A stretch of 64,000 nt of DNA from Acidobacteriota bacterium (GTDB lineage Bacteria > Acidobacteriota > UBA6911 > RPQK01 > JADFOI01), in assembly GCA_963663035.1 (NCBI GenBank), contig OY760074.1:1088001-1152000 (forward strand). The letters are read 5' to 3'. Below the pieces are notes generated by a model. That model did not search any database, was not told the DNA's origin, and worked only from the letters and a program-made list of their open reading frames with translations. The number at the start of each line of letters is the position of its first letter. The stretch's first letter is position 1. This document shows, piece after piece, positions 1 through 64,000 of this stretch. The position numbers and the translations under genes are program-made.

Positions 1-1840
1 ATCTCTTTGGGGAACAAAAATCTCGTTGTTCACTGCATCGACGGCCAGCTTATCCGGATGGGTCAACTGGGTCAGAGGACCCTGAATGATGCGGATGGGT
101 GCCTCTTCTCCATCAGCCCCTCCCCGGAAAGTGAGCAGCGCCTGGGCGAAAGGCTGCGGGACGATAATCTCATCGTGAATTTCATCATAGTTGATGGCAT
201 GCATGGTTCGACCCAAGCGAGTTGCCTGTCCCTCGATCACCCGATTTGCTTTAACTGATCCGTTCGCCATCCTGGCGAATGCCGCAATCTGCGGATGGGC
301 CACTCAATTGGGAACCAGGATCTCTTTCCGTTTGGTGTCAAATCCTACTGCACCCGGGTTGCCAATCATGAGAGAGGGTTCACCCATGGGGGCGCTGCGG
401 ATGGTGCGCAAGGGCGGCGTATCGCCTCCAGCCCCACTCGGATAAACGGTCACCGTGTGATTCCCGAAGTTGGTGACCCAAAGCTCGTTGTTCTTGCTGT
501 CCAGAAAGAGCCCGGTGATCCTGGCGGTTGGTGACCACAAAGCGACGGTTGAACCCGCCCGTATTGACACCCCCTAGAATGCGGATAGGTGCTGTATCTC
601 CATCGGCGCTGGCATCGAACTGTCGGGGATTCTTGATGCCCGTATTGACACCCCCTAGAATGCGGATAGGTGCTGTATCTCCATCGGCGCTGGCATCGAA
701 AACCAGTACGGAATCGAGCATGTCGTTGGCCACAAACAGTTCACCGTTCTCCGAGTCAACGACTATTCCAGTGGGCCAGTTCAGCTGAGTTCTGGGGCCT
801 TCGATGACACGAAGCGGCGGCGTATTCCCGCTAGCGTCCTTTGGATAGACCGTAATGGAAGGCGAGACGAACTGGCCCGAACCGGGAACAACCATATCGC
901 GTCCCAGTGGCCAATTTTCCTTTCGCGAACCGCTTCCTGAATCTGAGGGGCTGGTTCGGCGCACCGAGCCATGGTTGGCGACGAAGATCAAATTGTTTTT
1001 GGTGTCCAGTGCCATCCCGTGTGGATCTGCCAGGCCCGTCCGGTCACCCTGAAGCAAACGGATGGGGGCCTCCTGTTGTGAGGCCTGCTTGTGAAACACC
1101 ACCACTGCGTTGTCGTGCTGAACGCTCAGGAAGAGTTCCTGGGCTTCTTCGTCTACCGCTATGCCAAAGGTTCCCTGTGGAGTCGCGAGTTCCCGATCGG
1201 GGGCGACGTCTCCCTTGGCTTCACGGGAGAAAACCAGGAGGGTTCTCATGGTGTCGTTATTGACTGCATAGATGTCGCCTGTTTCCTGGTCAATGTAAAG
1301 GCCGCACTGAAACTCGATTTTTGTGTTTAATCCTGCGATAACGCGTTTGGGTTCAGTCATGGCGTTGGGAGAACTATTGGCCAGACGGTCATAGACGAGA
1401 ATCTGAAAGAGATTTTCGTCTGTCACGGCGACTTCATTCCGTTCCAAATCGACCGCCACGGAGCTGAAACCTGCATAGGGATCTCGAATCACCCGCAGGG
1501 GCCTTCGAGTTGAGGTCCCCGCTGTCCCGGCCTGCAAGGCCTCGGTCGTGACTGCCCGAGCTGAGAACTGAGTTTGCTGCCAGAGAGCTGAAACGAAGTT
1601 CGGACTGACTGAGGCTGAGACGGGGAGGCAAGCCTCCCCTCCTTGCATCTCTGGAAAAGGCTGGTAAGAAACGAGTTGAGCGTCACCGGCCAGGTGGCCT
1701 TCAGGAGCCTTCATGGCTGCAGCCAACTCACCGTGGCCAGCTGACGGCCCATAAAAACCCCATCCCGCCACGGCCCCCAGGAGAGCCGAAAAGGCGATCA
1801 CCCTGAGACTCTGAAAGGTGCTGGATTTTTGAGTCATCAT
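1..1840 (-). CDS. Exported NHL/beta-propeller repeat protein, interrupted by a 109-bp insertion (517-625) and containing an in-frame TGA (306-304); runs off the window start
   Basis: Repeated blades such as 'PTGIVVDSENGELFVAN', 'PHGMALDTKNNLIFVAN' and 'APIRLLQG', with an N-terminal hydrophobic segment. Removing 517-625 joins ORF 380..1840 to ORF 304..570 as ...GIKNP-TGLFLDSKNNELW.... After the TGA the same frame stays open for 101 codons with the same repeat type (VAHPQIAAFARMANG...APIRIIQGPLTQLTHPDKLAVDAVNNEIFVP). Confidence 0.8.
257..303 (-). promoter_or_regulatory. Candidate bacterial SECIS hairpin downstream of the in-frame UGA
   Basis: On the minus strand, UUCGCCA-GGA-UGGCGAA (279-263) is a perfect 7-bp stem whose G-starting loop begins 31 nt after the UGA. 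A second hairpin CCGCA-GAU-UGCGG lies at 294-282. Confidence 0.4.
517..625. repeat. Chimeric 109-bp insert: 42 bp of IS1380 interior plus a 63-bp local duplication
   Basis: 517-558 is the exact reverse complement of 10184-10225. 557-619 is identical to 638-700. Confidence 0.9.
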
Positions 1841-1847
1841 GAACTCC

Positions 1848-3746
1848 CTAGTTTGAGGACCCCGGTCGGCGGGCCACCAAATCCTCGCGGGTGCTGATGG
1901 TGGCGCCCTCTGGTCTCAGATTGTATTCGTTGGCGAAGTCGTTGTGCAGGAAGATGAACTTGCCTCCCATCATGGTCATCAGCGTCTGGATCTCTGAAAT
2001 CTCCTCCACCGGAATGCTCATGTAGTCACGATCCAGGATGAGTAAATCGGCGAACTTTCCGGTCTCGAGAGAGCCGAGCTGGTCCCCCTTGAGGACGTAA
2101 TTGGCCCCGTTCTGGGTGGCGATCCTCAGCGCGGTTTCCCGGTCCACTCGCTCAGGGGCTCCCCAGACCTTGCCGTCCCTGTCCTTTCGGGTGATCAAGA
2201 GCTGAATTTCGCCCCAGAAGTTGTCGGCCCCCTCCAGGGAAACGTTGATACCGGCGTCGAGCATTGTCTTGATAGGGGCCCAATAGGTATGAGCAACCTC
2301 CTCGCCAAAGGCCTCAGCCACATCTCCCAGGCCGCCCCGGCCGGGGGGAGCGCAGCTCCACATCAGTCCGAGCTTGGCCGCCCGAGCAATATCAGCGGGC
2401 TCGATCAACCGGCAGTGGTCCATGGCCCAGTCCTTGACAGCTCCCGGCCGGGCCCGGTCGATACGCTCATAGGCCGCCATCAGGCGGGAGTGGGAGTCAT
2501 CCCCGGCCACGTGAACATTGGCGGTGCGCAGGCCAGCCTGGGCAAGCTCGTTGTAAAACTCCATGAAGTAGTTGGCCTTGAGGCTGGCTCCAGTCGTGCC
2601 TCCACCGTACTCAATGTCCAGACTGCACTGGCCGCGCGGCCACCACTCGGAGGATGCCGAAAGGGCCGTCACCGAAGCACCTCCGTCTTCGCCCACCGCC
2701 TGGGAGTCTCTCTGGAGGTTGGTGCACATTCTGGAGCCCGACCCATCGACTGCCCGGGCACTTATGGAAGAGATAAAGAGAATGTCGGTACCGTCGCCCA
2801 TCTTGAAGGGCGTCAGGTCCGCACCTGGAATTCCAAAGGTGGACATCTCCCCATAGGCATATCTCAGCGGCATCTGGCCTCGGGAGTCGAGCCATTGATA
2901 GGCCCGTACCGTGGAAGTGTGCAGAGCTCCCGAAATCGTGGTGATACCCGCTGCCGCAAATTCCTCGAGAAGCTGCCTGTACACCATGGCCACGTCTTCT
3001 GGTTCGGGAGCCAGCAAAAAGTCCTCATCCTGATGGAGGATACGTACGGCCGGAGGTTCTATAACGCCCGTCGGCCGGCCACTGGAGTCAATCCAGTAAC
3101 GCCCGTAGGTTTCAACGAAATCTCCGTGCTTGGCCCACAGCGCTTCAATGCCTTTGCTGTTGAGCATCATCCCGTTCACGTACGGTATCCCTATGGTCAG
3201 AGCGATGGGGTTGTCGGGAGCGGCCTTGTCCAGTTCCCATCGGTTCAGGTCGTTAAAGACCAGCTGAGCTTGCTCAGGACCCCTCGGGTTGGTGATGAAG
3301 AAGAGCCACTGGTCTGGCGGGAAGTTAAAGGCCGCAATAATGTCCCGGATCTGCTTGACAACGTCGTCCGTGGTTTTCACCAGTCTAAAGTTCAGAGCAT
3401 ATCTCTGGAGCGCGGTGGCGGACAGCCCACGGGCATAGCTGTTGGCCCCATCCAGATGCTGCTCTTCTATATGCTCGTGCGTGTTGATCAGCCCGGGAGT
3501 CACCGTCTTCCCTTTCAAATCGATCCTGAGCGTGTCGGGGCCGGCCAGGCGGAGCACGTCGTCGTTGCTTCCCACCGCCGCGATCCGGCTGCTGCGAACT
3601 GCCACGGCTTGGGCGGAGCTGAAATTCGAATCCACGGTGAGGATTTTCCCGTTGTACAAAATCGTTTCAGGAGCCTCCTGGGCAGTCGCCAAATGGACAC
3701 TTCCGAAGACACAGAAAATCACTAGGAAAAGACTTGTTAGACGCAT
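1848..3746 (-). CDS. Exported amidohydrolase family protein (YtcJ-like / Amidohydro_3)
   Basis: Signal peptide. Motifs 'ILYNGKILTVD', 'DLKGKTVTPGLINTHEH', 'VHVAGD', 'MDHC', 'GSLETGKFADLLILDRD'. Confidence 0.88.
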   Translation of the reverse strand: MRLTSLFLVIFCVFGSVHLATAQEAPETILYNGKILTVDSNFSSAQAVAVRSSRIAAVGSNDDVLRLAGPDTLRIDLKGKTVTPGLINTHEHIEEQHLDGANSYARGLSATALQRYALNFRLVKTTDDVVKQIRDIIAAFNFPPDQWLFFITNPRGPEQAQLVFNDLNRWELDKAAPDNPIALTIGIPYVNGMMLNSKGIEALWAKHGDFVETYGRYWIDSSGRPTGVIEPPAVRILHQDEDFLLAPEPEDVAMVYRQLLEEFAAAGITTISGALHTSTVRAYQWLDSRGQMPLRYAYGEMSTFGIPGADLTPFKMGDGTDILFISSISARAVDGSGSRMCTNLQRDSQAVGEDGGASVTALSASSEWWPRGQCSLDIEYGGGTTGASLKANYFMEFYNELAQAGLRTANVHVAGDDSHSRLMAAYERIDRARPGAVKDWAMDHCRLIEPADIARAAKLGLMWSCAPPGRGGLGDVAEAFGEEVAHTYWAPIKTMLDAGINVSLEGADNFWGEIQLLITRKDRDGKVWGAPERVDRETALRIATQNGANYVLKGDQLGSLETGKFADLLILDRDYMSIPVEEISEIQTLMTMMGGKFIFLHNDFANEYNLRPEGATISTREDLVARRPGSSN

Positions 3747-4041
3747 AGGTTCCCCCTCTTTGAAACAGAACTAGACTTGAAAACTAAGACGATCTGGATA
3801 GCTAAGGAATACCCTCTCGACACCAGCATGTCAAGTAGGGACTTTTCAACTGTTCGGCTGGTTTTGAAAAGCTCGCCGGATCAGCGAAGCAATACTGTCT
3901 GTAGGCCAACAGCCTGTTGGAGCGCTACTCCTGTAAGTGATCAAGTGCTGATGAAAAATTGCTGCACTTGATGTATAATCTAAAAACACAGAGAGACCGA
4001 ATAGTTAGGCAACAGCTCAAACGATCAGGTAAGGAAAAACA

Positions 4042-5637
4042 ATGGTAAAGATGCTCAGAACTTTTCTATTTGCCGCCGCGGCTTCCTCCTTGTTTTTTGG
4101 CTCGATTGCAGCTCAGTCGAGGGAAGAGGAAGAGGTGGATTATTTCCAAAAGTGGCTGAAGGAGGACGTGCTTTATACCATTACCCCGGAAGAGCAAGAT
4201 GTCTTCAACAAACTTCAGACCATCGAAGAGAAGGAGAGATTCATCGAGCAATTCTGGACTCGACGCGATCCCGATCCTCGAACCAGGTACAACGAATACA
4301 AAGAAGAGCACTACCGGCGCATCCAGTATGCCAATGATCACTTCGAATCAGGCATTCCTGGTTGGAAGACGGATCGGGGGATGATCTACATCAAGTTCGG
4401 TGAACCCGATCGTCTTACAGAGCATCCCACCGGGGACTATTACATGCGGCCATCCTATGAAGGTGGTGGGTCCACCAGCACCTATCCTTTCCAAATTTGG
4501 GAATACCGATACCTGGAAGGCGTTGGGGATGATGTAGAGATAGAATTTGTCGATCCCGGCTTGACCGGCGAGTACCGAATCACAACCAACCCCTGGGACA
4601 AGGATGCTTTGCTGCTGATGCCCGGTGGCGGACTGACAGATGCAGAAATGCTGGGAATGGCAGACCGCATAGATCGAATCGTGATCAAAACCAACCCTCA
4701 TGGGCACAATCCGCTGCTGCTTGGGTATGGAAGGGCCAAGGATGCACCCTTTGCGAAATTGTACACCCTCACCAATCTGCAACGAGCACCCAGTATTGAC
4801 TTTGCGGATTTTCGACGACCCGAGGTCCTCACCAACATCCGCTATGAGCTTCTGCCATTTGAGGTGGGGGTCAGCCATTTTTCCGTGGACGAGGACGAAT
4901 ACGTGGTTCCTGTGACGATAGTGGTTCCCCTCAATCATCTCGATTTCGTGGCTGCGGGCGAGGTGTACCGGTCCTCCATTGACCTTTTTGGTCAGGTGAG
5001 TGCTGTCAACGGGAGAATCATCACGACTTTCGAGGAGACCATCGGCAGCGTAAGGGCCTCCGGAGACCCTTCTGAAGATGCTAACCAGAGGTCCATGTAT
5101 CAGAAGTCACTGCGGCTGGCTCCCGGTCGCTATAAGCTGGATGTCATCCTGCACGACGCAAATAGTGAGAAGGTGGGTACCAGGAGCACGGGCATTATCC
5201 TACCCCCGGTTTCAAGTGAAGACCTGACCATAAGCTCGGTTGTACTGGCTGACCGCATTGAACTTCTAACTGAAACGGCCGAGGCAAGTCCCTATGGCCC
5301 GGCAATGGTATTTCCAAACGTCTCGGGATCGTTTCGGCCCGATCAGAGTCTCCTCCTCTTTTTCGAACTCTCGAACATCCAGATCGACAGCGCCTCCCAA
5401 TCGGGCTATCTAGTGAGCGTAGCTGAAGTTTTGAAGGGTTCCGAGAAGATCTTCAGGGAGCAGCTAAAGATTGACAATGAGAATGCGGCAAACCGAGACC
5501 GGCTGCATTTGGTGCACACCTTCGACCTGGCGGGTCTGAAACCGGGTGACTATGAAGTGGTTCTTCAGGTCCAGGATCAGATTTCCGAGCAGAACGTCGA
5601 GCGCCGGATACCCTTTAACATTGTACCTTCGAACTGA
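4042..5637 (+). CDS. GWxTD domain-containing protein
   Basis: 'EHYRRIQYANDHF..GWKTDRGMIYIKFGEPD'. Signal peptide, and RBS AAGGA upstream. Confidence 0.92.
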   Translation: MVKMLRTFLFAAAASSLFFGSIAAQSREEEEVDYFQKWLKEDVLYTITPEEQDVFNKLQTIEEKERFIEQFWTRRDPDPRTRYNEYKEEHYRRIQYANDHFESGIPGWKTDRGMIYIKFGEPDRLTEHPTGDYYMRPSYEGGGSTSTYPFQIWEYRYLEGVGDDVEIEFVDPGLTGEYRITTNPWDKDALLLMPGGGLTDAEMLGMADRIDRIVIKTNPHGHNPLLLGYGRAKDAPFAKLYTLTNLQRAPSIDFADFRRPEVLTNIRYELLPFEVGVSHFSVDEDEYVVPVTIVVPLNHLDFVAAGEVYRSSIDLFGQVSAVNGRIITTFEETIGSVRASGDPSEDANQRSMYQKSLRLAPGRYKLDVILHDANSEKVGTRSTGIILPPVSSEDLTISSVVLADRIELLTETAEASPYGPAMVFPNVSGSFRPDQSLLLFFELSNIQIDSASQSGYLVSVAEVLKGSEKIFREQLKIDNENAANRDRLHLVHTFDLAGLKPGDYEVVLQVQDQISEQNVERRIPFNIVPSN

Positions 5638-7858
5638 AATAGAACAGATTTTTCCCTCTGCTTCCTTCATCGCTCACGCAAGAGCGGTTTGCACCGCAGC
5701 TCTGACCTTTATCATAGTATTTTTCGGGTGCCTGCCGGTCACGGCACGGGGTCTTCAACAGGCGAATCCTGAGGAGGAATCTCCGAAACTGGAGCTCTTT
5801 GCCCGCCGTACGGACGCGCCCATCAATCTGGACGGCGTCCTGGACGAGCCCATCTGGGCGGAAGTTGAGCCCGCCACCGATTTTATCCAGCGGGAACCTG
5901 TTCAGGGAGATCCTGCCTCGGAGAAAACCGAAGTGAGGGTTGTCTATGATGAGGAAGCCATTTACTTCGGGGTGTCCGCTTACGATTCCGAAGCGCCTAA
6001 ATTCATCATCAATAGTCTCAAGCAGGATTTTGCTCATACCAACAGTGATGGGGCCTCCTTTTACATAGACACCTTTGATGATGACCGCAACGCCTTCGGT
6101 TTTTACATCAACCCTGCCGGAGCCATGAGGGAAATGCAGTCCTTCGATGAGGGGAGGGAGCAGAATATCGCCTGGGAAGGTGTGTGGGACGTTAAGACGA
6201 CAATCACAGAAGAAGGATGGTTTGGAGAGGTCAGAATCCCTTTCAAGTCGTTAAGATTTCCAAGATCGAAGGTGCAAACCTGGGGCCTCAATCTGCAAAG
6301 GCGCATCCGACGGAAGAACGAGCAGAGCTTTTGGGCTCCGATGCCTCGCCGTTTTACCGCCTTTTATATGTCTTACGCTGGAACCTTAAGAGGGATGGAG
6401 GATGTTGAACCCGGACAGAATTTCAAGGTGAAGCCCTATGTGAGTACAGAGTTCCGTAAATTTAGTGGAGATGATTTTGACACCTTCGGCGATGCCGGGC
6501 TGGATCTCAAGTACGGCCTCACCTCCAATCTCACCCTGGATGGCACGGTCAACACCGATTTCTCGCAGGTGGAGGTGGATCAGCAGCAAATTAACCTGAC
6601 CCGGTTCAGCTTGTTTTTCCCCGAGAAACGCGACTTTTTCCTGGAGAACTCGGGTCTTTTCCTCTTTGGTCAGATTGACCGGCGCGCCCAGGGTTCGCGC
6701 GACTTCCTTGCCTTCTTCAGCCGCCGTATCGGTCTTTCTTCTGACAGACAGCCGGTGCCCATTCTGGCAGGAGCCCGCCTGAGTGGACGTGCCGGGAAAT
6801 TCAGCGTGGGCATGTTGAATATGCAGACTCGGGAAGCCCGCTCCGATCCCGCCAACAATTTCTCCGTGGTGAGTATTAAAAGGAACATTCTGAGTCAGTC
6901 GGAACTGGGGGCCTTGTTCGTTAACCGCCAGTCGGATCAGTCCGGAGACTTCAATCGAACTTTCGGTGTGGATGCCAATTTCCATTTCTGGAACCAGCTT
7001 CGAGTGAGCGGTTTTTTGGCCGCCACCAGAACGCCGGGGCTGGAGACCGAGGACATGGCCAGCCGGGTCTGGGTCGAGTGGAGAACCAACGATTGGCAGG
7101 CACGCACCGGCTACCTGGATATTGAAGAAAACTTCAATCCCGAGGTGGGATTTGTACCCCGCCGGGACATGCGAAAAAGTGATAGCGCACTTGCCTGGAC
7201 TCCACGTCCCAGAAGCATTTCCTGGATCAGGCAGTTTAATCCCAACCTCCGGATGCAATACATCGAGGACCAGGAGGGCCGTCTGGAGACTCGAATCGTT
7301 AATCTGAACTTTCAGATCGGCTTTGAGGATGGAGGAAGCTTTCAGGTGGGTCGGGCACTCAGGTTCGAGAGGGAGGATGCGCAGTTCAGCATTGGTGGGC
7401 TGGACCTTGATCCTGGAGATTACCATTTCAACGATGTGTCCATCCAATATCGCTCCAATCCCAGTTCTACCCTGTCGGGAAGTGTGCGATATCAATCAGG
7501 TGATTTCTGGAATGGTACCCGTAAGGGCGTGCAGATCAGCCTCGCCTACAAACCCCATTACAAATTCACTATGACGGGCAGCTTTCAGAGGGACGACCTG
7601 AAGTTGAGCCAGGGCGACGTGACCACTCGACTGGTCAATACGCGCCTGGACTACTCCTTTAGCACCCAGATGTTTCTGAGCGCCTTGATTCAATACAGTA
7701 GTCAGCAGCGCCAGGTGACCTCAAACCTTCGCTTCAACCTGATCCATCGTCCCCTGAGTGATATCTTCATCGTTTACAACGAAGCGCGAGACGCTTTCCA
7801 GGATGGTGAAGCAGATAAGTCTTTGACTCTCAAGTACACCTATATGCTCGACTTTTAG
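5546..7858 (+). CDS. CBM9-like / DUF5916 outer-membrane protein (true start probably later, e.g. TTG at 5621)
   Basis: 'LDGVLDEPIW', 'TVNTDFSQVEVDQQQINLTRFSLFFPEKRDFFLE', 'FFSRRIG', C-terminal Phe. Paralog of 13350..15602. Confidence 0.85.
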   Translation: MTMKWFFRSRIRFPSRTSSAGYPLTLYLRTEIEQIFPSASFIAHARAVCTAALTFIIVFFGCLPVTARGLQQANPEEESPKLELFARRTDAPINLDGVLDEPIWAEVEPATDFIQREPVQGDPASEKTEVRVVYDEEAIYFGVSAYDSEAPKFIINSLKQDFAHTNSDGASFYIDTFDDDRNAFGFYINPAGAMREMQSFDEGREQNIAWEGVWDVKTTITEEGWFGEVRIPFKSLRFPRSKVQTWGLNLQRRIRRKNEQSFWAPMPRRFTAFYMSYAGTLRGMEDVEPGQNFKVKPYVSTEFRKFSGDDFDTFGDAGLDLKYGLTSNLTLDGTVNTDFSQVEVDQQQINLTRFSLFFPEKRDFFLENSGLFLFGQIDRRAQGSRDFLAFFSRRIGLSSDRQPVPILAGARLSGRAGKFSVGMLNMQTREARSDPANNFSVVSIKRNILSQSELGALFVNRQSDQSGDFNRTFGVDANFHFWNQLRVSGFLAATRTPGLETEDMASRVWVEWRTNDWQARTGYLDIEENFNPEVGFVPRRDMRKSDSALAWTPRPRSISWIRQFNPNLRMQYIEDQEGRLETRIVNLNFQIGFEDGGSFQVGRALRFEREDAQFSIGGLDLDPGDYHFNDVSIQYRSNPSSTLSGSVRYQSGDFWNGTRKGVQISLAYKPHYKFTMTGSFQRDDLKLSQGDVTTRLVNTRLDYSFSTQMFLSALIQYSSQQRQVTSNLRFNLIHRPLSDIFIVYNEARDAFQDGEADKSLTLKYTYMLDF

Positions 7859-7869
7859 AGGAGGCCGCT

Positions 7870-9093
7870 ATGGCTAAATGTCTACTCCTTGTCTCAATGC
7901 TCCTTTGCTTCTCTTCGAACTGGGGACTGGGTCAGCAGGGGGGAGGAGAGGAGCCTCGCCAAAACCGGGGCGGTAATACGGGGACTCAGGAACGTCGTCG
8001 GACTATCAGGAACGGCAGGCCCATGTACCTCACTGGAACAGTCATCCTGGACGATGGCGGGAAACCCGGGGAGCCGGTGCAGATCGAATTACTCTGCCAG
8101 AGTGAAGTAATCGCACAGGTCTATGCCTCCAGCGGAGGCACTTTCATCCTTCAGGCTAACGCGACCCGAGGTTCTCCGGATACCCTGCAGCCATTGGATG
8201 CTTCAATCTCAACCCTCTCTGCCGTCCCCCTCAACTCCACCATGGACAGGAACAACTCCTTCTTTGGGGAGGGCCTGGGGCCAGGGCGTGACGAGTCACT
8301 GAATCTCAGCGGCTGTGAATTGCAGGCAAAATTACCGGGTTACCGCTCGGACAGGATTCTCCTCGGTGCTCGGCGACTTCTGGATAGCCCCGACGTAGGC
8401 GAGGTGGTTTTGCACTCGAACACCAGAGCGAAGAGTGCCACCGTCAGCGTAAAGAGCCTGGCCGCACCAAAAGAAGCCAGAAAAGCTCACCAGGAAGCCC
8501 TGAAAGAGTTGGGCAAGGAGGAAATAAACTTCTCCAAGGCCATTGAAGAGCTGGAGAAGGCCGTGCAGATTTATCCCGAATTTGCCAACGCCTGGTTATT
8601 GCTGGGTGAGATTTCGCTGACCCAGGAAGATCAGGCTGCCGCCCGCAAGTACTTTGAGCAGGCGCTGGCCGCTGACTCGGAGTACGCTAACCCGTATATC
8701 TCCCTGGCTATGTTGGAACTGGAGGAGGAGCGGTGGGAAGAAGCGGCGCAGTGGTGTCGCCAGGCTCTCGAGCTCGACTCTCAATTGGTCAGGGCCCATT
8801 ACTACAATGCTCTGGCCCATAGCTCTTTGGGCAAATTGGATGTCGTGGAAGAGTCGATCTTGCTGATCCACCAGAGCAGTCAAGCCCAGGACTACCCTTT
8901 GACCCACTACATACTGGCCTGGATTCTGTCAGAGAAAGGAGACTTTCTCTCCGCCGCTGCTCAGCTGCGTCACTATCTGGATAGCAACCCCATCCCGCAG
9001 ATTGCAGCGGAGCTGAAAGACCAATTGGCCCAGTGGGAGGAGCAGGGCCTGATTCCCCTTGCAGAGAGTGCAGAGCCACAAGCACAGGATTGA
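7870..9093 (+). CDS. Exported tetratricopeptide repeat protein
   Basis: Signal peptide, TPR helices ('LEKAVQIYPEFANAWLLLGEI', 'ARKYFEQALAAD') and RBS GAGGAGG. Confidence 0.85.
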   Translation: MAKCLLLVSMLLCFSSNWGLGQQGGGEEPRQNRGGNTGTQERRRTIRNGRPMYLTGTVILDDGGKPGEPVQIELLCQSEVIAQVYASSGGTFILQANATRGSPDTLQPLDASISTLSAVPLNSTMDRNNSFFGEGLGPGRDESLNLSGCELQAKLPGYRSDRILLGARRLLDSPDVGEVVLHSNTRAKSATVSVKSLAAPKEARKAHQEALKELGKEEINFSKAIEELEKAVQIYPEFANAWLLLGEISLTQEDQAAARKYFEQALAADSEYANPYISLAMLELEEERWEEAAQWCRQALELDSQLVRAHYYNALAHSSLGKLDVVEESILLIHQSSQAQDYPLTHYILAWILSEKGDFLSAAAQLRHYLDSNPIPQIAAELKDQLAQWEEQGLIPLAESAEPQAQD

Positions 9094-9128
9094 GTACGCC
9101 TTTCTTTTGAGCCGCCCGTCCCTTCTAG

Positions 9129-10767
9129 CCCGGATTATTCATAAATTCTGAAGAAGGGGTCTGATCGAGGGCACAAAAAGATGCCGTACCTCTTTGATAT
9201 AAAAGGGGTTATGAAACAACTCCAAACCAAAAAGGTACGGCCCAGCGATGCATCAGTCTGCCAGATCAACTTGCCATCTCACCCTGACAGAAAAGTGGTG
9301 GCTCGATTCGATGGAGGCCGGCTCTCCTCCGATGCCGGGCTGCTGTGTCTGTACGCCCTGGATCAACAGCACGGACTGACGGCTGGCTTTGCCTCCTGCC
9401 TGAAGGACGCTCGAGATAGCCGCTACGTCCGCCACCAGATTCGCGAACTGCTCACCCAGCGCAGCTTTCAGATCGTGGCCGGCTATGAGGACTGCAACGA
9501 TGCCGACAGCTTGCGCTCGGATCCCATCTTCAAGACCGTGTGTGATCGGCTGCCGGAAAGCGATCCGGATCTGGCTTCTCAACCCACGCTGTCGCGACTG
9601 GAGAACTCGGTGGACTCGAAGGATCTCACTCGCCTGGGACAGTGGCTGCTGGAGACCTACTTGAAGCACCGCAAGAAGAGCCGGCCCGAGAAGATCATCC
9701 TGGACATCGACAGCACGGATGACGTCACGCATGGGCAGCAGGAGTTCAGCTTTTACCACGGCTATTATCGCGAGCACATGTATCATCCGCTGTTGCTATT
9801 CGATGGCGAGACGGGCGATCTGGTATGTGCGCTACTGCGGCCCGGCAACCAGGGGGCGGCCGCCCACGCGGTGGCGGTTCTCAAACGGGTGGTGGCCCGG
9901 ATGCGCCAGGTTCTGGGATCCGATGTTCCGATCGAAGTGCGAGCCGACAGTGGCTTTGCGACGCCGGCACTGTACGAGTTCTGTGAGGAGGAAAAACTGC
10001 AGTATGTGGTGGGCTTTGCCCGCAACTCCCGGCTGGCGGCCACCGTCGAGCCCTTGGTTGAGCAGGTGCAAGCAGACTATGACGACTCAGGAGAAAAGCA
10101 ACGCCAGTTCACCGAGCTCGTCTATCAGGCCGACAGTTGGGACCGGGAGCGGCGCATGGTGGCCAAGGTGGAAGTGAGCGAGCGCGGGTTCAACCGTCGC
10201 TTTGTGGTCACCAACCGCCAGGATCTCACGGCCGGGCAGCTGTATGACCACTACATCGGACGGGGCCAGTGCGAGAACTTCGTGAAAGCTTTCAAAAAAG
10301 ATCTGGCCATGGATCGCTTGAGCTGCCACCGTTTCCTGGCCAACCAGTTCCGACTCTTCATCCACGCCCTGGCCTATGTCTTAATCCTGCGCCTGCGGGA
10401 TTACCTGTGCGGGACTCCCTGGCACAACCTGGAGATTGAGACGCTCCGCCGCCGCCTGTTCAAAATCGGTGCCCGGGTTCGGGAAACTTCTCGTCGCATC
10501 TGGGTGCACCTGGCATCGTCTTATCCCGAACAAAAGCTCTTCGCATTACTGATGCACCGTCTGTGTCCCACCTGACGGTCCCCTGACTCCCTGCGCCAAC
10601 ACAGATATACAGCCCCCTGCGGGCCGAGCTGTTTCCGGAAGGGGCTCTCGCTTCATCTCTATTCGGCTCAACAAGCTTGGACGCCTTGTAATCGCACCTG
10701 AACACACTCTCAGCCCTGAACTTCCGCAGAAAATCGACACTCACCCCAAACTTATGAATAATTGCGG
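9129..10767 (+). mobile_element. IS1380-family insertion sequence, complete (1639 bp)
   Basis: Imperfect terminal IRs CCCGGATTATTCATAA and TTATGAATAATTGCGG, flanked on both sides by CTAG (9125-9128, 10768-10771). One transposase ORF. Confidence 0.9.
9211..10575 (+). CDS. IS1380-family DDE transposase (ORF is open from 9181; ATG 9211 has SD AAGGGG)
   Basis: 'FDGGRLSSDAG', 'ASQPTLSRLEN', 'LDIDSTDDVTHGQQE', 'RADSGF', 'RGQCENFVK', 'LSCHRFLANQFRL'. Confidence 0.95.
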   Translation: MKQLQTKKVRPSDASVCQINLPSHPDRKVVARFDGGRLSSDAGLLCLYALDQQHGLTAGFASCLKDARDSRYVRHQIRELLTQRSFQIVAGYEDCNDADSLRSDPIFKTVCDRLPESDPDLASQPTLSRLENSVDSKDLTRLGQWLLETYLKHRKKSRPEKIILDIDSTDDVTHGQQEFSFYHGYYREHMYHPLLLFDGETGDLVCALLRPGNQGAAAHAVAVLKRVVARMRQVLGSDVPIEVRADSGFATPALYEFCEEEKLQYVVGFARNSRLAATVEPLVEQVQADYDDSGEKQRQFTELVYQADSWDRERRMVAKVEVSERGFNRRFVVTNRQDLTAGQLYDHYIGRGQCENFVKAFKKDLAMDRLSCHRFLANQFRLFIHALAYVLILRLRDYLCGTPWHNLEIETLRRRLFKIGARVRETSRRIWVHLASSYPEQKLFALLMHRLCPT

Positions 10768-11514
10768 CTAGGAGCCCATACGGGATAAGAGCACCAACCC
10801 GGTGAGTGCCAAAACCGACAGCACGATCTTACGAAACAGTTGCTCGTTGATCCTTTTCTGGAGTCCAAGGGTCAGAAAAACCATGGGGCCCGCCAGAGCC
10901 GCAGCGGCAAAGGCCAGAAGGAAGAGACGGGGCGTATAGATTCCGACCCAGATCAGCGAACCCACTTGAATAGTGTCCACCATCACAAAAAAGATGTTAA
11001 TCAAAAAGAGAAAGGCTGCCCTGGGCAGCTGCAGCTGGTAAAAGAAGACGGTAACCACGGGAGCCGAGGTTCCCGTTGCTCCCTGCAGAGTGCCGGCCAA
11101 CAAGCCGACCACGGCCCCCCATCGGGTGGCAAAGCGATCACTCAGACGGGGCAGGAGATGAAACCAGGAAATGACCACAAAGAGCAGTACACCCAATCCC
11201 AGCCCCGCTTTTAACAGCCCCTGGTCGACACGAATAAGAATTTGAGTGCCGATGAGGACGCCGGCCATTCCTGCCACAATCATGGGAATAAAGCGGAGTG
11301 CCTGACGCCACTCGCTGCGGTAGGAATAGAGAATGGGCATGTCCGAGAGTGCGGTGGGGAGAATTGCCACGGCAATAGCAGTGGGAAGATCGTAAAGCAC
11401 CGCGAGGATGGGTGTGGCCACCACGGGCAGACCAATGCCACTAATGCCCTTGGTGGCCCCCGCCAGCAGAATAGCAAGTGCCCCAATTAGCAATCTGAAA
11501 TCGATTTGATCCAT
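10768..11514 (-). CDS. Sulfite exporter TauE/SafE family membrane protein
   Basis: Multi-TM protein with 'AGATKGISGIG' and 'GLLAGTLQGATGTSAP'. Its stop codon lies in the IS1380 target CTAG. Confidence 0.85.
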   Translation of the reverse strand: MDQIDFRLLIGALAILLAGATKGISGIGLPVVATPILAVLYDLPTAIAVAILPTALSDMPILYSYRSEWRQALRFIPMIVAGMAGVLIGTQILIRVDQGLLKAGLGLGVLLFVVISWFHLLPRLSDRFATRWGAVVGLLAGTLQGATGTSAPVVTVFFYQLQLPRAAFLFLINIFFVMVDTIQVGSLIWVGIYTPRLFLLAFAAAALAGPMVFLTLGLQKRINEQLFRKIVLSVLALTGLVLLSRMGS

Positions 11515-11535
11515 CGGCAGCAGGCGGCTAAAGCC

Positions 11536-13191
11536 TCACTGACAGGTAAAATTACCCTCCACCCAGTTGGCGGGATCGTTCTCCCCACCGGCAGGGCCGG
11601 TGTAGACAGCCAGTTCCGGGTAAGCGCAAAGGCGCCGCTCGTTATCGACGACCTCATCAGTGCTGTGGGTGGCGACCACGTACTCAGGGGCATTGCCATT
11701 CTCCACCCAATCCACCAGCGGTGCTAACTTATCCCACTCGTTGGGGCCCACTCCACCCCGGCAGTGCCCCATCCCCGGGGCCATAAACAGCCTGGTGTGG
11801 TCCCTGGCCGCCTCGATATCTCCCTCGAAAGTGGTCGTGACGACGTCCTTATAGTAATCAACAGTGGGCTCAGCGTGGCAGCCGGGATCGCTCCAACCGT
11901 GGTAGAGGATCAGCTTGCCGTTGTTTTTCAGAAGAAATCGCTCTAAATCCGGGTCGGTGGCGTCGGTGATGGATTTCATCAGATCGCCCAGACCTGCTGT
12001 GTAGTCGTCAATATTGAATTCCCACCAGGACCACTCGGGCGGCATCCTGGACTTATCCGGAGTCTGGGAGAGATCAGTGGGGTCCGGCATGGAGACACCC
12101 GGGTCGTTTTCATAAAAGAGGTAATTGATGTGAGTACCGGCATAGCCCAGGTGGTCAGGCAACCTTTCGTTGCCCGCATGGGGAATGACGTTAGCCGGCC
12201 ACCCGAACTCCGAACCCAAAGCTAAGCCCTTTAAAACGGAAACCCCATTGGAGTCGTAGGCACCGGAATAGATATCCTTGATGGTCTGTAGCTGCACGGT
12301 GGTGAAACAGTCGTCGGCGTTCACATTACCGGCGCACATCATGGCAGCCAGATCCGCCTCCGGGTCAAATTCGCAGCTGAGTGGATTATCAATGACGCCG
12401 TCAGTGATCCCGTCATTGGCATCGCATTTGTCCAGCACTGCTTCCTGCAGCATCTCCAGCTTATTGAGGCTGTCAAAGGAGCCATCACCGTTGGTGTCAA
12501 AAGCCAGGTTGCCCTCAAAGTCATTTTGAAACACCTTCTGCAGCATCCAGGCATGGCTGACATTCAAGGCCTGGTAATGATTCACCGGAGCTCCGGCCAC
12601 GATCCCGTCAAAATCATAGGGGAATCGTTGCGCTTCTGTCAGGCCCTGCATTCCACCCGTTGAGCAGCCCTCGAAGTAGGAATATTCAGGAGCCTCATCG
12701 TAATAAGCCTCAATGAGGGTCTGGGAGGCGTTGGCGGTGAGATGAACCGCCCGCCAGCCGAAATCAATTTCCGCTTGCCGGTTGTTGAAGCCAAAGGAAG
12801 CTGCTGGTTCTGATCCGTTGTCGTGACCCGTATTGCTGTTGGCTACCGCATAACCTTCGGCAACCCGGTGATCGGCGAAATCCAGGTCTCCGTCTTTTCC
12901 GCCATCTCCCCATTGTAAGAACCGGCTATTCCAGTTCTCCGGCATGGGAAGCTGGACGTGAAAGAGAATGGCAGGCGAGATGCTCCCTTTGACATAGCAG
13001 TATTGCGGTGTCGACTCGGTAGCAGGGACCAAGGCAGCCGAGGTAATGTTCAAATTACGTATCTCGGTGAGTGCCAGGCAAGCCAATTCGTCTTCCGAGA
13101 AGGCCTGATCTCCCATCAGACCACTGCAACCAACCAGAACCCAGGCAACGGCTACTAACAAAAGCGATGTGACGTACCCGCTCCATCTCAT
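11536..13191 (-). CDS. Tannase/feruloyl esterase family alpha/beta hydrolase, probable lipoprotein
   Basis: 'YFEGCSTGG', 'DFDGIVAGAP', 'GKLILYHGWSD', 'PGMGHCRGG', 'RLCAYP', and lipobox LVGC. Confidence 0.93.
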   Translation of the reverse strand: MRWSGYVTSLLLVAVAWVLVGCSGLMGDQAFSEDELACLALTEIRNLNITSAALVPATESTPQYCYVKGSISPAILFHVQLPMPENWNSRFLQWGDGGKDGDLDFADHRVAEGYAVANSNTGHDNGSEPAASFGFNNRQAEIDFGWRAVHLTANASQTLIEAYYDEAPEYSYFEGCSTGGMQGLTEAQRFPYDFDGIVAGAPVNHYQALNVSHAWMLQKVFQNDFEGNLAFDTNGDGSFDSLNKLEMLQEAVLDKCDANDGITDGVIDNPLSCEFDPEADLAAMMCAGNVNADDCFTTVQLQTIKDIYSGAYDSNGVSVLKGLALGSEFGWPANVIPHAGNERLPDHLGYAGTHINYLFYENDPGVSMPDPTDLSQTPDKSRMPPEWSWWEFNIDDYTAGLGDLMKSITDATDPDLERFLLKNNGKLILYHGWSDPGCHAEPTVDYYKDVVTTTFEGDIEAARDHTRLFMAPGMGHCRGGVGPNEWDKLAPLVDWVENGNAPEYVVATHSTDEVVDNERRLCAYPELAVYTGPAGGENDPANWVEGNFTCQ

Positions 13192-13237
13192 GATAATCCC
13201 CCTTCGAAACGTTTAGAAATGCTGTTGTAGATGCTAG

Positions 13238-13267
13238 ATGATAGAGACGAGTTCAGGAAATTGTCAA
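13238..13267 (-). promoter_or_regulatory. Sigma-70-type promoter of the tannase gene
   Basis: TTGACA-18-TATCAT, conserved as TTGACA-18-TATTAT in the duplicate at 62933-62962. Confidence 0.6.
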
Positions 13268-13349
13268 CAGAAACTCCTGGCGGTGGCGGGAGGCGACACG
13301 GGAAGGGATCGTTCATCCGTGCTGTGCCAGCTTATCCTGTTGCCTTTGA

Positions 13350-15602
13350 GTGCCTGAGCGCTTAACATGGCACCTAATGATCGACTTACTGTCTGGCGGG
13401 ATAGCACGGTCGGTTAAACCATACTCCATCACCCAATCCGGGAGACACCTCGGTCTCCTGCTTCTGGCCACAGTGTGCTGTTCCTTTGTTGGGGCCAGAG
13501 CCGCCACACAAAACGTCGAGCCTCAAACTGACAGGACAGCGACAGCCCTGCGCATCGACTCAGAGATCAGAATTGATGGCGAACTGGATGAGGCGGCCTG
13601 GAGTCGAGTCGAGCCTGCCACCGGTTTCATCCAACAAGAGCCACAGACGGGAGCGCCCAGCACCGAACGCACTGAAGTGCGATTTCTCTATGATGACGAA
13701 AATCTTTACGTGGGAATCAAGTGTTTTGATTCAGACGGAGAGAAGGGAATCGTGGTCACCAATGTGCGCCGGGATTTCAGCCCATTTGAAGGGGATTACT
13801 TTGGGCTGCTTCTGGATACTTTTGACAATGATCGCGACGCCTTTGTGTTTGGAGTCAATCCCAGAGCTGCCAAGAGAGACGGGCAAATGGCTGGAAATGG
13901 CGAAAGCTCCAACTTTGACTGGGACGGCATTTGGTCTGTGAGGAGCAAAATCACCGAAGAGGGTTGGCAGGCAGAAATGGCAATCCCTTTCAAGACCCTG
14001 CGCTTCCGAGAAAGCGAGCGTCAGGTGTGGGGGCTGAATCTCACGCGAAAGATTCGCCGTAAGAACGAGGACGCTCACTGGGCACCCATTCCCCGGCCCT
14101 TCCGAATCAACCGGATCTCATTGGGCGGTGCTTTGGAAGGCCTCAGCAGCATTCGTCAGGGCCGCAATCTCTATGTCAAACCTTACATCTCCATGCCGGT
14201 GCTGCGCCGGGAGCAGGACGACGTCGATCTTGTTCCGGAGGCCGGCCTGGATCTCAAGTATGGGGTAACCTCGGGTGTCACCCTCGACCTGACTGTGAAC
14301 ACGGACTTTGCACAGGTGGAAGCGGATCAGCAACAGATCAATTTGACTCGATTCAGCCTCTTTTTTCCCGAGAAGCGTGAATTTTTCCTGGAAAATCGCG
14401 CCATTTTCGAATTCGGAAAGTCGATCAGGGAATGGGGTGCGAGCGGGCGTGATGTCATTGCTTTCTTCAGTCGCCGGATTGGAATTGAAGGGGGGCAGTT
14501 GGTTCCTATCCTGGCCGGCGCCCGCCTCAGCGGGACCATAGGAAAGTATCGCGTGGGGTTCATCTCCATGCAGACAGATCACTTTCAAGCCACTCCTTCA
14601 ACCAACTTCTCAGTCACTCGTGTCCGTCGCGACATTTTTGGAACTTCAAACATCGGCGGGTTGCTGGTCAATAAGCAAGTTGGAGCCGGACCCATGAACC
14701 GCACCTTCGGTGTGGATACCAATATGAAGTTTGATGCTCTCAATATCTCTTCCTATCTCCTGAAAACCGAGACCTCAGGGGAAGACGGACAGGATATGGC
14801 TGGTGACTTCAGTGCGTCATGGAGGGATCGGCTTTTTGACGCTCGTGCTGAATTTACCTCTGTCCAGGAAAAGTTTAACCCTGAAGTGGGGTTCGTACCC
14901 CGCGTGGGGATTCGAAAAAGCAGAGGCAGCTTGACTTATAAACCCAGACCCGGGGAGCGGATCCCCTGGATTCGCGAAATTCGGCCTTCCCTTCAGATCA
15001 ACTACATCACCGACCAGGACAATGTGCTCGAGACTCGAGTGTTACAGGGGGGTCTCAATATTGATTTTCAGAACAGCTCAGTTTTCAGCGTGAGTGCTGA
15101 AGACAATTTCGAACGATTGGACCAGGAGTTTCCCATCCGCAGCGGTCAAGCTATTGATATAGGAGATTATCAATTTCACGAGTACTCCTTCTCCTATACC
15201 AGCGACCGGAGTCGATTCTTTAGCGGTAACGCACGCGCGTCTACGGGTGGTTTCTGGGACGGCGACAGGGATTCCTACAGCTTGGGACTGCGTGTCCAGC
15301 CAGCCTATCAAGTCAGAGCCGATGTGTCCTGGACTCACAATGACATTGACTTGCCTTCCGGCGACTTTACCACCGATCTGGTGAATACTCGGCTGAGCTA
15401 TTCCTTTAATACAGATCTGTTTCTCAACGCTCTGATCCAGTACAACAGTACCCGTAAAGAAATCTCCAGCAACATCCGCTTCAATTTCATTTACAAGCCT
15501 TTGAGTGATATCTTCCTGGTTTACAACGAGAGGCGAGCTACCACTGGAGAAGTCATAGAGAGGGCCCTCATTACCAAGATCACCTATATCTTCAGCTTTT
15601 AG
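13350..15602 (+). CDS. CBM9-like / DUF5916 outer-membrane protein (start uncertain)
   Basis: 'IDGELDEAAW', 'TVNTDFAQVEADQQQINLTRFSLFFPEKREFFLE', C-terminal Phe. Confidence 0.87.
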   Translation: MPERLTWHLMIDLLSGGIARSVKPYSITQSGRHLGLLLLATVCCSFVGARAATQNVEPQTDRTATALRIDSEIRIDGELDEAAWSRVEPATGFIQQEPQTGAPSTERTEVRFLYDDENLYVGIKCFDSDGEKGIVVTNVRRDFSPFEGDYFGLLLDTFDNDRDAFVFGVNPRAAKRDGQMAGNGESSNFDWDGIWSVRSKITEEGWQAEMAIPFKTLRFRESERQVWGLNLTRKIRRKNEDAHWAPIPRPFRINRISLGGALEGLSSIRQGRNLYVKPYISMPVLRREQDDVDLVPEAGLDLKYGVTSGVTLDLTVNTDFAQVEADQQQINLTRFSLFFPEKREFFLENRAIFEFGKSIREWGASGRDVIAFFSRRIGIEGGQLVPILAGARLSGTIGKYRVGFISMQTDHFQATPSTNFSVTRVRRDIFGTSNIGGLLVNKQVGAGPMNRTFGVDTNMKFDALNISSYLLKTETSGEDGQDMAGDFSASWRDRLFDARAEFTSVQEKFNPEVGFVPRVGIRKSRGSLTYKPRPGERIPWIREIRPSLQINYITDQDNVLETRVLQGGLNIDFQNSSVFSVSAEDNFERLDQEFPIRSGQAIDIGDYQFHEYSFSYTSDRSRFFSGNARASTGGFWDGDRDSYSLGLRVQPAYQVRADVSWTHNDIDLPSGDFTTDLVNTRLSYSFNTDLFLNALIQYNSTRKEISSNIRFNFIYKPLSDIFLVYNERRATTGEVIERALITKITYIFSF

Positions 15603-15612
15603 GAGGGAAATT

Positions 15613-16653
15613 ATGCATAGGTTTTCTACTGCACTAGCTGTGATCATCTTCGTCGGGGTCACCGTCGACCCGGCTCTAGGCCAGGAAAAACAGCTGATTA
15701 AGGTTGTGGCTATGGGGGGGACAATCTCGCACACCGTAGATGGTCGTCCCGCCTTCGAACAGGTCATCTCAGACATCCGCGAAAACTATCCTGAGACCAC
15801 AGAGCTGCTGGATAGTGTGCATATCGAGGTCGTGAACGTCCACAGTGTGGCGAGTAGTTCTATGTCCGGTGACCAGATCCTGGAAATCGTACGGGTAGTC
15901 AATAAGACGATCCAAGAGCCCGAGGTGAGGGGCGTCATTGTCACTCATGGTACGGTTGTTTCAGAGGAGACGGCTTATTTTCTCCACCTGCTGGTCAAAA
16001 GCAACAAACCCATCGTTCTCACCAACTCCCAGCGTCGACACGGTACGGTTGGTAACGATGGTGACAAGAACTTTCTCGATTCCATAAGAACCGTGCTTTC
16101 GCCGGAGTCGGCCGGCAAAGGGGTACTGGTTGTCCACAATGAGACCATTAATTCTGCACGCGAGGTCATCAAAACAAGCGGTCGTCCCGGTGCCTTTCGA
16201 TCCGGAGAATTTGGGATCCTTGGGTTAGCGGGCAGAGGAGTGGCGTTCTATCGTGGGCCGACTCGCCGGCACACCATCAATTCCGAGTTCGACATTGATT
16301 CCATCACAACACTTCCCAAAGTAGAGGTGATATCGGCCTACTACGACGCGGATCCTGCACTGATCCAGGCGGCAGTCGATGCAGGAGTCAAAGGGATCGT
16401 GTTGAGTGGCTTTACCAGTGCCGGTATCCCCTTTAGAAGCCAGGTTCCCCTATTAGAGTCGCTAGCGGATAAGGGCCTGCCTATCGTATTGACGGCGCGT
16501 GGGGGTATGAATGCGCGGATCGGGCCACGCTCAAACGATAACTTTATCGGTGGCGACACTCTGGTGGCCTACAAGGCGAGACTTCTGTTGCAGCTGGCCC
16601 TGACCAAGACCTCTGATTTGAAGGAGATCCAACGGATCTTCAACGAATATTAA
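15613..16653 (+). CDS. Exported asparaginase/glutaminase-fold amidase with a non-canonical motif
   Basis: 'MGGTI', 'VTHGTVVSEETAYFL', 'KPIVLTNSQR', 'AREVIKT', 'LPKVEVI', 'KARLLLQLAL'. Signal peptide. Confidence 0.88.
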   Translation: MHRFSTALAVIIFVGVTVDPALGQEKQLIKVVAMGGTISHTVDGRPAFEQVISDIRENYPETTELLDSVHIEVVNVHSVASSSMSGDQILEIVRVVNKTIQEPEVRGVIVTHGTVVSEETAYFLHLLVKSNKPIVLTNSQRRHGTVGNDGDKNFLDSIRTVLSPESAGKGVLVVHNETINSAREVIKTSGRPGAFRSGEFGILGLAGRGVAFYRGPTRRHTINSEFDIDSITTLPKVEVISAYYDADPALIQAAVDAGVKGIVLSGFTSAGIPFRSQVPLLESLADKGLPIVLTARGGMNARIGPRSNDNFIGGDTLVAYKARLLLQLALTKTSDLKEIQRIFNEY

Positions 16654-16666
16654 CGGGCTTCTTCTT

Positions 16667-17191
16667 TCATTCGGGGAGATATTTCTCCGGCAGCCAATAT
16701 TCCTTGGAAGACGTCCCCCCCATGAATGGTGTGAAGAATACGGTCACGGGTTCGAAAAAATCTATCTCTCCCTCGAAGCTTAAAAGGAACTCTATCTCAA
16801 TGCCCGGAAATGATCTGGGCCCTTCCAGCATTGTTGCCAGGTCAAAATAGAATTCTTTGCCCTCATGGAGCATGGAAGTACGTGAGGCGGTGTCGACTAG
16901 ATCCATGGAATGTGGACCGCCTATCCAGAAGAAGTGTCTGTCGGGATGCTCTTTCACCAGCCTGACAACAAACTTATTGTAATACTCTTCTCCCAGGAAG
17001 CAGACGCCCAGCTGGGAGGGATTGAGATAGCTCACGAACATGGTTGCCCTCCTGGCGGTATTGACCTCAATGACACTCTCCTCGGCTAGAAGCTCCTCCC
17101 AAGTGGGGCACTCAGCGTAGGCAAAACTGAGCGCAGCGCCAAAGGTCAGGGCAAAGGATAGGAGAAATGAAGTAATTTTCATCATGGTCAC
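16667..17191 (-). CDS. Hypothetical exported protein
   Basis: 174-aa ORF with a signal peptide (…FAYA), co-oriented directly after the FMN-binding gene. Confidence 0.65.
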   Translation of the reverse strand: MTMMKITSFLLSFALTFGAALSFAYAECPTWEELLAEESVIEVNTARRATMFVSYLNPSQLGVCFLGEEYYNKFVVRLVKEHPDRHFFWIGGPHSMDLVDTASRTSMLHEGKEFYFDLATMLEGPRSFPGIEIEFLLSFEGEIDFFEPVTVFFTPFMGGTSSKEYWLPEKYLPE

Positions 17192-17215
17192 ACCACTTTG
17201 GCTAAAACCGATTGA

Positions 17216-17806
17216 CTATTCACTATTCGCTTCTTCTTGTTCTTCCAAGAACTGTTTTACTATCTGGCGGGCTCCTTTTCTGATAGATCTTGTGGCGCTG
17301 CCGATCGACATTGTGGCTCGAGTGACAGCATCGATGTCTCTTCCCATTCTGAAGCGATCGCGTAAGCTTTTGCCCTTAAATTGCTCAGGAAACCTTTCGC
17401 GATCAATTGAAAAGTAACCGTACGGCTCGCGGTGGGCGACAACTTTTATCTGAGTGATCACACCTTGCAAGTTTATACCAACAGCAATGTTTATGGGTCC
17501 TTCGTAGCCCCGCTCTCGCGGTGAAGCATCTACGGTGAAAAAAACAAGACCCACCACCGTCCTGCGGTTGCTTTGTGGGTCAGTCTTGTAGGCCTTATAG
17601 TAGGGAGGATCTCCATCCTTTGCTGAGAAGGCATCCGCCTCGGGGAAAACATCTCTGATGTGACCTTCCTCCGCCTTTGAGGTTAAGGGGATAAACTGGC
17701 TGACAGGAGAGGAAGCAGCTGAGATGGATGGTTGAAGCTCGGTCTGAAAAACAAGGAGAAAAAGCCCCAAAAGAATAGGCAGAACTCTCTTTTTCTTTGA
17801 AGTCAT
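17216..17806 (-). CDS. Extracytoplasmic FMN-binding domain protein (NosR/RnfG-type FMN_bind)
   Basis: 'RGYEGPINIAVGINLQGVITQIKVVAHREP', 'FPEQFKGKS', 'IDAVTRATMS'. Signal/TM segment. Confidence 0.82.
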   Translation of the reverse strand: MTSKKKRVLPILLGLFLLVFQTELQPSISAASSPVSQFIPLTSKAEEGHIRDVFPEADAFSAKDGDPPYYKAYKTDPQSNRRTVVGLVFFTVDASPRERGYEGPINIAVGINLQGVITQIKVVAHREPYGYFSIDRERFPEQFKGKSLRDRFRMGRDIDAVTRATMSIGSATRSIRKGARQIVKQFLEEQEEANSE

Positions 17807-17924
17807 GGTCTATATTTTGAGGGATATCGAGTCAAGAGATGTCAAATCGAAAGCCATCATGCTAGTATTAAAGAAAAATTATACTCTTGTATGCTTAATA
17901 TAGCCGATATATTATAAGTTCACC

Positions 17925-20351
17925 ATGGTCCTTTTGGTCGGCCCTCATCATTTGTCACCTCAAATCCTTAAGATTCTGAGGTTGATTGCCAGGTTCAGAA
18001 CCCTCCTGGGCTGGATGGGAATCGCCTTGCTGGGGGTGGCTTCGTTTCCGGCGGCCAGGGGGCAGTCCTTGAGTCCGGTCCCGTCACATGCCTCCGAACA
18101 ACGGGCGGTCCTGGATCGCTACTGCGTGGTGTGCCACAACGAACAGGCCCTGACGGCCGGACTGGCGCTTGACAGGCTGGACATCGAGCAGGTCAGCGAA
18201 GGAGCGCCGCAGTGGGAGAAGGTGTTGCGCAAACTTCAAGGCCGGGCCATGCCTCCTGCGGGTATGCCCAGGCCCGATGAGGCCACCTACGAGTCCCTGG
18301 CCAACTACCTCGTAGGGGAACTGGATGGCGCCAGGCCCAACCCCGGCAGGCCCGTCCTCCATCGCCTCAACCGGGCTGAGTACACCAACGCCATCCGCGA
18401 TTTGGTGGCCTTGGAAATAGATGGAACGTCACTTCTTCCCGCCGATGACTCGGGCTATGGTTTTGACAACATTGGCGACGTCCTCTCGGTGTCGCCCATG
18501 CTGCTGGAAAGATATATGTCAGCGGCACGAAAGATCAGTCGTCTCGCCATCGGAAGTCACACGGGACGTCCCGACTCACAGACCTATGATGTTTCAAGGT
18601 TCCTGGGCCAGGAGGACCGCACCAGCGACGAACTGCCCTTTGGCTCGCGAGGTGGAATTGCAGTTCGCCATTTCTTCCCTCTCGATGGCGACTATCTCAT
18701 CAAGGTCCGCCTGAAAACCAACTATAGCGGCCAGTCTATTCTCGGCATCGCCGAGCAGCACCAGCTCGATATCCACCTGGATCGACAGAAAGTGGGACAG
18801 TTTACAGTTGGTGGGGCTGCCAGGGATGCGCCGCGAGACGCTCCGGTTGAGGAGGAGGCGCCGGATGCCCACCTGGAAGTCCGCATCCCGGTCACGGCTG
18901 GTCCGCACCTGGTCGGGGTCTCGTTTCTGAAGGAAGTATGGGTACGTGAGCAGATGATTCTACCGACCTTCACCAGTGTGGAGCGTGAGGAGGCTGGCGT
19001 GGGCAGTGTGACCATCGTTGGGCCTGACAATCCTCAAGGCCCGGGGGAGACGCCCAGTCGGAGCAGAATTTTTGTGTGCCGCCCCACCAGCAGCCAGGAT
19101 GAGGAAGCCTGCGCCGGGAAGATTATCTCCGCCTTGGCACGTCTGGCCTATCGCCGTCCGATCGCGGATGATGAGGTCCCCAACCTGCTCATTCCCTACC
19201 ATGCCGGCCGCAGCGAGGATGGCTTTGAGGCGGGAATCGAATTGGCGCTTCAGAGAATCCTGGTCTCCCCGGAATTCTTGTTTCGCATCGAACAGGATCC
19301 GGAGAACGTGGAGCCGGGTACCACCTATCCCATCAGCGATCTCGAGTTGGCCTCCCGCTTGTCGTTTTTTCTGTGGAGCAGCATACCCGACGACCCGCTT
19401 CTGGATGTAGCGGTCCAGGGACAACTCAAAGACTCCACCGTGCTGGAGACGCAGGTGGGTAGGATGCTGCGCGATCCCCGCTCCAGGGCTCTGGTGAGCA
19501 ATTTCGCCGGACAGTGGCTGTTTCTGCGCAATATAGCGTCAGTGGCGCCCGATTTGGGGGAGTTCCCCGAATTCGACGAGAATCTGCGGGAAGCGCTCCA
19601 GCGGGAGACAGAGCTTTTCTTTGAAAGTATGCTGCAAGAGGACCACAGCGTGGTGGATCTGTTGGATGCCGACTACACCTTCCTGAACGAACGTCTGGCC
19701 CGCCACTACGGCATTCCCAACGTCTACGGCAACCACTTTCGGCGGGTGACGCTGGAGCATGAGGAACGGAAAGGATTGTTGGGCAAGGGAAGTATTTTAA
19801 CGGCCACCTCCTATGCCAACAGGACCTCCCCGGTTCTGCGAGGCAAGTGGGTCTTGGACAACGTTCTGGGCACACCGCCGCCGCCGCCGCCGCCCAACGT
19901 TCCGGAGTTGGAGGAAGCCAGCAGCGATGGCCAGCCTCGCACCATGCGCCAACGCATGGAAGAGCACCGTGCCAATCCCGCCTGTGCCGTTTGCCATGCG
20001 CGTATGGACCCGCTGGGCTTTGCCCTGGAGAACTTTGATGCCATCGGTGGGTGGCGGGCCACTGAAGCGGGCAGGCCGATTGATTCCTCGGGAGTTCTGC
20101 CTGACGGAACCCAGTTTGAGGGCGCCTCAGGACTGCGCGAGGTGTTACTGAGCCGCCGCGAGGAGTTCGTCAGGAACGTCACCGAAAAACTCCTGACCTA
20201 CGCCCTGGGCCGAGGAACTGAGTATTACGATGCTCCGGCCGTGCGCTCCATTATGCGGGAGGCTGCTCCCAGCGACTACCGCTGGTCGTCGCTGATTGTG
20301 GGCATTGTCAAGAGCACGCCATTTCAAATGAGGAGGTCAGAAGAGCCATGA
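17925..20351 (+). CDS. DUF1587/1595/1592/1588/1585 (PSD/PSCyt) c-type cytochrome protein
   Basis: Two CxxCH motifs (CVVCH, CAVCH), 'RLNRAEYTNAIRDL', 'GFDNIGD', 'ELASRLSFFLWSSIPD', 'TSPVLRGKWV'. Confidence 0.92.
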   Translation: MVLLVGPHHLSPQILKILRLIARFRTLLGWMGIALLGVASFPAARGQSLSPVPSHASEQRAVLDRYCVVCHNEQALTAGLALDRLDIEQVSEGAPQWEKVLRKLQGRAMPPAGMPRPDEATYESLANYLVGELDGARPNPGRPVLHRLNRAEYTNAIRDLVALEIDGTSLLPADDSGYGFDNIGDVLSVSPMLLERYMSAARKISRLAIGSHTGRPDSQTYDVSRFLGQEDRTSDELPFGSRGGIAVRHFFPLDGDYLIKVRLKTNYSGQSILGIAEQHQLDIHLDRQKVGQFTVGGAARDAPRDAPVEEEAPDAHLEVRIPVTAGPHLVGVSFLKEVWVREQMILPTFTSVEREEAGVGSVTIVGPDNPQGPGETPSRSRIFVCRPTSSQDEEACAGKIISALARLAYRRPIADDEVPNLLIPYHAGRSEDGFEAGIELALQRILVSPEFLFRIEQDPENVEPGTTYPISDLELASRLSFFLWSSIPDDPLLDVAVQGQLKDSTVLETQVGRMLRDPRSRALVSNFAGQWLFLRNIASVAPDLGEFPEFDENLREALQRETELFFESMLQEDHSVVDLLDADYTFLNERLARHYGIPNVYGNHFRRVTLEHEERKGLLGKGSILTATSYANRTSPVLRGKWVLDNVLGTPPPPPPPNVPELEEASSDGQPRTMRQRMEEHRANPACAVCHARMDPLGFALENFDAIGGWRATEAGRPIDSSGVLPDGTQFEGASGLREVLLSRREEFVRNVTEKLLTYALGRGTEYYDAPAVRSIMREAAPSDYRWSSLIVGIVKSTPFQMRRSEEP

Positions 20352-21694
20352 TTATTACCAAGAAAGCCTTACCTCGCCGCACCTTTTTACGCGGTGTCGG
20401 CGCCACCCTGGCTTTGCCGCTGCTGGACTCCATGGTTCCGGCACTGGCGGCCGCACCCGCGGTCCAATCGCCGACCCGCCTGTCCGTTGTCTATGTTCCC
20501 AACGGAATGATCATGGACAAGTGGACTCCGGCGGCGCTGGGCTCCAATTACGAGTTGACGACGATTATGGAGCCCCTGGCTCCCTTTCGGGATGACATAA
20601 CGGTGATGAGCGGACTGGCCCACAATACGGGTTGGGCGTTAGAAGGCGAAGGCCCGGGGGAACATGCCCGCGCCAGCGCCACTTTCCTGACGGGCGTTCA
20701 CCCCAAGAAGACAGAGGGCGCCGATCTTCGCGCGGGGACTTCGATTGACCAGATCGTGGCCCGGGAATTCCGTCAGCACACCCAACTGGCGTCACTCGAG
20801 GTGGCCCTGGATTCCACCGATGTGGTGGGCACCTGCGACACCGGCTATAGCTGCGCCTACAGCAATACGCTCTGTTGGAGCAACCCCACCACGCCGGTAC
20901 CGATGGAGAACAAGCCGCGCGCGGTATTCGAACGGTTGTTTGGCGACAGTGACAGTACCGACCCGGCCCAGCTGCGTGCCCGGCGTCGGACCGACCGCAG
21001 CATTCTGGACCTGGTGAGCCAGGATGTCTCTCGTCTCCTGGGGCGGCTGGGGTCCAGGGACCGCGCCAAGCTGACCCAGTATCTCGATTCTATCCGTGAT
21101 ATCGAACGCCGCATCCAGATTGCCGAGGAACAGCCGGCCCGCGAGCTGCCCTCCGTGGAGCGGCCCGTAGGGGTTCCCCCGACCTTTACCGCACATTGCA
21201 AGCTCATGATGGATCTGCAGGTCCTGGCCTACCAGACCGATATGACCCGCGTCATCACCTTCATGATGGGCCGCGAGCAGAACACCCGAGTCTATAACGA
21301 GCTCGGCATCAAGGACGCCTACCACCCCCTGTCGCACCATCAGAACGATTCTGCCAAGATCGCCCAGGTACTCCAGATCGACATCCTTCACAGTGAGATG
21401 TTCGCCTACTATCTGGAGAAGATGCGATCGACGCCTGACGGCGATGGCTCCCTGCTGGACCATTCGATTATTCTCTACGGCAGTTCCTTGAGCGACGGCA
21501 ACCTCCATGTCCACAACGATCTGCCCATCATGCTGGTGGGTGGGGGAGCCGGCCAACTCAAAGGAGGTCGTCACGTCCGCTATCCGGACGACACGCCGAC
21601 CACCAATCTGTTCCTGACCCTGCTGGACAAGTTGAATATTCCCCTGGAGAACTTCGGCGACAGCACGGGAAGGCTCGATCTGCTGCCCGTCTAG
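20348..21694 (+). CDS. DUF1552 domain protein, Tat-exported
   Basis: 'RRTFLRGVGATLALPLLDSM', 'CDTGYSCAY', 'YQTDMTRVITFM', 'DGSLLDHS'. ATGA overlap with the upstream gene. Confidence 0.92.
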   Translation: MIITKKALPRRTFLRGVGATLALPLLDSMVPALAAAPAVQSPTRLSVVYVPNGMIMDKWTPAALGSNYELTTIMEPLAPFRDDITVMSGLAHNTGWALEGEGPGEHARASATFLTGVHPKKTEGADLRAGTSIDQIVAREFRQHTQLASLEVALDSTDVVGTCDTGYSCAYSNTLCWSNPTTPVPMENKPRAVFERLFGDSDSTDPAQLRARRRTDRSILDLVSQDVSRLLGRLGSRDRAKLTQYLDSIRDIERRIQIAEEQPARELPSVERPVGVPPTFTAHCKLMMDLQVLAYQTDMTRVITFMMGREQNTRVYNELGIKDAYHPLSHHQNDSAKIAQVLQIDILHSEMFAYYLEKMRSTPDGDGSLLDHSIILYGSSLSDGNLHVHNDLPIMLVGGGAGQLKGGRHVRYPDDTPTTNLFLTLLDKLNIPLENFGDSTGRLDLLPV

Positions 21695-21711
21695 AAGAAA
21701 GTGAGAGGAAG

Positions 21712-23208
21712 ATGAGTCACAAGATCAAAGGCCCCAAAGCCTCCTGCATGATTATGCTGCTGACCCTGTCGCTGGCCAGTCTGGTGGCAGCCAGCAGTGA
21801 TCTTCAACTGGTGGAGGCGGTCGAGAGGGGAGACCGGGAGGGCGTGCGTTCGCTGCTGGAGCAAGATGCCGATGTCAATACCCCTCAGGCCGACGGCACA
21901 ACGGCACTGCACTGGGCGGCCCACCGGGACGATCTGGAAACGGCGGAACTTTTAATGGCTGCCGGCGCAGACGTAAACGCCGCCAACAACTATGGCATCA
22001 CTCCACTCTCCCTGGCCTGCACCAACGGCAGTGCGGCTATGGTCGCCAAGCTGTTGACAGCCGGGGCCAATGCCAACGCCGTCCGACAGACAGGAGTGAC
22101 GGTTCTCATGACAGCCGCCCATACCGGCGACCTTGAGGTGGTGAATCTGCTGCTGGCCCACGGAGCAGACGTCAACGGGCGGGAAACCCGGCGGGAACAG
22201 ACGGCTCTGATGTGGGCAGTGGAGCAAAAGCACACGGGAGTGGTGCGTGCATTGATCGAGCGTGGAGCAGATGTTCACGCCCTTTCCAGGGGTGGATTTA
22301 CGCCCTTGCTTTTTGGCGCCCAGCAGGGCGATCTGGACTCTGTTCAGGCGTTGCTGGGAGCGGGTGTGACCGTCAATGAGACCTCGCCGCAATGGGGCAG
22401 TGCCCTGGTGACAGCGACCGCCCGCGGCCATGAGGAGCTCTCATTATTTCTACTGGAGAAGGGCGCCGATCCCAACGCGGCGGACGGCAACGGGATCACC
22501 GCTTTGCACTACTCGGTGCTGAGAGGATTGGCCGCCATGGCCAATGCCTCCCAACACCTGGGCGTCAACTCCCTTTTCTATCGGCCCAACATGAGTGAGC
22601 TGGTGAAAGCGCTCCTGGCAAGTGGAGCCAACCCCAACGCTCGAATCAAGAAGGAGGCAAGGATTGGAGTCAGCGGCGGCGGGGTCCATGTGAAGATGGC
22701 CGGAGCGACACCGCTTGCGCTGGCCAGCATAGCCGCCGATCCCGACCTGGTTCGGCTTCTGATTGAAGGGGGAGCCGATGTGGGACTGGCGACCGAAAAT
22801 GGTCTGACCTCGCTGATGGCAGCGGCGGGTCTGGCCCATAAGATGGACCGCCCAAACAAACAGGAGTACGAGAACGCTGTGGAAGTCGCCAAGTTCTTGG
22901 TCGAGAACGGTGCCGACGTCAATTTCGTCGGCGAGAAAGGGTGGACGGCACTGCACGGAGCTGCCTATGTTGGAGCCGACGCGATGGTGCAGTTGCTGGT
23001 GGATAGCGGTGCCAGGCTGGATGTGATTGACGTTTTCCTGCAGACGCCGTGGAGTATCGCAGAGGGAATTATCGGGGCAGCCAGCAAGGGTGTTGCCGAG
23101 CAGCCCGGCGGCCCCCACCCCAGTACAGCGAAGCTGCTTCTCGAACTGGGCTCCGATCCCCTGGTCGTTCCGGAGCTGCCGGCCAAGTACAGACAGTTGA
23201 GCCGGTGA
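21712..23208 (+). CDS. Exported ankyrin repeat protein
   Basis: Many 'GxTALHWA/TPL…GADVN' repeats. Usual partner of DUF1592/DUF1552 genes. Confidence 0.93.
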   Translation: MSHKIKGPKASCMIMLLTLSLASLVAASSDLQLVEAVERGDREGVRSLLEQDADVNTPQADGTTALHWAAHRDDLETAELLMAAGADVNAANNYGITPLSLACTNGSAAMVAKLLTAGANANAVRQTGVTVLMTAAHTGDLEVVNLLLAHGADVNGRETRREQTALMWAVEQKHTGVVRALIERGADVHALSRGGFTPLLFGAQQGDLDSVQALLGAGVTVNETSPQWGSALVTATARGHEELSLFLLEKGADPNAADGNGITALHYSVLRGLAAMANASQHLGVNSLFYRPNMSELVKALLASGANPNARIKKEARIGVSGGGVHVKMAGATPLALASIAADPDLVRLLIEGGADVGLATENGLTSLMAAAGLAHKMDRPNKQEYENAVEVAKFLVENGADVNFVGEKGWTALHGAAYVGADAMVQLLVDSGARLDVIDVFLQTPWSIAEGIIGAASKGVAEQPGGPHPSTAKLLLELGSDPLVVPELPAKYRQLSR

Positions 23209-23217
23209 CCTTGGAGC

Positions 23218-23282
23218 AAGAGCTTCGGGTTGGAACGTTCCCTAGGCGGGGAGCCTAGGAAACGTTCCAACCCGAAGCTCTT
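23218..23282. terminator. Long inverted repeat between convergent genes
   Basis: 29 of 30 bp pair: AAGAGCTTCGGGTTGGAACGTT-c-CCTAGGC with GCCTAGG-a-AACGTTCCAACCCGAAGCTCTT, 5-nt loop. Confidence 0.7.
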
Positions 23283-23305
23283 CATCTCCATCTTCTAGAA
23301 CTTCA

Positions 23306-25252
23306 CTAATTCCCGCTTGTTCCCAGGTACTGAGCCTCAATCTCCGCATCTGAGAAGTTGTAGACGGGTCCTATCGGTTGAACGCCAAGCTGACTTGCCA
23401 GGGATGACTGCAGCTGGATAATCCTGCCTCCCACCATGGTCAGGGGAGTGCGGACCTTCAAGATGTCATTGACCGGGACGGTAAAGTAGTCACGGTCCAA
23501 GACCACCAGATCTGCAAACTTGCCCTCTTCCAGGGTGCCGAGCTCGTCTTCCTTCAGAACGTATTCGGATGCCCAGGTCGTCCACATCTTCATGGCCTGC
23601 ACCCGGTCAATCCGTTCGTCGGGCTGCCAGACTTCCCCATAATGGAGGCGGGTCACCGCCTGCCACAGCGTCCTCATGGGTGGTGTCCGCCCATAATGCT
23701 GGCCCACCAGCTTCACACCTGCCTCGAGCCAGGTCTTGAAGGGCAGGATAAAGGGCTGGATTTGTTCGCCGTAGTCGCGAACCCAGGCAGGTGACTCACT
23801 GACGATGTCGGGTCCGCAGCTCAGATAGACCCCGTAGTCAATCAATCCCTGAATGACCTCGGGTTGCTGTCCGATCAGATTGCAGTGCTCGCCGGTAACT
23901 CTCATGTCACGCACCTGCTGCATCGTCCAGCCGTTGACTTCGCGGGCCTCATCGATCATACGGAAGAAGGCTCGCGCGCTTTCGCTGCCGCACATGTGCA
24001 CTCCCGCCAGGCGCCAGCCGGCGGCGGCGGCGTTTTCAAGCGTATCCCAGGGCAGTTCCCCCGGTACCGGGCAAACCTCTCGAGACTTGATGTTGGGTGG
24101 AGCGATGGTATCGGCTCCTGTGCACGATTCCGGGTAGACTGAATCCCAGCGTTCCGAGGCCACGCCGTCAATCCACAGGTAGTCGTCTCCTATGCCCTGC
24201 AGCACTCCTGTTCTGCGATAAATTTGACGGGTCTGTTGGGGATCGGTCGGCATGCGATGGATCTCGTAATGGGCAGAAAAACGAATCGGCATTTGACCCA
24301 GACCAGCCAGGGTGGCATACCCGCCCATGATTTTGGGGAACTGAACACGGCTGGAAAAGGTGGTGATCCCTTTGGTAGTGGCCTCTTCAGAAATGATCCG
24401 GATAGCCTCGGCCAGAGTTGCCAGAGGAACTTTTTCCAGAAAGAGCTCCCAGGTGATGACGGACATCTCCTGGCTGCCCACCCATCCGATCTCTTGAATG
24501 TCCTCTCCGATAACGTCTCCGTGCATGGTCTCGTGGATGGAGGCACCATATCCGGGGAGAAACTCCTCCATGACCTCCAGGGCCTTGGAGTTGAGGTTGC
24601 CTCTCAACCCGGGTCGCATCAGCACCGGGTTGTCCGGAGCCCACTGATCGAGAGTTCTCCGGTTGGTTAAACGCCGGGTCATTCCCCACAGGCTGAGCTG
24701 GCGGGGCGCTTCATCAGGATGACCTTGCAAACTGAGTACGATCCAGTCACCCGGGTCGACCTCCTTGACCGCATCCTGAAGAGCATCGCGCAGAATGCCT
24801 TGAGTGAGTTCCAGGTCAGTGGGGTGGGCTTGGGCCGAGGTAAGATAGACTCCCTCGGGGGGATACTGAAAGCCCAACCGACCCAGATGCTGGACGGCAC
24901 CGCCATACATGTGGCTGTGGGACTCAATAATGCCAGGTATCAGGGTCTTCCCCTCCAAATCGAGGACCGTGGTGTTCGGACCTGCCATGGCCCTCACCTG
25001 GGAGGTGGTTCCCAGTTTCATGATCCTGTCGCCCTTGATGGCAATGGCTTGATAGATGTTCCCCACGTCAGTTGAGATGGAACGGTCGTCCATGCTCACC
25101 ACCTTGCCATCGATAAAGATGGTGTCAGCATACCCCTGCTGGGCCACTTCGGGAGCCACCTGAGCGAACGAGTCGCTCACCTGGATCAGAAACAGCGAGC
25201 TGAGGGCCAGGGAAAAAACAAGAGATTTGACGGCCCATTGATCGGTTCTCAT
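23306..25252 (-). CDS. Exported amidohydrolase (YtcJ-like), paralog P1
   Basis: Signal peptide, 'PGIIESHSH', 'GVHMCGS', 'GEHC', 'GTLEEGKFADLVVLDRD', RBS GGAGG. Confidence 0.9.
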   Translation of the reverse strand: MRTDQWAVKSLVFSLALSSLFLIQVSDSFAQVAPEVAQQGYADTIFIDGKVVSMDDRSISTDVGNIYQAIAIKGDRIMKLGTTSQVRAMAGPNTTVLDLEGKTLIPGIIESHSHMYGGAVQHLGRLGFQYPPEGVYLTSAQAHPTDLELTQGILRDALQDAVKEVDPGDWIVLSLQGHPDEAPRQLSLWGMTRRLTNRRTLDQWAPDNPVLMRPGLRGNLNSKALEVMEEFLPGYGASIHETMHGDVIGEDIQEIGWVGSQEMSVITWELFLEKVPLATLAEAIRIISEEATTKGITTFSSRVQFPKIMGGYATLAGLGQMPIRFSAHYEIHRMPTDPQQTRQIYRRTGVLQGIGDDYLWIDGVASERWDSVYPESCTGADTIAPPNIKSREVCPVPGELPWDTLENAAAAGWRLAGVHMCGSESARAFFRMIDEAREVNGWTMQQVRDMRVTGEHCNLIGQQPEVIQGLIDYGVYLSCGPDIVSESPAWVRDYGEQIQPFILPFKTWLEAGVKLVGQHYGRTPPMRTLWQAVTRLHYGEVWQPDERIDRVQAMKMWTTWASEYVLKEDELGTLEEGKFADLVVLDRDYFTVPVNDILKVRTPLTMVGGRIIQLQSSLASQLGVQPIGPVYNFSDAEIEAQYLGTSGN

Positions 25253-25317
25253 AAAGACCTCCTTGCTAAAATTGACGGTTTTCTGACAGTCTCCGCAAAG
25301 TAGCTGTATTACAGAGA

Positions 25318-25346
25318 ACTATACAACTAAAAACCCAGAACACCAA
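25318..25346 (-). promoter_or_regulatory. Putative promoter of P1
   Basis: TTGGTG-17-TATAGT, with the same layout upstream of P2 and P3. Confidence 0.5.
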
Positions 25347-25380
25347 AGGAAAGTTATTAGGAGAAATAAACCAATGCAGT

Positions 25381-25415
25381 GTTAGGGCGCACGGCTTTAC
25401 ACGGTGCGCCCCTAC
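25381..25415. repeat. Degenerate REP-like palindrome
   Basis: GTTAGGGCGCACGG…CGGTGCGCCCCTAC, a variant of 27478-27505. Confidence 0.65.
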
Positions 25416-25437
25416 CTACATGAGTTCCCTGAGAGCT

Positions 25438-27378
25438 TTAATTGTCTCCCAGGAATCGTTCCGCTACGTCCTCATCTGAAAAGTTGTAGCTGGGTCCTAT
25501 CGGGCGGACGCCAAATTGGCTGGCCAGGGCTGCCTGCAACTGGACAATCCTCCCTCCCACCATGGTCATGGGAGTTCGGACCTTCAGGATGTCATTGACC
25601 GAAACGGTAAAGTAATCTCGGTCCAAGACCACCAGATCCGCGAACTTGCCCTCTTCCAAAGTTCCGATCATGTCCTCCTTCAGGACATATTCGGCTGCCC
25701 AGGAGGTCCACATCTTCATGGCCTGCACCCGGTCAATCCGTTCGTCGGGCTGCCAGACGACACCATCAAACTGGCGAGTCACCGCTTGCCACTGCCTATT
25801 AAAGGGTGGTGTGCCGCCAGAACTCTGCCCGACCAGCTTGACACCCGAGTCAAGCCAAGTCTTGAGAGGAATGATAAAGGGCTGGATTTGTTCGCCATAG
25901 TCTCGAATCCAGGCCGGTGAATCTCCGGCATTGCCGGGATTACAGCTCAAGATGATGCCATAATCCTTCAAGCCCTGAATAATATCGGGCTGCTGTCCGA
26001 TCACATTACAGTGCTCGCCTGTCAATCTCAGGTCACGCACCTGCTGCATCGTCCAGCCGTTGACCTCGCGGGCTTCATCGATCATCCGCATGAAGGCTCG
26101 TGCACTTTCGCTTCCGCAGATGTGCACTCCCGCCAGCCGCCAGCCGGCAGCGGCTGCATTTTCAAGTGTATCCCAAGGCAGTTCCCCGGGTACCGGGCAG
26201 ACCTCTCGAGACTTGATATTGGGTGGAGCGATCGTATCCGGTCCTGTGCACGATTCCGGATAGATTGAATCCCAGCGCTCCGAGGCCACGCCGTCAATCC
26301 ACAGATAGTCGTCTCCTATGCCCTGCAGCACCCCTGTTCGGCGATAGATTTGACGGGTCTGCTGGGGATCAGTGGGCATGCGATGGATCTCGTAGTGGGC
26401 AGAGAAACGAATCGGCAGTTGGCCGATACCGGCCAGGGTGGCATATCCGCTCATGATCTTGGGGAATTGAATGCGGCTTGAAAAGGTGGTGATTCCCGTG
26501 GTCGTGGCCTCTTCTGAGATGATCCTGATGGCCTCGGCCAGAGTGGCCAGAGGCACTTTTTCCAGAAAAAGCTCCCAGGTGATGACGGACATTTCCTGGC
26601 TGCCCACCCATCCGATCTCTTGAATGTCCTCTCCGATGACGTCTCCGTGCATGGTTTCATGGATGGAGGCACCATATCCGGGGAGAAACTCTTCCATGAC
26701 CTCCAGGGCCTTGGAGTTGATGTTGCCTCTTAAGCCGGGATTCATCAGTACCGGGTTCTCCGGTGCCCACTGGTCGAGGGTCCTACGGTTGGTCACGCGT
26801 CGGGTCATGGACCACAGGCGAAGCTGCTGGGGAAGCTCGTCAGGATGACTCCCCAGCCGGAGCACGATCCAGTCACCCGGGTCGACCTGCTTGACCGCCT
26901 CCTGGAGGGCATCGCGCAGAATGCCCTGGGTTTGTTCCAGGTCGGAGGGATGCGCCTGAGCCGAGGTAAAGTACACTCCTTCGGGGGGATACTTGAATCC
27001 CAAACGATCCAGATGCTGTACGGCTCGACCGTACATGTGGGTGTGGGGCTCAATAATGCCAGGTATCAGGGTCTTTCCTTCCAAGTCGAAAACCTGGGTA
27101 TTGGGACCTGCCATGGCCCTGACCTGGGATGTGGTTCCCAGCTTCATGATCTTTTCGCCCTTGACCGCTATGGCCTGATAGACGGTTCCCAAGCTGGTTG
27201 AGTTGGAGAAATCGTCCATGCTCACCACCTTGCCGTCAATAAAGATGGTGTCAGCATAGCCCTGCTGGGCCACTTCGGGGGCCACCTGGGCGAAGGTGTC
27301 GGTTACCTGGACTAAAAGCAGGGTGCTCAGGGCCAGGGAAAAGATAAGGGGTTTGACATGCCATTGATCGGTTCTCAT
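25438..27378 (-). CDS. Exported amidohydrolase, paralog P2 (start at MRTDQW)
   Basis: Same motifs as P1 ('EPHTH', 'GVHICGS', 'GEHC'). The ATG at 27378 has an RBS and matches the paralog starts. Confidence 0.9.
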   Translation of the reverse strand: MRTDQWHVKPLIFSLALSTLLLVQVTDTFAQVAPEVAQQGYADTIFIDGKVVSMDDFSNSTSLGTVYQAIAVKGEKIMKLGTTSQVRAMAGPNTQVFDLEGKTLIPGIIEPHTHMYGRAVQHLDRLGFKYPPEGVYFTSAQAHPSDLEQTQGILRDALQEAVKQVDPGDWIVLRLGSHPDELPQQLRLWSMTRRVTNRRTLDQWAPENPVLMNPGLRGNINSKALEVMEEFLPGYGASIHETMHGDVIGEDIQEIGWVGSQEMSVITWELFLEKVPLATLAEAIRIISEEATTTGITTFSSRIQFPKIMSGYATLAGIGQLPIRFSAHYEIHRMPTDPQQTRQIYRRTGVLQGIGDDYLWIDGVASERWDSIYPESCTGPDTIAPPNIKSREVCPVPGELPWDTLENAAAAGWRLAGVHICGSESARAFMRMIDEAREVNGWTMQQVRDLRLTGEHCNVIGQQPDIIQGLKDYGIILSCNPGNAGDSPAWIRDYGEQIQPFIIPLKTWLDSGVKLVGQSSGGTPPFNRQWQAVTRQFDGVVWQPDERIDRVQAMKMWTSWAAEYVLKEDMIGTLEEGKFADLVVLDRDYFTVSVNDILKVRTPMTMVGGRIVQLQAALASQFGVRPIGPSYNFSDEDVAERFLGDN

Positions 27379-27414
27379 AAAGACCTCCTTCAAAGATTGG
27401 ATGTAATACAGGTC

Positions 27415-27443
27415 ACTATATAACCAAAAACCTGCAAAACCAA
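27415..27443 (-). promoter_or_regulatory. Putative promoter of P2
   Basis: TTGGTT-17-TATAGT. Confidence 0.5.
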
Positions 27444-27477
27444 AGGGAAAAGTTAGGAGAAACAAACCAATGCAAAG

Positions 27478-27505
27478 GTAGGGGCGCACGGCCGTGCGCC
27501 CCTAC
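27478..27505. repeat. GTAG-type REP-like perfect palindrome
   Basis: GTAGGGGCGCACGGCCGTGCGCCCCTAC, 28 bp and fully self-complementary, downstream of P3. Confidence 0.8.
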
Positions 27506-27526
27506 CTACATGAGTTCTCGGGAGCT

Positions 27527-29467
27527 TTAATTGTCTCCGAAGAATCGTTCCGTTACTTCCTCATCTGAGAAGTTGTAGCTGGGTCCGATCGGGCGGACGC
27601 CAAATTGGCTGGCCAGGGCTGCCTGCAACTGGACAATCCTTCCTCCCACCATGGTCATGGGAGTTCTGACCTTCAAGATGTCATTGACGGGAACCGTAAA
27701 GTAGTCACGATCCAAGACCACCAAATCTGCAAACTTACCAACTTCCAGCGTACCCAGTTCATCTTCCTTGAGTACGTATTCAGAGGCCCAGGAGGTCCAC
27801 ATCTTCATGGCGTGAACTCGGTCAATCCGTTGGTCTGGCTGCCAGACGACCCCATCAAACTCGCGAGTTACCGCCCGCCACAGCGGTGCCATGGGTGGTG
27901 TACCCCCATAACCCTGCCCGACCAGCTTGACACCCGCTTCAATCCAAGTCTTGAAGGGAGTGATAAAGGGTTGGATCTGTTCGCCGTAGTCTCGAATCCA
28001 AGCCGGTGAACCTCCGGCTATGCTGGTTCCGCAGCTCAGTATGATCCCGTAATCCAACAGACCCTGAATGACATCTGGCAGCTGTCCGATCACATGGCAG
28101 TGCTCACCCGTCATTCTCATGTCAAGCACCTGCTGCATCGTCCAGCCGTTGACTTCGCGGGCCTCATCGACCATCTGAAAGAAGGCTCGCGCGGCTTGGC
28201 TGCCGCATATGTGCACCCCCGCCAGCCGCCAGCCGGAAGCGGCCGCGTTTTCAAGTGTATCCCAGGGCAGTTCGCCGGGTACGGGGCAGACTTCTCGAGC
28301 CTTGATATTGGCTGGAGCGATGGTATCGGGTCCGGTGCAGGATTCCGGATAAACCGAATCCCAGCGCTCTGAGGCCACGCCGTCAATCCACAGGTAGTCG
28401 TCTCCTATGCCCTGCAGTACTCCTGTTCGGCGATAGATTTGACGGGTTTGCTGGGGATCGGTGGGCATGCGATGGATCTCGTAGTGGGCAGAGAAACGAA
28501 TCGGCAGTTGGCCGATACCGGCCAGGGTGGCATACCCGCTCATGATCTTGGGGAATTGAATGCGGCTTGAAAAGGTGGTGATTCCTGTGGTCGTGGCTTC
28601 TTCCGATATGATCCGAATAGCCTCGGCCAGAGTTGCCAGAGGAACTTCTTGCAGAAAAAGCTCCCAGGTGATCACGGACATTTCCTGGCTGCCCACCCAT
28701 CCGATCTCGGCAATATCCTCTCCGATGACATCCCCGTGCATGGTCTCATGGATGGATTCGGAGTATCCCGGGAAAAACTCATCCAGGATCTCCAGGGCCT
28801 TGGAATTGATGTTGCCTCTAAGACCCGGATTCATCAGCACCGGGTTCTCAGGTGCCCACTGATCAAGGGTCCTGCGGTTGGTCAAGCGCCGGGTCATGCT
28901 CCACAGGCCAAGATTCCCCATATTATCCTCGGGATTACGCTGCATCCGGAGCACGATCCAGTCACCCGGGTCGACCTGCTTGACCGCCTCCTGGAGGGCA
29001 TCGCGCAGAATTCCCTGGGTTTGCTCCAGGTCGGTGGGATGCGCCTAGGCCGATGTCATATAGACTCCCTCGGGGGGATACTTGAAGCCCAAACGATTCA
29101 GATGCTGTACAGCTCGACCGTACATGTGGGTGTGGGGCTCAATTATGCCAGGTATCAGGGTTTTTCCTGCCAAGTCGAAAACCTGGGTATTGGGACCTGC
29201 CACGGTCCTCACCTGGGATGTGGTTCCCAACTTCATGATCTTGTCGCGCTTGACCGCTAGGGCCTGATAGACGGTCCCCACGCTGGTTGATCGGGAGATA
29301 TCGTCCATGCTCACCACCTTGCCGTTGACAAAGAGGGTGTCAGCATAGCCCTGCTGGGCCACTTCGGGGGCCAGCTGAGCAAACGAGTCGGTCACCTGAA
29401 CTAAAAACAGCGTGCTCAGGGCCAGGGTAAAAACAAGGGGTTTGACATGCCATTGATCGGTTCTCAT
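27527..29467 (-). pseudogene. Amidohydrolase paralog P3 with one in-frame amber stop (29047-29045)
   Basis: ORFs 29045..29467 and 27527..28954 share a frame. TSA-TAG-AHP aligns to TSAQAHP in the paralogs. Total length is 1941 bp, the same as P2. Confidence 0.85.
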
Positions 29468-29506
29468 AGAAACCTCCTCCTGAAATTATAGGTTCTCTGA
29501 CCGGGA

Positions 29507-29535
29507 ATTATACAGCGTGAAACCCACAAGACCAA
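29507..29535 (-). promoter_or_regulatory. Putative promoter of P3
   Basis: TTGGTC-17-TATAAT. Confidence 0.5.
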
Positions 29536-29582
29536 AGGAAAATCTCCAACGAAACGAAGAAAAGCGATTGTCCTGGCTGCCT

Positions 29583-29611
29583 TTGACAAAGGTTCAGGAC
29601 AGGAGTAGGTT
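29583..29611 (+). promoter_or_regulatory. Putative sigma-70 promoter
   Basis: TTGACA-17-TAGGTT, about 45 bp before the ATG at 29656. Confidence 0.4.
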
Positions 29612-29655
29612 GACCGTAGCAACCGTCAACTTCAGGACATCTTAGGGAGGGTTCC

Positions 29656-31431
29656 ATGAAATTTCGATTTGTGAGAATTGTTAGTACGAGTCTACTGGCA
29701 GGTCTTTTTCTTTTTGTGGTGAGCCACTGCGGGTCTGCTGTCCCTGCCGCGCTGGCCCCCGACAGCGTGCTGTATAACGGGAAAATTGTAACCGTGGACG
29801 AGGATTTCTCCATTGCTCAGGCAGTCGCCATCAAGAGCGGGCGTTTTGTGGCGGTGGGGTCCGACAGCGAAATTCTTGCGCTGGCGGGAGGCGACACTGA
29901 GAGAGTGGACTTGGAGGGGCAGACTGTTCTGCCTGGCTTCAATGACTCCCATCTTCACCTGTCCTGGCCCGTGGGAGAGCCTCCCAATCCTGCCATCCAG
30001 AAACTGGGGAGGGCCCAATCGATTGCTGAAATCGTGGAACTGGTCAAGGAGAGAGTTGCAGAGACCCCTCCTGGAGAAGTGGTCTGGATGCCGGGAGGTG
30101 GATCCAGGGTGGACCGGATCGAGGAAAAGCGCTGGCCCAACCGGCACGATCTGGATCCCGTATCACCCAACAACCCGGTGATTCTCATCTTCTCGGGTGA
30201 CCACGTTTATGTCACCAACAGCATGGGGCTCTCCAAAGCCAACATCGATCGCAACTCCGTCCAGCCTGATGCCAGAGGACTTTTCGGTACCTTTGAAATG
30301 GATTCCAGGGGGGAACCGACCGGAATCGTCACGGGACGGGCGGCGGCGCGCATCTTAAGGGAGGCCATGAATGTCTGGAATACCGAGGAGCTGGAGAGAA
30401 ACATGGCCAGCGCCATTGAGACCGAGGTGATACCTCACGGTATCACCAGTCTTTCGGATCCGCAAAACGGAGGCAGTGCTCCCAGGCCGGTTCAAACTGC
30501 CTATCAGCGCCTGCTCCAGCGCGAGGAGGGATTGCCCGCGCGCATTAATTTGATGATTCGCCTTCCTGTCCGTTCACTGGCAACCCAGGACTCACTGGAT
30601 CTGATCGATGGTCTGCTCTACTCACCGCCTCTGAAAACCCCCTTCTTTCGTGTGGGGAGTTTCAAGATTGCTCTGGATAAAGGGCGTCCTGGGAGCACGC
30701 CCTGGCAGGTGCCGACCGAGAGAGCGATGGCGGTGATGATCGAGGCCCACAGGCAAGGGTGGCAGCTGTACGTACACATTGGCACTCCTGAAAGTTTCGA
30801 TTTAGCCTGCGAGGCAGTGGAGGAAGCCTATCGACTGTATCCGAACGGACCGACCCGGCACATCTTTACCCACATCGGCCGGCCCACGAAAGAGAACCTG
30901 GAGACGATGAAGCGACTGGGAATTGTTGCTGATTTGCAGGTCAATGGCATCTATGGTACCTCGGATGATGCGGAGGAGAATTATCAGATGAGCCCCGACC
31001 GACCGGATTTTGGCCCCAGGCCGGTGGCCACCTATCGGGATGCCGGCATCCCGGTGATCATCAGCAGTGACCAGGCACCGATTGGACCACTCTTTTCCAT
31101 CTGGCAGGCGGTCAGCCGTGTGCGCAGGTCGGGCAAGATCTTTCGTCCGGAAGAGAGGCTAACACTGGAGGAGGCCATTCGCGCCGTTACCATCGGCCCG
31201 GCCTGGGCTTTCTTCGAAGACGATGTCAAAGGCTCCATCGAACCCGGAAAGTACGCGGATATGGTCGTGCTGGGTCAGGATATAATGACCATCGATCCCT
31301 TGAAGATTATAGAGATCCCGGTTTTGAAGACCATGACCAACGGGAAGTTTGTCTATGTGAATCCAAACCAGGATCCGGTGCAGAAGACCGAGTACTTCCG
31401 GTACCCGACTCGGGCTCCCTATATGAATTAG
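29656..31431 (+). CDS. Exported/lipoprotein amidohydrolase (YtcJ-like), divergent member
   Basis: 'VLYNGKIVTVD', 'PGFNDSHLH', 'LYVHIG', 'FTHI', 'ISSDQAP', 'GSIEPGKYADMVVL'. Confidence 0.9.
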   Translation: MKFRFVRIVSTSLLAGLFLFVVSHCGSAVPAALAPDSVLYNGKIVTVDEDFSIAQAVAIKSGRFVAVGSDSEILALAGGDTERVDLEGQTVLPGFNDSHLHLSWPVGEPPNPAIQKLGRAQSIAEIVELVKERVAETPPGEVVWMPGGGSRVDRIEEKRWPNRHDLDPVSPNNPVILIFSGDHVYVTNSMGLSKANIDRNSVQPDARGLFGTFEMDSRGEPTGIVTGRAAARILREAMNVWNTEELERNMASAIETEVIPHGITSLSDPQNGGSAPRPVQTAYQRLLQREEGLPARINLMIRLPVRSLATQDSLDLIDGLLYSPPLKTPFFRVGSFKIALDKGRPGSTPWQVPTERAMAVMIEAHRQGWQLYVHIGTPESFDLACEAVEEAYRLYPNGPTRHIFTHIGRPTKENLETMKRLGIVADLQVNGIYGTSDDAEENYQMSPDRPDFGPRPVATYRDAGIPVIISSDQAPIGPLFSIWQAVSRVRRSGKIFRPEERLTLEEAIRAVTIGPAWAFFEDDVKGSIEPGKYADMVVLGQDIMTIDPLKIIEIPVLKTMTNGKFVYVNPNQDPVQKTEYFRYPTRAPYMN

Positions 31432-31453
31432 CAATAAGAAGAGGAGGTGACCG

Positions 31454-32926
31454 GTGACGGTTCAGAAAAAGAATCCACCTGATGGCTTACTTCAAGGGCG
31501 TGCTCCGTCCACTCTAGATCGTCGCCGATTTTTGTCCACACTGGCCGCGAGCGGAGGAATTCTAGCTGCGACTCGGTCTGGATTTGGCTCGCTGCTGCAA
31601 TCGGGCGATCTTCCGGCTGGAGTCAGGGCGGGGGACTGGTCGATGATTGGTGCGGATATGCACAATACCCGCTTCAATCCCTCCGAGAGAACCATTGGTC
31701 CCAACAATGTCGAGAGCCTCCAGGTGAAGTGGACTTTTGGTTTGGCGGAAGATCACATCCAGAGTACACCCGTTGTGGTTGGGGATAGCGTCTATTTTTC
31801 ATCCTGGGATGGACATTACTATTCGGTTGACAGCCAAACCGGAGAACTCAAGTGGAAAATGGATGCCTGGGATCTCAAACCAGGCGAACCTGCTCCAGAC
31901 CTGCGTCCTCCCGCATCGCCAGGGGAGCAAAGGGGATCAGCCTTCTACGAAAATGGGCGTCTTTATTTTGGTTCCGGGACAGGGAAGGTCCATTGCCTGG
32001 ATGCCGAAACGGGTAAGGAGATCTGGGGAACACCGTTGGATCCAGAGGCGGCAACGAATGTGAGCCACATTTCCGCCTCCCCAATTGTCTATCAGGGTAA
32101 GGTCTTCATTGGAGTTGCTTCTGGACTGGGCCAGATCGCCTGTTTGGATGCCGGGACAGGTGCGGTGCGCTGGCGCTTTTACACGGTGCCGGGTACCCCT
32201 ACAGGGGGAGGATCGGTGTGGACGGCGGCGGCCATCGATAAAGAGTACAACATCGTCTACAATGTCACCGGGAACCCCAAGGCTTTTCCCCCAGGCCCAA
32301 TTCTCTTTACTGAAAGTGTTCTGGCCAACGATCTCGATTCCGGAGAGTTGCTCTGGTACCATCAGGTGCGCCCCCGAGATCCTTTTGATCTTGACTTCAA
32401 TACTCATCCATTGCTGTTCGAAACCTCACATCCTTCTCATCGTGGAAGCACCCAAAGATACTGTCTTGGCACCGGTAACAAATCCGGTGGATTTCACGTC
32501 TTCGATCGCTACACGGGCACACCCTATTGGGATGCCATGTTGACCGATAGCAGAACTTCCATCAACGCGACCGCATTTGCCTACAATAAGATTTTCCTGA
32601 CGTCGAACTCTTCTGGTGGAAATCGCATAGCTCGGTCGGTGACCGTGGCCCTGCACCCATACACGGGAGATGTTCTGTGGTGGACTCCCAACGCCTCCGC
32701 TAGTGGGACCACCCTCGCTGTGGCCAACCGCCTGCTCTACCAGGGTCTGACAGATGGCACTCTCCAGGTCCTTGATGTGGAGACAGGCAACGTTCTCTGG
32801 ACTCACCAGTCACCCGGGGCCCGCAGTGGTGGTCTCTCGGTGTCCAACGGCACCCTCTACACAAGCGTTGGAGGGACGGGCAGGCCTCCCAATGTGCTTT
32901 ATGCTTTTAGCATCGATGGGAGATAA
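31454..32926 (+). CDS. Tat-exported PQQ-binding beta-propeller protein (PVA-dehydrogenase-like)
   Basis: 'DRRRFL' Tat motif, 'WSMIGADMHNTRF', 'LDAETGKEIW' repeats, 'GGSVWTAAAID', 'DPFDLDF'. Confidence 0.87.
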   Translation: MTVQKKNPPDGLLQGRAPSTLDRRRFLSTLAASGGILAATRSGFGSLLQSGDLPAGVRAGDWSMIGADMHNTRFNPSERTIGPNNVESLQVKWTFGLAEDHIQSTPVVVGDSVYFSSWDGHYYSVDSQTGELKWKMDAWDLKPGEPAPDLRPPASPGEQRGSAFYENGRLYFGSGTGKVHCLDAETGKEIWGTPLDPEAATNVSHISASPIVYQGKVFIGVASGLGQIACLDAGTGAVRWRFYTVPGTPTGGGSVWTAAAIDKEYNIVYNVTGNPKAFPPGPILFTESVLANDLDSGELLWYHQVRPRDPFDLDFNTHPLLFETSHPSHRGSTQRYCLGTGNKSGGFHVFDRYTGTPYWDAMLTDSRTSINATAFAYNKIFLTSNSSGGNRIARSVTVALHPYTGDVLWWTPNASASGTTLAVANRLLYQGLTDGTLQVLDVETGNVLWTHQSPGARSGGLSVSNGTLYTSVGGTGRPPNVLYAFSIDGR

Positions 32927-32948
32927 ATTCGCCGGCTAAGGAGAAAAT

Positions 32949-33530
32949 ATGCGCAATCCCAATGAGAAAATCAGCCGCAGGAATCTTCTGAGAGGTCTGG
33001 CAAGCAGTGCCCTGCTTCTGAGCAACGCCCGGCTGTTGGGCCAGGATACAGTGCCGAGGATAAGCATTACCCTCAGTTATGCAATAGGACTCTGGTATTT
33101 CAACCCGGTAGGCTTGTATCTGGAAAAGGGACAAACCGCCGAGTGGATGGCCACACGGTGGGGGCCGACGGTAACGGCCTTCCACCCTTCCAATGGTAAT
33201 CAGGAACTGCGCATTCCGGAAGCGGCTGAGCCTTTTGACTCGGGGGTTCTAGCGCGAGAGGATACCTTCCGCTGGACCTTTGATGTGGAAGGGACATACG
33301 ACTACTTCAGTAAAAACCACTTGGGGATGGGCGTGGTGGGCCGGATCGTCGTGGGGAATCCAGGCGGACCGGGTGAGATGCCGCCGCGCTATGGAGGCGC
33401 TCAGGGGAGGGCTCCCATCTATCCGCGAGCCATGCCGGTTTTTGACTTTCTCGATTCCCAGGAAATCGTGCGCCAGAAAACCGTTTCCTTTCCTACCGAT
33501 AGGCTGGGACAGAGTTATCCAGAATACTGA
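32949..33530 (+). CDS. Tat-exported cupredoxin/halocyanin-like protein lacking the type-1 Cu Cys
   Basis: 'SRRNLL', 'FNPVGLYLEKGQT', 'RIPEAAEPFDSG', 'TFDVEGTYDYFSKNHLGMGVVGRIVVG'. Confidence 0.8.
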   Translation: MRNPNEKISRRNLLRGLASSALLLSNARLLGQDTVPRISITLSYAIGLWYFNPVGLYLEKGQTAEWMATRWGPTVTAFHPSNGNQELRIPEAAEPFDSGVLAREDTFRWTFDVEGTYDYFSKNHLGMGVVGRIVVGNPGGPGEMPPRYGGAQGRAPIYPRAMPVFDFLDSQEIVRQKTVSFPTDRLGQSYPEY

Positions 33531-33610
33531 CGGGGTTTAGCCGGGACTATCCATAAGTTCTCTACTGCAGTGCCCCAAACATCCACGCTGACTGCTTTGT
33601 GCGACCCGCA

Positions 33611-34990
33611 GAGCTACCCTCAAAAGGTGTGTAAATAGCACAGGCGGTGATTATCCTTCCGGGTGAAAATAAAAACCCGGGCGGAAGAGCCCGAAAGGAA
33701 GGAGTCACACCGCCATGAGCAAGAAGAACATTGATCACAGTGTGGAGTCAAGAGTCTGCTTTGAACAGCTGGAAGAGTGGGTGCGAGAGCAGATCCAGTT
33801 TTACGTACAGGAACTGCTGGAGGATGAAGTGACACAGCTGCTGGGACGAAGAAAGAATGAGCGTCGCCGAGAAGTGGACGCCTCCGGTGGCTATCGCAAC
33901 GGCTACGGCAAGGAGCGGCGACTGACGATGAGTTGCGGAACGATCAAGCTGCGGCGTCCCCGAGTGCGGGATCTGGAAGAGCGTTTTGAGAGCCGGGTCT
34001 TGCCGCTGTTTGCCAAGCGAACGCGAGAGGTACGAGACTTGATTCCAGAACTCTATTTACATGGTCTGGCCGAGGGGGATTTCGATCTGGCCTTGAGAGG
34101 GCTTTTAGGGGAAGAAGCGCCGCTGTCCCCCAGCACCGTAGCCCGGTTGAAACAGAAGTGGCAGGGAGAAATGGAGGCCTGGCAGAGCCGTCGGCTGGAT
34201 GATCTGGAAGTCGTGTATTTGTGGGCGGACGGCGTGTACATCAAAGCAGGGCTGGAGAAGGAGAAGGCCGTGATTCTGGTAGTGATCGCCGCTTTAAGTG
34301 ATGGCACTAAAGTGGTGGTGTCCGTCAGTAGTGGTTATCGAGAATCGACCCAGAGCTGGTCCGCAGTGCTGCGGGATCTCAAAGAGCGGGGGATGAACCC
34401 ACCCCGTCTGGTGATCGCTGACGGGCATCTGGGGATCTGGGGAGCGTTGCGCAACGTGTTCCCAGAAGCCGACGAGCAGAGATGCTGGAATCATCGCATC
34501 GTCAACTTGCTGGCCAAGATCCCCAAGAGTCGGCACAAAGCGGCCTTGTTGATGTTGCGGCAGATCCCTTATGCAGAAACACGGCAGGAAGCCGAGCGAG
34601 TCAAAGGACGATTCCAACATTGGTGTAGCAAGAGAGGCCTGGAGGCAGCGGCTGATCTGATCGACCAGGACTGGGAGCGGATGGTGACGTTTTACAACTA
34701 TCCCAAACAGCAGTGGCAACATCTGCGGACTACCAACCCAGTGGAGTCTCCCTTCTCTGCTCTGCGACTGCGAACCGATGCTGCTCGAAGGTTCAAGAAA
34801 GTGGCCAACGCACGGGCTGTCATCTGGAAGATGCTGCTGGTCGCTGAGAAGAGATTTCGCCGTTTGAAGGCTCCCCACTTGATGAAGGATGTCTACCAAG
34901 GAGCCCAATATGTCAATGGAGTTCCAGTCAACCCAGTCACCCAGGAGAAAGCCGCCTGATGTCTATTTACACACTTATTGACGGAACCTC
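33611..34990 (+). mobile_element. IS256-family insertion sequence, complete (1380 bp), 9-bp TSD
   Basis: IRs GAGCTACCCTCAAAAGGTGTGTAAATAG and (rc) GAGGTTCCGTCAATAAGTGTGTAAATAG. TSD CGACCCGCA at 33602-33610 and 34991-34999. Confidence 0.93.
33715..34959 (+). CDS. IS256-family (mutator-type) transposase
   Basis: 'YRNGYG', 'RPRVRD', 'YLWADG', 'IADGHLG', 'QRCWNH', 'LRTTNPVES'. Confidence 0.95.
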   Translation: MSKKNIDHSVESRVCFEQLEEWVREQIQFYVQELLEDEVTQLLGRRKNERRREVDASGGYRNGYGKERRLTMSCGTIKLRRPRVRDLEERFESRVLPLFAKRTREVRDLIPELYLHGLAEGDFDLALRGLLGEEAPLSPSTVARLKQKWQGEMEAWQSRRLDDLEVVYLWADGVYIKAGLEKEKAVILVVIAALSDGTKVVVSVSSGYRESTQSWSAVLRDLKERGMNPPRLVIADGHLGIWGALRNVFPEADEQRCWNHRIVNLLAKIPKSRHKAALLMLRQIPYAETRQEAERVKGRFQHWCSKRGLEAAADLIDQDWERMVTFYNYPKQQWQHLRTTNPVESPFSALRLRTDAARRFKKVANARAVIWKMLLVAEKRFRRLKAPHLMKDVYQGAQYVNGVPVNPVTQEKAA

Positions 34991-35155
34991 CGACCCGCAA
35001 GCGGGTACCCCTTGAGCTCCTCAGCGCACTACATGAGTATGCCTGCGGGGGGGGGGCCGACCCGCGGGGCAAGCGGGTGCCCTCGCACGCCTTGTCATCG
35101 CGGCGCCTGCGGCACTTCGTCACGAAAACCTATGGATAGACTCGGCTAGGGGGGG

Positions 35156-35183
35156 AGCCGCCAGGTTATTACACCTGACGGCT
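35156..35183 (-). terminator. Hairpin downstream of TBDR1
   Basis: AGCCGcCAGGT…ACCTGaCGGCT, nearly identical to 38826-38853. Confidence 0.5.
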
Positions 35184-35221
35184 TGCAAAGCGGGCAGCTC
35201 GAGCTGCCTTCTTGAGTTTCC

Positions 35222-38200
35222 TTAAAAGATAAGCTTGAGACCTAATTGGACTTGGCGAGCGGAAGCTCCCCCGCTGACTCGACCAAAGGAGCTTGAGATC
35301 CTTCCACTTCCGGTGAGGATGCTCCCGCTGGGGTTGCCAAAATTCACTCGATTCATCATGTTGAAGAACTCGCCTCGGAACTGGATACGGGTCTCTTCGG
35401 CCAGGGCAAAGTCCCTCTTCAGGGAAAAGTCCACATTAAAGTAGCCGGGACCGACCCCGACGTTTCTACCCAGATTGCCGAGTGTGCCTGCCTGTTGCCG
35501 TTCAAAAGAGTCACTGCTCCAGTAAAATCTGCTCTGTTCCCAGCCATCCAGGACGGGATTGTGATCCTTTCCTGGAATGAGATCCGGAGCTTGCTCGGTG
35601 CCTCGGGAAACGCCTATCTGCGCCTGGTCCAGGCTGCCGCTGGCGGTGATATTCCTGGCACTCCCGCTTGAGGCCGTAACAATACCGCCCACTGACCAAC
35701 CGCCCAGGAAATGGAGAGCTGGTCCTGAGATTTGGCCGGTTGGAATATCAGCCGTGAAGTTGGTCGTGAAATTGTGCTTCACATGAAATCCTGAAAGACC
35801 CTTGCTGCGAACCTGGTCAAAGGGGTCCTGAGTGGCCGCGGCTGAACCACCTACATCACCTCCCGCAATACCCGAGGTAAAGTCGAGATTCCTGGAAAAG
35901 GTATAGTTGGCCTGCAATGAATATCCCCCGCCGAACCGCTTGCTGAAGCGGGTCTGAAGGGAGTTGTACCAGCTATTGCCATCCCAGTTTCTGTATTCCA
36001 TATCGATGAAGTTGGGATTGATAAACTCTCCACCGTCTGGATAGGCTGCACTGCTCGCGAGCGGCCAATACTTCATTCCAGAGGCCAGCGTGGACTCGTC
36101 AAATCCAGCCGTATTGGGGTCATCGGCGCAGGGGCAAGTCGCAAAAGTGTGGCTGTTGGTACTCTTCAGTCGCCCCAGCTTCGTCCCTCGATTGCCCGCG
36201 TAGCTGACGGAGAAGACGGAGTCGCTGGTCAGCTGGTGCTGGATGGTGAAATGGAACTGCATCAGGTAGGGCGTAGGCCCGCTAAATTCCATGGGAGCCA
36301 TGGTGCCTGCCAGCTCCTCATCGAGTCCCTCGTTCAGAAAGTTCGTATAGGCATTGGGGAAGAAGCCGGTGGGGTCGGCTAAGTCTGCAGGGTATAACAC
36401 AAACCTCTTGAAGAAGGGCATGTTCTGATAGCCCTGGAGCCACCAGTTAGCACTGGTATGGGGCTGGAAGAAGATCCCATATCCCGAGCGAATAGAGGTC
36501 TCGCCTGTTCCCAGGGGATCCCAGGCAAAACCAATGCGGGGGCCGATGTTGGTCCAGGAGGTGTTTTCAAACCAGGGTTCCCCGGCGGCCTGGTCGGGAA
36601 TATAGGGGTCGATGTCAGTCAACTCATTCTTGACGTTGGCGATCCGATTCCCCACTTCTGTGGGTACGTTCAAGACCTCCCAGCGCACGCCTCCATTTAA
36701 GGTCAAGCCTGGCCTGAGCTTGAAGTCGTCCTGAATAAAGGTGCTCACCATCGTTTGCCGGTATCCCCGGATGGAACTGCCCGCCCCCACCGGGTTCAGG
36801 AACTCGAAACGGGTGGGATCGGCGTCCAGGAACCTTTCCAGTCCTCGAAATGCCATTCGGCCATGAAGGCGGGAACCGGAGAGCCCGTTGAGGTGGGTGC
36901 GCGAAACTTTTCCGCCAAACTTGATCGAATGTCGACCGACTGTGTAGGACACCGTGTCGGCGTACTCGAAAAGATTCAAGATGGAAAGGCGGTCTCCTCC
37001 GCCGGCAGCGTCAGTTCCAATCCTTGAGACAGTGTTGCCGGAAATCTGACCGAATAACCGATCGGGCAGAAAATTCAAAGCGGAGATGCCTTCGTTTTTC
37101 TGGTTATTGGGCAGTCCCCCAAAGGACCGGTTGAAGGAGGCGCTGGCGGAATTGAACAGGCTGGGTGACAGGATCCTACGCCAGGTGGTGTTAAAGAGCT
37201 GGCGGCGGGTATCAGGATGCCGCTCCCAGCGAGCCACATCCCCCCCTGAATAATACAGCTCCGCTACGGCATCGTCGACAGAATACCGAACGTCTATCGA
37301 GTCCGTATCCGAAAAGGTGTGATCCACCTTGGCCAGAAAGTAATTCTCCCGCGTGGGGTCTGAAGTCGCGAAGTTAAAGTCGGCCGTCCCATCACCGAGA
37401 TCAATGCCATTGGGTACATCATACAGGGCCAGATAGGGTCGTACCGCATCGGCAATGGGATAGATGCGCCCTTCGTCTACAATGATAGTTTCGTTACGCG
37501 CAGCATTGCTTAAAGTACGGACTGTCCGCGACCTGCCCAGCACCTGCCGAAGGCCTTCGTAGCTTCCGAAGAAGAAGGTTTGATCCGTTACGATGGGGCC
37601 GCCAACGGTGAATCCGAACTGGTGGCGCCGGAACTCCGGTTGTTCTGCATTTGCGATTTTGGCGTTGTAATCGACAGCATCCAGGTTGTCGTTGCGGTGA
37701 AACCAGAACACGGAACCATGGATATTATTGGTCCCCGATTTGGTGACGGCACTGATAACGCCGCCCGCTCCAGCGAATTCAGCACTGTAGGCATTGGTGA
37801 GAACTGAGAATTCGCGGACGGTCTCCACTCCCAAAACCGTGCCGGCGGCACTGCCCGGAGTGTTTCCAAAGGCGTCCTTGGCGTTCTGCCCGTCCAGGAT
37901 ATAGGCGTTCTGTTTGGGACGCGCTCCCCCAATCGAGGCTCGAGTCCCTCCTCCTGATATCGGATTGAAATTCGTGTTCCGGTGGCCGTTGCGGACCATG
38001 GCTCCCGCCTGCAGAAGTGCCAGATCGGTGAAGCTGCGCCCATTCAAGGGCAGCTCGGTAATGGTTCTTTGCTCGACCAGATCGGCCAGCACAGACTGGG
38101 TCGTCTCCACCAGTGGAGCCTCGCCTGTGACCGTCACTCTCTCGGCGATTTCTCCAACCCTGAGAATCATCTGGACGACTGCTTCTCTTCCCAGCGTCAG

Positions 38201-38479
38201 CTGGATTCCAGTTCTGACGGCGGTCTGAAAGCCGGGTAGGGAAGCCTCTATTTCGTAATTTCCCAAACTCACATCGAGCGCAATGTAACTTCCCTCATCA
38301 TTGCTCAACACTGACCGGCTTATTCCGGTGTCCAGATTGGTCACGGTAACTTCAACACCGGGAAGGAGTGCCCCGGTCTCATCGGCGATCGTTCCCGAGA
38401 TGGTGGCACGTGTCTGTGCCCAGGCCATACTCGAAGCCAGAAGCAATACAGCTACGAAAATAAAGTTTCTTTTCCACAT
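35222..38479 (-). CDS. TonB-dependent receptor, Oar-like, with N-terminal carboxypeptidase-regulatory-like domain (TBDR1; start at MWKRNF)
   Basis: 'ISGTIADETGALLPGVEVTVTN', 'LPLNGRSF', 'TKSGTN', 'NIGPRIGFAWD', 'RGEFFN', C-terminal 'QLGLKLIF'. Confidence 0.93.
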   Translation of the reverse strand: MWKRNFIFVAVLLLASSMAWAQTRATISGTIADETGALLPGVEVTVTNLDTGISRSVLSNDEGSYIALDVSLGNYEIEASLPGFQTAVRTGIQLTLGREAVVQMILRVGEIAERVTVTGEAPLVETTQSVLADLVEQRTITELPLNGRSFTDLALLQAGAMVRNGHRNTNFNPISGGGTRASIGGARPKQNAYILDGQNAKDAFGNTPGSAAGTVLGVETVREFSVLTNAYSAEFAGAGGVISAVTKSGTNNIHGSVFWFHRNDNLDAVDYNAKIANAEQPEFRRHQFGFTVGGPIVTDQTFFFGSYEGLRQVLGRSRTVRTLSNAARNETIIVDEGRIYPIADAVRPYLALYDVPNGIDLGDGTADFNFATSDPTRENYFLAKVDHTFSDTDSIDVRYSVDDAVAELYYSGGDVARWERHPDTRRQLFNTTWRRILSPSLFNSASASFNRSFGGLPNNQKNEGISALNFLPDRLFGQISGNTVSRIGTDAAGGGDRLSILNLFEYADTVSYTVGRHSIKFGGKVSRTHLNGLSGSRLHGRMAFRGLERFLDADPTRFEFLNPVGAGSSIRGYRQTMVSTFIQDDFKLRPGLTLNGGVRWEVLNVPTEVGNRIANVKNELTDIDPYIPDQAAGEPWFENTSWTNIGPRIGFAWDPLGTGETSIRSGYGIFFQPHTSANWWLQGYQNMPFFKRFVLYPADLADPTGFFPNAYTNFLNEGLDEELAGTMAPMEFSGPTPYLMQFHFTIQHQLTSDSVFSVSYAGNRGTKLGRLKSTNSHTFATCPCADDPNTAGFDESTLASGMKYWPLASSAAYPDGGEFINPNFIDMEYRNWDGNSWYNSLQTRFSKRFGGGYSLQANYTFSRNLDFTSGIAGGDVGGSAAATQDPFDQVRSKGLSGFHVKHNFTTNFTADIPTGQISGPALHFLGGWSVGGIVTASSGSARNITASGSLDQAQIGVSRGTEQAPDLIPGKDHNPVLDGWEQSRFYWSSDSFERQQAGTLGNLGRNVGVGPGYFNVDFSLKRDFALAEETRIQFRGEFFNMMNRVNFGNPSGSILTGSGRISSSFGRVSGGASARQVQLGLKLIF

Positions 38480-38674
38480 TGTTGTTAGCCCCCTTGATTT
38501 GACTGATGAATTGAGTGAGAAATGATTGATAAGTTTAGACATTTAATAAGTTTAAATATTCCTTCCAGTATCGAATAATCATAAGCACGAAATCAGAAAC
38601 TCTCAAATAACTTCTTGAAAAGTCAAGCTGCAATCTTAATCAATGTGCAACTCTAACCTGCTCAGCTTAACCCT

Positions 38675-38690
38675 TGCAATTCACTTGCCA
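38675..38690 (-). promoter_or_regulatory. Sigma-54 (-24/-12) promoter of TBDR1
   Basis: TGGCAAGTGAATTGCA against consensus TGGCACG-N4-TTGCW. Identical at 44393-44408. Confidence 0.75.
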
Positions 38691-38762
38691 TAGGGTAGAG
38701 TCACTCTATCCTGCATTGAATATGAACGAAACACACTACCTATAGATATCTCAACCGGCTGT

Positions 38763-38806
38763 GATCCAATAAATTGGATCCACCAATCTAATTTTTTGGA
38801 TTTTCC
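38763..38806. promoter_or_regulatory. Candidate enhancer (bEBP-binding) palindromes
   Basis: GATCCAAT-AA-ATTGGATC plus a second CCA…TTTTTTGGA box, about 75-115 bp upstream of the sigma-54 site. Conserved at 44481-44523. Confidence 0.5.
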
Positions 38807-38825
38807 CTTAGTGGGGGGTAGGGAA

Positions 38826-38853
38826 AGCCGCCAGGTTAGCACACCTGGCGGCT
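38826..38853 (-). terminator. Hairpin downstream of amidohydrolase P4
   Basis: AGCCGCCAGGT-N6-ACCTGGCGGCT, an 11-bp stem. Confidence 0.55.
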
Positions 38854-38862
38854 CCAGAAACT

Positions 38863-40809
38863 TTAGTTGTCTGCCTCTGCCAGGTATCGAGCGGTCACGT
38901 CCTCATCTGAAAAGTCGTAGACAGGTCCCACCTGGTCAATCCCAAACTGGCTGGCCAGGGATTCCTGTACCTGGACGATCTTTCCGCCCAACATGGTCAT
39001 GGGAGTGCGGACTTTCAAGATGTCATTCACCGGAACGGTAAAGTAGTCACGATCCAACACAATCACATCAGCGAGCTTGCCCTCTTCCAGTGTGCCGATC
39101 ATGTCCTCCTTCAGGACATACTCCGCTGCCCAGGAGGTCCACATCTTCATGGCATGGACTCGGTCAATGCGCTGTTCAGGCTGCCAGACCACGCCTCGGA
39201 ACTGGCGAGTCACCGCCCGCCACAGCTGGCCCATGGGTGGTGTGCCTCCATAACTTTGTCCGACCAGCTTGACACCCGAGTCAATCCAGGTCTTGAAGGG
39301 CAGGATAAAGGGCTGGATTTGTTCGCCGTAGTCTCGAATCCAGGCCGCGGAATCGCCGATGTAGCCGGGGCTGCAGCTCAAGATGATGCCGTAATCCTTC
39401 AAACCTTGAATGATCTCGGGTTGCTGTCCGATCACATTGCAGTGCTCGCCTGTCATTCTCATGTCACGCACCTGCTGCATCGTCCAGCCGTTGACTTCGC
39501 GGGCTTCATCGACCATCTGGAAGAAAGCTCGTGCACTTTGGCTGCCGCAGATGTGCACTCCCGCCAGCCGCCAGCCGGCGGCAGCGGCGTTTTCCAGTGT
39601 GTCCCAGGGCAGTTCCCCGGGTACCGGGCAGACTTCTCGAGCCTTGATGTTGGCTGGAGCGATGGTATCGGGTCCGGTGCACGATTCCGGGTAAATGGAA
39701 TCCCACCGCTCCGAGGCCACGCCGTCAATCCACAGGTAATCGTCTCCAATGCCCTGCAGCACACCTGTTCTGCGATAAATCTGACGGGTTTGCTGGGGAT
39801 CGGTGGGCATGCGATGGATCTCGTAGTGGGCAGCGAATCGAATCGGCATCTGACCGATACCGGCCAGGGTGGCATACCCGCTCATGATCTTGGGGAACTG
39901 AACCCGGCTGGAAAAGGTGGTCATTCCTTTGGTGGTGGCCTCTTCCGAGATGATCCGGATGGCCTCGGCCAGAGTGGCCAGAGGCACCTTTTCCAGAAAA
40001 AGCTCCCAGGTGATGACGGACATCTCCTGGCTGCCTACCCAGCCGATTTCGGCAATGTCCTCTCCAATGACGTCCCCGTGCATGGTTTCATGGATGGATT
40101 CTGAATATCCCGGGAAAAACTCATCCAGGATCTCCAGGGCCTTGGAGTTGATGTTGCCCCTGATCCCGGGTCTCATCAGCACCGGGTTGTCGGGTGACCA
40201 TTGATCGAGGGTCCTGCGGTTGGTCAAGCGTCGGGTCATGCCCCACAGGGTAAGATTCGACATATTATCGTCGGGATGACGCTGCATGGAAAGCACGATC
40301 CAGTCACCGGGATCCACCTCCTTGACCGCGTCCTGGAGGGCATCGCGCAGAATGCCCTGGGTTAGTTCCAGGTCGGTGGGATGTGCCTGGGCCGAGGTAA
40401 AATAAACTCCTTCGGGGGGATACTTGAAGCCCAACCGATCCAGGTGCTGTACGGCAGCGCCGTACATGTGGCTGTGGGGCTCAATAATGCCAGGCATCGC
40501 GGTCTTGCCCCTCAAATCCAAAATGACGGTGTCGGGTCCTGCCACGGCTCTCACCTGGGCGCTGGTTCCCAGCTTCATGATCTTTTCGCCTTTGACGGCC
40601 ATGGCCTCATAGACAGTCCCCACACTGGTTGAGCGGGAGACATCGTCCATGCTCACCACCTTGCCATTGACAAAGATGGTGTCGGCATAGCCGTGCTGGG
40701 CCACTTCGGGGGCCAGCTGAGCCTGCGCATCGATGACCTGGAGCAGGAAGAGTGTGCTGAAGGCCAGGATCAAGACAAGGATAGAATGAACTCGTGGATC
40801 GGTTTTCAT
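38863..40809 (-). CDS. Exported amidohydrolase, paralog P4
   Basis: 'EPHSH', 'GVHICGS', 'GEHC', signal peptide. Lies between the two TBDR genes. Confidence 0.9.
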   Translation of the reverse strand: MKTDPRVHSILVLILAFSTLFLLQVIDAQAQLAPEVAQHGYADTIFVNGKVVSMDDVSRSTSVGTVYEAMAVKGEKIMKLGTSAQVRAVAGPDTVILDLRGKTAMPGIIEPHSHMYGAAVQHLDRLGFKYPPEGVYFTSAQAHPTDLELTQGILRDALQDAVKEVDPGDWIVLSMQRHPDDNMSNLTLWGMTRRLTNRRTLDQWSPDNPVLMRPGIRGNINSKALEILDEFFPGYSESIHETMHGDVIGEDIAEIGWVGSQEMSVITWELFLEKVPLATLAEAIRIISEEATTKGMTTFSSRVQFPKIMSGYATLAGIGQMPIRFAAHYEIHRMPTDPQQTRQIYRRTGVLQGIGDDYLWIDGVASERWDSIYPESCTGPDTIAPANIKAREVCPVPGELPWDTLENAAAAGWRLAGVHICGSQSARAFFQMVDEAREVNGWTMQQVRDMRMTGEHCNVIGQQPEIIQGLKDYGIILSCSPGYIGDSAAWIRDYGEQIQPFILPFKTWIDSGVKLVGQSYGGTPPMGQLWRAVTRQFRGVVWQPEQRIDRVHAMKMWTSWAAEYVLKEDMIGTLEEGKLADVIVLDRDYFTVPVNDILKVRTPMTMLGGKIVQVQESLASQFGIDQVGPVYDFSDEDVTARYLAEADN

Positions 40810-40826
40810 GCGGTCCTCCCTAAGTA

Positions 40827-40864
40827 GAAGACGCTGCTCCGAGGGCTCTCAGAGCAGCGTCTTC
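40827..40864 (-). terminator. Intercistronic hairpin between TBDR2 and P4
   Basis: GAAGACGCTGCTC…GAGCAGCGTCTTC, a 13-bp perfect stem just upstream of the P4 RBS, with no U-tract. Confidence 0.55.
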
Positions 40865-40905
40865 GAGTTGTTAACTAGCAGTCGTCGTTCTTCTTCTCAG
40901 CGACC

Positions 40906-43900
40906 CTAAAAGATAATCTTGAGACCAAACTGGACTTGGCGGGCGGAGGCGCCGCCGCTGACTCGGCCAAAGCTCCCGGAAATCCGTCCACTTCCGCTGA
41001 GGATGCCCCCGCTGGGGTTACCAAAATTGACGCGATTGAGCATGTTGAAGAACTCGGCTCGGAATTGGAGGCGGGTCTCCTCGGCCAGGGAAAAGTCCCT
41101 CTTCAGGGAAAAGTCCACATTAAAGTAGGCGGGACCGACCCCCACGTTTCTGCCCAGATTGCCGAATGTGCCTTCCTCTTGTAGTTCATAGGAGTCGCTG
41201 GTCCAATAGAATCTGCTACTTTCCCAGTTGTCCTGCACGGGATTGTGATTCGCTCCCGGAACCAGATTGGGAACTTGCTCGGAGCCTCGGGAGGTGCCTA
41301 GCTGCGCCTGGTCGAGGCTGCCGCTGGCGGTGATTTGCCTGGCACTCCCGCTTGTGGCCGTAATAATACCGCCCACCGACCAGTCGCCCAGGAGATGGTG
41401 AGCTGGTCCTGACAAGTCGCCGGTAGGAATTTCAGCCGTGAAGTTGGTGGTGAAGTTGTTTTTCACATGAAATCCGGACAGACCCTTGCTGCGAACCTGG
41501 TCAAAGGGGTCCATGGTGGCAGCGCCAGAACCGCCCACATCACCTCCTGCAATACCCGAAGCCATGTCGAGATTCCTGGCAAAGGTATAGTTGGCCTGGA
41601 CTTGATATCCCCCGCTGAACCGCTTGCTGAAGCGCAGCTGAAGGGAGTTGTAGGAGCTATTGGTATCCCACTGTCTGGTTTCCATATCGATGAAGTTGGG
41701 ATTGAGAAACGCTCCACCGTCCGGATAGGCCGCACTGGGATCGAGTGGAAAATACTTCATTCCAGAGTCCAGAGTGGACTCGTCGAAGCCAGCCGTATTG
41801 GGGTCATCGACGCAGGGGCAAGTTGCAAAGGTATGGACGTTGGCATTCTTCAGTCGCCCCAGCTTCCTGCCCTGATTGGCTGCGTAGCTGATGGAAAAGA
41901 CGGAGTCGCTGCTCAGCTGGTGCTGGATGGTGAGATGGAACTGCATCAGATAGGGTGTACGCGCGTCAAACTGCATGGGACTCATGGTGGCCGACACATT
42001 TCCCCCGGATAACTCGGCTAGAAATAAATTAACCGCATTGGGGAAGAAACCGGTTGGGTCGGCGTGATCTCTAGGCAGCGTCACAACCCTCTCGAAAAAG
42101 GGCCTGTTCTGGTAGCCCATGATCCACCAGTTGGCACTGGTATGGGGCTGGTAGAAGATCCCATATCCTGAGCGAACAGAAGTTTGGCCTGCTCCGAATG
42201 GATCCCAGGCAATACCAATGCGAGGACCGATGTTGGTCCAGGAGTGGTTTTCAAACCAGGGCTCTCCGGCAGCCTGGTCGGGAATATAAGGGGTGACGTC
42301 GCGGAGCGCATCACGGATGTTGGCGATCCGATTCCCAACTTCTGTGGGTGTGTTCAAAACCTCCCAGCGCAGGCCCCCATTCAGGGTCAGACCCGGCCTG
42401 AGCTTGAAGTTGTCCTGAACAAAGGTGCTCACCATGGTTTGCCGGTATCCCCGCATGGCAGTTCCATCCCCCAAGGGGTTCAGGAACTCGGCACGGAAGG
42501 GATCGTTGGTCAGAAACCGTTCCAGTCCTCGAAAGACGATTCGGCCATGAAGCCTCGAACCGGAGAGCCCGTTGAGGTTGGTGCGCGAAACCTTTCCGCC
42601 AAACTTGAGCGAATGTCGACCGAATGTGTAGGTCACTGTGTCGGCGTACTCGAAGAGATTCAAGATGGAAAGGCGGTCTCCTCCGCCTGAAGCGTCGGTT
42701 CCAAGGTTCGAGGCACCCGCACCGGTAATCTGACCAAACTTCCGATCATCTATGAAGCCTAAGGGGGCGGTCAGGCTCTCTCCAATAGACTGAACATTGG
42801 GCAATCCCCCAAAGGAGCGGTTGAAGGACACACTGGCGGCATTAAACAGGTTGGGTGAGATGATCTTGCGCCAGGTGCTGTTAAAGAGCTGGCGGCGGGT
42901 ATCAGGATGCCGCTCGAACCGAACAAGGTCCGTCCCTGAATAGTACAGCTCTGCTATTGCATCGTCGAGAGAATAACGAAAGTCTATCGAGTCCGATTCC
43001 GAAATGGTGTGATCAAACTTGACCAGAAAGTAATTTTCCCGGGTGGGCTCGGAGGTCGAGAAATTATACTCGGCTTCCCCATCACCGAAATCAAATCCAT
43101 TGGCCCGATCATAGAGGGCCAGATAGGGTACCATGGCAGGGTCAATGGCCCCGAAAAGGCCGGCCCGCGCATCATCGCTGAAAACGTTCCGCACTCGCCG
43201 CCTGCCCAGTATCTCCCGAAGGCCTTCGTAGCTTCCGAACACGAAGGTTTGATCCTCCACGATGGGGCCGCCAACGGTGAATCCGAACTGGTGGCGCCTG
43301 AACTCGGGTTGTTCTGCACCGGTTACAATCTTGGTGTTGTAATCGACAGCATCCAGGTTGTCGTTTCGGTGAAACCAGAATATGGAACCATGAAGACTAT
43401 TGGTCCCCGATTTGGTGACGGCATTGACAACGCCGCCCGCTCCCTGGTACTCAGCACTGTAGGCATTGACGAGGACTGAGAATTCGCGGACTGTCTCCAC
43501 TCCAAGAACCGTCCTGGCGGCACTGCCCGGTGTGTTTCCAAAGGCGTCCTTGGAGTCCTGGCCGTCCAGGACATAGGCGTTCTGTTTGGGACGCGCGCCC
43601 CCAATCGAGGTTCGAGTTCCTCCTCCTGAAATGGGACTGAAATTCGAGTTCCGGTGGCCGTTGCGGACCATGGCTCCCGCCTGCAGAAGTGCCAGCTCGG
43701 TGAAGCTGCGCCCATTCAAGGGCAGCTCGGTAATGGTCCTTTGCTCGACCAGATCGGCCAGCACGGACTGGGTCGTCTCCACCAGTGGAGCCTCGCCCGT
43801 GACCGTCACTCTCTCGGTGATCTCTCCGACACTAAGGGTGAAATCGACGATCGCTGCTCTTCCCAGCGTCAGCTGAATCCCGCTTCTGACGGAAGTCTGA

Positions 43901-44154
43901 AAGCCGGGCAGGGCAGCCTCTATCTGGTAATTTCCCAAGCTCAGATCAGGCGCAAAGTAGCGTCCCTCATCATTGCTCACCGTTGACCGGCTAATTCCGG
44001 TGTCTGTATTGGTTACGGTAATTTCAACACCGGGGATGAGTGCCCCGGTCTCATCGGTGACTGCTCCTGCGATGGTGGCACGTGTTATCTGTGCCCAGGC
44101 TGCACTCGAAGCCAGAAGCAATACAGTCGCGAAAATAAGGTTCTTTCTCCACAT
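40906..44154 (-). CDS. TonB-dependent receptor, Oar-like (TBDR2), close paralog of TBDR1
   Basis: Same motifs as TBDR1 with long identical stretches, and RBS AGGAGG. Confidence 0.93.
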   Translation of the reverse strand: MWRKNLIFATVLLLASSAAWAQITRATIAGAVTDETGALIPGVEITVTNTDTGISRSTVSNDEGRYFAPDLSLGNYQIEAALPGFQTSVRSGIQLTLGRAAIVDFTLSVGEITERVTVTGEAPLVETTQSVLADLVEQRTITELPLNGRSFTELALLQAGAMVRNGHRNSNFSPISGGGTRTSIGGARPKQNAYVLDGQDSKDAFGNTPGSAARTVLGVETVREFSVLVNAYSAEYQGAGGVVNAVTKSGTNSLHGSIFWFHRNDNLDAVDYNTKIVTGAEQPEFRRHQFGFTVGGPIVEDQTFVFGSYEGLREILGRRRVRNVFSDDARAGLFGAIDPAMVPYLALYDRANGFDFGDGEAEYNFSTSEPTRENYFLVKFDHTISESDSIDFRYSLDDAIAELYYSGTDLVRFERHPDTRRQLFNSTWRKIISPNLFNAASVSFNRSFGGLPNVQSIGESLTAPLGFIDDRKFGQITGAGASNLGTDASGGGDRLSILNLFEYADTVTYTFGRHSLKFGGKVSRTNLNGLSGSRLHGRIVFRGLERFLTNDPFRAEFLNPLGDGTAMRGYRQTMVSTFVQDNFKLRPGLTLNGGLRWEVLNTPTEVGNRIANIRDALRDVTPYIPDQAAGEPWFENHSWTNIGPRIGIAWDPFGAGQTSVRSGYGIFYQPHTSANWWIMGYQNRPFFERVVTLPRDHADPTGFFPNAVNLFLAELSGGNVSATMSPMQFDARTPYLMQFHLTIQHQLSSDSVFSISYAANQGRKLGRLKNANVHTFATCPCVDDPNTAGFDESTLDSGMKYFPLDPSAAYPDGGAFLNPNFIDMETRQWDTNSSYNSLQLRFSKRFSGGYQVQANYTFARNLDMASGIAGGDVGGSGAATMDPFDQVRSKGLSGFHVKNNFTTNFTAEIPTGDLSGPAHHLLGDWSVGGIITATSGSARQITASGSLDQAQLGTSRGSEQVPNLVPGANHNPVQDNWESSRFYWTSDSYELQEEGTFGNLGRNVGVGPAYFNVDFSLKRDFSLAEETRLQFRAEFFNMLNRVNFGNPSGGILSGSGRISGSFGRVSGGASARQVQFGLKIIF

Positions 44155-44392
44155 TGTTGTTAACCTCCTAAAAAAGAATATGAGTGATGAACTAAAAAAG
44201 TAATGCTTACAAAAACTATAAAATCCTCCCCGAAAATCCTATATCTCCAAGCTGTAATTTGGCGCAGTATACTATGAAGAATCACAAGCACCAAGCAGAA
44301 AACCGCAAATTACGATAAAAAATGCATAAAAAGCCAAAATGAAACTTAAACTCAAAACTCAACCTACAATTCCAGCTGTTAAGCAACCACTA

Positions 44393-44408
44393 TGCAATTC
44401 ACTTGCCA
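44393..44408 (-). promoter_or_regulatory. Sigma-54 promoter of TBDR2
   Basis: TGGCAAGTGAATTGCA, within a ~130-bp block (44393-44523) homologous to 38675-38806. Confidence 0.75.
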
Positions 44409-44546
44409 GAGGGCAGATTCACTCTATCCAGTACTTCATGTTGACGAAGTACACTACATATAGATTTCTCAACCGGCTGTGATTCAAAAAGTTGGATCTA
44501 TCCATTCAGTTTTTTGGATTTCCATATTCCGCTGATCGCTGCGATT

Positions 44547-44948
44547 CTAGTCGGATGCTCTGTCATTTTCGTGATCACTTTGGGAAGGCGGATTTTCTTT
44601 AGCCGGGAGAATGTCCGTCACCAGATCACGAATGAGCGGGCGTTTAGGAAGCGGGTCCACTGTGAGAGGTGCTTCACCCAAACGCGCCGTGCACAGGTAC
44701 GTGACTTTGCCATCCACCAGAGCGCTGCATTCCTTACAGGCATTGGCGTTGAGACAGCTGTAGCGCATTGAGACGCTCGAATCGACGTGCTGGCGAATCC
44801 AAATGAGTGCATCCAGCACGGACATACCCTCTTCCCAGGGAACTTCAAAGGTGTCATAGCGGGTGGAGTCCTCGGGTCCTCCGCGACGAACACGAATATG
44901 GGTCAGGGGCCGTCCTGGGCTTTCTTCTGGCTTTGAAATCGCCTTCAC
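44547..44948 (-). CDS. 2Fe-2S protein resembling the N-terminal domain of SdhB/FrdB
   Basis: 'GMSVLDALIWI', 'YSCLNANACKEC…YLC', 'PLIRDLVTD'. No 4Fe-4S/3Fe-4S domain. GTG overlaps the upstream TGA. Confidence 0.85.
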   Translation of the reverse strand: MKAISKPEESPGRPLTHIRVRRGGPEDSTRYDTFEVPWEEGMSVLDALIWIRQHVDSSVSMRYSCLNANACKECSALVDGKVTYLCTARLGEAPLTVDPLPKRPLIRDLVTDILPAKENPPSQSDHENDRASD

Positions 44949-46669
44949 GCCACTGTACCTTCAACGGGTGCTCTCACGATGGGCTCGCTTCGGATCGTCA
45001 GAACATCTCCCTCAAGAGCCAGTACCTGGTTCTTTTCCCAGTTTGGATCCTGATCTGGAAAATCTTCTCGCTGATGGGCGCCACGGCTTTCCCGGCGTGA
45101 CAAAGCGGATAAAGCGACCATCTCTGCTGTATCCAGCATCTTCCGAAGTTCGAGCCAATCCTGCAGGTCCATATTAAACGGCTGGTTGGGAGAAATGTGC
45201 ATACCGGGAAGGGTCTCTCGACGCCACTCCCGGATTTGCTCCAGGGCCGAACAGAGTTTCTCTTCGCTCCGGAAAGGTCCGACTTTCTCGCTCATCAACC
45301 GTTGTAATTCTGCCTGGAGAGCGACTGGAGCAGGAGCTTCTGCGGGTCCGCTGTTTTGAGTGGTGCTTTCCAATCGCCTGCTTGTATCCTGCACCAGACT
45401 CTGCCACTTCTTGACTCCAAGGTTGGCCTTTTTCTGTTTTTTCAAAGCCACTTGGGTTGCCATTCTTCCAGCTGTTTCTCCAAAAACCAGGGCCTCGGTA
45501 ATGGCGTTGCCGGAAAGCCGGTTGGCTCCGTTGGCCCCTCCCACCACCTCACCTGCGGCGAAAAGCCCGGAGATCCGGGTTTCCAGTGATCCGTTCACTC
45601 GCAGGCCTCCCATCTGATAGTGGGCCATGGGGGCAACTTCAACGGGCATCTTGGTCAGATCAATACCGTTTTCCAGCAGCCGGTCAATGACCGGTCCGAA
45701 AGACTCTCTGAGACGACTCTCCGGGACGTGGCGGAAATCAAGATAGCAGCCCCCATGGGGAGAACCTCTTCCTGCCTCCACCTCTTTCAGGATGGCGTAG
45801 GAAGCAACATCGCGGGCGACCCTGTATTGTCCCCCGTCTTCGCTGCCATAGCGCTCAATGAACTCCTCGAATTTCCCGTTGAGAAGCCGGCCGCCCAGTT
45901 TGTAGCGGAAGGGATCCCACATGATGGGATCCATCCCGACCAGGCGTGGTGCCAGATGAGCAATGGGGAAGAATTGTACGAATTCCATATCCACCAGCTC
46001 CGCCCCAACCCGCAGAGCCAATCCGTAGCCGTCACCGCCCATGTTGGTGGAGCCGCTGTTGCGAGCGTATAACTTCGACAAACCTCCGGCAGCTAAAATC
46101 ACCGCTCCGCTCCTGAACGAAACCCATTCACCGCTGACCACATTGATGCCCAGGACGCCCATCACGCGACCATCGTCGACGATAATCTCGACGATGGTCA
46201 GACTACTGATGGCCTTTATCTCTGGTACTTTTTTCACCTGCCTTCGCAAGGTGCTGGCCAAAGCAGGACCCGTGTTGAGATAATCCACGTAAACGCAACG
46301 CTTCTTGCTGTGGCCGGGAGCAGTGACCTGTCTGAGATGGCCCTCTTCCTGGGCCCACCCGATTTTCCAGCCGTCCAACTCCATAATTCGCGCCGGACCC
46401 TCACGACAGAGCAGGCCGGTCAGTTCCTCGTTGCACAGTCCACGGCCAGCTTCGACCGTATCAGCGAAATGCCTTGTCCACTCATCCGGTTCTTGATGCC
46501 CGATGGCTGCTGCGACGGTCATCTGAGCCATAATTGTGGCTCCACCCCGTCCCACCATACTTTTGTCGATGAGTATCACCGAAGCCCCTTCGCGTGCAGC
46601 AGCAACGGCCCCATACATGCCGGCACCTCCCGCTCCCACGATCACAACGTCGGCTGTGAGCTCAATCAT
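44945..46669 (-). CDS. SdhA/FrdA/NadB-family FAD-binding oxidoreductase
   Basis: 'IVGAGGAG', 'DMEFVQF', 'HYQMGG', 'GLFAAGE', 'GANRLSGNAI', 'RRESRGAHQREDFP'. Confidence 0.9.
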   Translation of the reverse strand: MIELTADVVIVGAGGAGMYGAVAAAREGASVILIDKSMVGRGGATIMAQMTVAAAIGHQEPDEWTRHFADTVEAGRGLCNEELTGLLCREGPARIMELDGWKIGWAQEEGHLRQVTAPGHSKKRCVYVDYLNTGPALASTLRRQVKKVPEIKAISSLTIVEIIVDDGRVMGVLGINVVSGEWVSFRSGAVILAAGGLSKLYARNSGSTNMGGDGYGLALRVGAELVDMEFVQFFPIAHLAPRLVGMDPIMWDPFRYKLGGRLLNGKFEEFIERYGSEDGGQYRVARDVASYAILKEVEAGRGSPHGGCYLDFRHVPESRLRESFGPVIDRLLENGIDLTKMPVEVAPMAHYQMGGLRVNGSLETRISGLFAAGEVVGGANGANRLSGNAITEALVFGETAGRMATQVALKKQKKANLGVKKWQSLVQDTSRRLESTTQNSGPAEAPAPVALQAELQRLMSEKVGPFRSEEKLCSALEQIREWRRETLPGMHISPNQPFNMDLQDWLELRKMLDTAEMVALSALSRRESRGAHQREDFPDQDPNWEKNQVLALEGDVLTIRSEPIVRAPVEGTVA

Positions 46670-47484
46670 GTTTCATCTCTTCCCAGAAGTCCTTCATAAG
46701 TTTCCCACCAGCGCAGGAACTCGGCCAGGCGATCGACCATGTAGTCATGATATTTCTTTCCCTTTTCCTGGGAAGCCCCCAAGTTGGAGGAGAACTGGCC
46801 CGTCGGGGCCATCTGCCTTTGCTCGGCCGAGGTCCAGGGTTGTTCGATGAAGTCGCGGTTTCCTGTCCCGAAAAGATCATCATTACCAAAGGGCCCAAAG
46901 ACTTCAGCAAAATCGCAATGAGCATCCGAGAGTTTCTCAGCTTTGATCGTATGAGGAAACTTGTAGTAGGTCTGGGATATTTCCAGTTCGCCGGCATGGT
47001 GTTCGTTGGCCTCCTTAATTTGGGAAGCGATCCCCCGAGCTAAATAGGCCGGATCGGCCACCGCCGTCAGAACCCCTGGAAACTGATACTCGCGAATGTT
47101 TCGAGCGGCGGCCGTGAGCGCTGCCAGGTTGGTCATTTTGTGACCGTTGAGAAGTAAAATCTTCTTGAAGCCATGTTTGGCCAGCGAACTGATGATGTCA
47201 CAGACTACTTCTATAAGGGTCTGGGTCTTCAAGGAGATCGTTCCTGGGAAACTCAGGTGATGTGTGGAGTCACCGTACCAAAGGGGCGGGGCACTGAGCA
47301 CCCCAACTTTCCGCGCGGCATCCTCAGCCAGGGCAATGGCTACGTAGCTGTCGAGTCCAAGAGGGCCTGCCGGGCCGTGCTGCTCGGTGGCTCCGCAGGG
47401 AAGGATAATGATGTCCTTGTCTTTCAGGTAGTCCCTGACATCTTCCCAGGTCAATTCGTTCAACCAAATTGAACGCTGAGCCAT
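46666..47484 (-). CDS. Creatininase family amidohydrolase
   Basis: 'GATEQHGP..PLGLD', 'HHLSFPGTISL', 'LNGH', 'HAGELE'. Confidence 0.92.
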   Translation of the reverse strand: MAQRSIWLNELTWEDVRDYLKDKDIIILPCGATEQHGPAGPLGLDSYVAIALAEDAARKVGVLSAPPLWYGDSTHHLSFPGTISLKTQTLIEVVCDIISSLAKHGFKKILLLNGHKMTNLAALTAAARNIREYQFPGVLTAVADPAYLARGIASQIKEANEHHAGELEISQTYYKFPHTIKAEKLSDAHCDFAEVFGPFGNDDLFGTGNRDFIEQPWTSAEQRQMAPTGQFSSNLGASQEKGKKYHDYMVDRLAEFLRWWETYEGLLGRDET

Positions 47485-47509
47485 TCTTACTCGCTCCTTT
47501 CTTTACTAG

Positions 47510-47718
47510 CCGTGATTATGCATAAGTTGTCTACTGCAGTGCCGCAATCATCCACGCTGACTGCGTTATGCGACCCGCAAGCGGGTACCCCTTGGGCTCC
47601 TCGGCGTACTGCAAGAGTACGCCTGCGGGGTCCGACCCGCAAGCGGGTACCCCTCTCGCATGCCTTGTCATCGCGGCGCTAGTGGCACTTCGTCACGACA
47701 ACCTATGCATAATCACGG
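47510..47718. mobile_element. MITE copy B (209 bp)
   Basis: Perfect terminal IR CCGTGATTATGCATA / TATGCATAATCACGG and two internal CGACCCGCAAGCGGGTACCCC units. Left flank CTAG. Confidence 0.85.
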
Positions 47719-47719
47719 C

Positions 47720-49240
47720 TCAAGAGTTATCAAGCGTCGTCAGATCGACGATTCCAGAAGCATCGGCCGCGTCCACTGCCTCCTGAGGCACGATAGCGCG
47801 TTCAGGGTAGGGTATAGGGGGAGCAGGTTTGGTGGCATCCAGGACCATTGCCGTAATCATCTTGGGGGAGCGAGTACCGTCCGCATGGTACTCCCACCCA
47901 GGTGGAAGCAGTCCTCCAGGTCCCGACCAGCGGGGAATCACAAGCAGGTCCTGGTCGGCATCGAAGCGAGTGCCGATAGCCCACATCACTTCTCCGTCGT
48001 TAAACACATTAATGTCCTCATCTACCACGACCACCATCTTCAGGTTTTCAGGTTCCGTGTTCAGGGCAGCGAAGGCGGCCTTCTTCACTTCTGCATCCCG
48101 CTCCTTGCGTAAGGAGATGTAGCAGTGCATACGACTGTGGCTGGGGACATTGACGGCAGCAACACCGGGGACCACGTCTTTGACCGTACGATAGATGCTC
48201 CCCATGCGAGGCAAACTTCCTAGAACCAAATGCTCCCGGTTGCTGGCAAAGATGTCGTGGTAGATGGCATCGGCGCGCATGGTAATGGTTGAAACGCGGA
48301 TCACAGGTTTCGGTCCGCCAGCTATATAATGTCCCGGCCATTCTCCAAAAGGGCCTTCTTCGCGGCGAACTTCAGGCAGGATCTCCCCTTCGATTATGAT
48401 TTCGGCGTCTGCCGGGACCCACAGGTCGCTGGTGTGCGCCCGAACCAGGCGCACAGGCTCCCTGAGCAGGGCACCAGCTCCATCGAATTCACCTCCAATA
48501 CCCTGAGTGCGGGTCACGGCCCCCATCAGAAAAGCTGGGTGATGACCAATGGCAATGGCAATCGGCATGGGGCGATCTTGAGCCTCGTAAGCCCGCTGGA
48601 TATAAGCGCCGTGGTGAGTGTCAATGAACCAAACTCCGAGTTCATTTTTGCTGAAAACCTGGTGACGATAGAGGCCGGCATTCATCTGGCCGGTCTCAGG
48701 ATCCCTGGTGATCCCCACGCCCCCGGTTATATAAGGACCTGCATCCTTGGCATTGTGGGTGGGGATCGGTAATCGACTGAGATCAGCATCCTTGCCCTCC
48801 CATATGATTTGCTTGACGGGAGCCTCCTCGGATGCGATCTCCAGGGGTGAGATTCCTTTTGCCAGGCGTTCCCCGTAAGTACGAACCATTTCTTCGGTCG
48901 TGGTTCCCAGAGCCAGGGCCAGTCGCCCGTAGGTGGCGGTCAGGTTCATCACCACAGGCAGGCTGCTGTTCTTCATCCGCCGAAAAAAGAAGGCGGGATA
49001 CTCATTCTGACGGGCGAATAACTCCCCCAGAGCTGTGCAGCCGAAGCGTGGATCGGTCTCTCGGTCCACGGCCTTGATGCTTCCGGGCATCACACCCATG
49101 AGCTCCCGAATAAAGTGCCTGAGATCTTTCGGGCCTGTCAGGTGGGCGGGTGGATTGTCTCGGGAAGCTTTAGCGGCAGCGGGTTTAGTCAACAGGCCGA
49201 TTCTATTCCAGTCAATAAAGGGGGTCAAGAGGTTGCCCAT
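47720..49240 (-). CDS. UbiD-family (prFMN) decarboxylase 1 (start uncertain)
   Basis: 'DAGPYITGG', 'NAGLYRHQV', 'VPADAEIIIEG', 'EEGPFGEWPGHY', 'VVVDEDI', 'WAIGTR'. Confidence 0.92.
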   Translation of the reverse strand: MGNLLTPFIDWNRIGLLTKPAAAKASRDNPPAHLTGPKDLRHFIRELMGVMPGSIKAVDRETDPRFGCTALGELFARQNEYPAFFFRRMKNSSLPVVMNLTATYGRLALALGTTTEEMVRTYGERLAKGISPLEIASEEAPVKQIIWEGKDADLSRLPIPTHNAKDAGPYITGGVGITRDPETGQMNAGLYRHQVFSKNELGVWFIDTHHGAYIQRAYEAQDRPMPIAIAIGHHPAFLMGAVTRTQGIGGEFDGAGALLREPVRLVRAHTSDLWVPADAEIIIEGEILPEVRREEGPFGEWPGHYIAGGPKPVIRVSTITMRADAIYHDIFASNREHLVLGSLPRMGSIYRTVKDVVPGVAAVNVPSHSRMHCYISLRKERDAEVKKAAFAALNTEPENLKMVVVVDEDINVFNDGEVMWAIGTRFDADQDLLVIPRWSGPGGLLPPGWEYHADGTRSPKMITAMVLDATKPAPPIPYPERAIVPQEAVDAADASGIVDLTTLDNS

Positions 49241-49246
49241 ACCTTG

Positions 49247-49453
49247 CCCGCAGTATGCATGAATTTTCTGCTACAGTGTCGCAATCATCCGCGCTGACTG
49301 CGTTGTGCGACCCGCAAGCGGGTACCCCTTGCGCTCCTCGACGTACTGCAAGAGTACGTCTGCGGGGCGCGACCCGCAAGCGGGTACCCCTCACACGCCT
49401 TGTCATCGCGGCGCTTGCGCCACTTCGCTACGAAAACCTATGCATTCTGCGGG
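49247..49453. mobile_element. MITE copy C (207 bp) between the divergent ubiD genes
   Basis: Ends CCCGCAGTATGCAT and ATGCATTCTGCGGG, with the same body as copy B. Confidence 0.85.
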
Positions 49454-49462
49454 CTAAGTCTG

Positions 49463-49491
49463 TTGACAACTGGGGAGGAAATGCCTACCGT
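49463..49491 (+). promoter_or_regulatory. Putative sigma-70 promoter of ubiD 2
   Basis: TTGACA-17-TACCGT. Confidence 0.4.
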
Positions 49492-49507
49492 GTGATTCCC
49501 AAGAACA

Positions 49508-50986
49508 ATGAAACCAGCCCAACCGGTACCCGAGGAATCCCCAATGCAGGACTTGCGAAGTTGGTTGGAGCAAGTCCGACAAATGGGGAAGCTCAAAGAA
49601 GTGCAGGGCGCCTCCTGGGATCTGGAGGTGGGCGCCCTAACCGACCTCAACGTCAAAGCCCGCAAGTGGACGCTTCTGTTTGACGAAATAGAAGGCTATC
49701 CACCCGGCTACCGCGTTCTTACCGGCTCTATGCTGGACTCCGCCAGAGTGGCATTGAGCTTGACTTTCTCCCCGGAGTTGGATGATCAGCAGTTGGTCCA
49801 GACCTTGCGCCGAAAGCTGGCAGGTGCCCAAACAAGCTTGGATCGTTTTCCACCTCACGCTCTTTCCACCGCCCCATTTCTGGAGAACCGCTGTGAAGGA
49901 TCGGAAGTGGATTTAACCCGCTTCCCGGCTATGAAGTGGCATGAGCGGGACGGGGGTCGATACCTGGGCACGCTCGACGCGGTTATCACACGGGATCCAG
50001 ACTCAGGTTGGGTTAATGTGGGGACATACCGCTTGATGGTTCATGACCAGCGGCGCCTGGGAATTTATATGAACGTTTCCCACCACGGCCGTCTGCATGC
50101 AGAAAAATACTGGGCTGCAGGAAAGGCATGTCCGGTGGCCATTTCTCTGGGGCACCATCCGCTGATCGGGCTGGTGGCAGGGATGGAAGTACCCGTGGAG
50201 GTCTGTGAGTACGACTATCTGGGCAGCCTGCTGGAGCGTCCTTATCCAGTGGTCAAGGGCCCGCTGACGGGTTTGCCGATTCTGGCGGACAGTGAGATCG
50301 TCCTGGAGGGACATATTACACCGGAGCTGAAAGAGGAAGGTCCCTATGGAGAGTTCGTGGGCTATTACGCGGGAGGAGAGATGGCCAGCCCGGTGGTCCA
50401 GGTGGAGGCGGTCTACTTCAGAGAGAATCCAATTGTTCTGGGAACAGCTTCCGGACGCCCTCCCTATGATTATTCCTACTATCGATGCCCCTTTCGAGCG
50501 GCCATTCTCTGGAATGCTTTAGAGACAGCAGGTCTGAGAGGTATTCGAGGAGTGTGGTGTCACGAGCCTGGCTATTCGCGTGCCCTGACCGTTGTCTCCA
50601 TGCAACCGGCTTATCAGGGCCATGCCGAGCAGACAGGTTTTCTTGCCTCTCAACTTCCGGAAGGGGCCTTCGGGGGGAAATATGTGGTTGTCGTGGATGA
50701 TGACATCGATCCGACCAACAAAGATGAGGTCCTGTGGGCCATCTGTTCACGGACTGACCCGGCCCTGGATATCGAGTTCATTCGAAACTCCTGGGGAATG
50801 AATCTGGACCCCATGGTTCAAAAAGAACCCGGGTCTAGGCCGAATGAGCTTCGCATGTCACGAGCCATCATCAACGCTTGCAGGCCCTTCGAGCGGGCCG
50901 TTCGAGGAGATTTTCCAGAGGTAGTGGAGCCCAGTCCCAGCACCAAGGAGATGGTCCTCAGCAAGTGGAAGGATCTTCTCACTTAA
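49508..50986 (+). CDS. UbiD-family decarboxylase 2
   Basis: 'DLRSWL', 'LLFDEIEGYP', 'DGGRYLGT', 'NVGTYRLMV', 'EEGPYGEFVGYY', 'VVDDDIDP', 'WAICSRTDP'. Confidence 0.93.
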   Translation: MKPAQPVPEESPMQDLRSWLEQVRQMGKLKEVQGASWDLEVGALTDLNVKARKWTLLFDEIEGYPPGYRVLTGSMLDSARVALSLTFSPELDDQQLVQTLRRKLAGAQTSLDRFPPHALSTAPFLENRCEGSEVDLTRFPAMKWHERDGGRYLGTLDAVITRDPDSGWVNVGTYRLMVHDQRRLGIYMNVSHHGRLHAEKYWAAGKACPVAISLGHHPLIGLVAGMEVPVEVCEYDYLGSLLERPYPVVKGPLTGLPILADSEIVLEGHITPELKEEGPYGEFVGYYAGGEMASPVVQVEAVYFRENPIVLGTASGRPPYDYSYYRCPFRAAILWNALETAGLRGIRGVWCHEPGYSRALTVVSMQPAYQGHAEQTGFLASQLPEGAFGGKYVVVVDDDIDPTNKDEVLWAICSRTDPALDIEFIRNSWGMNLDPMVQKEPGSRPNELRMSRAIINACRPFERAVRGDFPEVVEPSPSTKEMVLSKWKDLLT

Positions 50987-51052
50987 CGATTTAGCATTGG
51001 AAGCAAGTGCGGTGTACATTCTTAATAATAATTTAACTGCAGAGAGGTGAAT

Positions 51053-53020
51053 ATGGGGAATAGAGGACTGGTCTGTCTTTTGGTAATCCTGGCGGTGGCT
51101 GCGCATCTGTCGGCTCAGCAGTTGCCGCAGGAGGTCGCTCAGTACGGCTATCCCGACACGCTTTTTGTCAACGGCAAGGTGGTCAGCATGGACGACACCT
51201 CCCGCTCCACGGAGGTGGGGAATATCTTTCAGGCCGTGGCAGTCAAGGGCGATAGGATCATCAAGCTTGGCACTAATCAGGGAGTGAGGGCTTTGGCGGG
51301 GCCTGATACCCAAGTCTTCGATCTAAAAGGGAGGACTCTGCTTCCCGGGATAGTGGAAACTCACGCCCATATTTACAGCGACGCGCCCCAGTACCTGAGC
51401 CGCTTTGGGTTCAAGTATCCTCCACAGGGGATTATCATCAGCGCCCAGGCCGATCGCGAGCTGGAGAAAACTCAAGGAATCATCCGGGATCAAATTCAGG
51501 AGGCGGTCAAGCAGGTCGAGCCCGGAGACTGGATCGTGCTGCGGATGCGTTCTCACCCCGAAGCCCCCATGGATCTGCAGACGTGGGGGATGACCCGCCG
51601 TTTGACCGATCGGCGGACACTCGACATGTGGGCCCCTGAAAACCCCGTCCTGATGAGACCGGGCCTGCGCGGGAACATCAATTCCAAGGCGCTGGAGGTC
51701 CTGAACGATTTCCTTCCCGGATATTCGGCTTCCATTCACGAGAGCATGCATGGAGATACCATCGGCGAAGATATCCCGGCCATCGGCTGGGTGGGTAGTC
51801 GGGAGATGTCGGTCATCACCTGGGAACTCTTCTTTGAGAAATTACCATTGAACACTCTGGCCCAGATCTTGAAGCTGATCTCGGAAGATTTTGCCTCCAA
51901 GGGGGTCAGCACTTTTTCCAGCCGTCTGGAGTTTCCAAAAATCATGAGTGGCTATGCCACCCTGGCGGGGTTGGGACAGATGCCCATTCGTCTGGCCGCT
52001 CACTATGAAGTGCACCGCATGCCGACGGATCCGCAGCAGACTCGCCAGCTGTACCGCCGTACCGGAGTACTGCAGGGTATCGGAAACGACTATCTGTGGA
52101 TCGATGGTGTGGCCTCAGAGCGCTGGGATTCTCACTACCCGGAAGCCTGCACGGGTCCGGATACCCAGGCTCCGCCCAACATTAAGGCTCGAGAGGTCTG
52201 CCCCAAGCAGGGCGATCTGATGTGGGATGTCCTGGAGAATGCCTTAGAATCCGGCTGGCGGATATCCGGCATCCATATCTGCGGCAGTGAAAGTGCCCGG
52301 GCGTTTTTTCGGATGGTGGATCGCGCGCGCGAGGATCGTGGATTGAGTATGGAATATATTCGTAGTCTCCAGATGACCGGCGAGCATTGCAACGTGATCG
52401 GAAAACTTCCGGAAATCATCCAAAAGTTGAAGGACTATAACATGATCCTCAGCTGCGGACCGGACCTCATCAGGGAAGCACCGCTCTGGACGAAAGACTA
52501 CGGTGCCCAGATGGCGGATGACTTCGAACTGCCCTTTCAAACCTGGATCGATGCCGGGGTAAGGCTGGTTGGGCAGCATTACGGCTCAGGAGCGGACAAT
52601 GCCGGAAGCAGCAATTTCCGGCCGCCCTTCTTCATGATCTGGCAAGCTGTCACCCGCCTCTATGATGGAAAGGTGTGGCAGCCGGAAGAACGAATTGAGC
52701 GGGTACACGCCCTGAAGATGTACACCAGCTGGGCTTCCGAGTACGTGCAAAAACAGGGAAGCCTGGGCTCTCTGGAGGTGGGGAAGTTTGCGGATCTGCT
52801 GGTCATCGATCGGGATTTCTTTACTATCCCGGAGAATGACATCCTGAAGGTGAGAACCTTGATGACCATGGTAGGAGGCAAGATGATCGTGCTGCAGGAG
52901 TCACTGGCCAAGGATTTTGGAGTTCAACCGGTTGGACCTGCTTATGATTTTGAAGACGAAGACGTGGCACACATCGGGTTGCCCCTCACAGAGATAGCGA
53001 GAAGGTTCAGCGGAAATTAA
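51053..53020 (+). CDS. Exported amidohydrolase, paralog P5
   Basis: 'ETHAH', 'GIHICGS', 'GEHC', signal peptide. Confidence 0.9.
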   Translation: MGNRGLVCLLVILAVAAHLSAQQLPQEVAQYGYPDTLFVNGKVVSMDDTSRSTEVGNIFQAVAVKGDRIIKLGTNQGVRALAGPDTQVFDLKGRTLLPGIVETHAHIYSDAPQYLSRFGFKYPPQGIIISAQADRELEKTQGIIRDQIQEAVKQVEPGDWIVLRMRSHPEAPMDLQTWGMTRRLTDRRTLDMWAPENPVLMRPGLRGNINSKALEVLNDFLPGYSASIHESMHGDTIGEDIPAIGWVGSREMSVITWELFFEKLPLNTLAQILKLISEDFASKGVSTFSSRLEFPKIMSGYATLAGLGQMPIRLAAHYEVHRMPTDPQQTRQLYRRTGVLQGIGNDYLWIDGVASERWDSHYPEACTGPDTQAPPNIKAREVCPKQGDLMWDVLENALESGWRISGIHICGSESARAFFRMVDRAREDRGLSMEYIRSLQMTGEHCNVIGKLPEIIQKLKDYNMILSCGPDLIREAPLWTKDYGAQMADDFELPFQTWIDAGVRLVGQHYGSGADNAGSSNFRPPFFMIWQAVTRLYDGKVWQPEERIERVHALKMYTSWASEYVQKQGSLGSLEVGKFADLLVIDRDFFTIPENDILKVRTLMTMVGGKMIVLQESLAKDFGVQPVGPAYDFEDEDVAHIGLPLTEIARRFSGN

Positions 53021-53091
53021 TCAGGCGAGGTGGCCACAGCCGGGCGCGTAGCGATTGAACTGTAGGCCAGTTCCCTAATTCAACGCTTTTC

Positions 53092-53221
53092 GGAAGGCGG
53101 ATATTCTTTGGCTGGGAGAATGTCCGTCACCAGATCACGAATGAGCGGGCGCGGCGAATACGAATCTGGGCCAGGGACCGTCCTGGGCTTTCTTCTGGCT
53201 TTGAAATCTAGTTCACGCCAC
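53092..53221 (-). pseudogene. Internally deleted duplicate of the 2Fe-2S gene (44547..44948)
   Basis: 53092-53151 matches 44583-44642 and 53150-53221 matches 44882-44953. The 241 bp containing all the Cys codons are missing. Confidence 0.85.
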
Positions 53222-55193
53222 GGAACTTTCTGGCAATTTCCGAAAGGGGCTGACCGATGTGGTCCACATCTTCATCTTCGAAGTTATAGGCTGGTCCCAC
53301 CGGGTCTACTCCGAAGTCTCTGGCCAGTGACTCCTGCAGCACGATCGTTTTGCCTCCTACCATGGTCATCAGAGGACGGATCTTCAAGATGTCATCTATT
53401 GGAATAGTGAAGTAGTCTCGATCGATGACCAACAGATCCGCGAATTTACCCACTTCCAGCGAACCGAGCTTATCCGGCTTTCGGACATACTCAGCGCTCC
53501 AGCGTGTGTACATCTTCAAGGCGTGTACCCGGTCAATGCGCTCTTCCGGCTGCCAGACTATTCCGTCGAACTTGCGCGTCACGGCCTGCCAGGTCACGTA
53601 AAATGGAGGCCTGTAACGGAGGGTCCCCGGCTCCCCCCGTGCACCCGTTCCCCAGTGCTGTCCGACCAGCTGGACGCCCTCATGAATCCAGGTGTTAAAG
53701 GGAAGGAAAAAGTTATTCATTTGGGGACCGTAGTCTTCAATCCACTTGGGAGCTTCTCTGGCGATGATGTCGGGACCACAGCTGAGGATGATTCCATATC
53801 TCTTTAAAGCCTCCATCACATCCGGCTGCTTTCCGATCACATCACAATGCTCGCCGGTCATGTGCATGTCGTGGACTTGCTGAATGGTCCAGCCGTTGAC
53901 TGCCCGAGCACGATCGATCATCCGTATAAACGCGCGGGCGCTTTCGCTGCCGCAAATGTGCACACCAGCCAGCCGCCACCCCGCTATCATGGCATTTTCC
54001 AGCGTATCCCAATGCAGATCTCCCGGCTTGGGACAGGTCTCCCGAGCCTTGATATGGTCCGGAGCTATGGTATCGGGTCCGGTACAGGATTCCGGGTAGT
54101 AAGAATCCCAGCGCTCTGATGCTATTCCGTCGATCCAGAGATAATCATCACCGAGGCCTTGCAGGACCCCGGTACGGCGGTACATCTGGCGAGTCTGCTG
54201 AGGATCGGTGGGCATCCGGTGGACCGAGTAATGGACATCAAATCGAATCGGCATCTGGCCAAGACCGGCCAGGGTCGCATACCCGGTCATCATCTTGGGA
54301 AAGTAAAGATGGCTGGAGAAGGTGCCCACTCCTGTGGCGGCATAGTCTTCTGAGATTAGTTTAAAGATCTGCGCCATAATGTTTGGGGGCAGCTTCTCGA
54401 GGAAGAGTTCCCAGGAGATCACATCCCTTTCGCGGGTTCCCACCCAGCCGATGGAAGGGATGTCCTCACCGATGACGTCTCCGTGCATGGTCTCTTGAAT
54501 GGATGCAGAGTATCCGGGCAGGAACTCATTCATGATCTCCAGTGCCTTGGAATTAATGCTGCCTCTGAGCCCTGGGTTGACCAGGACCGGGTTCTCTGGC
54601 GCCCAAACGTCAAGGGTCCGAAGATTCGTTAGACGCCGCTGAGTCCCCCAAAAACCGACATCGGCAGGTGCTTCAGGATGACCGCGCATGTTGAGGACGA
54701 CCCAATCACCCGGTTCCACCTGCTGGACTGCTTCTATGATCGCCTCTCTCATAATGGCCTGAGTTCTCTCCAGCTCTCGATCAGCTGTCCGGGTCAATAT
54801 GATTCCATTGGGTGGGTACTTGAACCCGAATCGGTCCAGATATTGGGTGATGGAGCCGAAGATGTGGCTGTGGGGTTCAACGATGGCGGGGAGCAGGGTT
54901 CGTCCCCTCAGGTCGAAGACCTTCGTCTCCGGTCCTGCCATGGCCCGAACCTCCCCAACGGTCCCCAATTTCATGATTTTGTCACCCTTGACCGCAATGG
55001 CCTGGTAGACATTCCCCACCTGGGTCGAAATGGAGGCATCGTCCATGCTCACGATCTTTCCGTTCACAAAGATCGTATCGGCGTAACCATTTCGGGCTAC
55101 TTCTGGAGCCAGTTGCCCGACAGCAGTCGGCAGCTGGAAAAGAAAGAGCAGGAAGCTGGCCAAGAAAGCACTGGTGATTCGATGCTTGTTCAT
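53208..55193 (-). CDS. Exported amidohydrolase, paralog P6 (start at MNKHRI)
   Basis: 'EPHSH', 'GVHICGS', 'GEHC', with RBS GGGAGG before the ATG at 55193. Confidence 0.9.
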   Translation of the reverse strand: MNKHRITSAFLASFLLFLFQLPTAVGQLAPEVARNGYADTIFVNGKIVSMDDASISTQVGNVYQAIAVKGDKIMKLGTVGEVRAMAGPETKVFDLRGRTLLPAIVEPHSHIFGSITQYLDRFGFKYPPNGIILTRTADRELERTQAIMREAIIEAVQQVEPGDWVVLNMRGHPEAPADVGFWGTQRRLTNLRTLDVWAPENPVLVNPGLRGSINSKALEIMNEFLPGYSASIQETMHGDVIGEDIPSIGWVGTRERDVISWELFLEKLPPNIMAQIFKLISEDYAATGVGTFSSHLYFPKMMTGYATLAGLGQMPIRFDVHYSVHRMPTDPQQTRQMYRRTGVLQGLGDDYLWIDGIASERWDSYYPESCTGPDTIAPDHIKARETCPKPGDLHWDTLENAMIAGWRLAGVHICGSESARAFIRMIDRARAVNGWTIQQVHDMHMTGEHCDVIGKQPDVMEALKRYGIILSCGPDIIAREAPKWIEDYGPQMNNFFLPFNTWIHEGVQLVGQHWGTGARGEPGTLRYRPPFYVTWQAVTRKFDGIVWQPEERIDRVHALKMYTRWSAEYVRKPDKLGSLEVGKFADLLVIDRDYFTIPIDDILKIRPLMTMVGGKTIVLQESLARDFGVDPVGPAYNFEDEDVDHIGQPLSEIARKFRGVN

Positions 55194-55300
55194 CTCATGA
55201 ACCTCCCTTTGCAAAAACAAGTACATCCTTTGCTTGGAATCGATTTGCGGGTAATATAGCCCCTCGTCTTTGTATTGTAAAGTGACCTAAGGCTCAACCC

Positions 55301-56824
55301 ATGACTCTGCTCCCTCCTGAGATTACTGACATCGTCTTGGCCAACTACCCGCTGATCATTGCGAGTCTGGTGGGATACTCCGTCATCTTCGTTCTCATCA
55401 CTTACGCCGCAAAACGAAAATTGGCCCACGAGGTGAGCGACTACGTGGTGGCTTCGCGGAATCTGGGATGGCTGGTGGTCACCTTTACCATGTACGCGTC
55501 GATCCTGAGTGGAGTTGGCATGGCCGGCATACCGGGCGCCGTCTACACGGTGGGTGTTCCCTTTGTGGTGACGGTCTTGATGGGCCACACCGTTGCCCTG
55601 GCCCTGCTGTGGTACTTAGGGCCCCGAATCTGGATTCTTGGAAAGACCTATAACTTCACCACGCCCGGTGATCTCCTGGGAGATTACTACCAAAGCGACA
55701 CGATTCGGGTGTGCACCGTGATCGCCAGTATTCTTTTCAACGTTGCCTTTATTGTGGCACAGCTGCTGGCGGGAGGGGTCCTGCTCAATGTTCTCTCCGG
55801 AAGTGTCATTTCCTTTGAGCTGGGGGTGGTGATCATTACCGTAGTCGTGATGGTCCATGTCTCCTCCACAGGGCTCCGCGGCATTGCCTGGCTCGACTGC
55901 TTCAATGGGTTATTAATCCTGTTCCTGCTCACTCTCTTCGGTGCGACCATTCTTGTGGCAGCCGGAGGACTCGGCAATGTGTTGGAGGGATTGGGTGAGT
56001 TAAAGGATCAGTTCATAACCCTTCCGGGTACAGTGGGAGTCTTCACTCCCTCCCACATCTTTGGCATCTTCATTGGTCTGAGTATCGGGGCCATGGTGTT
56101 ATCACCTTCCGCCTGGATTCGCATCTACTCAGCAAGCAGCAAAGCACACTTTGCCAAGATCAGTATTTTAATGCTGGTGCTCTGGTTCATCTCACACATC
56201 ATGGGTGCTTTCCTGATCGGCAGTTACGCTCGATCCGTCCTCCCCGATGTGGAAAATCCCGATTTCGTCTCCTCTTTGCTTGCCTTCAAGGTGATGCCGG
56301 TTTTCCTGGCGGCGCTTTTCCTGATAGCCATACTGGCCGCCATCATCTCGACTACGGACACCTATATGCATACTCTCTCGGCGACGGTTGTCCGAGATTT
56401 TATTCAAGCCGTTCTCTGGCCCGGCATGACTCAGGCTCAGGAGATCACACTCAACCGGGTGCTGATGGTTGCCATGGCAGGACTGAGTGTTTTGCTGGCC
56501 ATGCTCAACCCGGTGCTGATTACTCCTTTGGCCATCTTTGGGGGTGGGATCACTGTCCAGCTTCTCCCACCATTGCTAGGTGCGGTCACCTGGTCCCGGG
56601 CCTCGGCGCCGGCGGCCATCATCAGTACTGCTGTAGGCATGGTACTGACCTTAGTGTGGGAGCTCGACCTTCTTCCCAACCCGGTTCCAGTCAGTATCCT
56701 GCCTGGGCTCGCCACTGCCTTTTTCATCAATGTCGGCTTATTTGTTCTCATCAGTTATATGACCCGACCTCAGCCGCCGGAGATGGTTGAAAAGTTCCAT
56801 GGGTTAATCGCACGAGAGCTGTGA
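55301..56824 (+). CDS. Sodium:solute symporter (SSS) family protein
   Basis: Many TM segments, 'DYVVASRNLG', 'SGVGMAGIPG', 'GLRGIAWLD', 'LAAIISTTDT'. Confidence 0.92.
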   Translation: MTLLPPEITDIVLANYPLIIASLVGYSVIFVLITYAAKRKLAHEVSDYVVASRNLGWLVVTFTMYASILSGVGMAGIPGAVYTVGVPFVVTVLMGHTVALALLWYLGPRIWILGKTYNFTTPGDLLGDYYQSDTIRVCTVIASILFNVAFIVAQLLAGGVLLNVLSGSVISFELGVVIITVVVMVHVSSTGLRGIAWLDCFNGLLILFLLTLFGATILVAAGGLGNVLEGLGELKDQFITLPGTVGVFTPSHIFGIFIGLSIGAMVLSPSAWIRIYSASSKAHFAKISILMLVLWFISHIMGAFLIGSYARSVLPDVENPDFVSSLLAFKVMPVFLAALFLIAILAAIISTTDTYMHTLSATVVRDFIQAVLWPGMTQAQEITLNRVLMVAMAGLSVLLAMLNPVLITPLAIFGGGITVQLLPPLLGAVTWSRASAPAAIISTAVGMVLTLVWELDLLPNPVPVSILPGLATAFFINVGLFVLISYMTRPQPPEMVEKFHGLIAREL

Positions 56825-56855
56825 TCGACTGACAATCTTATGTATCATCGAGTTT

Positions 56856-57749
56856 ATGTACCCTGAAGCTTTTGAATTTTTTAGTCCTGACACCCTGGAG
56901 GGCGTCATTGATTTGCTGTCCCAGCATGGAGAGGACGCCAAGGTGTTGGCTGGTGGGCAGAGCCTTATCCCGCTCATGAAGTTGAGATTGGCGAGTCCGA
57001 AATACTTGATTCATCTGGGTGGACTTCAGGATTTGTCCGGTATCCAAGAGCAGGATGGAATGATTTCCTTTGGAGCCCTGACGCTGCACGTCGAGTTGGA
57101 GGAATCGGCGCTGGTGAAATCAAAGCTCCCCATGATGCACGATGCGGTAAGCGTCATTGGTGATGTCCAGGTGCGCAACCTGGGAACCATCGGGGGGAGT
57201 CTGGCTCACGCTGATCCAGCTGGAGACTTGATTCCCGTCCTGTTTGCCTTGGATGCTCAGGTGACCATTGCCAGTTCCAGCGGAAAGCGTACTGTGAAAG
57301 TCGACGAGCTCATTGTAGATGCTTATTCGGCAGACTTGAGCAGTGACGAGGTGCTGACTCAGGTATCGGTGCCGGTCCCCCCGGAAGGCAGTGCAGGAGC
57401 CTATCTGAAGTTCGAACGCCGGGCGGGAGATTTCGCAGTGGCCAGTGTTGGAGTGCAGGTCGACTTCAAGAAGGATGGTACCTGTCGCGACATTGCTGTT
57501 GGGCTGGGAGCTGTGGGACTCACAGCGATACGTGCCAGGAAAGCAGAGGAATTGCTGCGGGGAAAAAAGGTCGAGGACGCCCTCCTGAGGGAAGCGGCGG
57601 CCCAGGCATCTGCGGAAGCCGAACCCTTTGCCGATGTCCGAGGATCGGCTGAGTACAAACGCCATCTCGTCGGTGTGCTGTTTCGCAGAGCCTTTGAGTT
57701 TGCTTCCAGAAGGGCGGGCGGGGAGGAGGTGGCAACTGTCCATCTCTAA
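56856..57749 (+). CDS. Xanthine dehydrogenase family FAD subunit (CoxM/CutM-like)
   Basis: '[14 protein letters not shown]', '[19 protein letters not shown]', '[12 protein letters not shown]'. Confidence 0.93.
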
Positions 57750-57756
57750 GAGAAAA

Positions 57757-58221
57757 ATGACAGTGACCGTAAACGGTGAAGCGTACCAGCGTGAGGTAGA
57801 ACCACGCATGTTGCTGGTCGACTTCCTGCGGGATATATTGAAGTTGACGGGAACGCATGTTGGCTGCGACACGAGCAATTGTGGAGCGTGCACTGTCATT
57901 ATGGATGGGCGAAGTATCAAATCGTGTACCTGCTTTGCGGCCGCGGTTGAGGGGCGAGAGATCTTGACGATCGAGGGTTTGGCTCAGGATGGAAACCTGC
58001 ATCCTATTCAGGAATCTTTTTGGGAAAACCATGGACTGCAGTGTGGTTACTGCACCCCGGGGATGGTGATGTCCGCTTTCTACCTTCTTTCCGGGACTCC
58101 CCAGCCCACCGAAGCGCAGATCCGAAGAGGCATTTCTGGAAACATTTGTCGGTGCACCGGTTACCAGGCCATCGTGGATTCGATTGGGAAGGTACCGGAC
58201 AAGATGAAACAAGGCACTTAG
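57757..58221 (+). CDS. 2Fe-2S subunit (CoxS-like)
   Basis: '[12 protein letters not shown]', 'KSC', 'QCGYCTPG', 'GNICRCTGY'. The listed ORF start at 57628 overlaps coxM, so a later start is preferred. Confidence 0.93.
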
Positions 58222-58228
58222 CCCCCCC

Positions 58229-60631
58229 ATGCAGAGAGACAAGCTGGATTTCCCCAGGAAGAAATGGATCGGACAGAGGGTCAAGCGCAAAGAGGATCCC
58301 CGCCTTCTGACCGGTAAGGGACAGTTCACGGATGATCTGGACATTCCCGGTGTGCTTTATGCCGGACTGTTGAGGAGTCCCTACGCGCACGCCCGGATCC
58401 GGAACATCGACCTGAGCAAGGTCCGGGAGAGGGAGGATGTGGTCTGTACCTTGACTGGGGATGAGGTCGCCCAGCTCACCCGCCCGGTTCCGAATAACCT
58501 GCGGCCTCCCTATAGCGAAATCGAGGATTATTGCATGGCCGTTGGGAAGTCCCGATACGCGGGCGAGGTGGTGGCGGCCGTGGTCACCGAGGACAAGTAT
58601 CTGGCTGAGGACGTCTTGTCTTTGGTCCAGGTCGACTATGAGCCCCTCGATCCCGTGGTGGATCCCATAAAAGCCATGGACTCGGCGTCCGCATTGGTCC
58701 ACGAGGGTGTTCCCTCCAATTTGGTTTGGGAGGGGAAATACGAATATGGCAATCTGGAGGAAGCCTTTGGTCAAGCGGATCTCGTAGTCAAGGAGAGCTT
58801 ATACTTTCACCGTTTCACTTCTGCGCCGCTGGAGAACACGGTGGTGATCGCTGACTACGATGAGAGGCGGGAAAGCTTAACAATCTGGAGCAATAGCCAG
58901 CGGCCCATGTTCAATCATCGCTTCGTCACCCATGCCTTGCGCTTTCCGGGAGAGAAGATCCGCTATATCACGCCGGATATTGGTGGCGGATTCGGAGTCA
59001 AAAATGACAGTTACCCCTACCTGATCCTTCTTGCCTTGCTGGCCATGCGGGCCGGGAGACCGGTGAAGTGGGTGGAGACTCGAACGGAGCATCTGGCGGC
59101 TAGCCTGCATGGGAATGAGGTGTTTTACGATGCCGAGCTGGCGGTGCGGAAAGACGGAACCGTCCTGGGACTGAAGGCAAAAGCGGTCCACGACGAAGGC
59201 GCCTACATGAGGAGGGAACCGATCGGGGCGATTAACTTCATTCGCCATGCCACGGTGGGGTACACCCTTGAAAACCTCAGTATGGATCTTTACTGCGTGG
59301 CCACCAACAAATGTCCAGTAGGGCCGAATAGGTCCTATGGAAAGATGCAGCAGTGCTTCCTGGTGGAACGACTCCTGGATATAGCGGCACGCCGGCTCAA
59401 GATCGATCCTGGAGAAATTCGGCTCAGGAACTTTGTCCAGCCCAATGAAATGCCTTATGAAACCCCGACGGGATGCATTCTGGACGGTGGGGATTATCCG
59501 GGGGCGTTAAAGAAGGCCCTGGAGATGATTGACTACCAGAAGGTTCGGGAGGAGCAGGCTAAGCTCCGCCAGTCGGGGAGGTATCTGGGCGTTGGAGTGG
59601 CTCTCGGCATGGATGCCTGTCCCGTCAATTCCAGTATCCAGAGAATGATGAATCCGCAGGCCAAAGCGTCCGGAGACAGCGAAGCGGCCTGGGTGAAGAT
59701 TACGCCCGACGGTGAGATTGTGGCTGCGGTGGGAACTTCTCCGCAAGGCCAGGGTCATGAAACGGTGGTCTCCCAGATTGTGGCCGATGTGCTGGGCGTG
59801 CATCCGGATGATGTGTACGCCGTAGAGGGTTTTGACTCAAGCGTGAATCCCTCCACTCCTCACTCAGGAACCTATGCCAGCCGTTTTGCCATTGTGGGGG
59901 CGGGAGCTGTGCTGGGTGCAGCCTGGAAAGTAAGAGAAAAGGTCCTGAAAATTGGAGCTCATCTGTTGGGTGGTGTGGATGGTGAGCAGCTGGATCTGGA
60001 GGATGGTCGCGTCTTCCTGAAGGATGCAAAGGATCAAAGCGTTACCCTGGAGGATGTGGCTCGAGTTGCCTGGGCGGATCTCGCCAACCTCCCGGAAGAC
60101 GTCGAGGCTGGTCTCTTTGCTCACTATGTCTATCGGCCCGACTTCAAGCTTCCCAAGGATGATCAGAGAGGGAATTTCTCATTTACCTACTCCTATGCTG
60201 TGACCGCTGCGGTAGTGGAGGTGGATGTGGAAACGGGAAGAATCAAGGTTCTCAAGCTGGCCTGTGTGGACGACGCCGGGCAGTGTTTAAATCCCCTCAT
60301 CGTGGAAGGGCAGATTCACGGAGCGATAGGACATCAGTTGGGAGCCGCCCTCTATGAACGTCTGCTGTACGACGAAAATGGACAGCTTCTCACCTCCTCC
60401 TTTAAGGACTATTGCGCTCCAACGGCTCTGGACTTCCCGAAATTTGAAGTGGATCTCCTGGAAACCCCCTCACTGGCCACACCGTGGGGTTCAAGGGGCG
60501 TTGGAGAAGGTGGTGGTTCGCCCTTGATCGTGGTCAGCAGCGCAGTCTCTGATGCGCTGGAGCCTTTTAAGGTTGAAATCAAGAGCTCCCACCTCTCGCC
60601 CGAGGATGTCTTGAGTCAGCTGATGGACTAA
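58229..60631 (+). CDS. Molybdopterin-binding large subunit, xanthine dehydrogenase/CoxL family (not form I CODH)
   Basis: 'RKEDPRLLTGKGQFTDD', 'RSPYAHARI', 'IGGGFGVK', 'GQGHET', 'EGQIHG', 'RGVGEGG'. The active-site loop reads 'PVGPNRSYG'. Confidence 0.92.
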   Translation: MQRDKLDFPRKKWIGQRVKRKEDPRLLTGKGQFTDDLDIPGVLYAGLLRSPYAHARIRNIDLSKVREREDVVCTLTGDEVAQLTRPVPNNLRPPYSEIEDYCMAVGKSRYAGEVVAAVVTEDKYLAEDVLSLVQVDYEPLDPVVDPIKAMDSASALVHEGVPSNLVWEGKYEYGNLEEAFGQADLVVKESLYFHRFTSAPLENTVVIADYDERRESLTIWSNSQRPMFNHRFVTHALRFPGEKIRYITPDIGGGFGVKNDSYPYLILLALLAMRAGRPVKWVETRTEHLAASLHGNEVFYDAELAVRKDGTVLGLKAKAVHDEGAYMRREPIGAINFIRHATVGYTLENLSMDLYCVATNKCPVGPNRSYGKMQQCFLVERLLDIAARRLKIDPGEIRLRNFVQPNEMPYETPTGCILDGGDYPGALKKALEMIDYQKVREEQAKLRQSGRYLGVGVALGMDACPVNSSIQRMMNPQAKASGDSEAAWVKITPDGEIVAAVGTSPQGQGHETVVSQIVADVLGVHPDDVYAVEGFDSSVNPSTPHSGTYASRFAIVGAGAVLGAAWKVREKVLKIGAHLLGGVDGEQLDLEDGRVFLKDAKDQSVTLEDVARVAWADLANLPEDVEAGLFAHYVYRPDFKLPKDDQRGNFSFTYSYAVTAAVVEVDVETGRIKVLKLACVDDAGQCLNPLIVEGQIHGAIGHQLGAALYERLLYDENGQLLTSSFKDYCAPTALDFPKFEVDLLETPSLATPWGSRGVGEGGGSPLIVVSSAVSDALEPFKVEIKSSHLSPEDVLSQLMD

Positions 60632-60635
60632 GTAG

Positions 60636-60780
60636 CCCGCATTATGCATAAATTTTCTGCTACAGTGTCGCAATCATCCGCGCTGACGGTGTTGTGCGAC
60701 CCGCAAGCGGGTACCCCTCACACGCCTTGTCATCGCGGCGCTTGCGCCACTTCGCTACGAAAACCTATGCATAATGCGGG
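60636..60780. mobile_element. MITE copy D (145 bp, short form)
   Basis: Perfect IR CCCGCATTATGCATA / TATGCATAATGCGGG and a single internal unit. Flanks GTAG and CTAT. Confidence 0.85.
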
Positions 60781-60788
60781 CTATTCTC

Positions 60789-62810
60789 TCAAGGAATCAA
60801 GCCAGCTTCTCTTTTTCCCGCTTCGGTAAAGGGCTTGCCTGAATCCTCCACATCCTTATCTTCAAAGTTATACTGGTATCCGACCTCATCCACACCCCAG
60901 TCACTGGCCAGCGAGGAATTGAGTGCGATCGTTTTGCCACCCACTATGGTCATCAAAGGTCGAACTTTGAGAATCTCATCCACCGGAATCGTAAAGTAAT
61001 CCCGGTCGATCACCAGCAGATCTGCCCATTTACCAGTCTCCAACGAGCCCAGCTGATCCTGATGTTCGACATACTCGCCCGCCCATGCCGTGTACATCTT
61101 CAAGGCTTGCACCCGGTCAATTCGCTCCTCCGGCTGCCAGACTCTGCCATCGAACTTTCGCGTCGTCATCAGCCACATGAGGGCGAAGGGAGGTGTCACT
61201 GGCGCTCCTAAGCGGCCTAGCTCGCTCCCTCCAAAGGCTCCCGACCCGTAGTGCTGCCCTACCAGCCTGACTCCTGAGTCGATCCAGGTTTTGAAGGGGA
61301 GGAGAAAGTCCTCGATATTGGGAGTCTCTGCTCCATAGTCGTCTATCCAGTTGCGAAAACTCCGAAAGTAATCGGGTGCACAGCTGATGATGATTCCATA
61401 CCTTGTGAGCTTGTCGATGATATCGGGCTGCTTTCCAATCATATTACAGTGTTCCAGCGCAAAGTGCTGGTCGTGGATCTGCTGGACCGTCATGCCCGTA
61501 GCTTCCCTGGCCCGGTCCACCATCTGGATGAAACGTCTAAAGCTTTCGCTGCCGCAGGTGTGGACTCCCTTGATCCTCCAACCCGCTTTGATGGCATTTT
61601 CAAGGGTGTCCCAATGGAGATCGCCTGGCTGGGGACAGGTCTCTCGAGCCTTGATGTGAGGCGGGGCTTTTGTATCGGGTCCCGTGCAGGACTCCGGATA
61701 AACAGAGTCCCACCGTTCCGAAGCCACTCCATCAATCCACATGTAGTCGCCTCCGAGGCCCTGAAGTACTCCCGTGCGCCGGTATAATTGTCGAGTCTCT
61801 TGGGGGTCAGTGGGCATCCGATGCACCTCGTAGTGGGCATTGAGGCGAATCGGCATCTGGCCCAGTTCGGCCAGTTTGGCGTATCCGGTCATAACTTTGG
61901 GGAAGGGAAGGCGGGTGCCCCAGGTAGTCACTCCCAGGGAGGCAAACTGCTCCGATCGCAGCTTGAGCATTTGAGCCAGGATGTTGGGATCGAGGTTCTC
62001 GAGAAAAAGCTCCCAGGTGATGACGGCCATCTCCTGGCTTCCCACCCAGCCCAGTTCAGCGATGTCCTCACCGATCACGTCCCCGTGCATGGTCTCCTGG
62101 ATGGAGGCGGAGTATCCGGGCAAAAATTCGTTGAGCACCTCCAGGGCCCGTGAATTGATGTTTCCCCTCAGGCCAGGGCGCATAAGGACCGGATTCTCGG
62201 GGGTCCACAGGTCAAGGGTTCGACGATTGGTGAGCCGTCGGGTCATGCCCCAGGTTGAAAGGTCACGGGGGGCATCGGGATGAGACCTCATATTCAGGAC
62301 GATCCAATCCCCTGGGTCGACGTTCTTGACGGCCTCCTGGAGGGCGTCTCGCATAATGCCCTGGGTTTTTTCCAGATCCCGATCCGCCTGAGCCTCAATG
62401 AAGGTGACTCCTTCGGGCGGATACTGGACGCCGAAGCGACTCGCAAAGTTCAGGGCTCCCCCATAGATATGTGCATGCGGTTCAATGATTCCGGGGATCA
62501 TGGTCCGGCCCTGCAGGTCAAAGACAGTGGTCAACCGCCCGGCCATGGCTTGAACTTCCTGGTTGGTCCCCAGCTTCATGATCTTGTCGCCCTTGACCGC
62601 GATGGCCTGGTAGATGCTCCCCACGTTGGCTGATTTGGACAGGTCATCCATGCTCACGATCTTCCCATTAATGAAGATGGAATCGGCGAACCCCATTTGT
62701 TCCACCTCAAGGGGCAGCTGACCGAAGGCACCAGAGACCTGGAAGAGAAGCAGCAGCACCAGAGCTGGCCAGGATTTGAGAGACTGACTCACCAATCGAT
62801 GGTTATTCAT
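60789..62810 (-). CDS. Exported amidohydrolase, paralog P7
   Basis: 'EPHAH', 'GVHTCGS', 'LEHC', 'GSLETGKWADLLVIDRD', RBS AGGAGG. Confidence 0.9.
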   Translation of the reverse strand: MNNHRLVSQSLKSWPALVLLLLFQVSGAFGQLPLEVEQMGFADSIFINGKIVSMDDLSKSANVGSIYQAIAVKGDKIMKLGTNQEVQAMAGRLTTVFDLQGRTMIPGIIEPHAHIYGGALNFASRFGVQYPPEGVTFIEAQADRDLEKTQGIMRDALQEAVKNVDPGDWIVLNMRSHPDAPRDLSTWGMTRRLTNRRTLDLWTPENPVLMRPGLRGNINSRALEVLNEFLPGYSASIQETMHGDVIGEDIAELGWVGSQEMAVITWELFLENLDPNILAQMLKLRSEQFASLGVTTWGTRLPFPKVMTGYAKLAELGQMPIRLNAHYEVHRMPTDPQETRQLYRRTGVLQGLGGDYMWIDGVASERWDSVYPESCTGPDTKAPPHIKARETCPQPGDLHWDTLENAIKAGWRIKGVHTCGSESFRRFIQMVDRAREATGMTVQQIHDQHFALEHCNMIGKQPDIIDKLTRYGIIISCAPDYFRSFRNWIDDYGAETPNIEDFLLPFKTWIDSGVRLVGQHYGSGAFGGSELGRLGAPVTPPFALMWLMTTRKFDGRVWQPEERIDRVQALKMYTAWAGEYVEHQDQLGSLETGKWADLLVIDRDYFTIPVDEILKVRPLMTIVGGKTIALNSSLASDWGVDEVGYQYNFEDKDVEDSGKPFTEAGKREAGLIP

Positions 62811-62847
62811 TGACCTAAACCTCCTTTAAATTCTTTGCACTGTGCGA

Positions 62848-62965
62848 CTCACTGACAGGTAAAATTACCCTCCACCCAGTTGATGGTAATCCCCCCTTTT
62901 GAAAGGTTCAGAAATCGTGTTGTAGATGCTAGATAATAGGTACGGGTTAAGGAAGTTGTCAACAG
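62848..62965 (-). pseudogene. Deletion scar of a tannase gene duplicate (promoter region plus last 35 bp)
   Basis: 62848-62882 is identical to 11535-11569. 62883-62965 resembles 13190-13270, including TTGACA-18-TATTAT. Confidence 0.85.
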
Positions 62966-63146
62966 GTTATCTTTGGATGTGCTTGGGCAACCCGTATACG
63001 ATTACCGAATGTTGAAGAAGACTGTCCCAGCCAGGGCTGAATCACAGATCTCTCATTGTTTTTTAAGAGAAGGCATGGCAAGCTTACGACAGAATCAGAG
63101 GGCATCGAGGGTGCTGGATGCATCCTCCTGAGTTGGAGAGGAAACC

Positions 63147-64000
63147 ATGAAGAATCTCATGACAATTGCTGCGGTGCTGGTTGGGATAGCCGCCCTCACC
63201 GCTTCCTCAGGGGCACAGACCGGCCTGGACCTGGTGGACGTCGACCTCATGTTCGTTGGGGCTCACCCTGACGACGATACATCGGTGATGGCCACCTTTG
63301 CCCGCTACCTGCTCGACCAGGGTTTCCGCGCCAGTGTCATCACCGCCACGGGCGGGGAAGGGGGAGGGAACGCCACCGGTCCGGAGTCGGGAATTGCTTT
63401 AGGGCTCATCCGCGCCGAGGAGGAACGGCGCGCTCTCGAGGTGGTGGGGGTGGGTGCGTCTCATTTTCTCTCCCTGCAGGATTTCTACTTCACCCTTTCC
63501 GCGGAAGAGACAGTCAGAAAATGGGGAGAATCCTACGTCTGTGACGTGGTGCGCTATGTCCGCCTCGAACGTCCGGAGGTCATCGTGACCTTGTGGCCGG
63601 GCCCGGGCACCCACGGACAGCATCAGATGGCGGCCCGCGCCGCAACCATCGCCTTTGATAAAGCGGCAGACCCGAATTTCTGCCCGGAGCTGATCACTGA
63701 AGAGCATCTCGAGCCTTTCCAGCCTCTCAAGCTCTATTACTCCGGACAGGCCAACTCGCCGACCACGGTTTCCATCGGCTCAGATGACTACTCTGCGGCG
63801 GCGAACATGCGCTATGCCGATTTGAAGGCATTGGCTTCCTCTAAATACCGTTCACAGGGCTTCGACCAGCGCGTGAGGATACCCGTTGAAGAAGCGCGAC
63901 CTGAGAGTTTCATGCTGGTTCGTTCCCTGGTTCCCCTCAGCGACCCGGAAATGCACCTTTTGGAGGGAGCGCTTCTACCCGCCGGGACGTCGCCCCCGGG
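63147..64000 (+). CDS. Exported PIG-L/LmbE family deacetylase, partial (runs off the window end)
   Basis: Manual translation: MKNLMTIAAVLVG…'FVGAHPDDD'…'TGGEGGGN'…'LGLIRAEE'…'RPEVIVT'…'HGQH'. RBS GGAGAGG. Confidence 0.88.
   Translation, partial: MKNLMTIAAVLVGIAALTASSGAQTGLDLVDVDLMFVGAHPDDDTSVMATFARYLLDQGFRASVITATGGEGGGNATGPESGIALGLIRAEEERRALEVVGVGASHFLSLQDFYFTLSAEETVRKWGESYVCDVVRYVRLERPEVIVTLWPGPGTHGQHQMAARAATIAFDKAADPNFCPELITEEHLEPFQPLKLYYSGQANSPTTVSIGSDDYSAAANMRYADLKALASSKYRSQGFDQRVRIPVEEARPESFMLVRSLVPLSDPEMHLLEGALLPAGTSPP

Follow-up and report, generated by a model that had tools for sequence, protein, structure and literature searches.

A probable selenocysteine codon in a tandem beta-propeller gene of an acidobacterial genome

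The window analysed here, a stretch of 64,000 nucleotides from an Acidobacteriota genome, begins in a minus-strand gene for an NHL-type beta-propeller protein whose reading frame is crossed by a TGA at 304..306 (-). This raises the question of whether the TGA ends the protein or is read as selenocysteine (Sec). The frame 5' of the TGA reads ...AVGFDTKRKEILVPN, and after it no stop interrupts the same frame over the 101 codons up to the window edge, as the initial annotation had seen, or over 275 codons in total in the genome. The first 101 post-Sec codons (1..303, -) belong to a C-terminal six-bladed NHL propeller according to the open frame, the Pfam NHL profile and a domain model, and a further 174 codons, outside the window, precede a stop at G000:C1:1087479-1087481. 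Directly 5' of the TGA and in its frame, 307..516 (-) encodes blade 6 and the first portion of blade 7. The N-terminal part (626..1840, -), assigned from its ORF, Pfam NHL and a homologue model, contains the start codon at 1838-1840, a membrane helix, a linker and the N-terminal NHL propeller. Judged from homologue columns and from a contig of run X1 that spans the TGA with 0 differences, the TGA is very probably a selenocysteine codon within one exported double beta-propeller protein. The initial annotation had proposed this selenoprotein reading, and the analysis supports it as largely right.

In the window as assembled, the N-terminal part (ORF 380..1840) and the TGA lie in different frames because of a 109-nt insertion at 517..625. 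The insertion is chimeric and has three components: positions 517-558 (42 nt) match an inner segment of an IS element exactly, positions 557-619 copy 638-700, and 6 more nt make up the rest. The existence of a double-propeller gene had been correctly recognised, while this frameshift of the window copy had been missed. Accordingly, the proposed position of Sec, about codon 476, is right for the uninterrupted gene, since 475 codons precede the TGA in a 93%-identical orthologue, but not for the window as assembled. It could be argued that the insertion inactivates this copy, leaving a pseudogene from which no selenoprotein is made in this genome; the frameshift upstream of the TGA in the given assembly and the 32 genomic copies of the IS element that donated the 42 nt point that way. 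However, in contigs of four runs from four studies, 516 is followed directly by 626 and the flanks are identical, and the remaining frame is uninterrupted, with 93% identity to the orthologue. The combination of an inner IS fragment and a local duplication, with one or two shared bases at the joins, would also resemble a chimeric read or a consensus error. X1 contigs over 283-516 showed 0 differences. We therefore consider a pseudogene unlikely, if deserving of some weight: contigs lose rare variants, which makes a genuine allele of this strain conceivable, and if the frameshift is real, this strain carries a pseudogene.

The column occupied by the TGA was followed through three sets of homologues. 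All ten full-length homologues from 5 of 41 related genomes (43-93% identity) carry TGA at the same column, in the context VPN-U-V. Among public loci, 85 gene copies in 78 loci comprised 74 with TGA, 10 with TGC and 1 with TGT, and TAA or TAG was found in none of the 85. The 120 full-length database homologues have Cys at this position in 119 cases and Trp in one. The flanks EILVPN and V-x-HPQIA are conserved in the ten relatives and the 85 copies. Homologues had been expected to carry Cys or TGA, not TAA or TAG, at VPN-x-VAHP, and this is the pattern observed in all three sets, apart from the single Trp. Changes between Sec and Cys were frequent, at least 16 on a quick tree of 202 rows from which nine rows shorter than 550 residues had been left out beforehand; the family therefore lends itself to natural tests of when Sec is advantageous.

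These columns bear directly on the reading in which the TGA is a true stop and two propeller proteins are made separately, the second through a coupled restart at the GTG that directly adjoins the TGA. Besides this GTG, the separation of the halves by gene callers and by the protein atlas would fit such an arrangement; with a natural Cys homologue, every cluster that the atlas yielded was one of split halves, about 431-504 and 273-303 residues long. Nevertheless, termination here would separate the second strand of a blade from its third, in agreement with the earlier claim that a stop would halve a blade, and 119 of the 120 full-length homologues continue through the position with Cys. The codon after the column encodes Val in the Cys forms as well, as GTG or GTC, which places its conservation at the level of the protein. 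Together with the absence of TAA and TAG from the 85 copies and the restriction of the hairpin described below to TGA forms, these observations make a true stop extremely improbable, the least probable of the readings considered.

Downstream of the TGA, a SECIS-like hairpin was identified at 261..281 (-), based on its minimum free energy, its pairing across 79 sequences and its absence in Cys forms. The stem UUCGCCA-GGA-UGGCGAA (263-279, -) was found as the perfect stem originally described, with its loop 31 nt past the TGA. It has 7 bp (263-269 with 273-279), an outer C-G pair (261/281) separated from it by an A.C mismatch (262/280), and a GGA apical loop at 270-272; the hairpin as a whole covers 22-42 nt past the TGA. 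Folded alone (261-281), it reaches -8.7 kcal/mol (z -3.31), with 1 of 200 dinucleotide shuffles as stable; the entire 66 nt past the TGA have a stability like that of shuffles (z -0.60). The bSECIS consensus describes a 3-9 nt loop with G in its first two positions, a 4-16 bp stem, a distance of 16-37 nt from the UGA and a minimum free energy of at most -7.5 kcal/mol (PMC13188914, Fig. 2 legend). Applied by hand to the window's hairpin, all four constraints are matched by the GGA loop starting with G, the 7-bp stem, the 31-nt spacing and the -8.7 kcal/mol. A search of window positions 1-700 against Rfam at E up to 10 returned no SECIS family and only a chance sRNA match. The hairpin of selD in the same genome is unlike that of the propeller gene. 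Between the TGA and the SECIS stem, a second, small conserved hairpin, CCGC-AGAUU-GCGG, was observed at 282..294 (-) from pairing in the 79 sequences; its pairs 14-24, 15-23 and 16-22 are paired in all 79, with a compensatory change from C-G to A-U in two of them.

The alignment behind these figures comprised 79 distinct 66-nt stretches of Sec forms. Across them, 96.2% of the cells of the two helices are paired, compared with 30-56% when the partners are slid, and double changes occur in 30 cells, 27 of them at pair 27-45; none of 500 shuffles reached the observed values. RNAalifold independently recovered the same stem, and the A.C mismatch of the window's own hairpin sits at the covarying pair. 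Double changes are confined to 3 of 12 pairs and most of the stem is invariant. Because most stem pairs never vary, the structural case leans on synonymous sites and on the Cys forms as a control. In the Sec forms, Arg is encoded by AGG in 75 of 79, the first Ala by GCC in 75 of 79 and the second Ala by GCG in all 79. Among the 11 Cys forms, the eight that have Arg all use CGC or CGG. Pairing of the main helix falls to 52.5% in Cys forms versus 94.9% in Sec forms, and the mean hairpin energy is -3.6 versus -10.5 kcal/mol. The SECIS-like hairpin is kept by fixed synonymous codons that the 11 Cys forms lack. The covariation check proposed at the outset thus found a conserved, covarying structure in the 79 sequences that is absent from the Cys forms.

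Sec machinery, which the initial annotation had proposed looking for, is present in the genome. Profile scores over curated cut-offs were obtained for selA (559 bits), selB (370 bits) and selD (378 bits), the selD gene itself carrying one in-frame TGA, and a tRNA-Sec scored 66 bits, likewise over its cut-off, and was called by ARAGORN as tRNA-SeC with anticodon tca. At one locus (L090), selA lies directly 3' of the propeller gene. RNA runs contained at most 0.19 of the sampled words. By analogy with the known bacterial pathway, SelB with Sec-tRNA(Sec), anticodon UCA, would bind the hairpin, which has its GGN loop 31 nt past the UGA, and bring Sec to the ribosome, presumably in competition with release factor 2. 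A different residue might be inserted at the UGA instead, either Cys through a tRNA-Sec-like tRNA-Cys, or Trp or Gly. For this possibility speak the Trp of the one database homologue and the description, in PMC5389517, of tRNA-Sec-like tRNA(Cys) opal suppressors and of odd tRNAs in Acidobacteria; according to the same paper, however, the selC* tRNAs came from other phyla. The genome also combines a canonical tRNA-SeC (tca) with selA, selB and selD and closes 511 of its 1091 long open frames with TGA, its most frequent ordinary stop. In the propeller family, a SelB-type hairpin is retained only alongside TGA. Insertion of another residue is accordingly very improbable, and selenocysteine is the reading retained below.

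According to the models, the gene product is one membrane-anchored protein of 750 residues, in which an N-terminal membrane helix and a linker precede a tandem pair of six-bladed NHL beta-propellers, as expected from the exported double propeller claimed earlier. In these models, Sec476 lies in a short turn between the second and third strands of the first blade of the C-terminal propeller, within the motif PN-U-V-x-H-P. Pfam NHL (PF01436, cut-off 20) scored 38.7 bits for the N-terminal and 31.5 bits for the C-terminal part in the window, and 66.9 bits for the homologue P0002; the homologue model places a helix at 8-25, followed by blades. For the whole protein, Foldseek returned nothing but generic tandem propellers of the WD40/YWTD type (TM about 0.3), and the C-terminal domain was folded alone for this reason. 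Its model, made from a 68%-identical homologue rather than the window's own sequence, has a pLDDT of 92.5. The best matches of this domain are solved NHL domains (Z 25-27), including TRIM2 (7qrv_A, Z 27.1, rmsd 2.3 over 251 residues), peptidyl-alpha-hydroxyglycine alpha-amidating lyase (PAL; 3fw0_A, Z 25.5) and PknD (1rwi_B, Z 25.1). A sequence search of solved structures gave weak NHL matches only, at E 6e-4 and above.

The Cys of EFQCG had been suggested as a possible redox partner of Sec, and this suggestion was not supported. Raw counts at the position look linked to the Sec column: the residue is Cys in 65 of the 80 Sec-form rows, and 102 of the 131 Cys-form rows have Ser there. Of 13 independent pairs on the 202-row tree, about 2.3 combine a change at this position with one between Sec and Cys, against 10.7 without a change at this position (sign test p about 0.5), and this tree-based test showed no coupling. 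Better conserved is a cysteine of the N-terminal linker (C62 of P0002), which 63 of the 80 Sec-form rows and 119 of the 131 Cys-form rows share; it falls in a low-confidence region of the model.

Immediately upstream, at 1848..3746 (-), lies a gene for an exported amidohydrolase of 632 aa (Pfam Amidohydro_3, E 1e-45), on the same strand and 7 nt from the propeller gene; the same amidohydrolase family adjoins the propeller gene in 9 further loci. Variable gene neighbourhoods and conserved residues together hint, with low confidence, at an enzymatic role. Tentatively, Sec (Cys in other members) may be the reactive residue of an extracytoplasmic enzyme site, which might be completed by an always-present His three residues further on and by a conserved cluster of Arg, Thr, His, Tyr and Asp in the next blade. 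Such an enzyme could take part in nutrient breakdown or in periplasmic redox chemistry, alongside exported amidohydrolases and TonB-type outer-membrane proteins; a dihaem cytochrome c may be a further companion in this genome.

One MAG contains at least 14 TGA-bearing copies, and a strict 45-nt UGA-plus-hairpin motif had exact matches in at least 121 metagenome contigs. Judged at the sequence level, the propeller genes almost certainly form a large family of selenoproteins in soil and sponge bacteria. The family was found in 0 of 250 other genomes drawn evenly across the phylum at E 1e-60, which we read as a patchy distribution and not as counter-evidence.

The propeller family appears to be missing from the current catalogues examined. 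In Table 1 of PMC13188914, a 2026 inventory of 119 prokaryotic families and subfamilies, neither an NHL, propeller, lactonase or YncE entry nor a PN-U-V motif is listed; the families of Haft and Tolstoy's 'Novel selenoprotein neighborhoods' were covered as this review gives them. No NCBIfam model reaches its cut-off, the NF-numbered selenoprotein models included. The BSepDB supplement, covered as far as part of Table S1, contains no propeller, NHL, YncE, COG3391 or lactonase entry. Likewise, a propeller, NHL or lactonase selenoprotein was not found in the main texts of PMC1794560, PMC12013277, PMC9312934, PMC2398784 and PMC5029168.

The decoding mechanism is that of the textbook. On balance, we lean modestly towards regarding it as the first beta-propeller selenoprotein family: large, rich in paralogues, extracytoplasmic and split by gene callers, with many Acidobacteriota selenoproteomes badly undercounted, a non-thioredoxin Sec-His-cluster site and an undescribed selenium chemistry, possibly metal-selenolate or nucleophilic and linked to exported amidohydrolases. 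If this is true, a new fold class would join the selenoproteins, most of which so far are thioredoxin-like or enzymes with metal cofactors. Split genes labelled 'hypothetical NHL/lactonase' in soil, groundwater and sponge-associated Acidobacteriota would then, in their hundreds, be single selenoproteins, and selenium would weigh more for these abundant bacteria than present counts suggest; an early survey gives 3 families and 4 selenoproteins for Acidobacteria in its Table 2 (PMC1794560). For annotation, the 45-nt motif or the Cys/TGA column could be used to find and repair split genes.

In comparison with known propellers, the C-terminal domain shares its fold with the six-bladed NHL propellers (PF01436) of TRIM2/TRIM71/Brat, PAL, the PknD sensor domain and NHLRC2. 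The protein differs from them in carrying two propellers in tandem behind a membrane helix and in its 8-20% identity to solved structures; these proteins are not known as selenoproteins and are absent from the 119-family table. Propellers of the lactonase/SMP-30/YncE type (PF10282, PF08450, COG3391) give weak profile matches (Lactonase 29.9 bits, SGL 25.9 bits) and a structural Z of about 22, below that of NHL domains. Membership in the YncE and 6-phosphogluconolactonase families was rejected, with 17.3 bits against a cut-off of 400 for NF052280 and 28.2 bits against 370 for NF008258. Source databases label the Cys homologues as 'DNA-binding beta-propeller fold protein YncE' or as lactonase.

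With bacterial selenoprotein genes such as those of formate dehydrogenase alpha and selD, the propeller gene has in common an in-frame UGA, homologues with Cys and a full selA/selB/selC/selD set. Like known bSECIS genes, it carries an intragenic hairpin whose small apical loop begins with G, at a distance of 16-37 nt past the UGA. Most known families have thioredoxin-like folds and UxxC or CxxU motifs (PMC13188914). The present gene differs from known selenoprotein families in protein family and fold, its candidate Sec standing in a PN-U-V-x-H-P motif in a blade turn.

In the minus-strand propeller gene, an open reading frame starting at position 1840 of the window (MMTQKSSTFQSLRVIAFSALLGAVAG...) encodes propeller blades down to about 620, and a second minus-strand frame, carrying ...TGLFLDSKNNELWVTNFGNHTVTVYP...AVGFDTKRKEILVPN, ends at a TGA at 304–306. 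After this TGA the frame stays open for 101 codons, up to the first base of the window (G000:C1:1088001-1152000, in a genome assembled as one contig of 3.59 Mb); in the genome it comprises 275 codons in total, to ...LTYSLPEMYEDR and then a stop. The stem UUCGCCA-GGA-UGGCGAA is located at 263–279 on the minus strand. The in-frame TGA, the continuing frame and the stem had been described in the initial annotation, and since all three are present in the sequence, that observation is correct. Judging from the comparisons below, the TGA is almost certainly a selenocysteine (Sec) codon, served by a bacterial SECIS of canonical type, and the tandem NHL propellers that carry it form a new selenoprotein family.

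A query of 345 C-terminal residues, in which X replaced the TGA, was searched against 41 related genomes, including the window's own. Ten full-length matches with 43–93% identity were identified in 5 genomes of 4 genera, all ten with an in-frame TGA, and two genomes (G004 and G005) gave weak partial matches only, without TGA. Matches were present in 6 of the 40 relatives, with full-length TGA forms in 4 of those. All ten full-length matches carry the TGA in one column, ...[IL]LVPN-U-V-[AVS]-HP-[QR]..., within single frames of roughly 670–750 codons with a signal-anchor-like N-terminus. A scan of 185,579 species, each represented by a single genome, yielded 312 relatives, from which 78 loci were kept, some being the same contigs as the related-genome matches. 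The motif was found in 77 of the 78 loci, in 85 gene copies with TGA (74), TGC (10) or TGT (1) at its column; TAA or TAG was observed there in none of the 85 copies. The locus records are mostly labelled Acidobacteriota (Terriglobia, Vicinamibacterales, Solibacteraceae, Sulfopaludibacter, Luteitalea), and a few are labelled Binatia, Verrucomicrobiia, Planctomycetota, Gemmatimonadaceae or Deltaproteobacteria. Multicopy MAGs were also identified, with 14 TGA copies on the contigs of one and 9 on those of another. Tandem same-strand arrays of two to three propeller paralogues were observed at five loci, comprising TGA forms in L084 (three copies), L075, L095 and L110, and three consecutive Cys-form copies in L129.

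Among the best 120 full-length homologues in a collection of 5.8 billion proteins, 44–58% identical over the C-terminal half, the TGA column is occupied by Cys in 119 and by Trp in one, the lone Trp probably being a TGA translated under another code. Selenoproteins are classically recognised by such a UGA, which lies between conserved flanks and aligns to a Cys that is otherwise invariant. A tree of 202 rows, built quickly with FastTree, has at least 16 changes between Sec and Cys.

The 66 nt from the TGA were aligned without gaps for 79 distinct TGA-form sequences. RNAalifold predicted a small hairpin at columns 14–24 and a main stem pairing columns 26–33 with 39–46, which encloses a loop A-GGN-U. 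Pairs were counted on the structure with nine pairs in its main stem; standard pairs occupied 96.2% of its 948 cells, compared with 30–56% when the 3' partners were slid by 1–3 columns. Changes on both sides were observed in 30 cells against 8.0 in shuffles, and in none of 500 shuffles did the pairing, the number of double changes or the covariation score reach the level of the alignment. Covariation is found mainly at pair 27–45 (A-U 35, G-C 15, U-A 8, C-G 4), which connects two third-codon positions, with lone compensatory cases at pairs 16–22 and 34–38; most remaining pairs are invariant and, taken alone, uninformative. The TGA forms spell F-A-R-[LM]-A as TTC GCC AGG NTG GCG (AGG in 75/79, GCC in 75/79, GCG in 79/79), while the Arg in 11 Cys forms is CGC or CGG. 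Main-helix cells are paired in 52.5% of cases in these 11 Cys forms versus 94.9% in the TGA forms, and the mean hairpin energy is −3.6 versus −10.5 kcal/mol. Selection of this kind at synonymous sites, seen solely with TGA, is what would be expected of a SECIS.

In the window's hairpin, a stem of 7 bp closes the loop GGA, the UGA-to-loop distance is 31 nt and the energy is −8.7 kcal/mol (z −3.31); on all four counts these values lie within the limits of the consensus bacterial SECIS model given in section 5 of a 2026 review (PMC13188914). This copy carries an A.C mismatch at the covarying pair 27–45, and over the whole 66-nt stretch its stability is not unusual (z −0.60). Many unrelated contigs from four metagenome runs align to the UGA-plus-hairpin stretch alone (window 259–321, 90–95% identity), and the summed depth there is 30- to 100-fold above the flanks, which marks this stretch as the family's most conserved DNA by a wide margin. 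A strict pattern of UGA plus hairpin, 45 nt long, was matched exactly by at least 121 metagenome contigs. A true stop, with the second half produced by restart, can for practical purposes be excluded: homologues read through with Cys, the stop would cut a blade, and the hairpin accompanies TGA only.

Reading of the TGA as Sec is matched by the coding capacity of the genome, in which selA (559 bits), full-length selB (370 bits), selD (378 bits) and a tRNA-Sec (66 bits; tRNA-SeC with anticodon tca in ARAGORN) were identified. The selD gene (L018, G000:C1:3111136-3112059, minus strand) itself has one in-frame TGA (...VDCAG-U-ASKLAPE...), followed by a hairpin unlike that of the propeller gene. 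Of 1091 stop-to-stop frames with at least 400 codons, 511 end in TGA, which is therefore an ordinary stop in this genome, without genome-wide reassignment. Recoding of this UGA to another residue is very improbable, and nothing points to it.

The initial annotation overlooked a frame break: the N-terminal ORF is not in frame with the TGA, and a 109-nt insertion (517–625) lies between them, bounded by alignment to a 93%-identical orthologue from a same-genus genome. The insertion consists of 42 nt (517–558) identical to an inner piece of a repeated element, a perfect copy of 638–700 (557–619) and 6 additional bases. The donor element of the 42-nt piece, found at 32 other genome sites, is an IS roughly 1647 bp long that encodes a DDE_Tnp_1_4 transposase. 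One copy lies in the window at about 9125–10771; it is bounded by terminal inverted repeats, and its transposase has 464 aa (ORF 9181–10575, plus strand); the 3.59-Mb genome holds 32 near-identical copies. Deletion of 517–625 restores a single frame (...GVNTGIKNP|TGLFLDSKNN...) for a 750-residue protein with the TGA as codon 476. In contigs of four public runs from four different studies, 516 is joined straight to 626 with identical or nearly identical flanks, and the inserted form was found in no contig of those runs, so the insertion is peculiar to this assembly: it is an artefact, chimeric or of the consensus, or else a private allele. One contig (run X1) spans 283–516 with 0 differences, which confirms the TGA outside the assembly; contigs of three other runs (X5, X6, X10) over 1–516 or 1–470 have 1–2 differences each, at positions not given. 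That the insertion has killed the window's own gene copy is unlikely, if a real possibility, and would leave the nature of the TGA untouched.

An exported Amidohydro_3 protein (window 1848–3746) is encoded 7 nt upstream of the propeller gene. Outside the window, 21 nt downstream, lies the gene for a membrane-anchored protein of 164 residues in which the haem motif CxxCH occurs twice (G000:C1:1086963-1087457, minus strand), a dihaem cytochrome c by motif with no Pfam match at 1e-5. This small cytochrome also adjoins the propeller gene in the same-genus orthologue and one other relative (L030/L128, L033). Of the 106 nearest same-strand ORFs, 34 were dropped because they had fewer than 150 aa or were copies or fragments of the propeller, leaving 72 of the public loci plus 2 of this genome. 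These include 10 Amidohydro_3 proteins (counting this genome and one match just below the cut-off), 7 TonB-type outer-membrane barrels or their CarboxypepD_reg domain, 3 UbiD, 2 SCO1/SenC, one sulfite-oxidase-like molybdoenzyme with cytochrome c, and one selA (L090:2329-3693, plus strand, in a MAG labelled Planctomycetota). This selA (L-seryl-tRNA selenium transferase) begins directly at the end of a TGA-form propeller gene. From this tally the context is variable, and it leans towards a putative role in extracytoplasmic uptake and breakdown of some substrate.

Pfam NHL repeats were detected in both halves of the window's protein, and no NCBIfam model came near its cut-off. P0002, a 740-residue database homologue with 68% identity to the window's C-terminal part, matches NHL and, more weakly, Lactonase and SGL. 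Its AlphaFold2 model (79 aligned sequences, pLDDT 89.2) shows a helix at 8–25 and a linker modelled with low confidence as far as about residue 90; beyond it, a count of the strands gives twelve blades of four strands each. Folded alone, the C-terminal domain is modelled as a six-bladed NHL propeller (pLDDT 92.5). The interpretation of the initial annotation is supported, for the selenoprotein by the TGA/Cys column, the TGA-only hairpin and the Sec machinery, and for the double propeller by these models. Sec, at position 28 of this domain, is predicted in a five-residue turn of the first blade, between strand 2 (22–27) and strand 3 (33–38). Over 211 rows (80 TGA and 131 Cys forms), the residue at Sec+3 is His in 80/80 TGA forms, and in the Cys forms His (92), Gln (26), Asn (12) or Arg (1); in the next blade, conservation is 95% or higher at R489, T490, H492, Y496, D497, D501 and E502. 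Sec, the conserved His and these next-blade residues may form one site. P0002 C62 (window ...GGEACLPVS..., about 1640–1655) lies in the flexible linker that joins the membrane helix to the first propeller, and is kept wherever the region is present (63/80 TGA-form and 119/131 Cys-form rows). As a candidate Sec partner, C62 appears better than the Cys of EFQCG proposed earlier.

The family was found in none of 250 other genomes sampled evenly across the phylum, and its distribution is patchy and locally abundant. In a protein atlas it appears as clusters of 431–504 and 273–303 residues, mostly from Acidobacteriota; as a lead, these halves fit gene callers cutting the family at the TGA. In the literature searched, no NHL, propeller, lactonase or YncE domain was found in any bacterial selenoprotein. 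Table 1 of PMC13188914, presented as the most comprehensive inventory (119 families and subfamilies), lists no NHL, propeller, lactonase or YncE family and no PN-U-V motif. Within this inventory and the other literature examined, the family is uncatalogued. The closest structural match to the C-terminal domain is the TRIM2 NHL domain (Z 27.1, rmsd 2.3 over 251 residues), followed by TRIM71 (Z 26.9), Brat (Z 25.8), PAL (Z 25.5) and PknD (Z 25.1), whereas lactonases, SMP-30 and paraoxonase reach Z only near 20–22. The decoding mechanism is known, and what would be new is the family itself, with its modelled fold class, its size and its predicted extracytoplasmic site.
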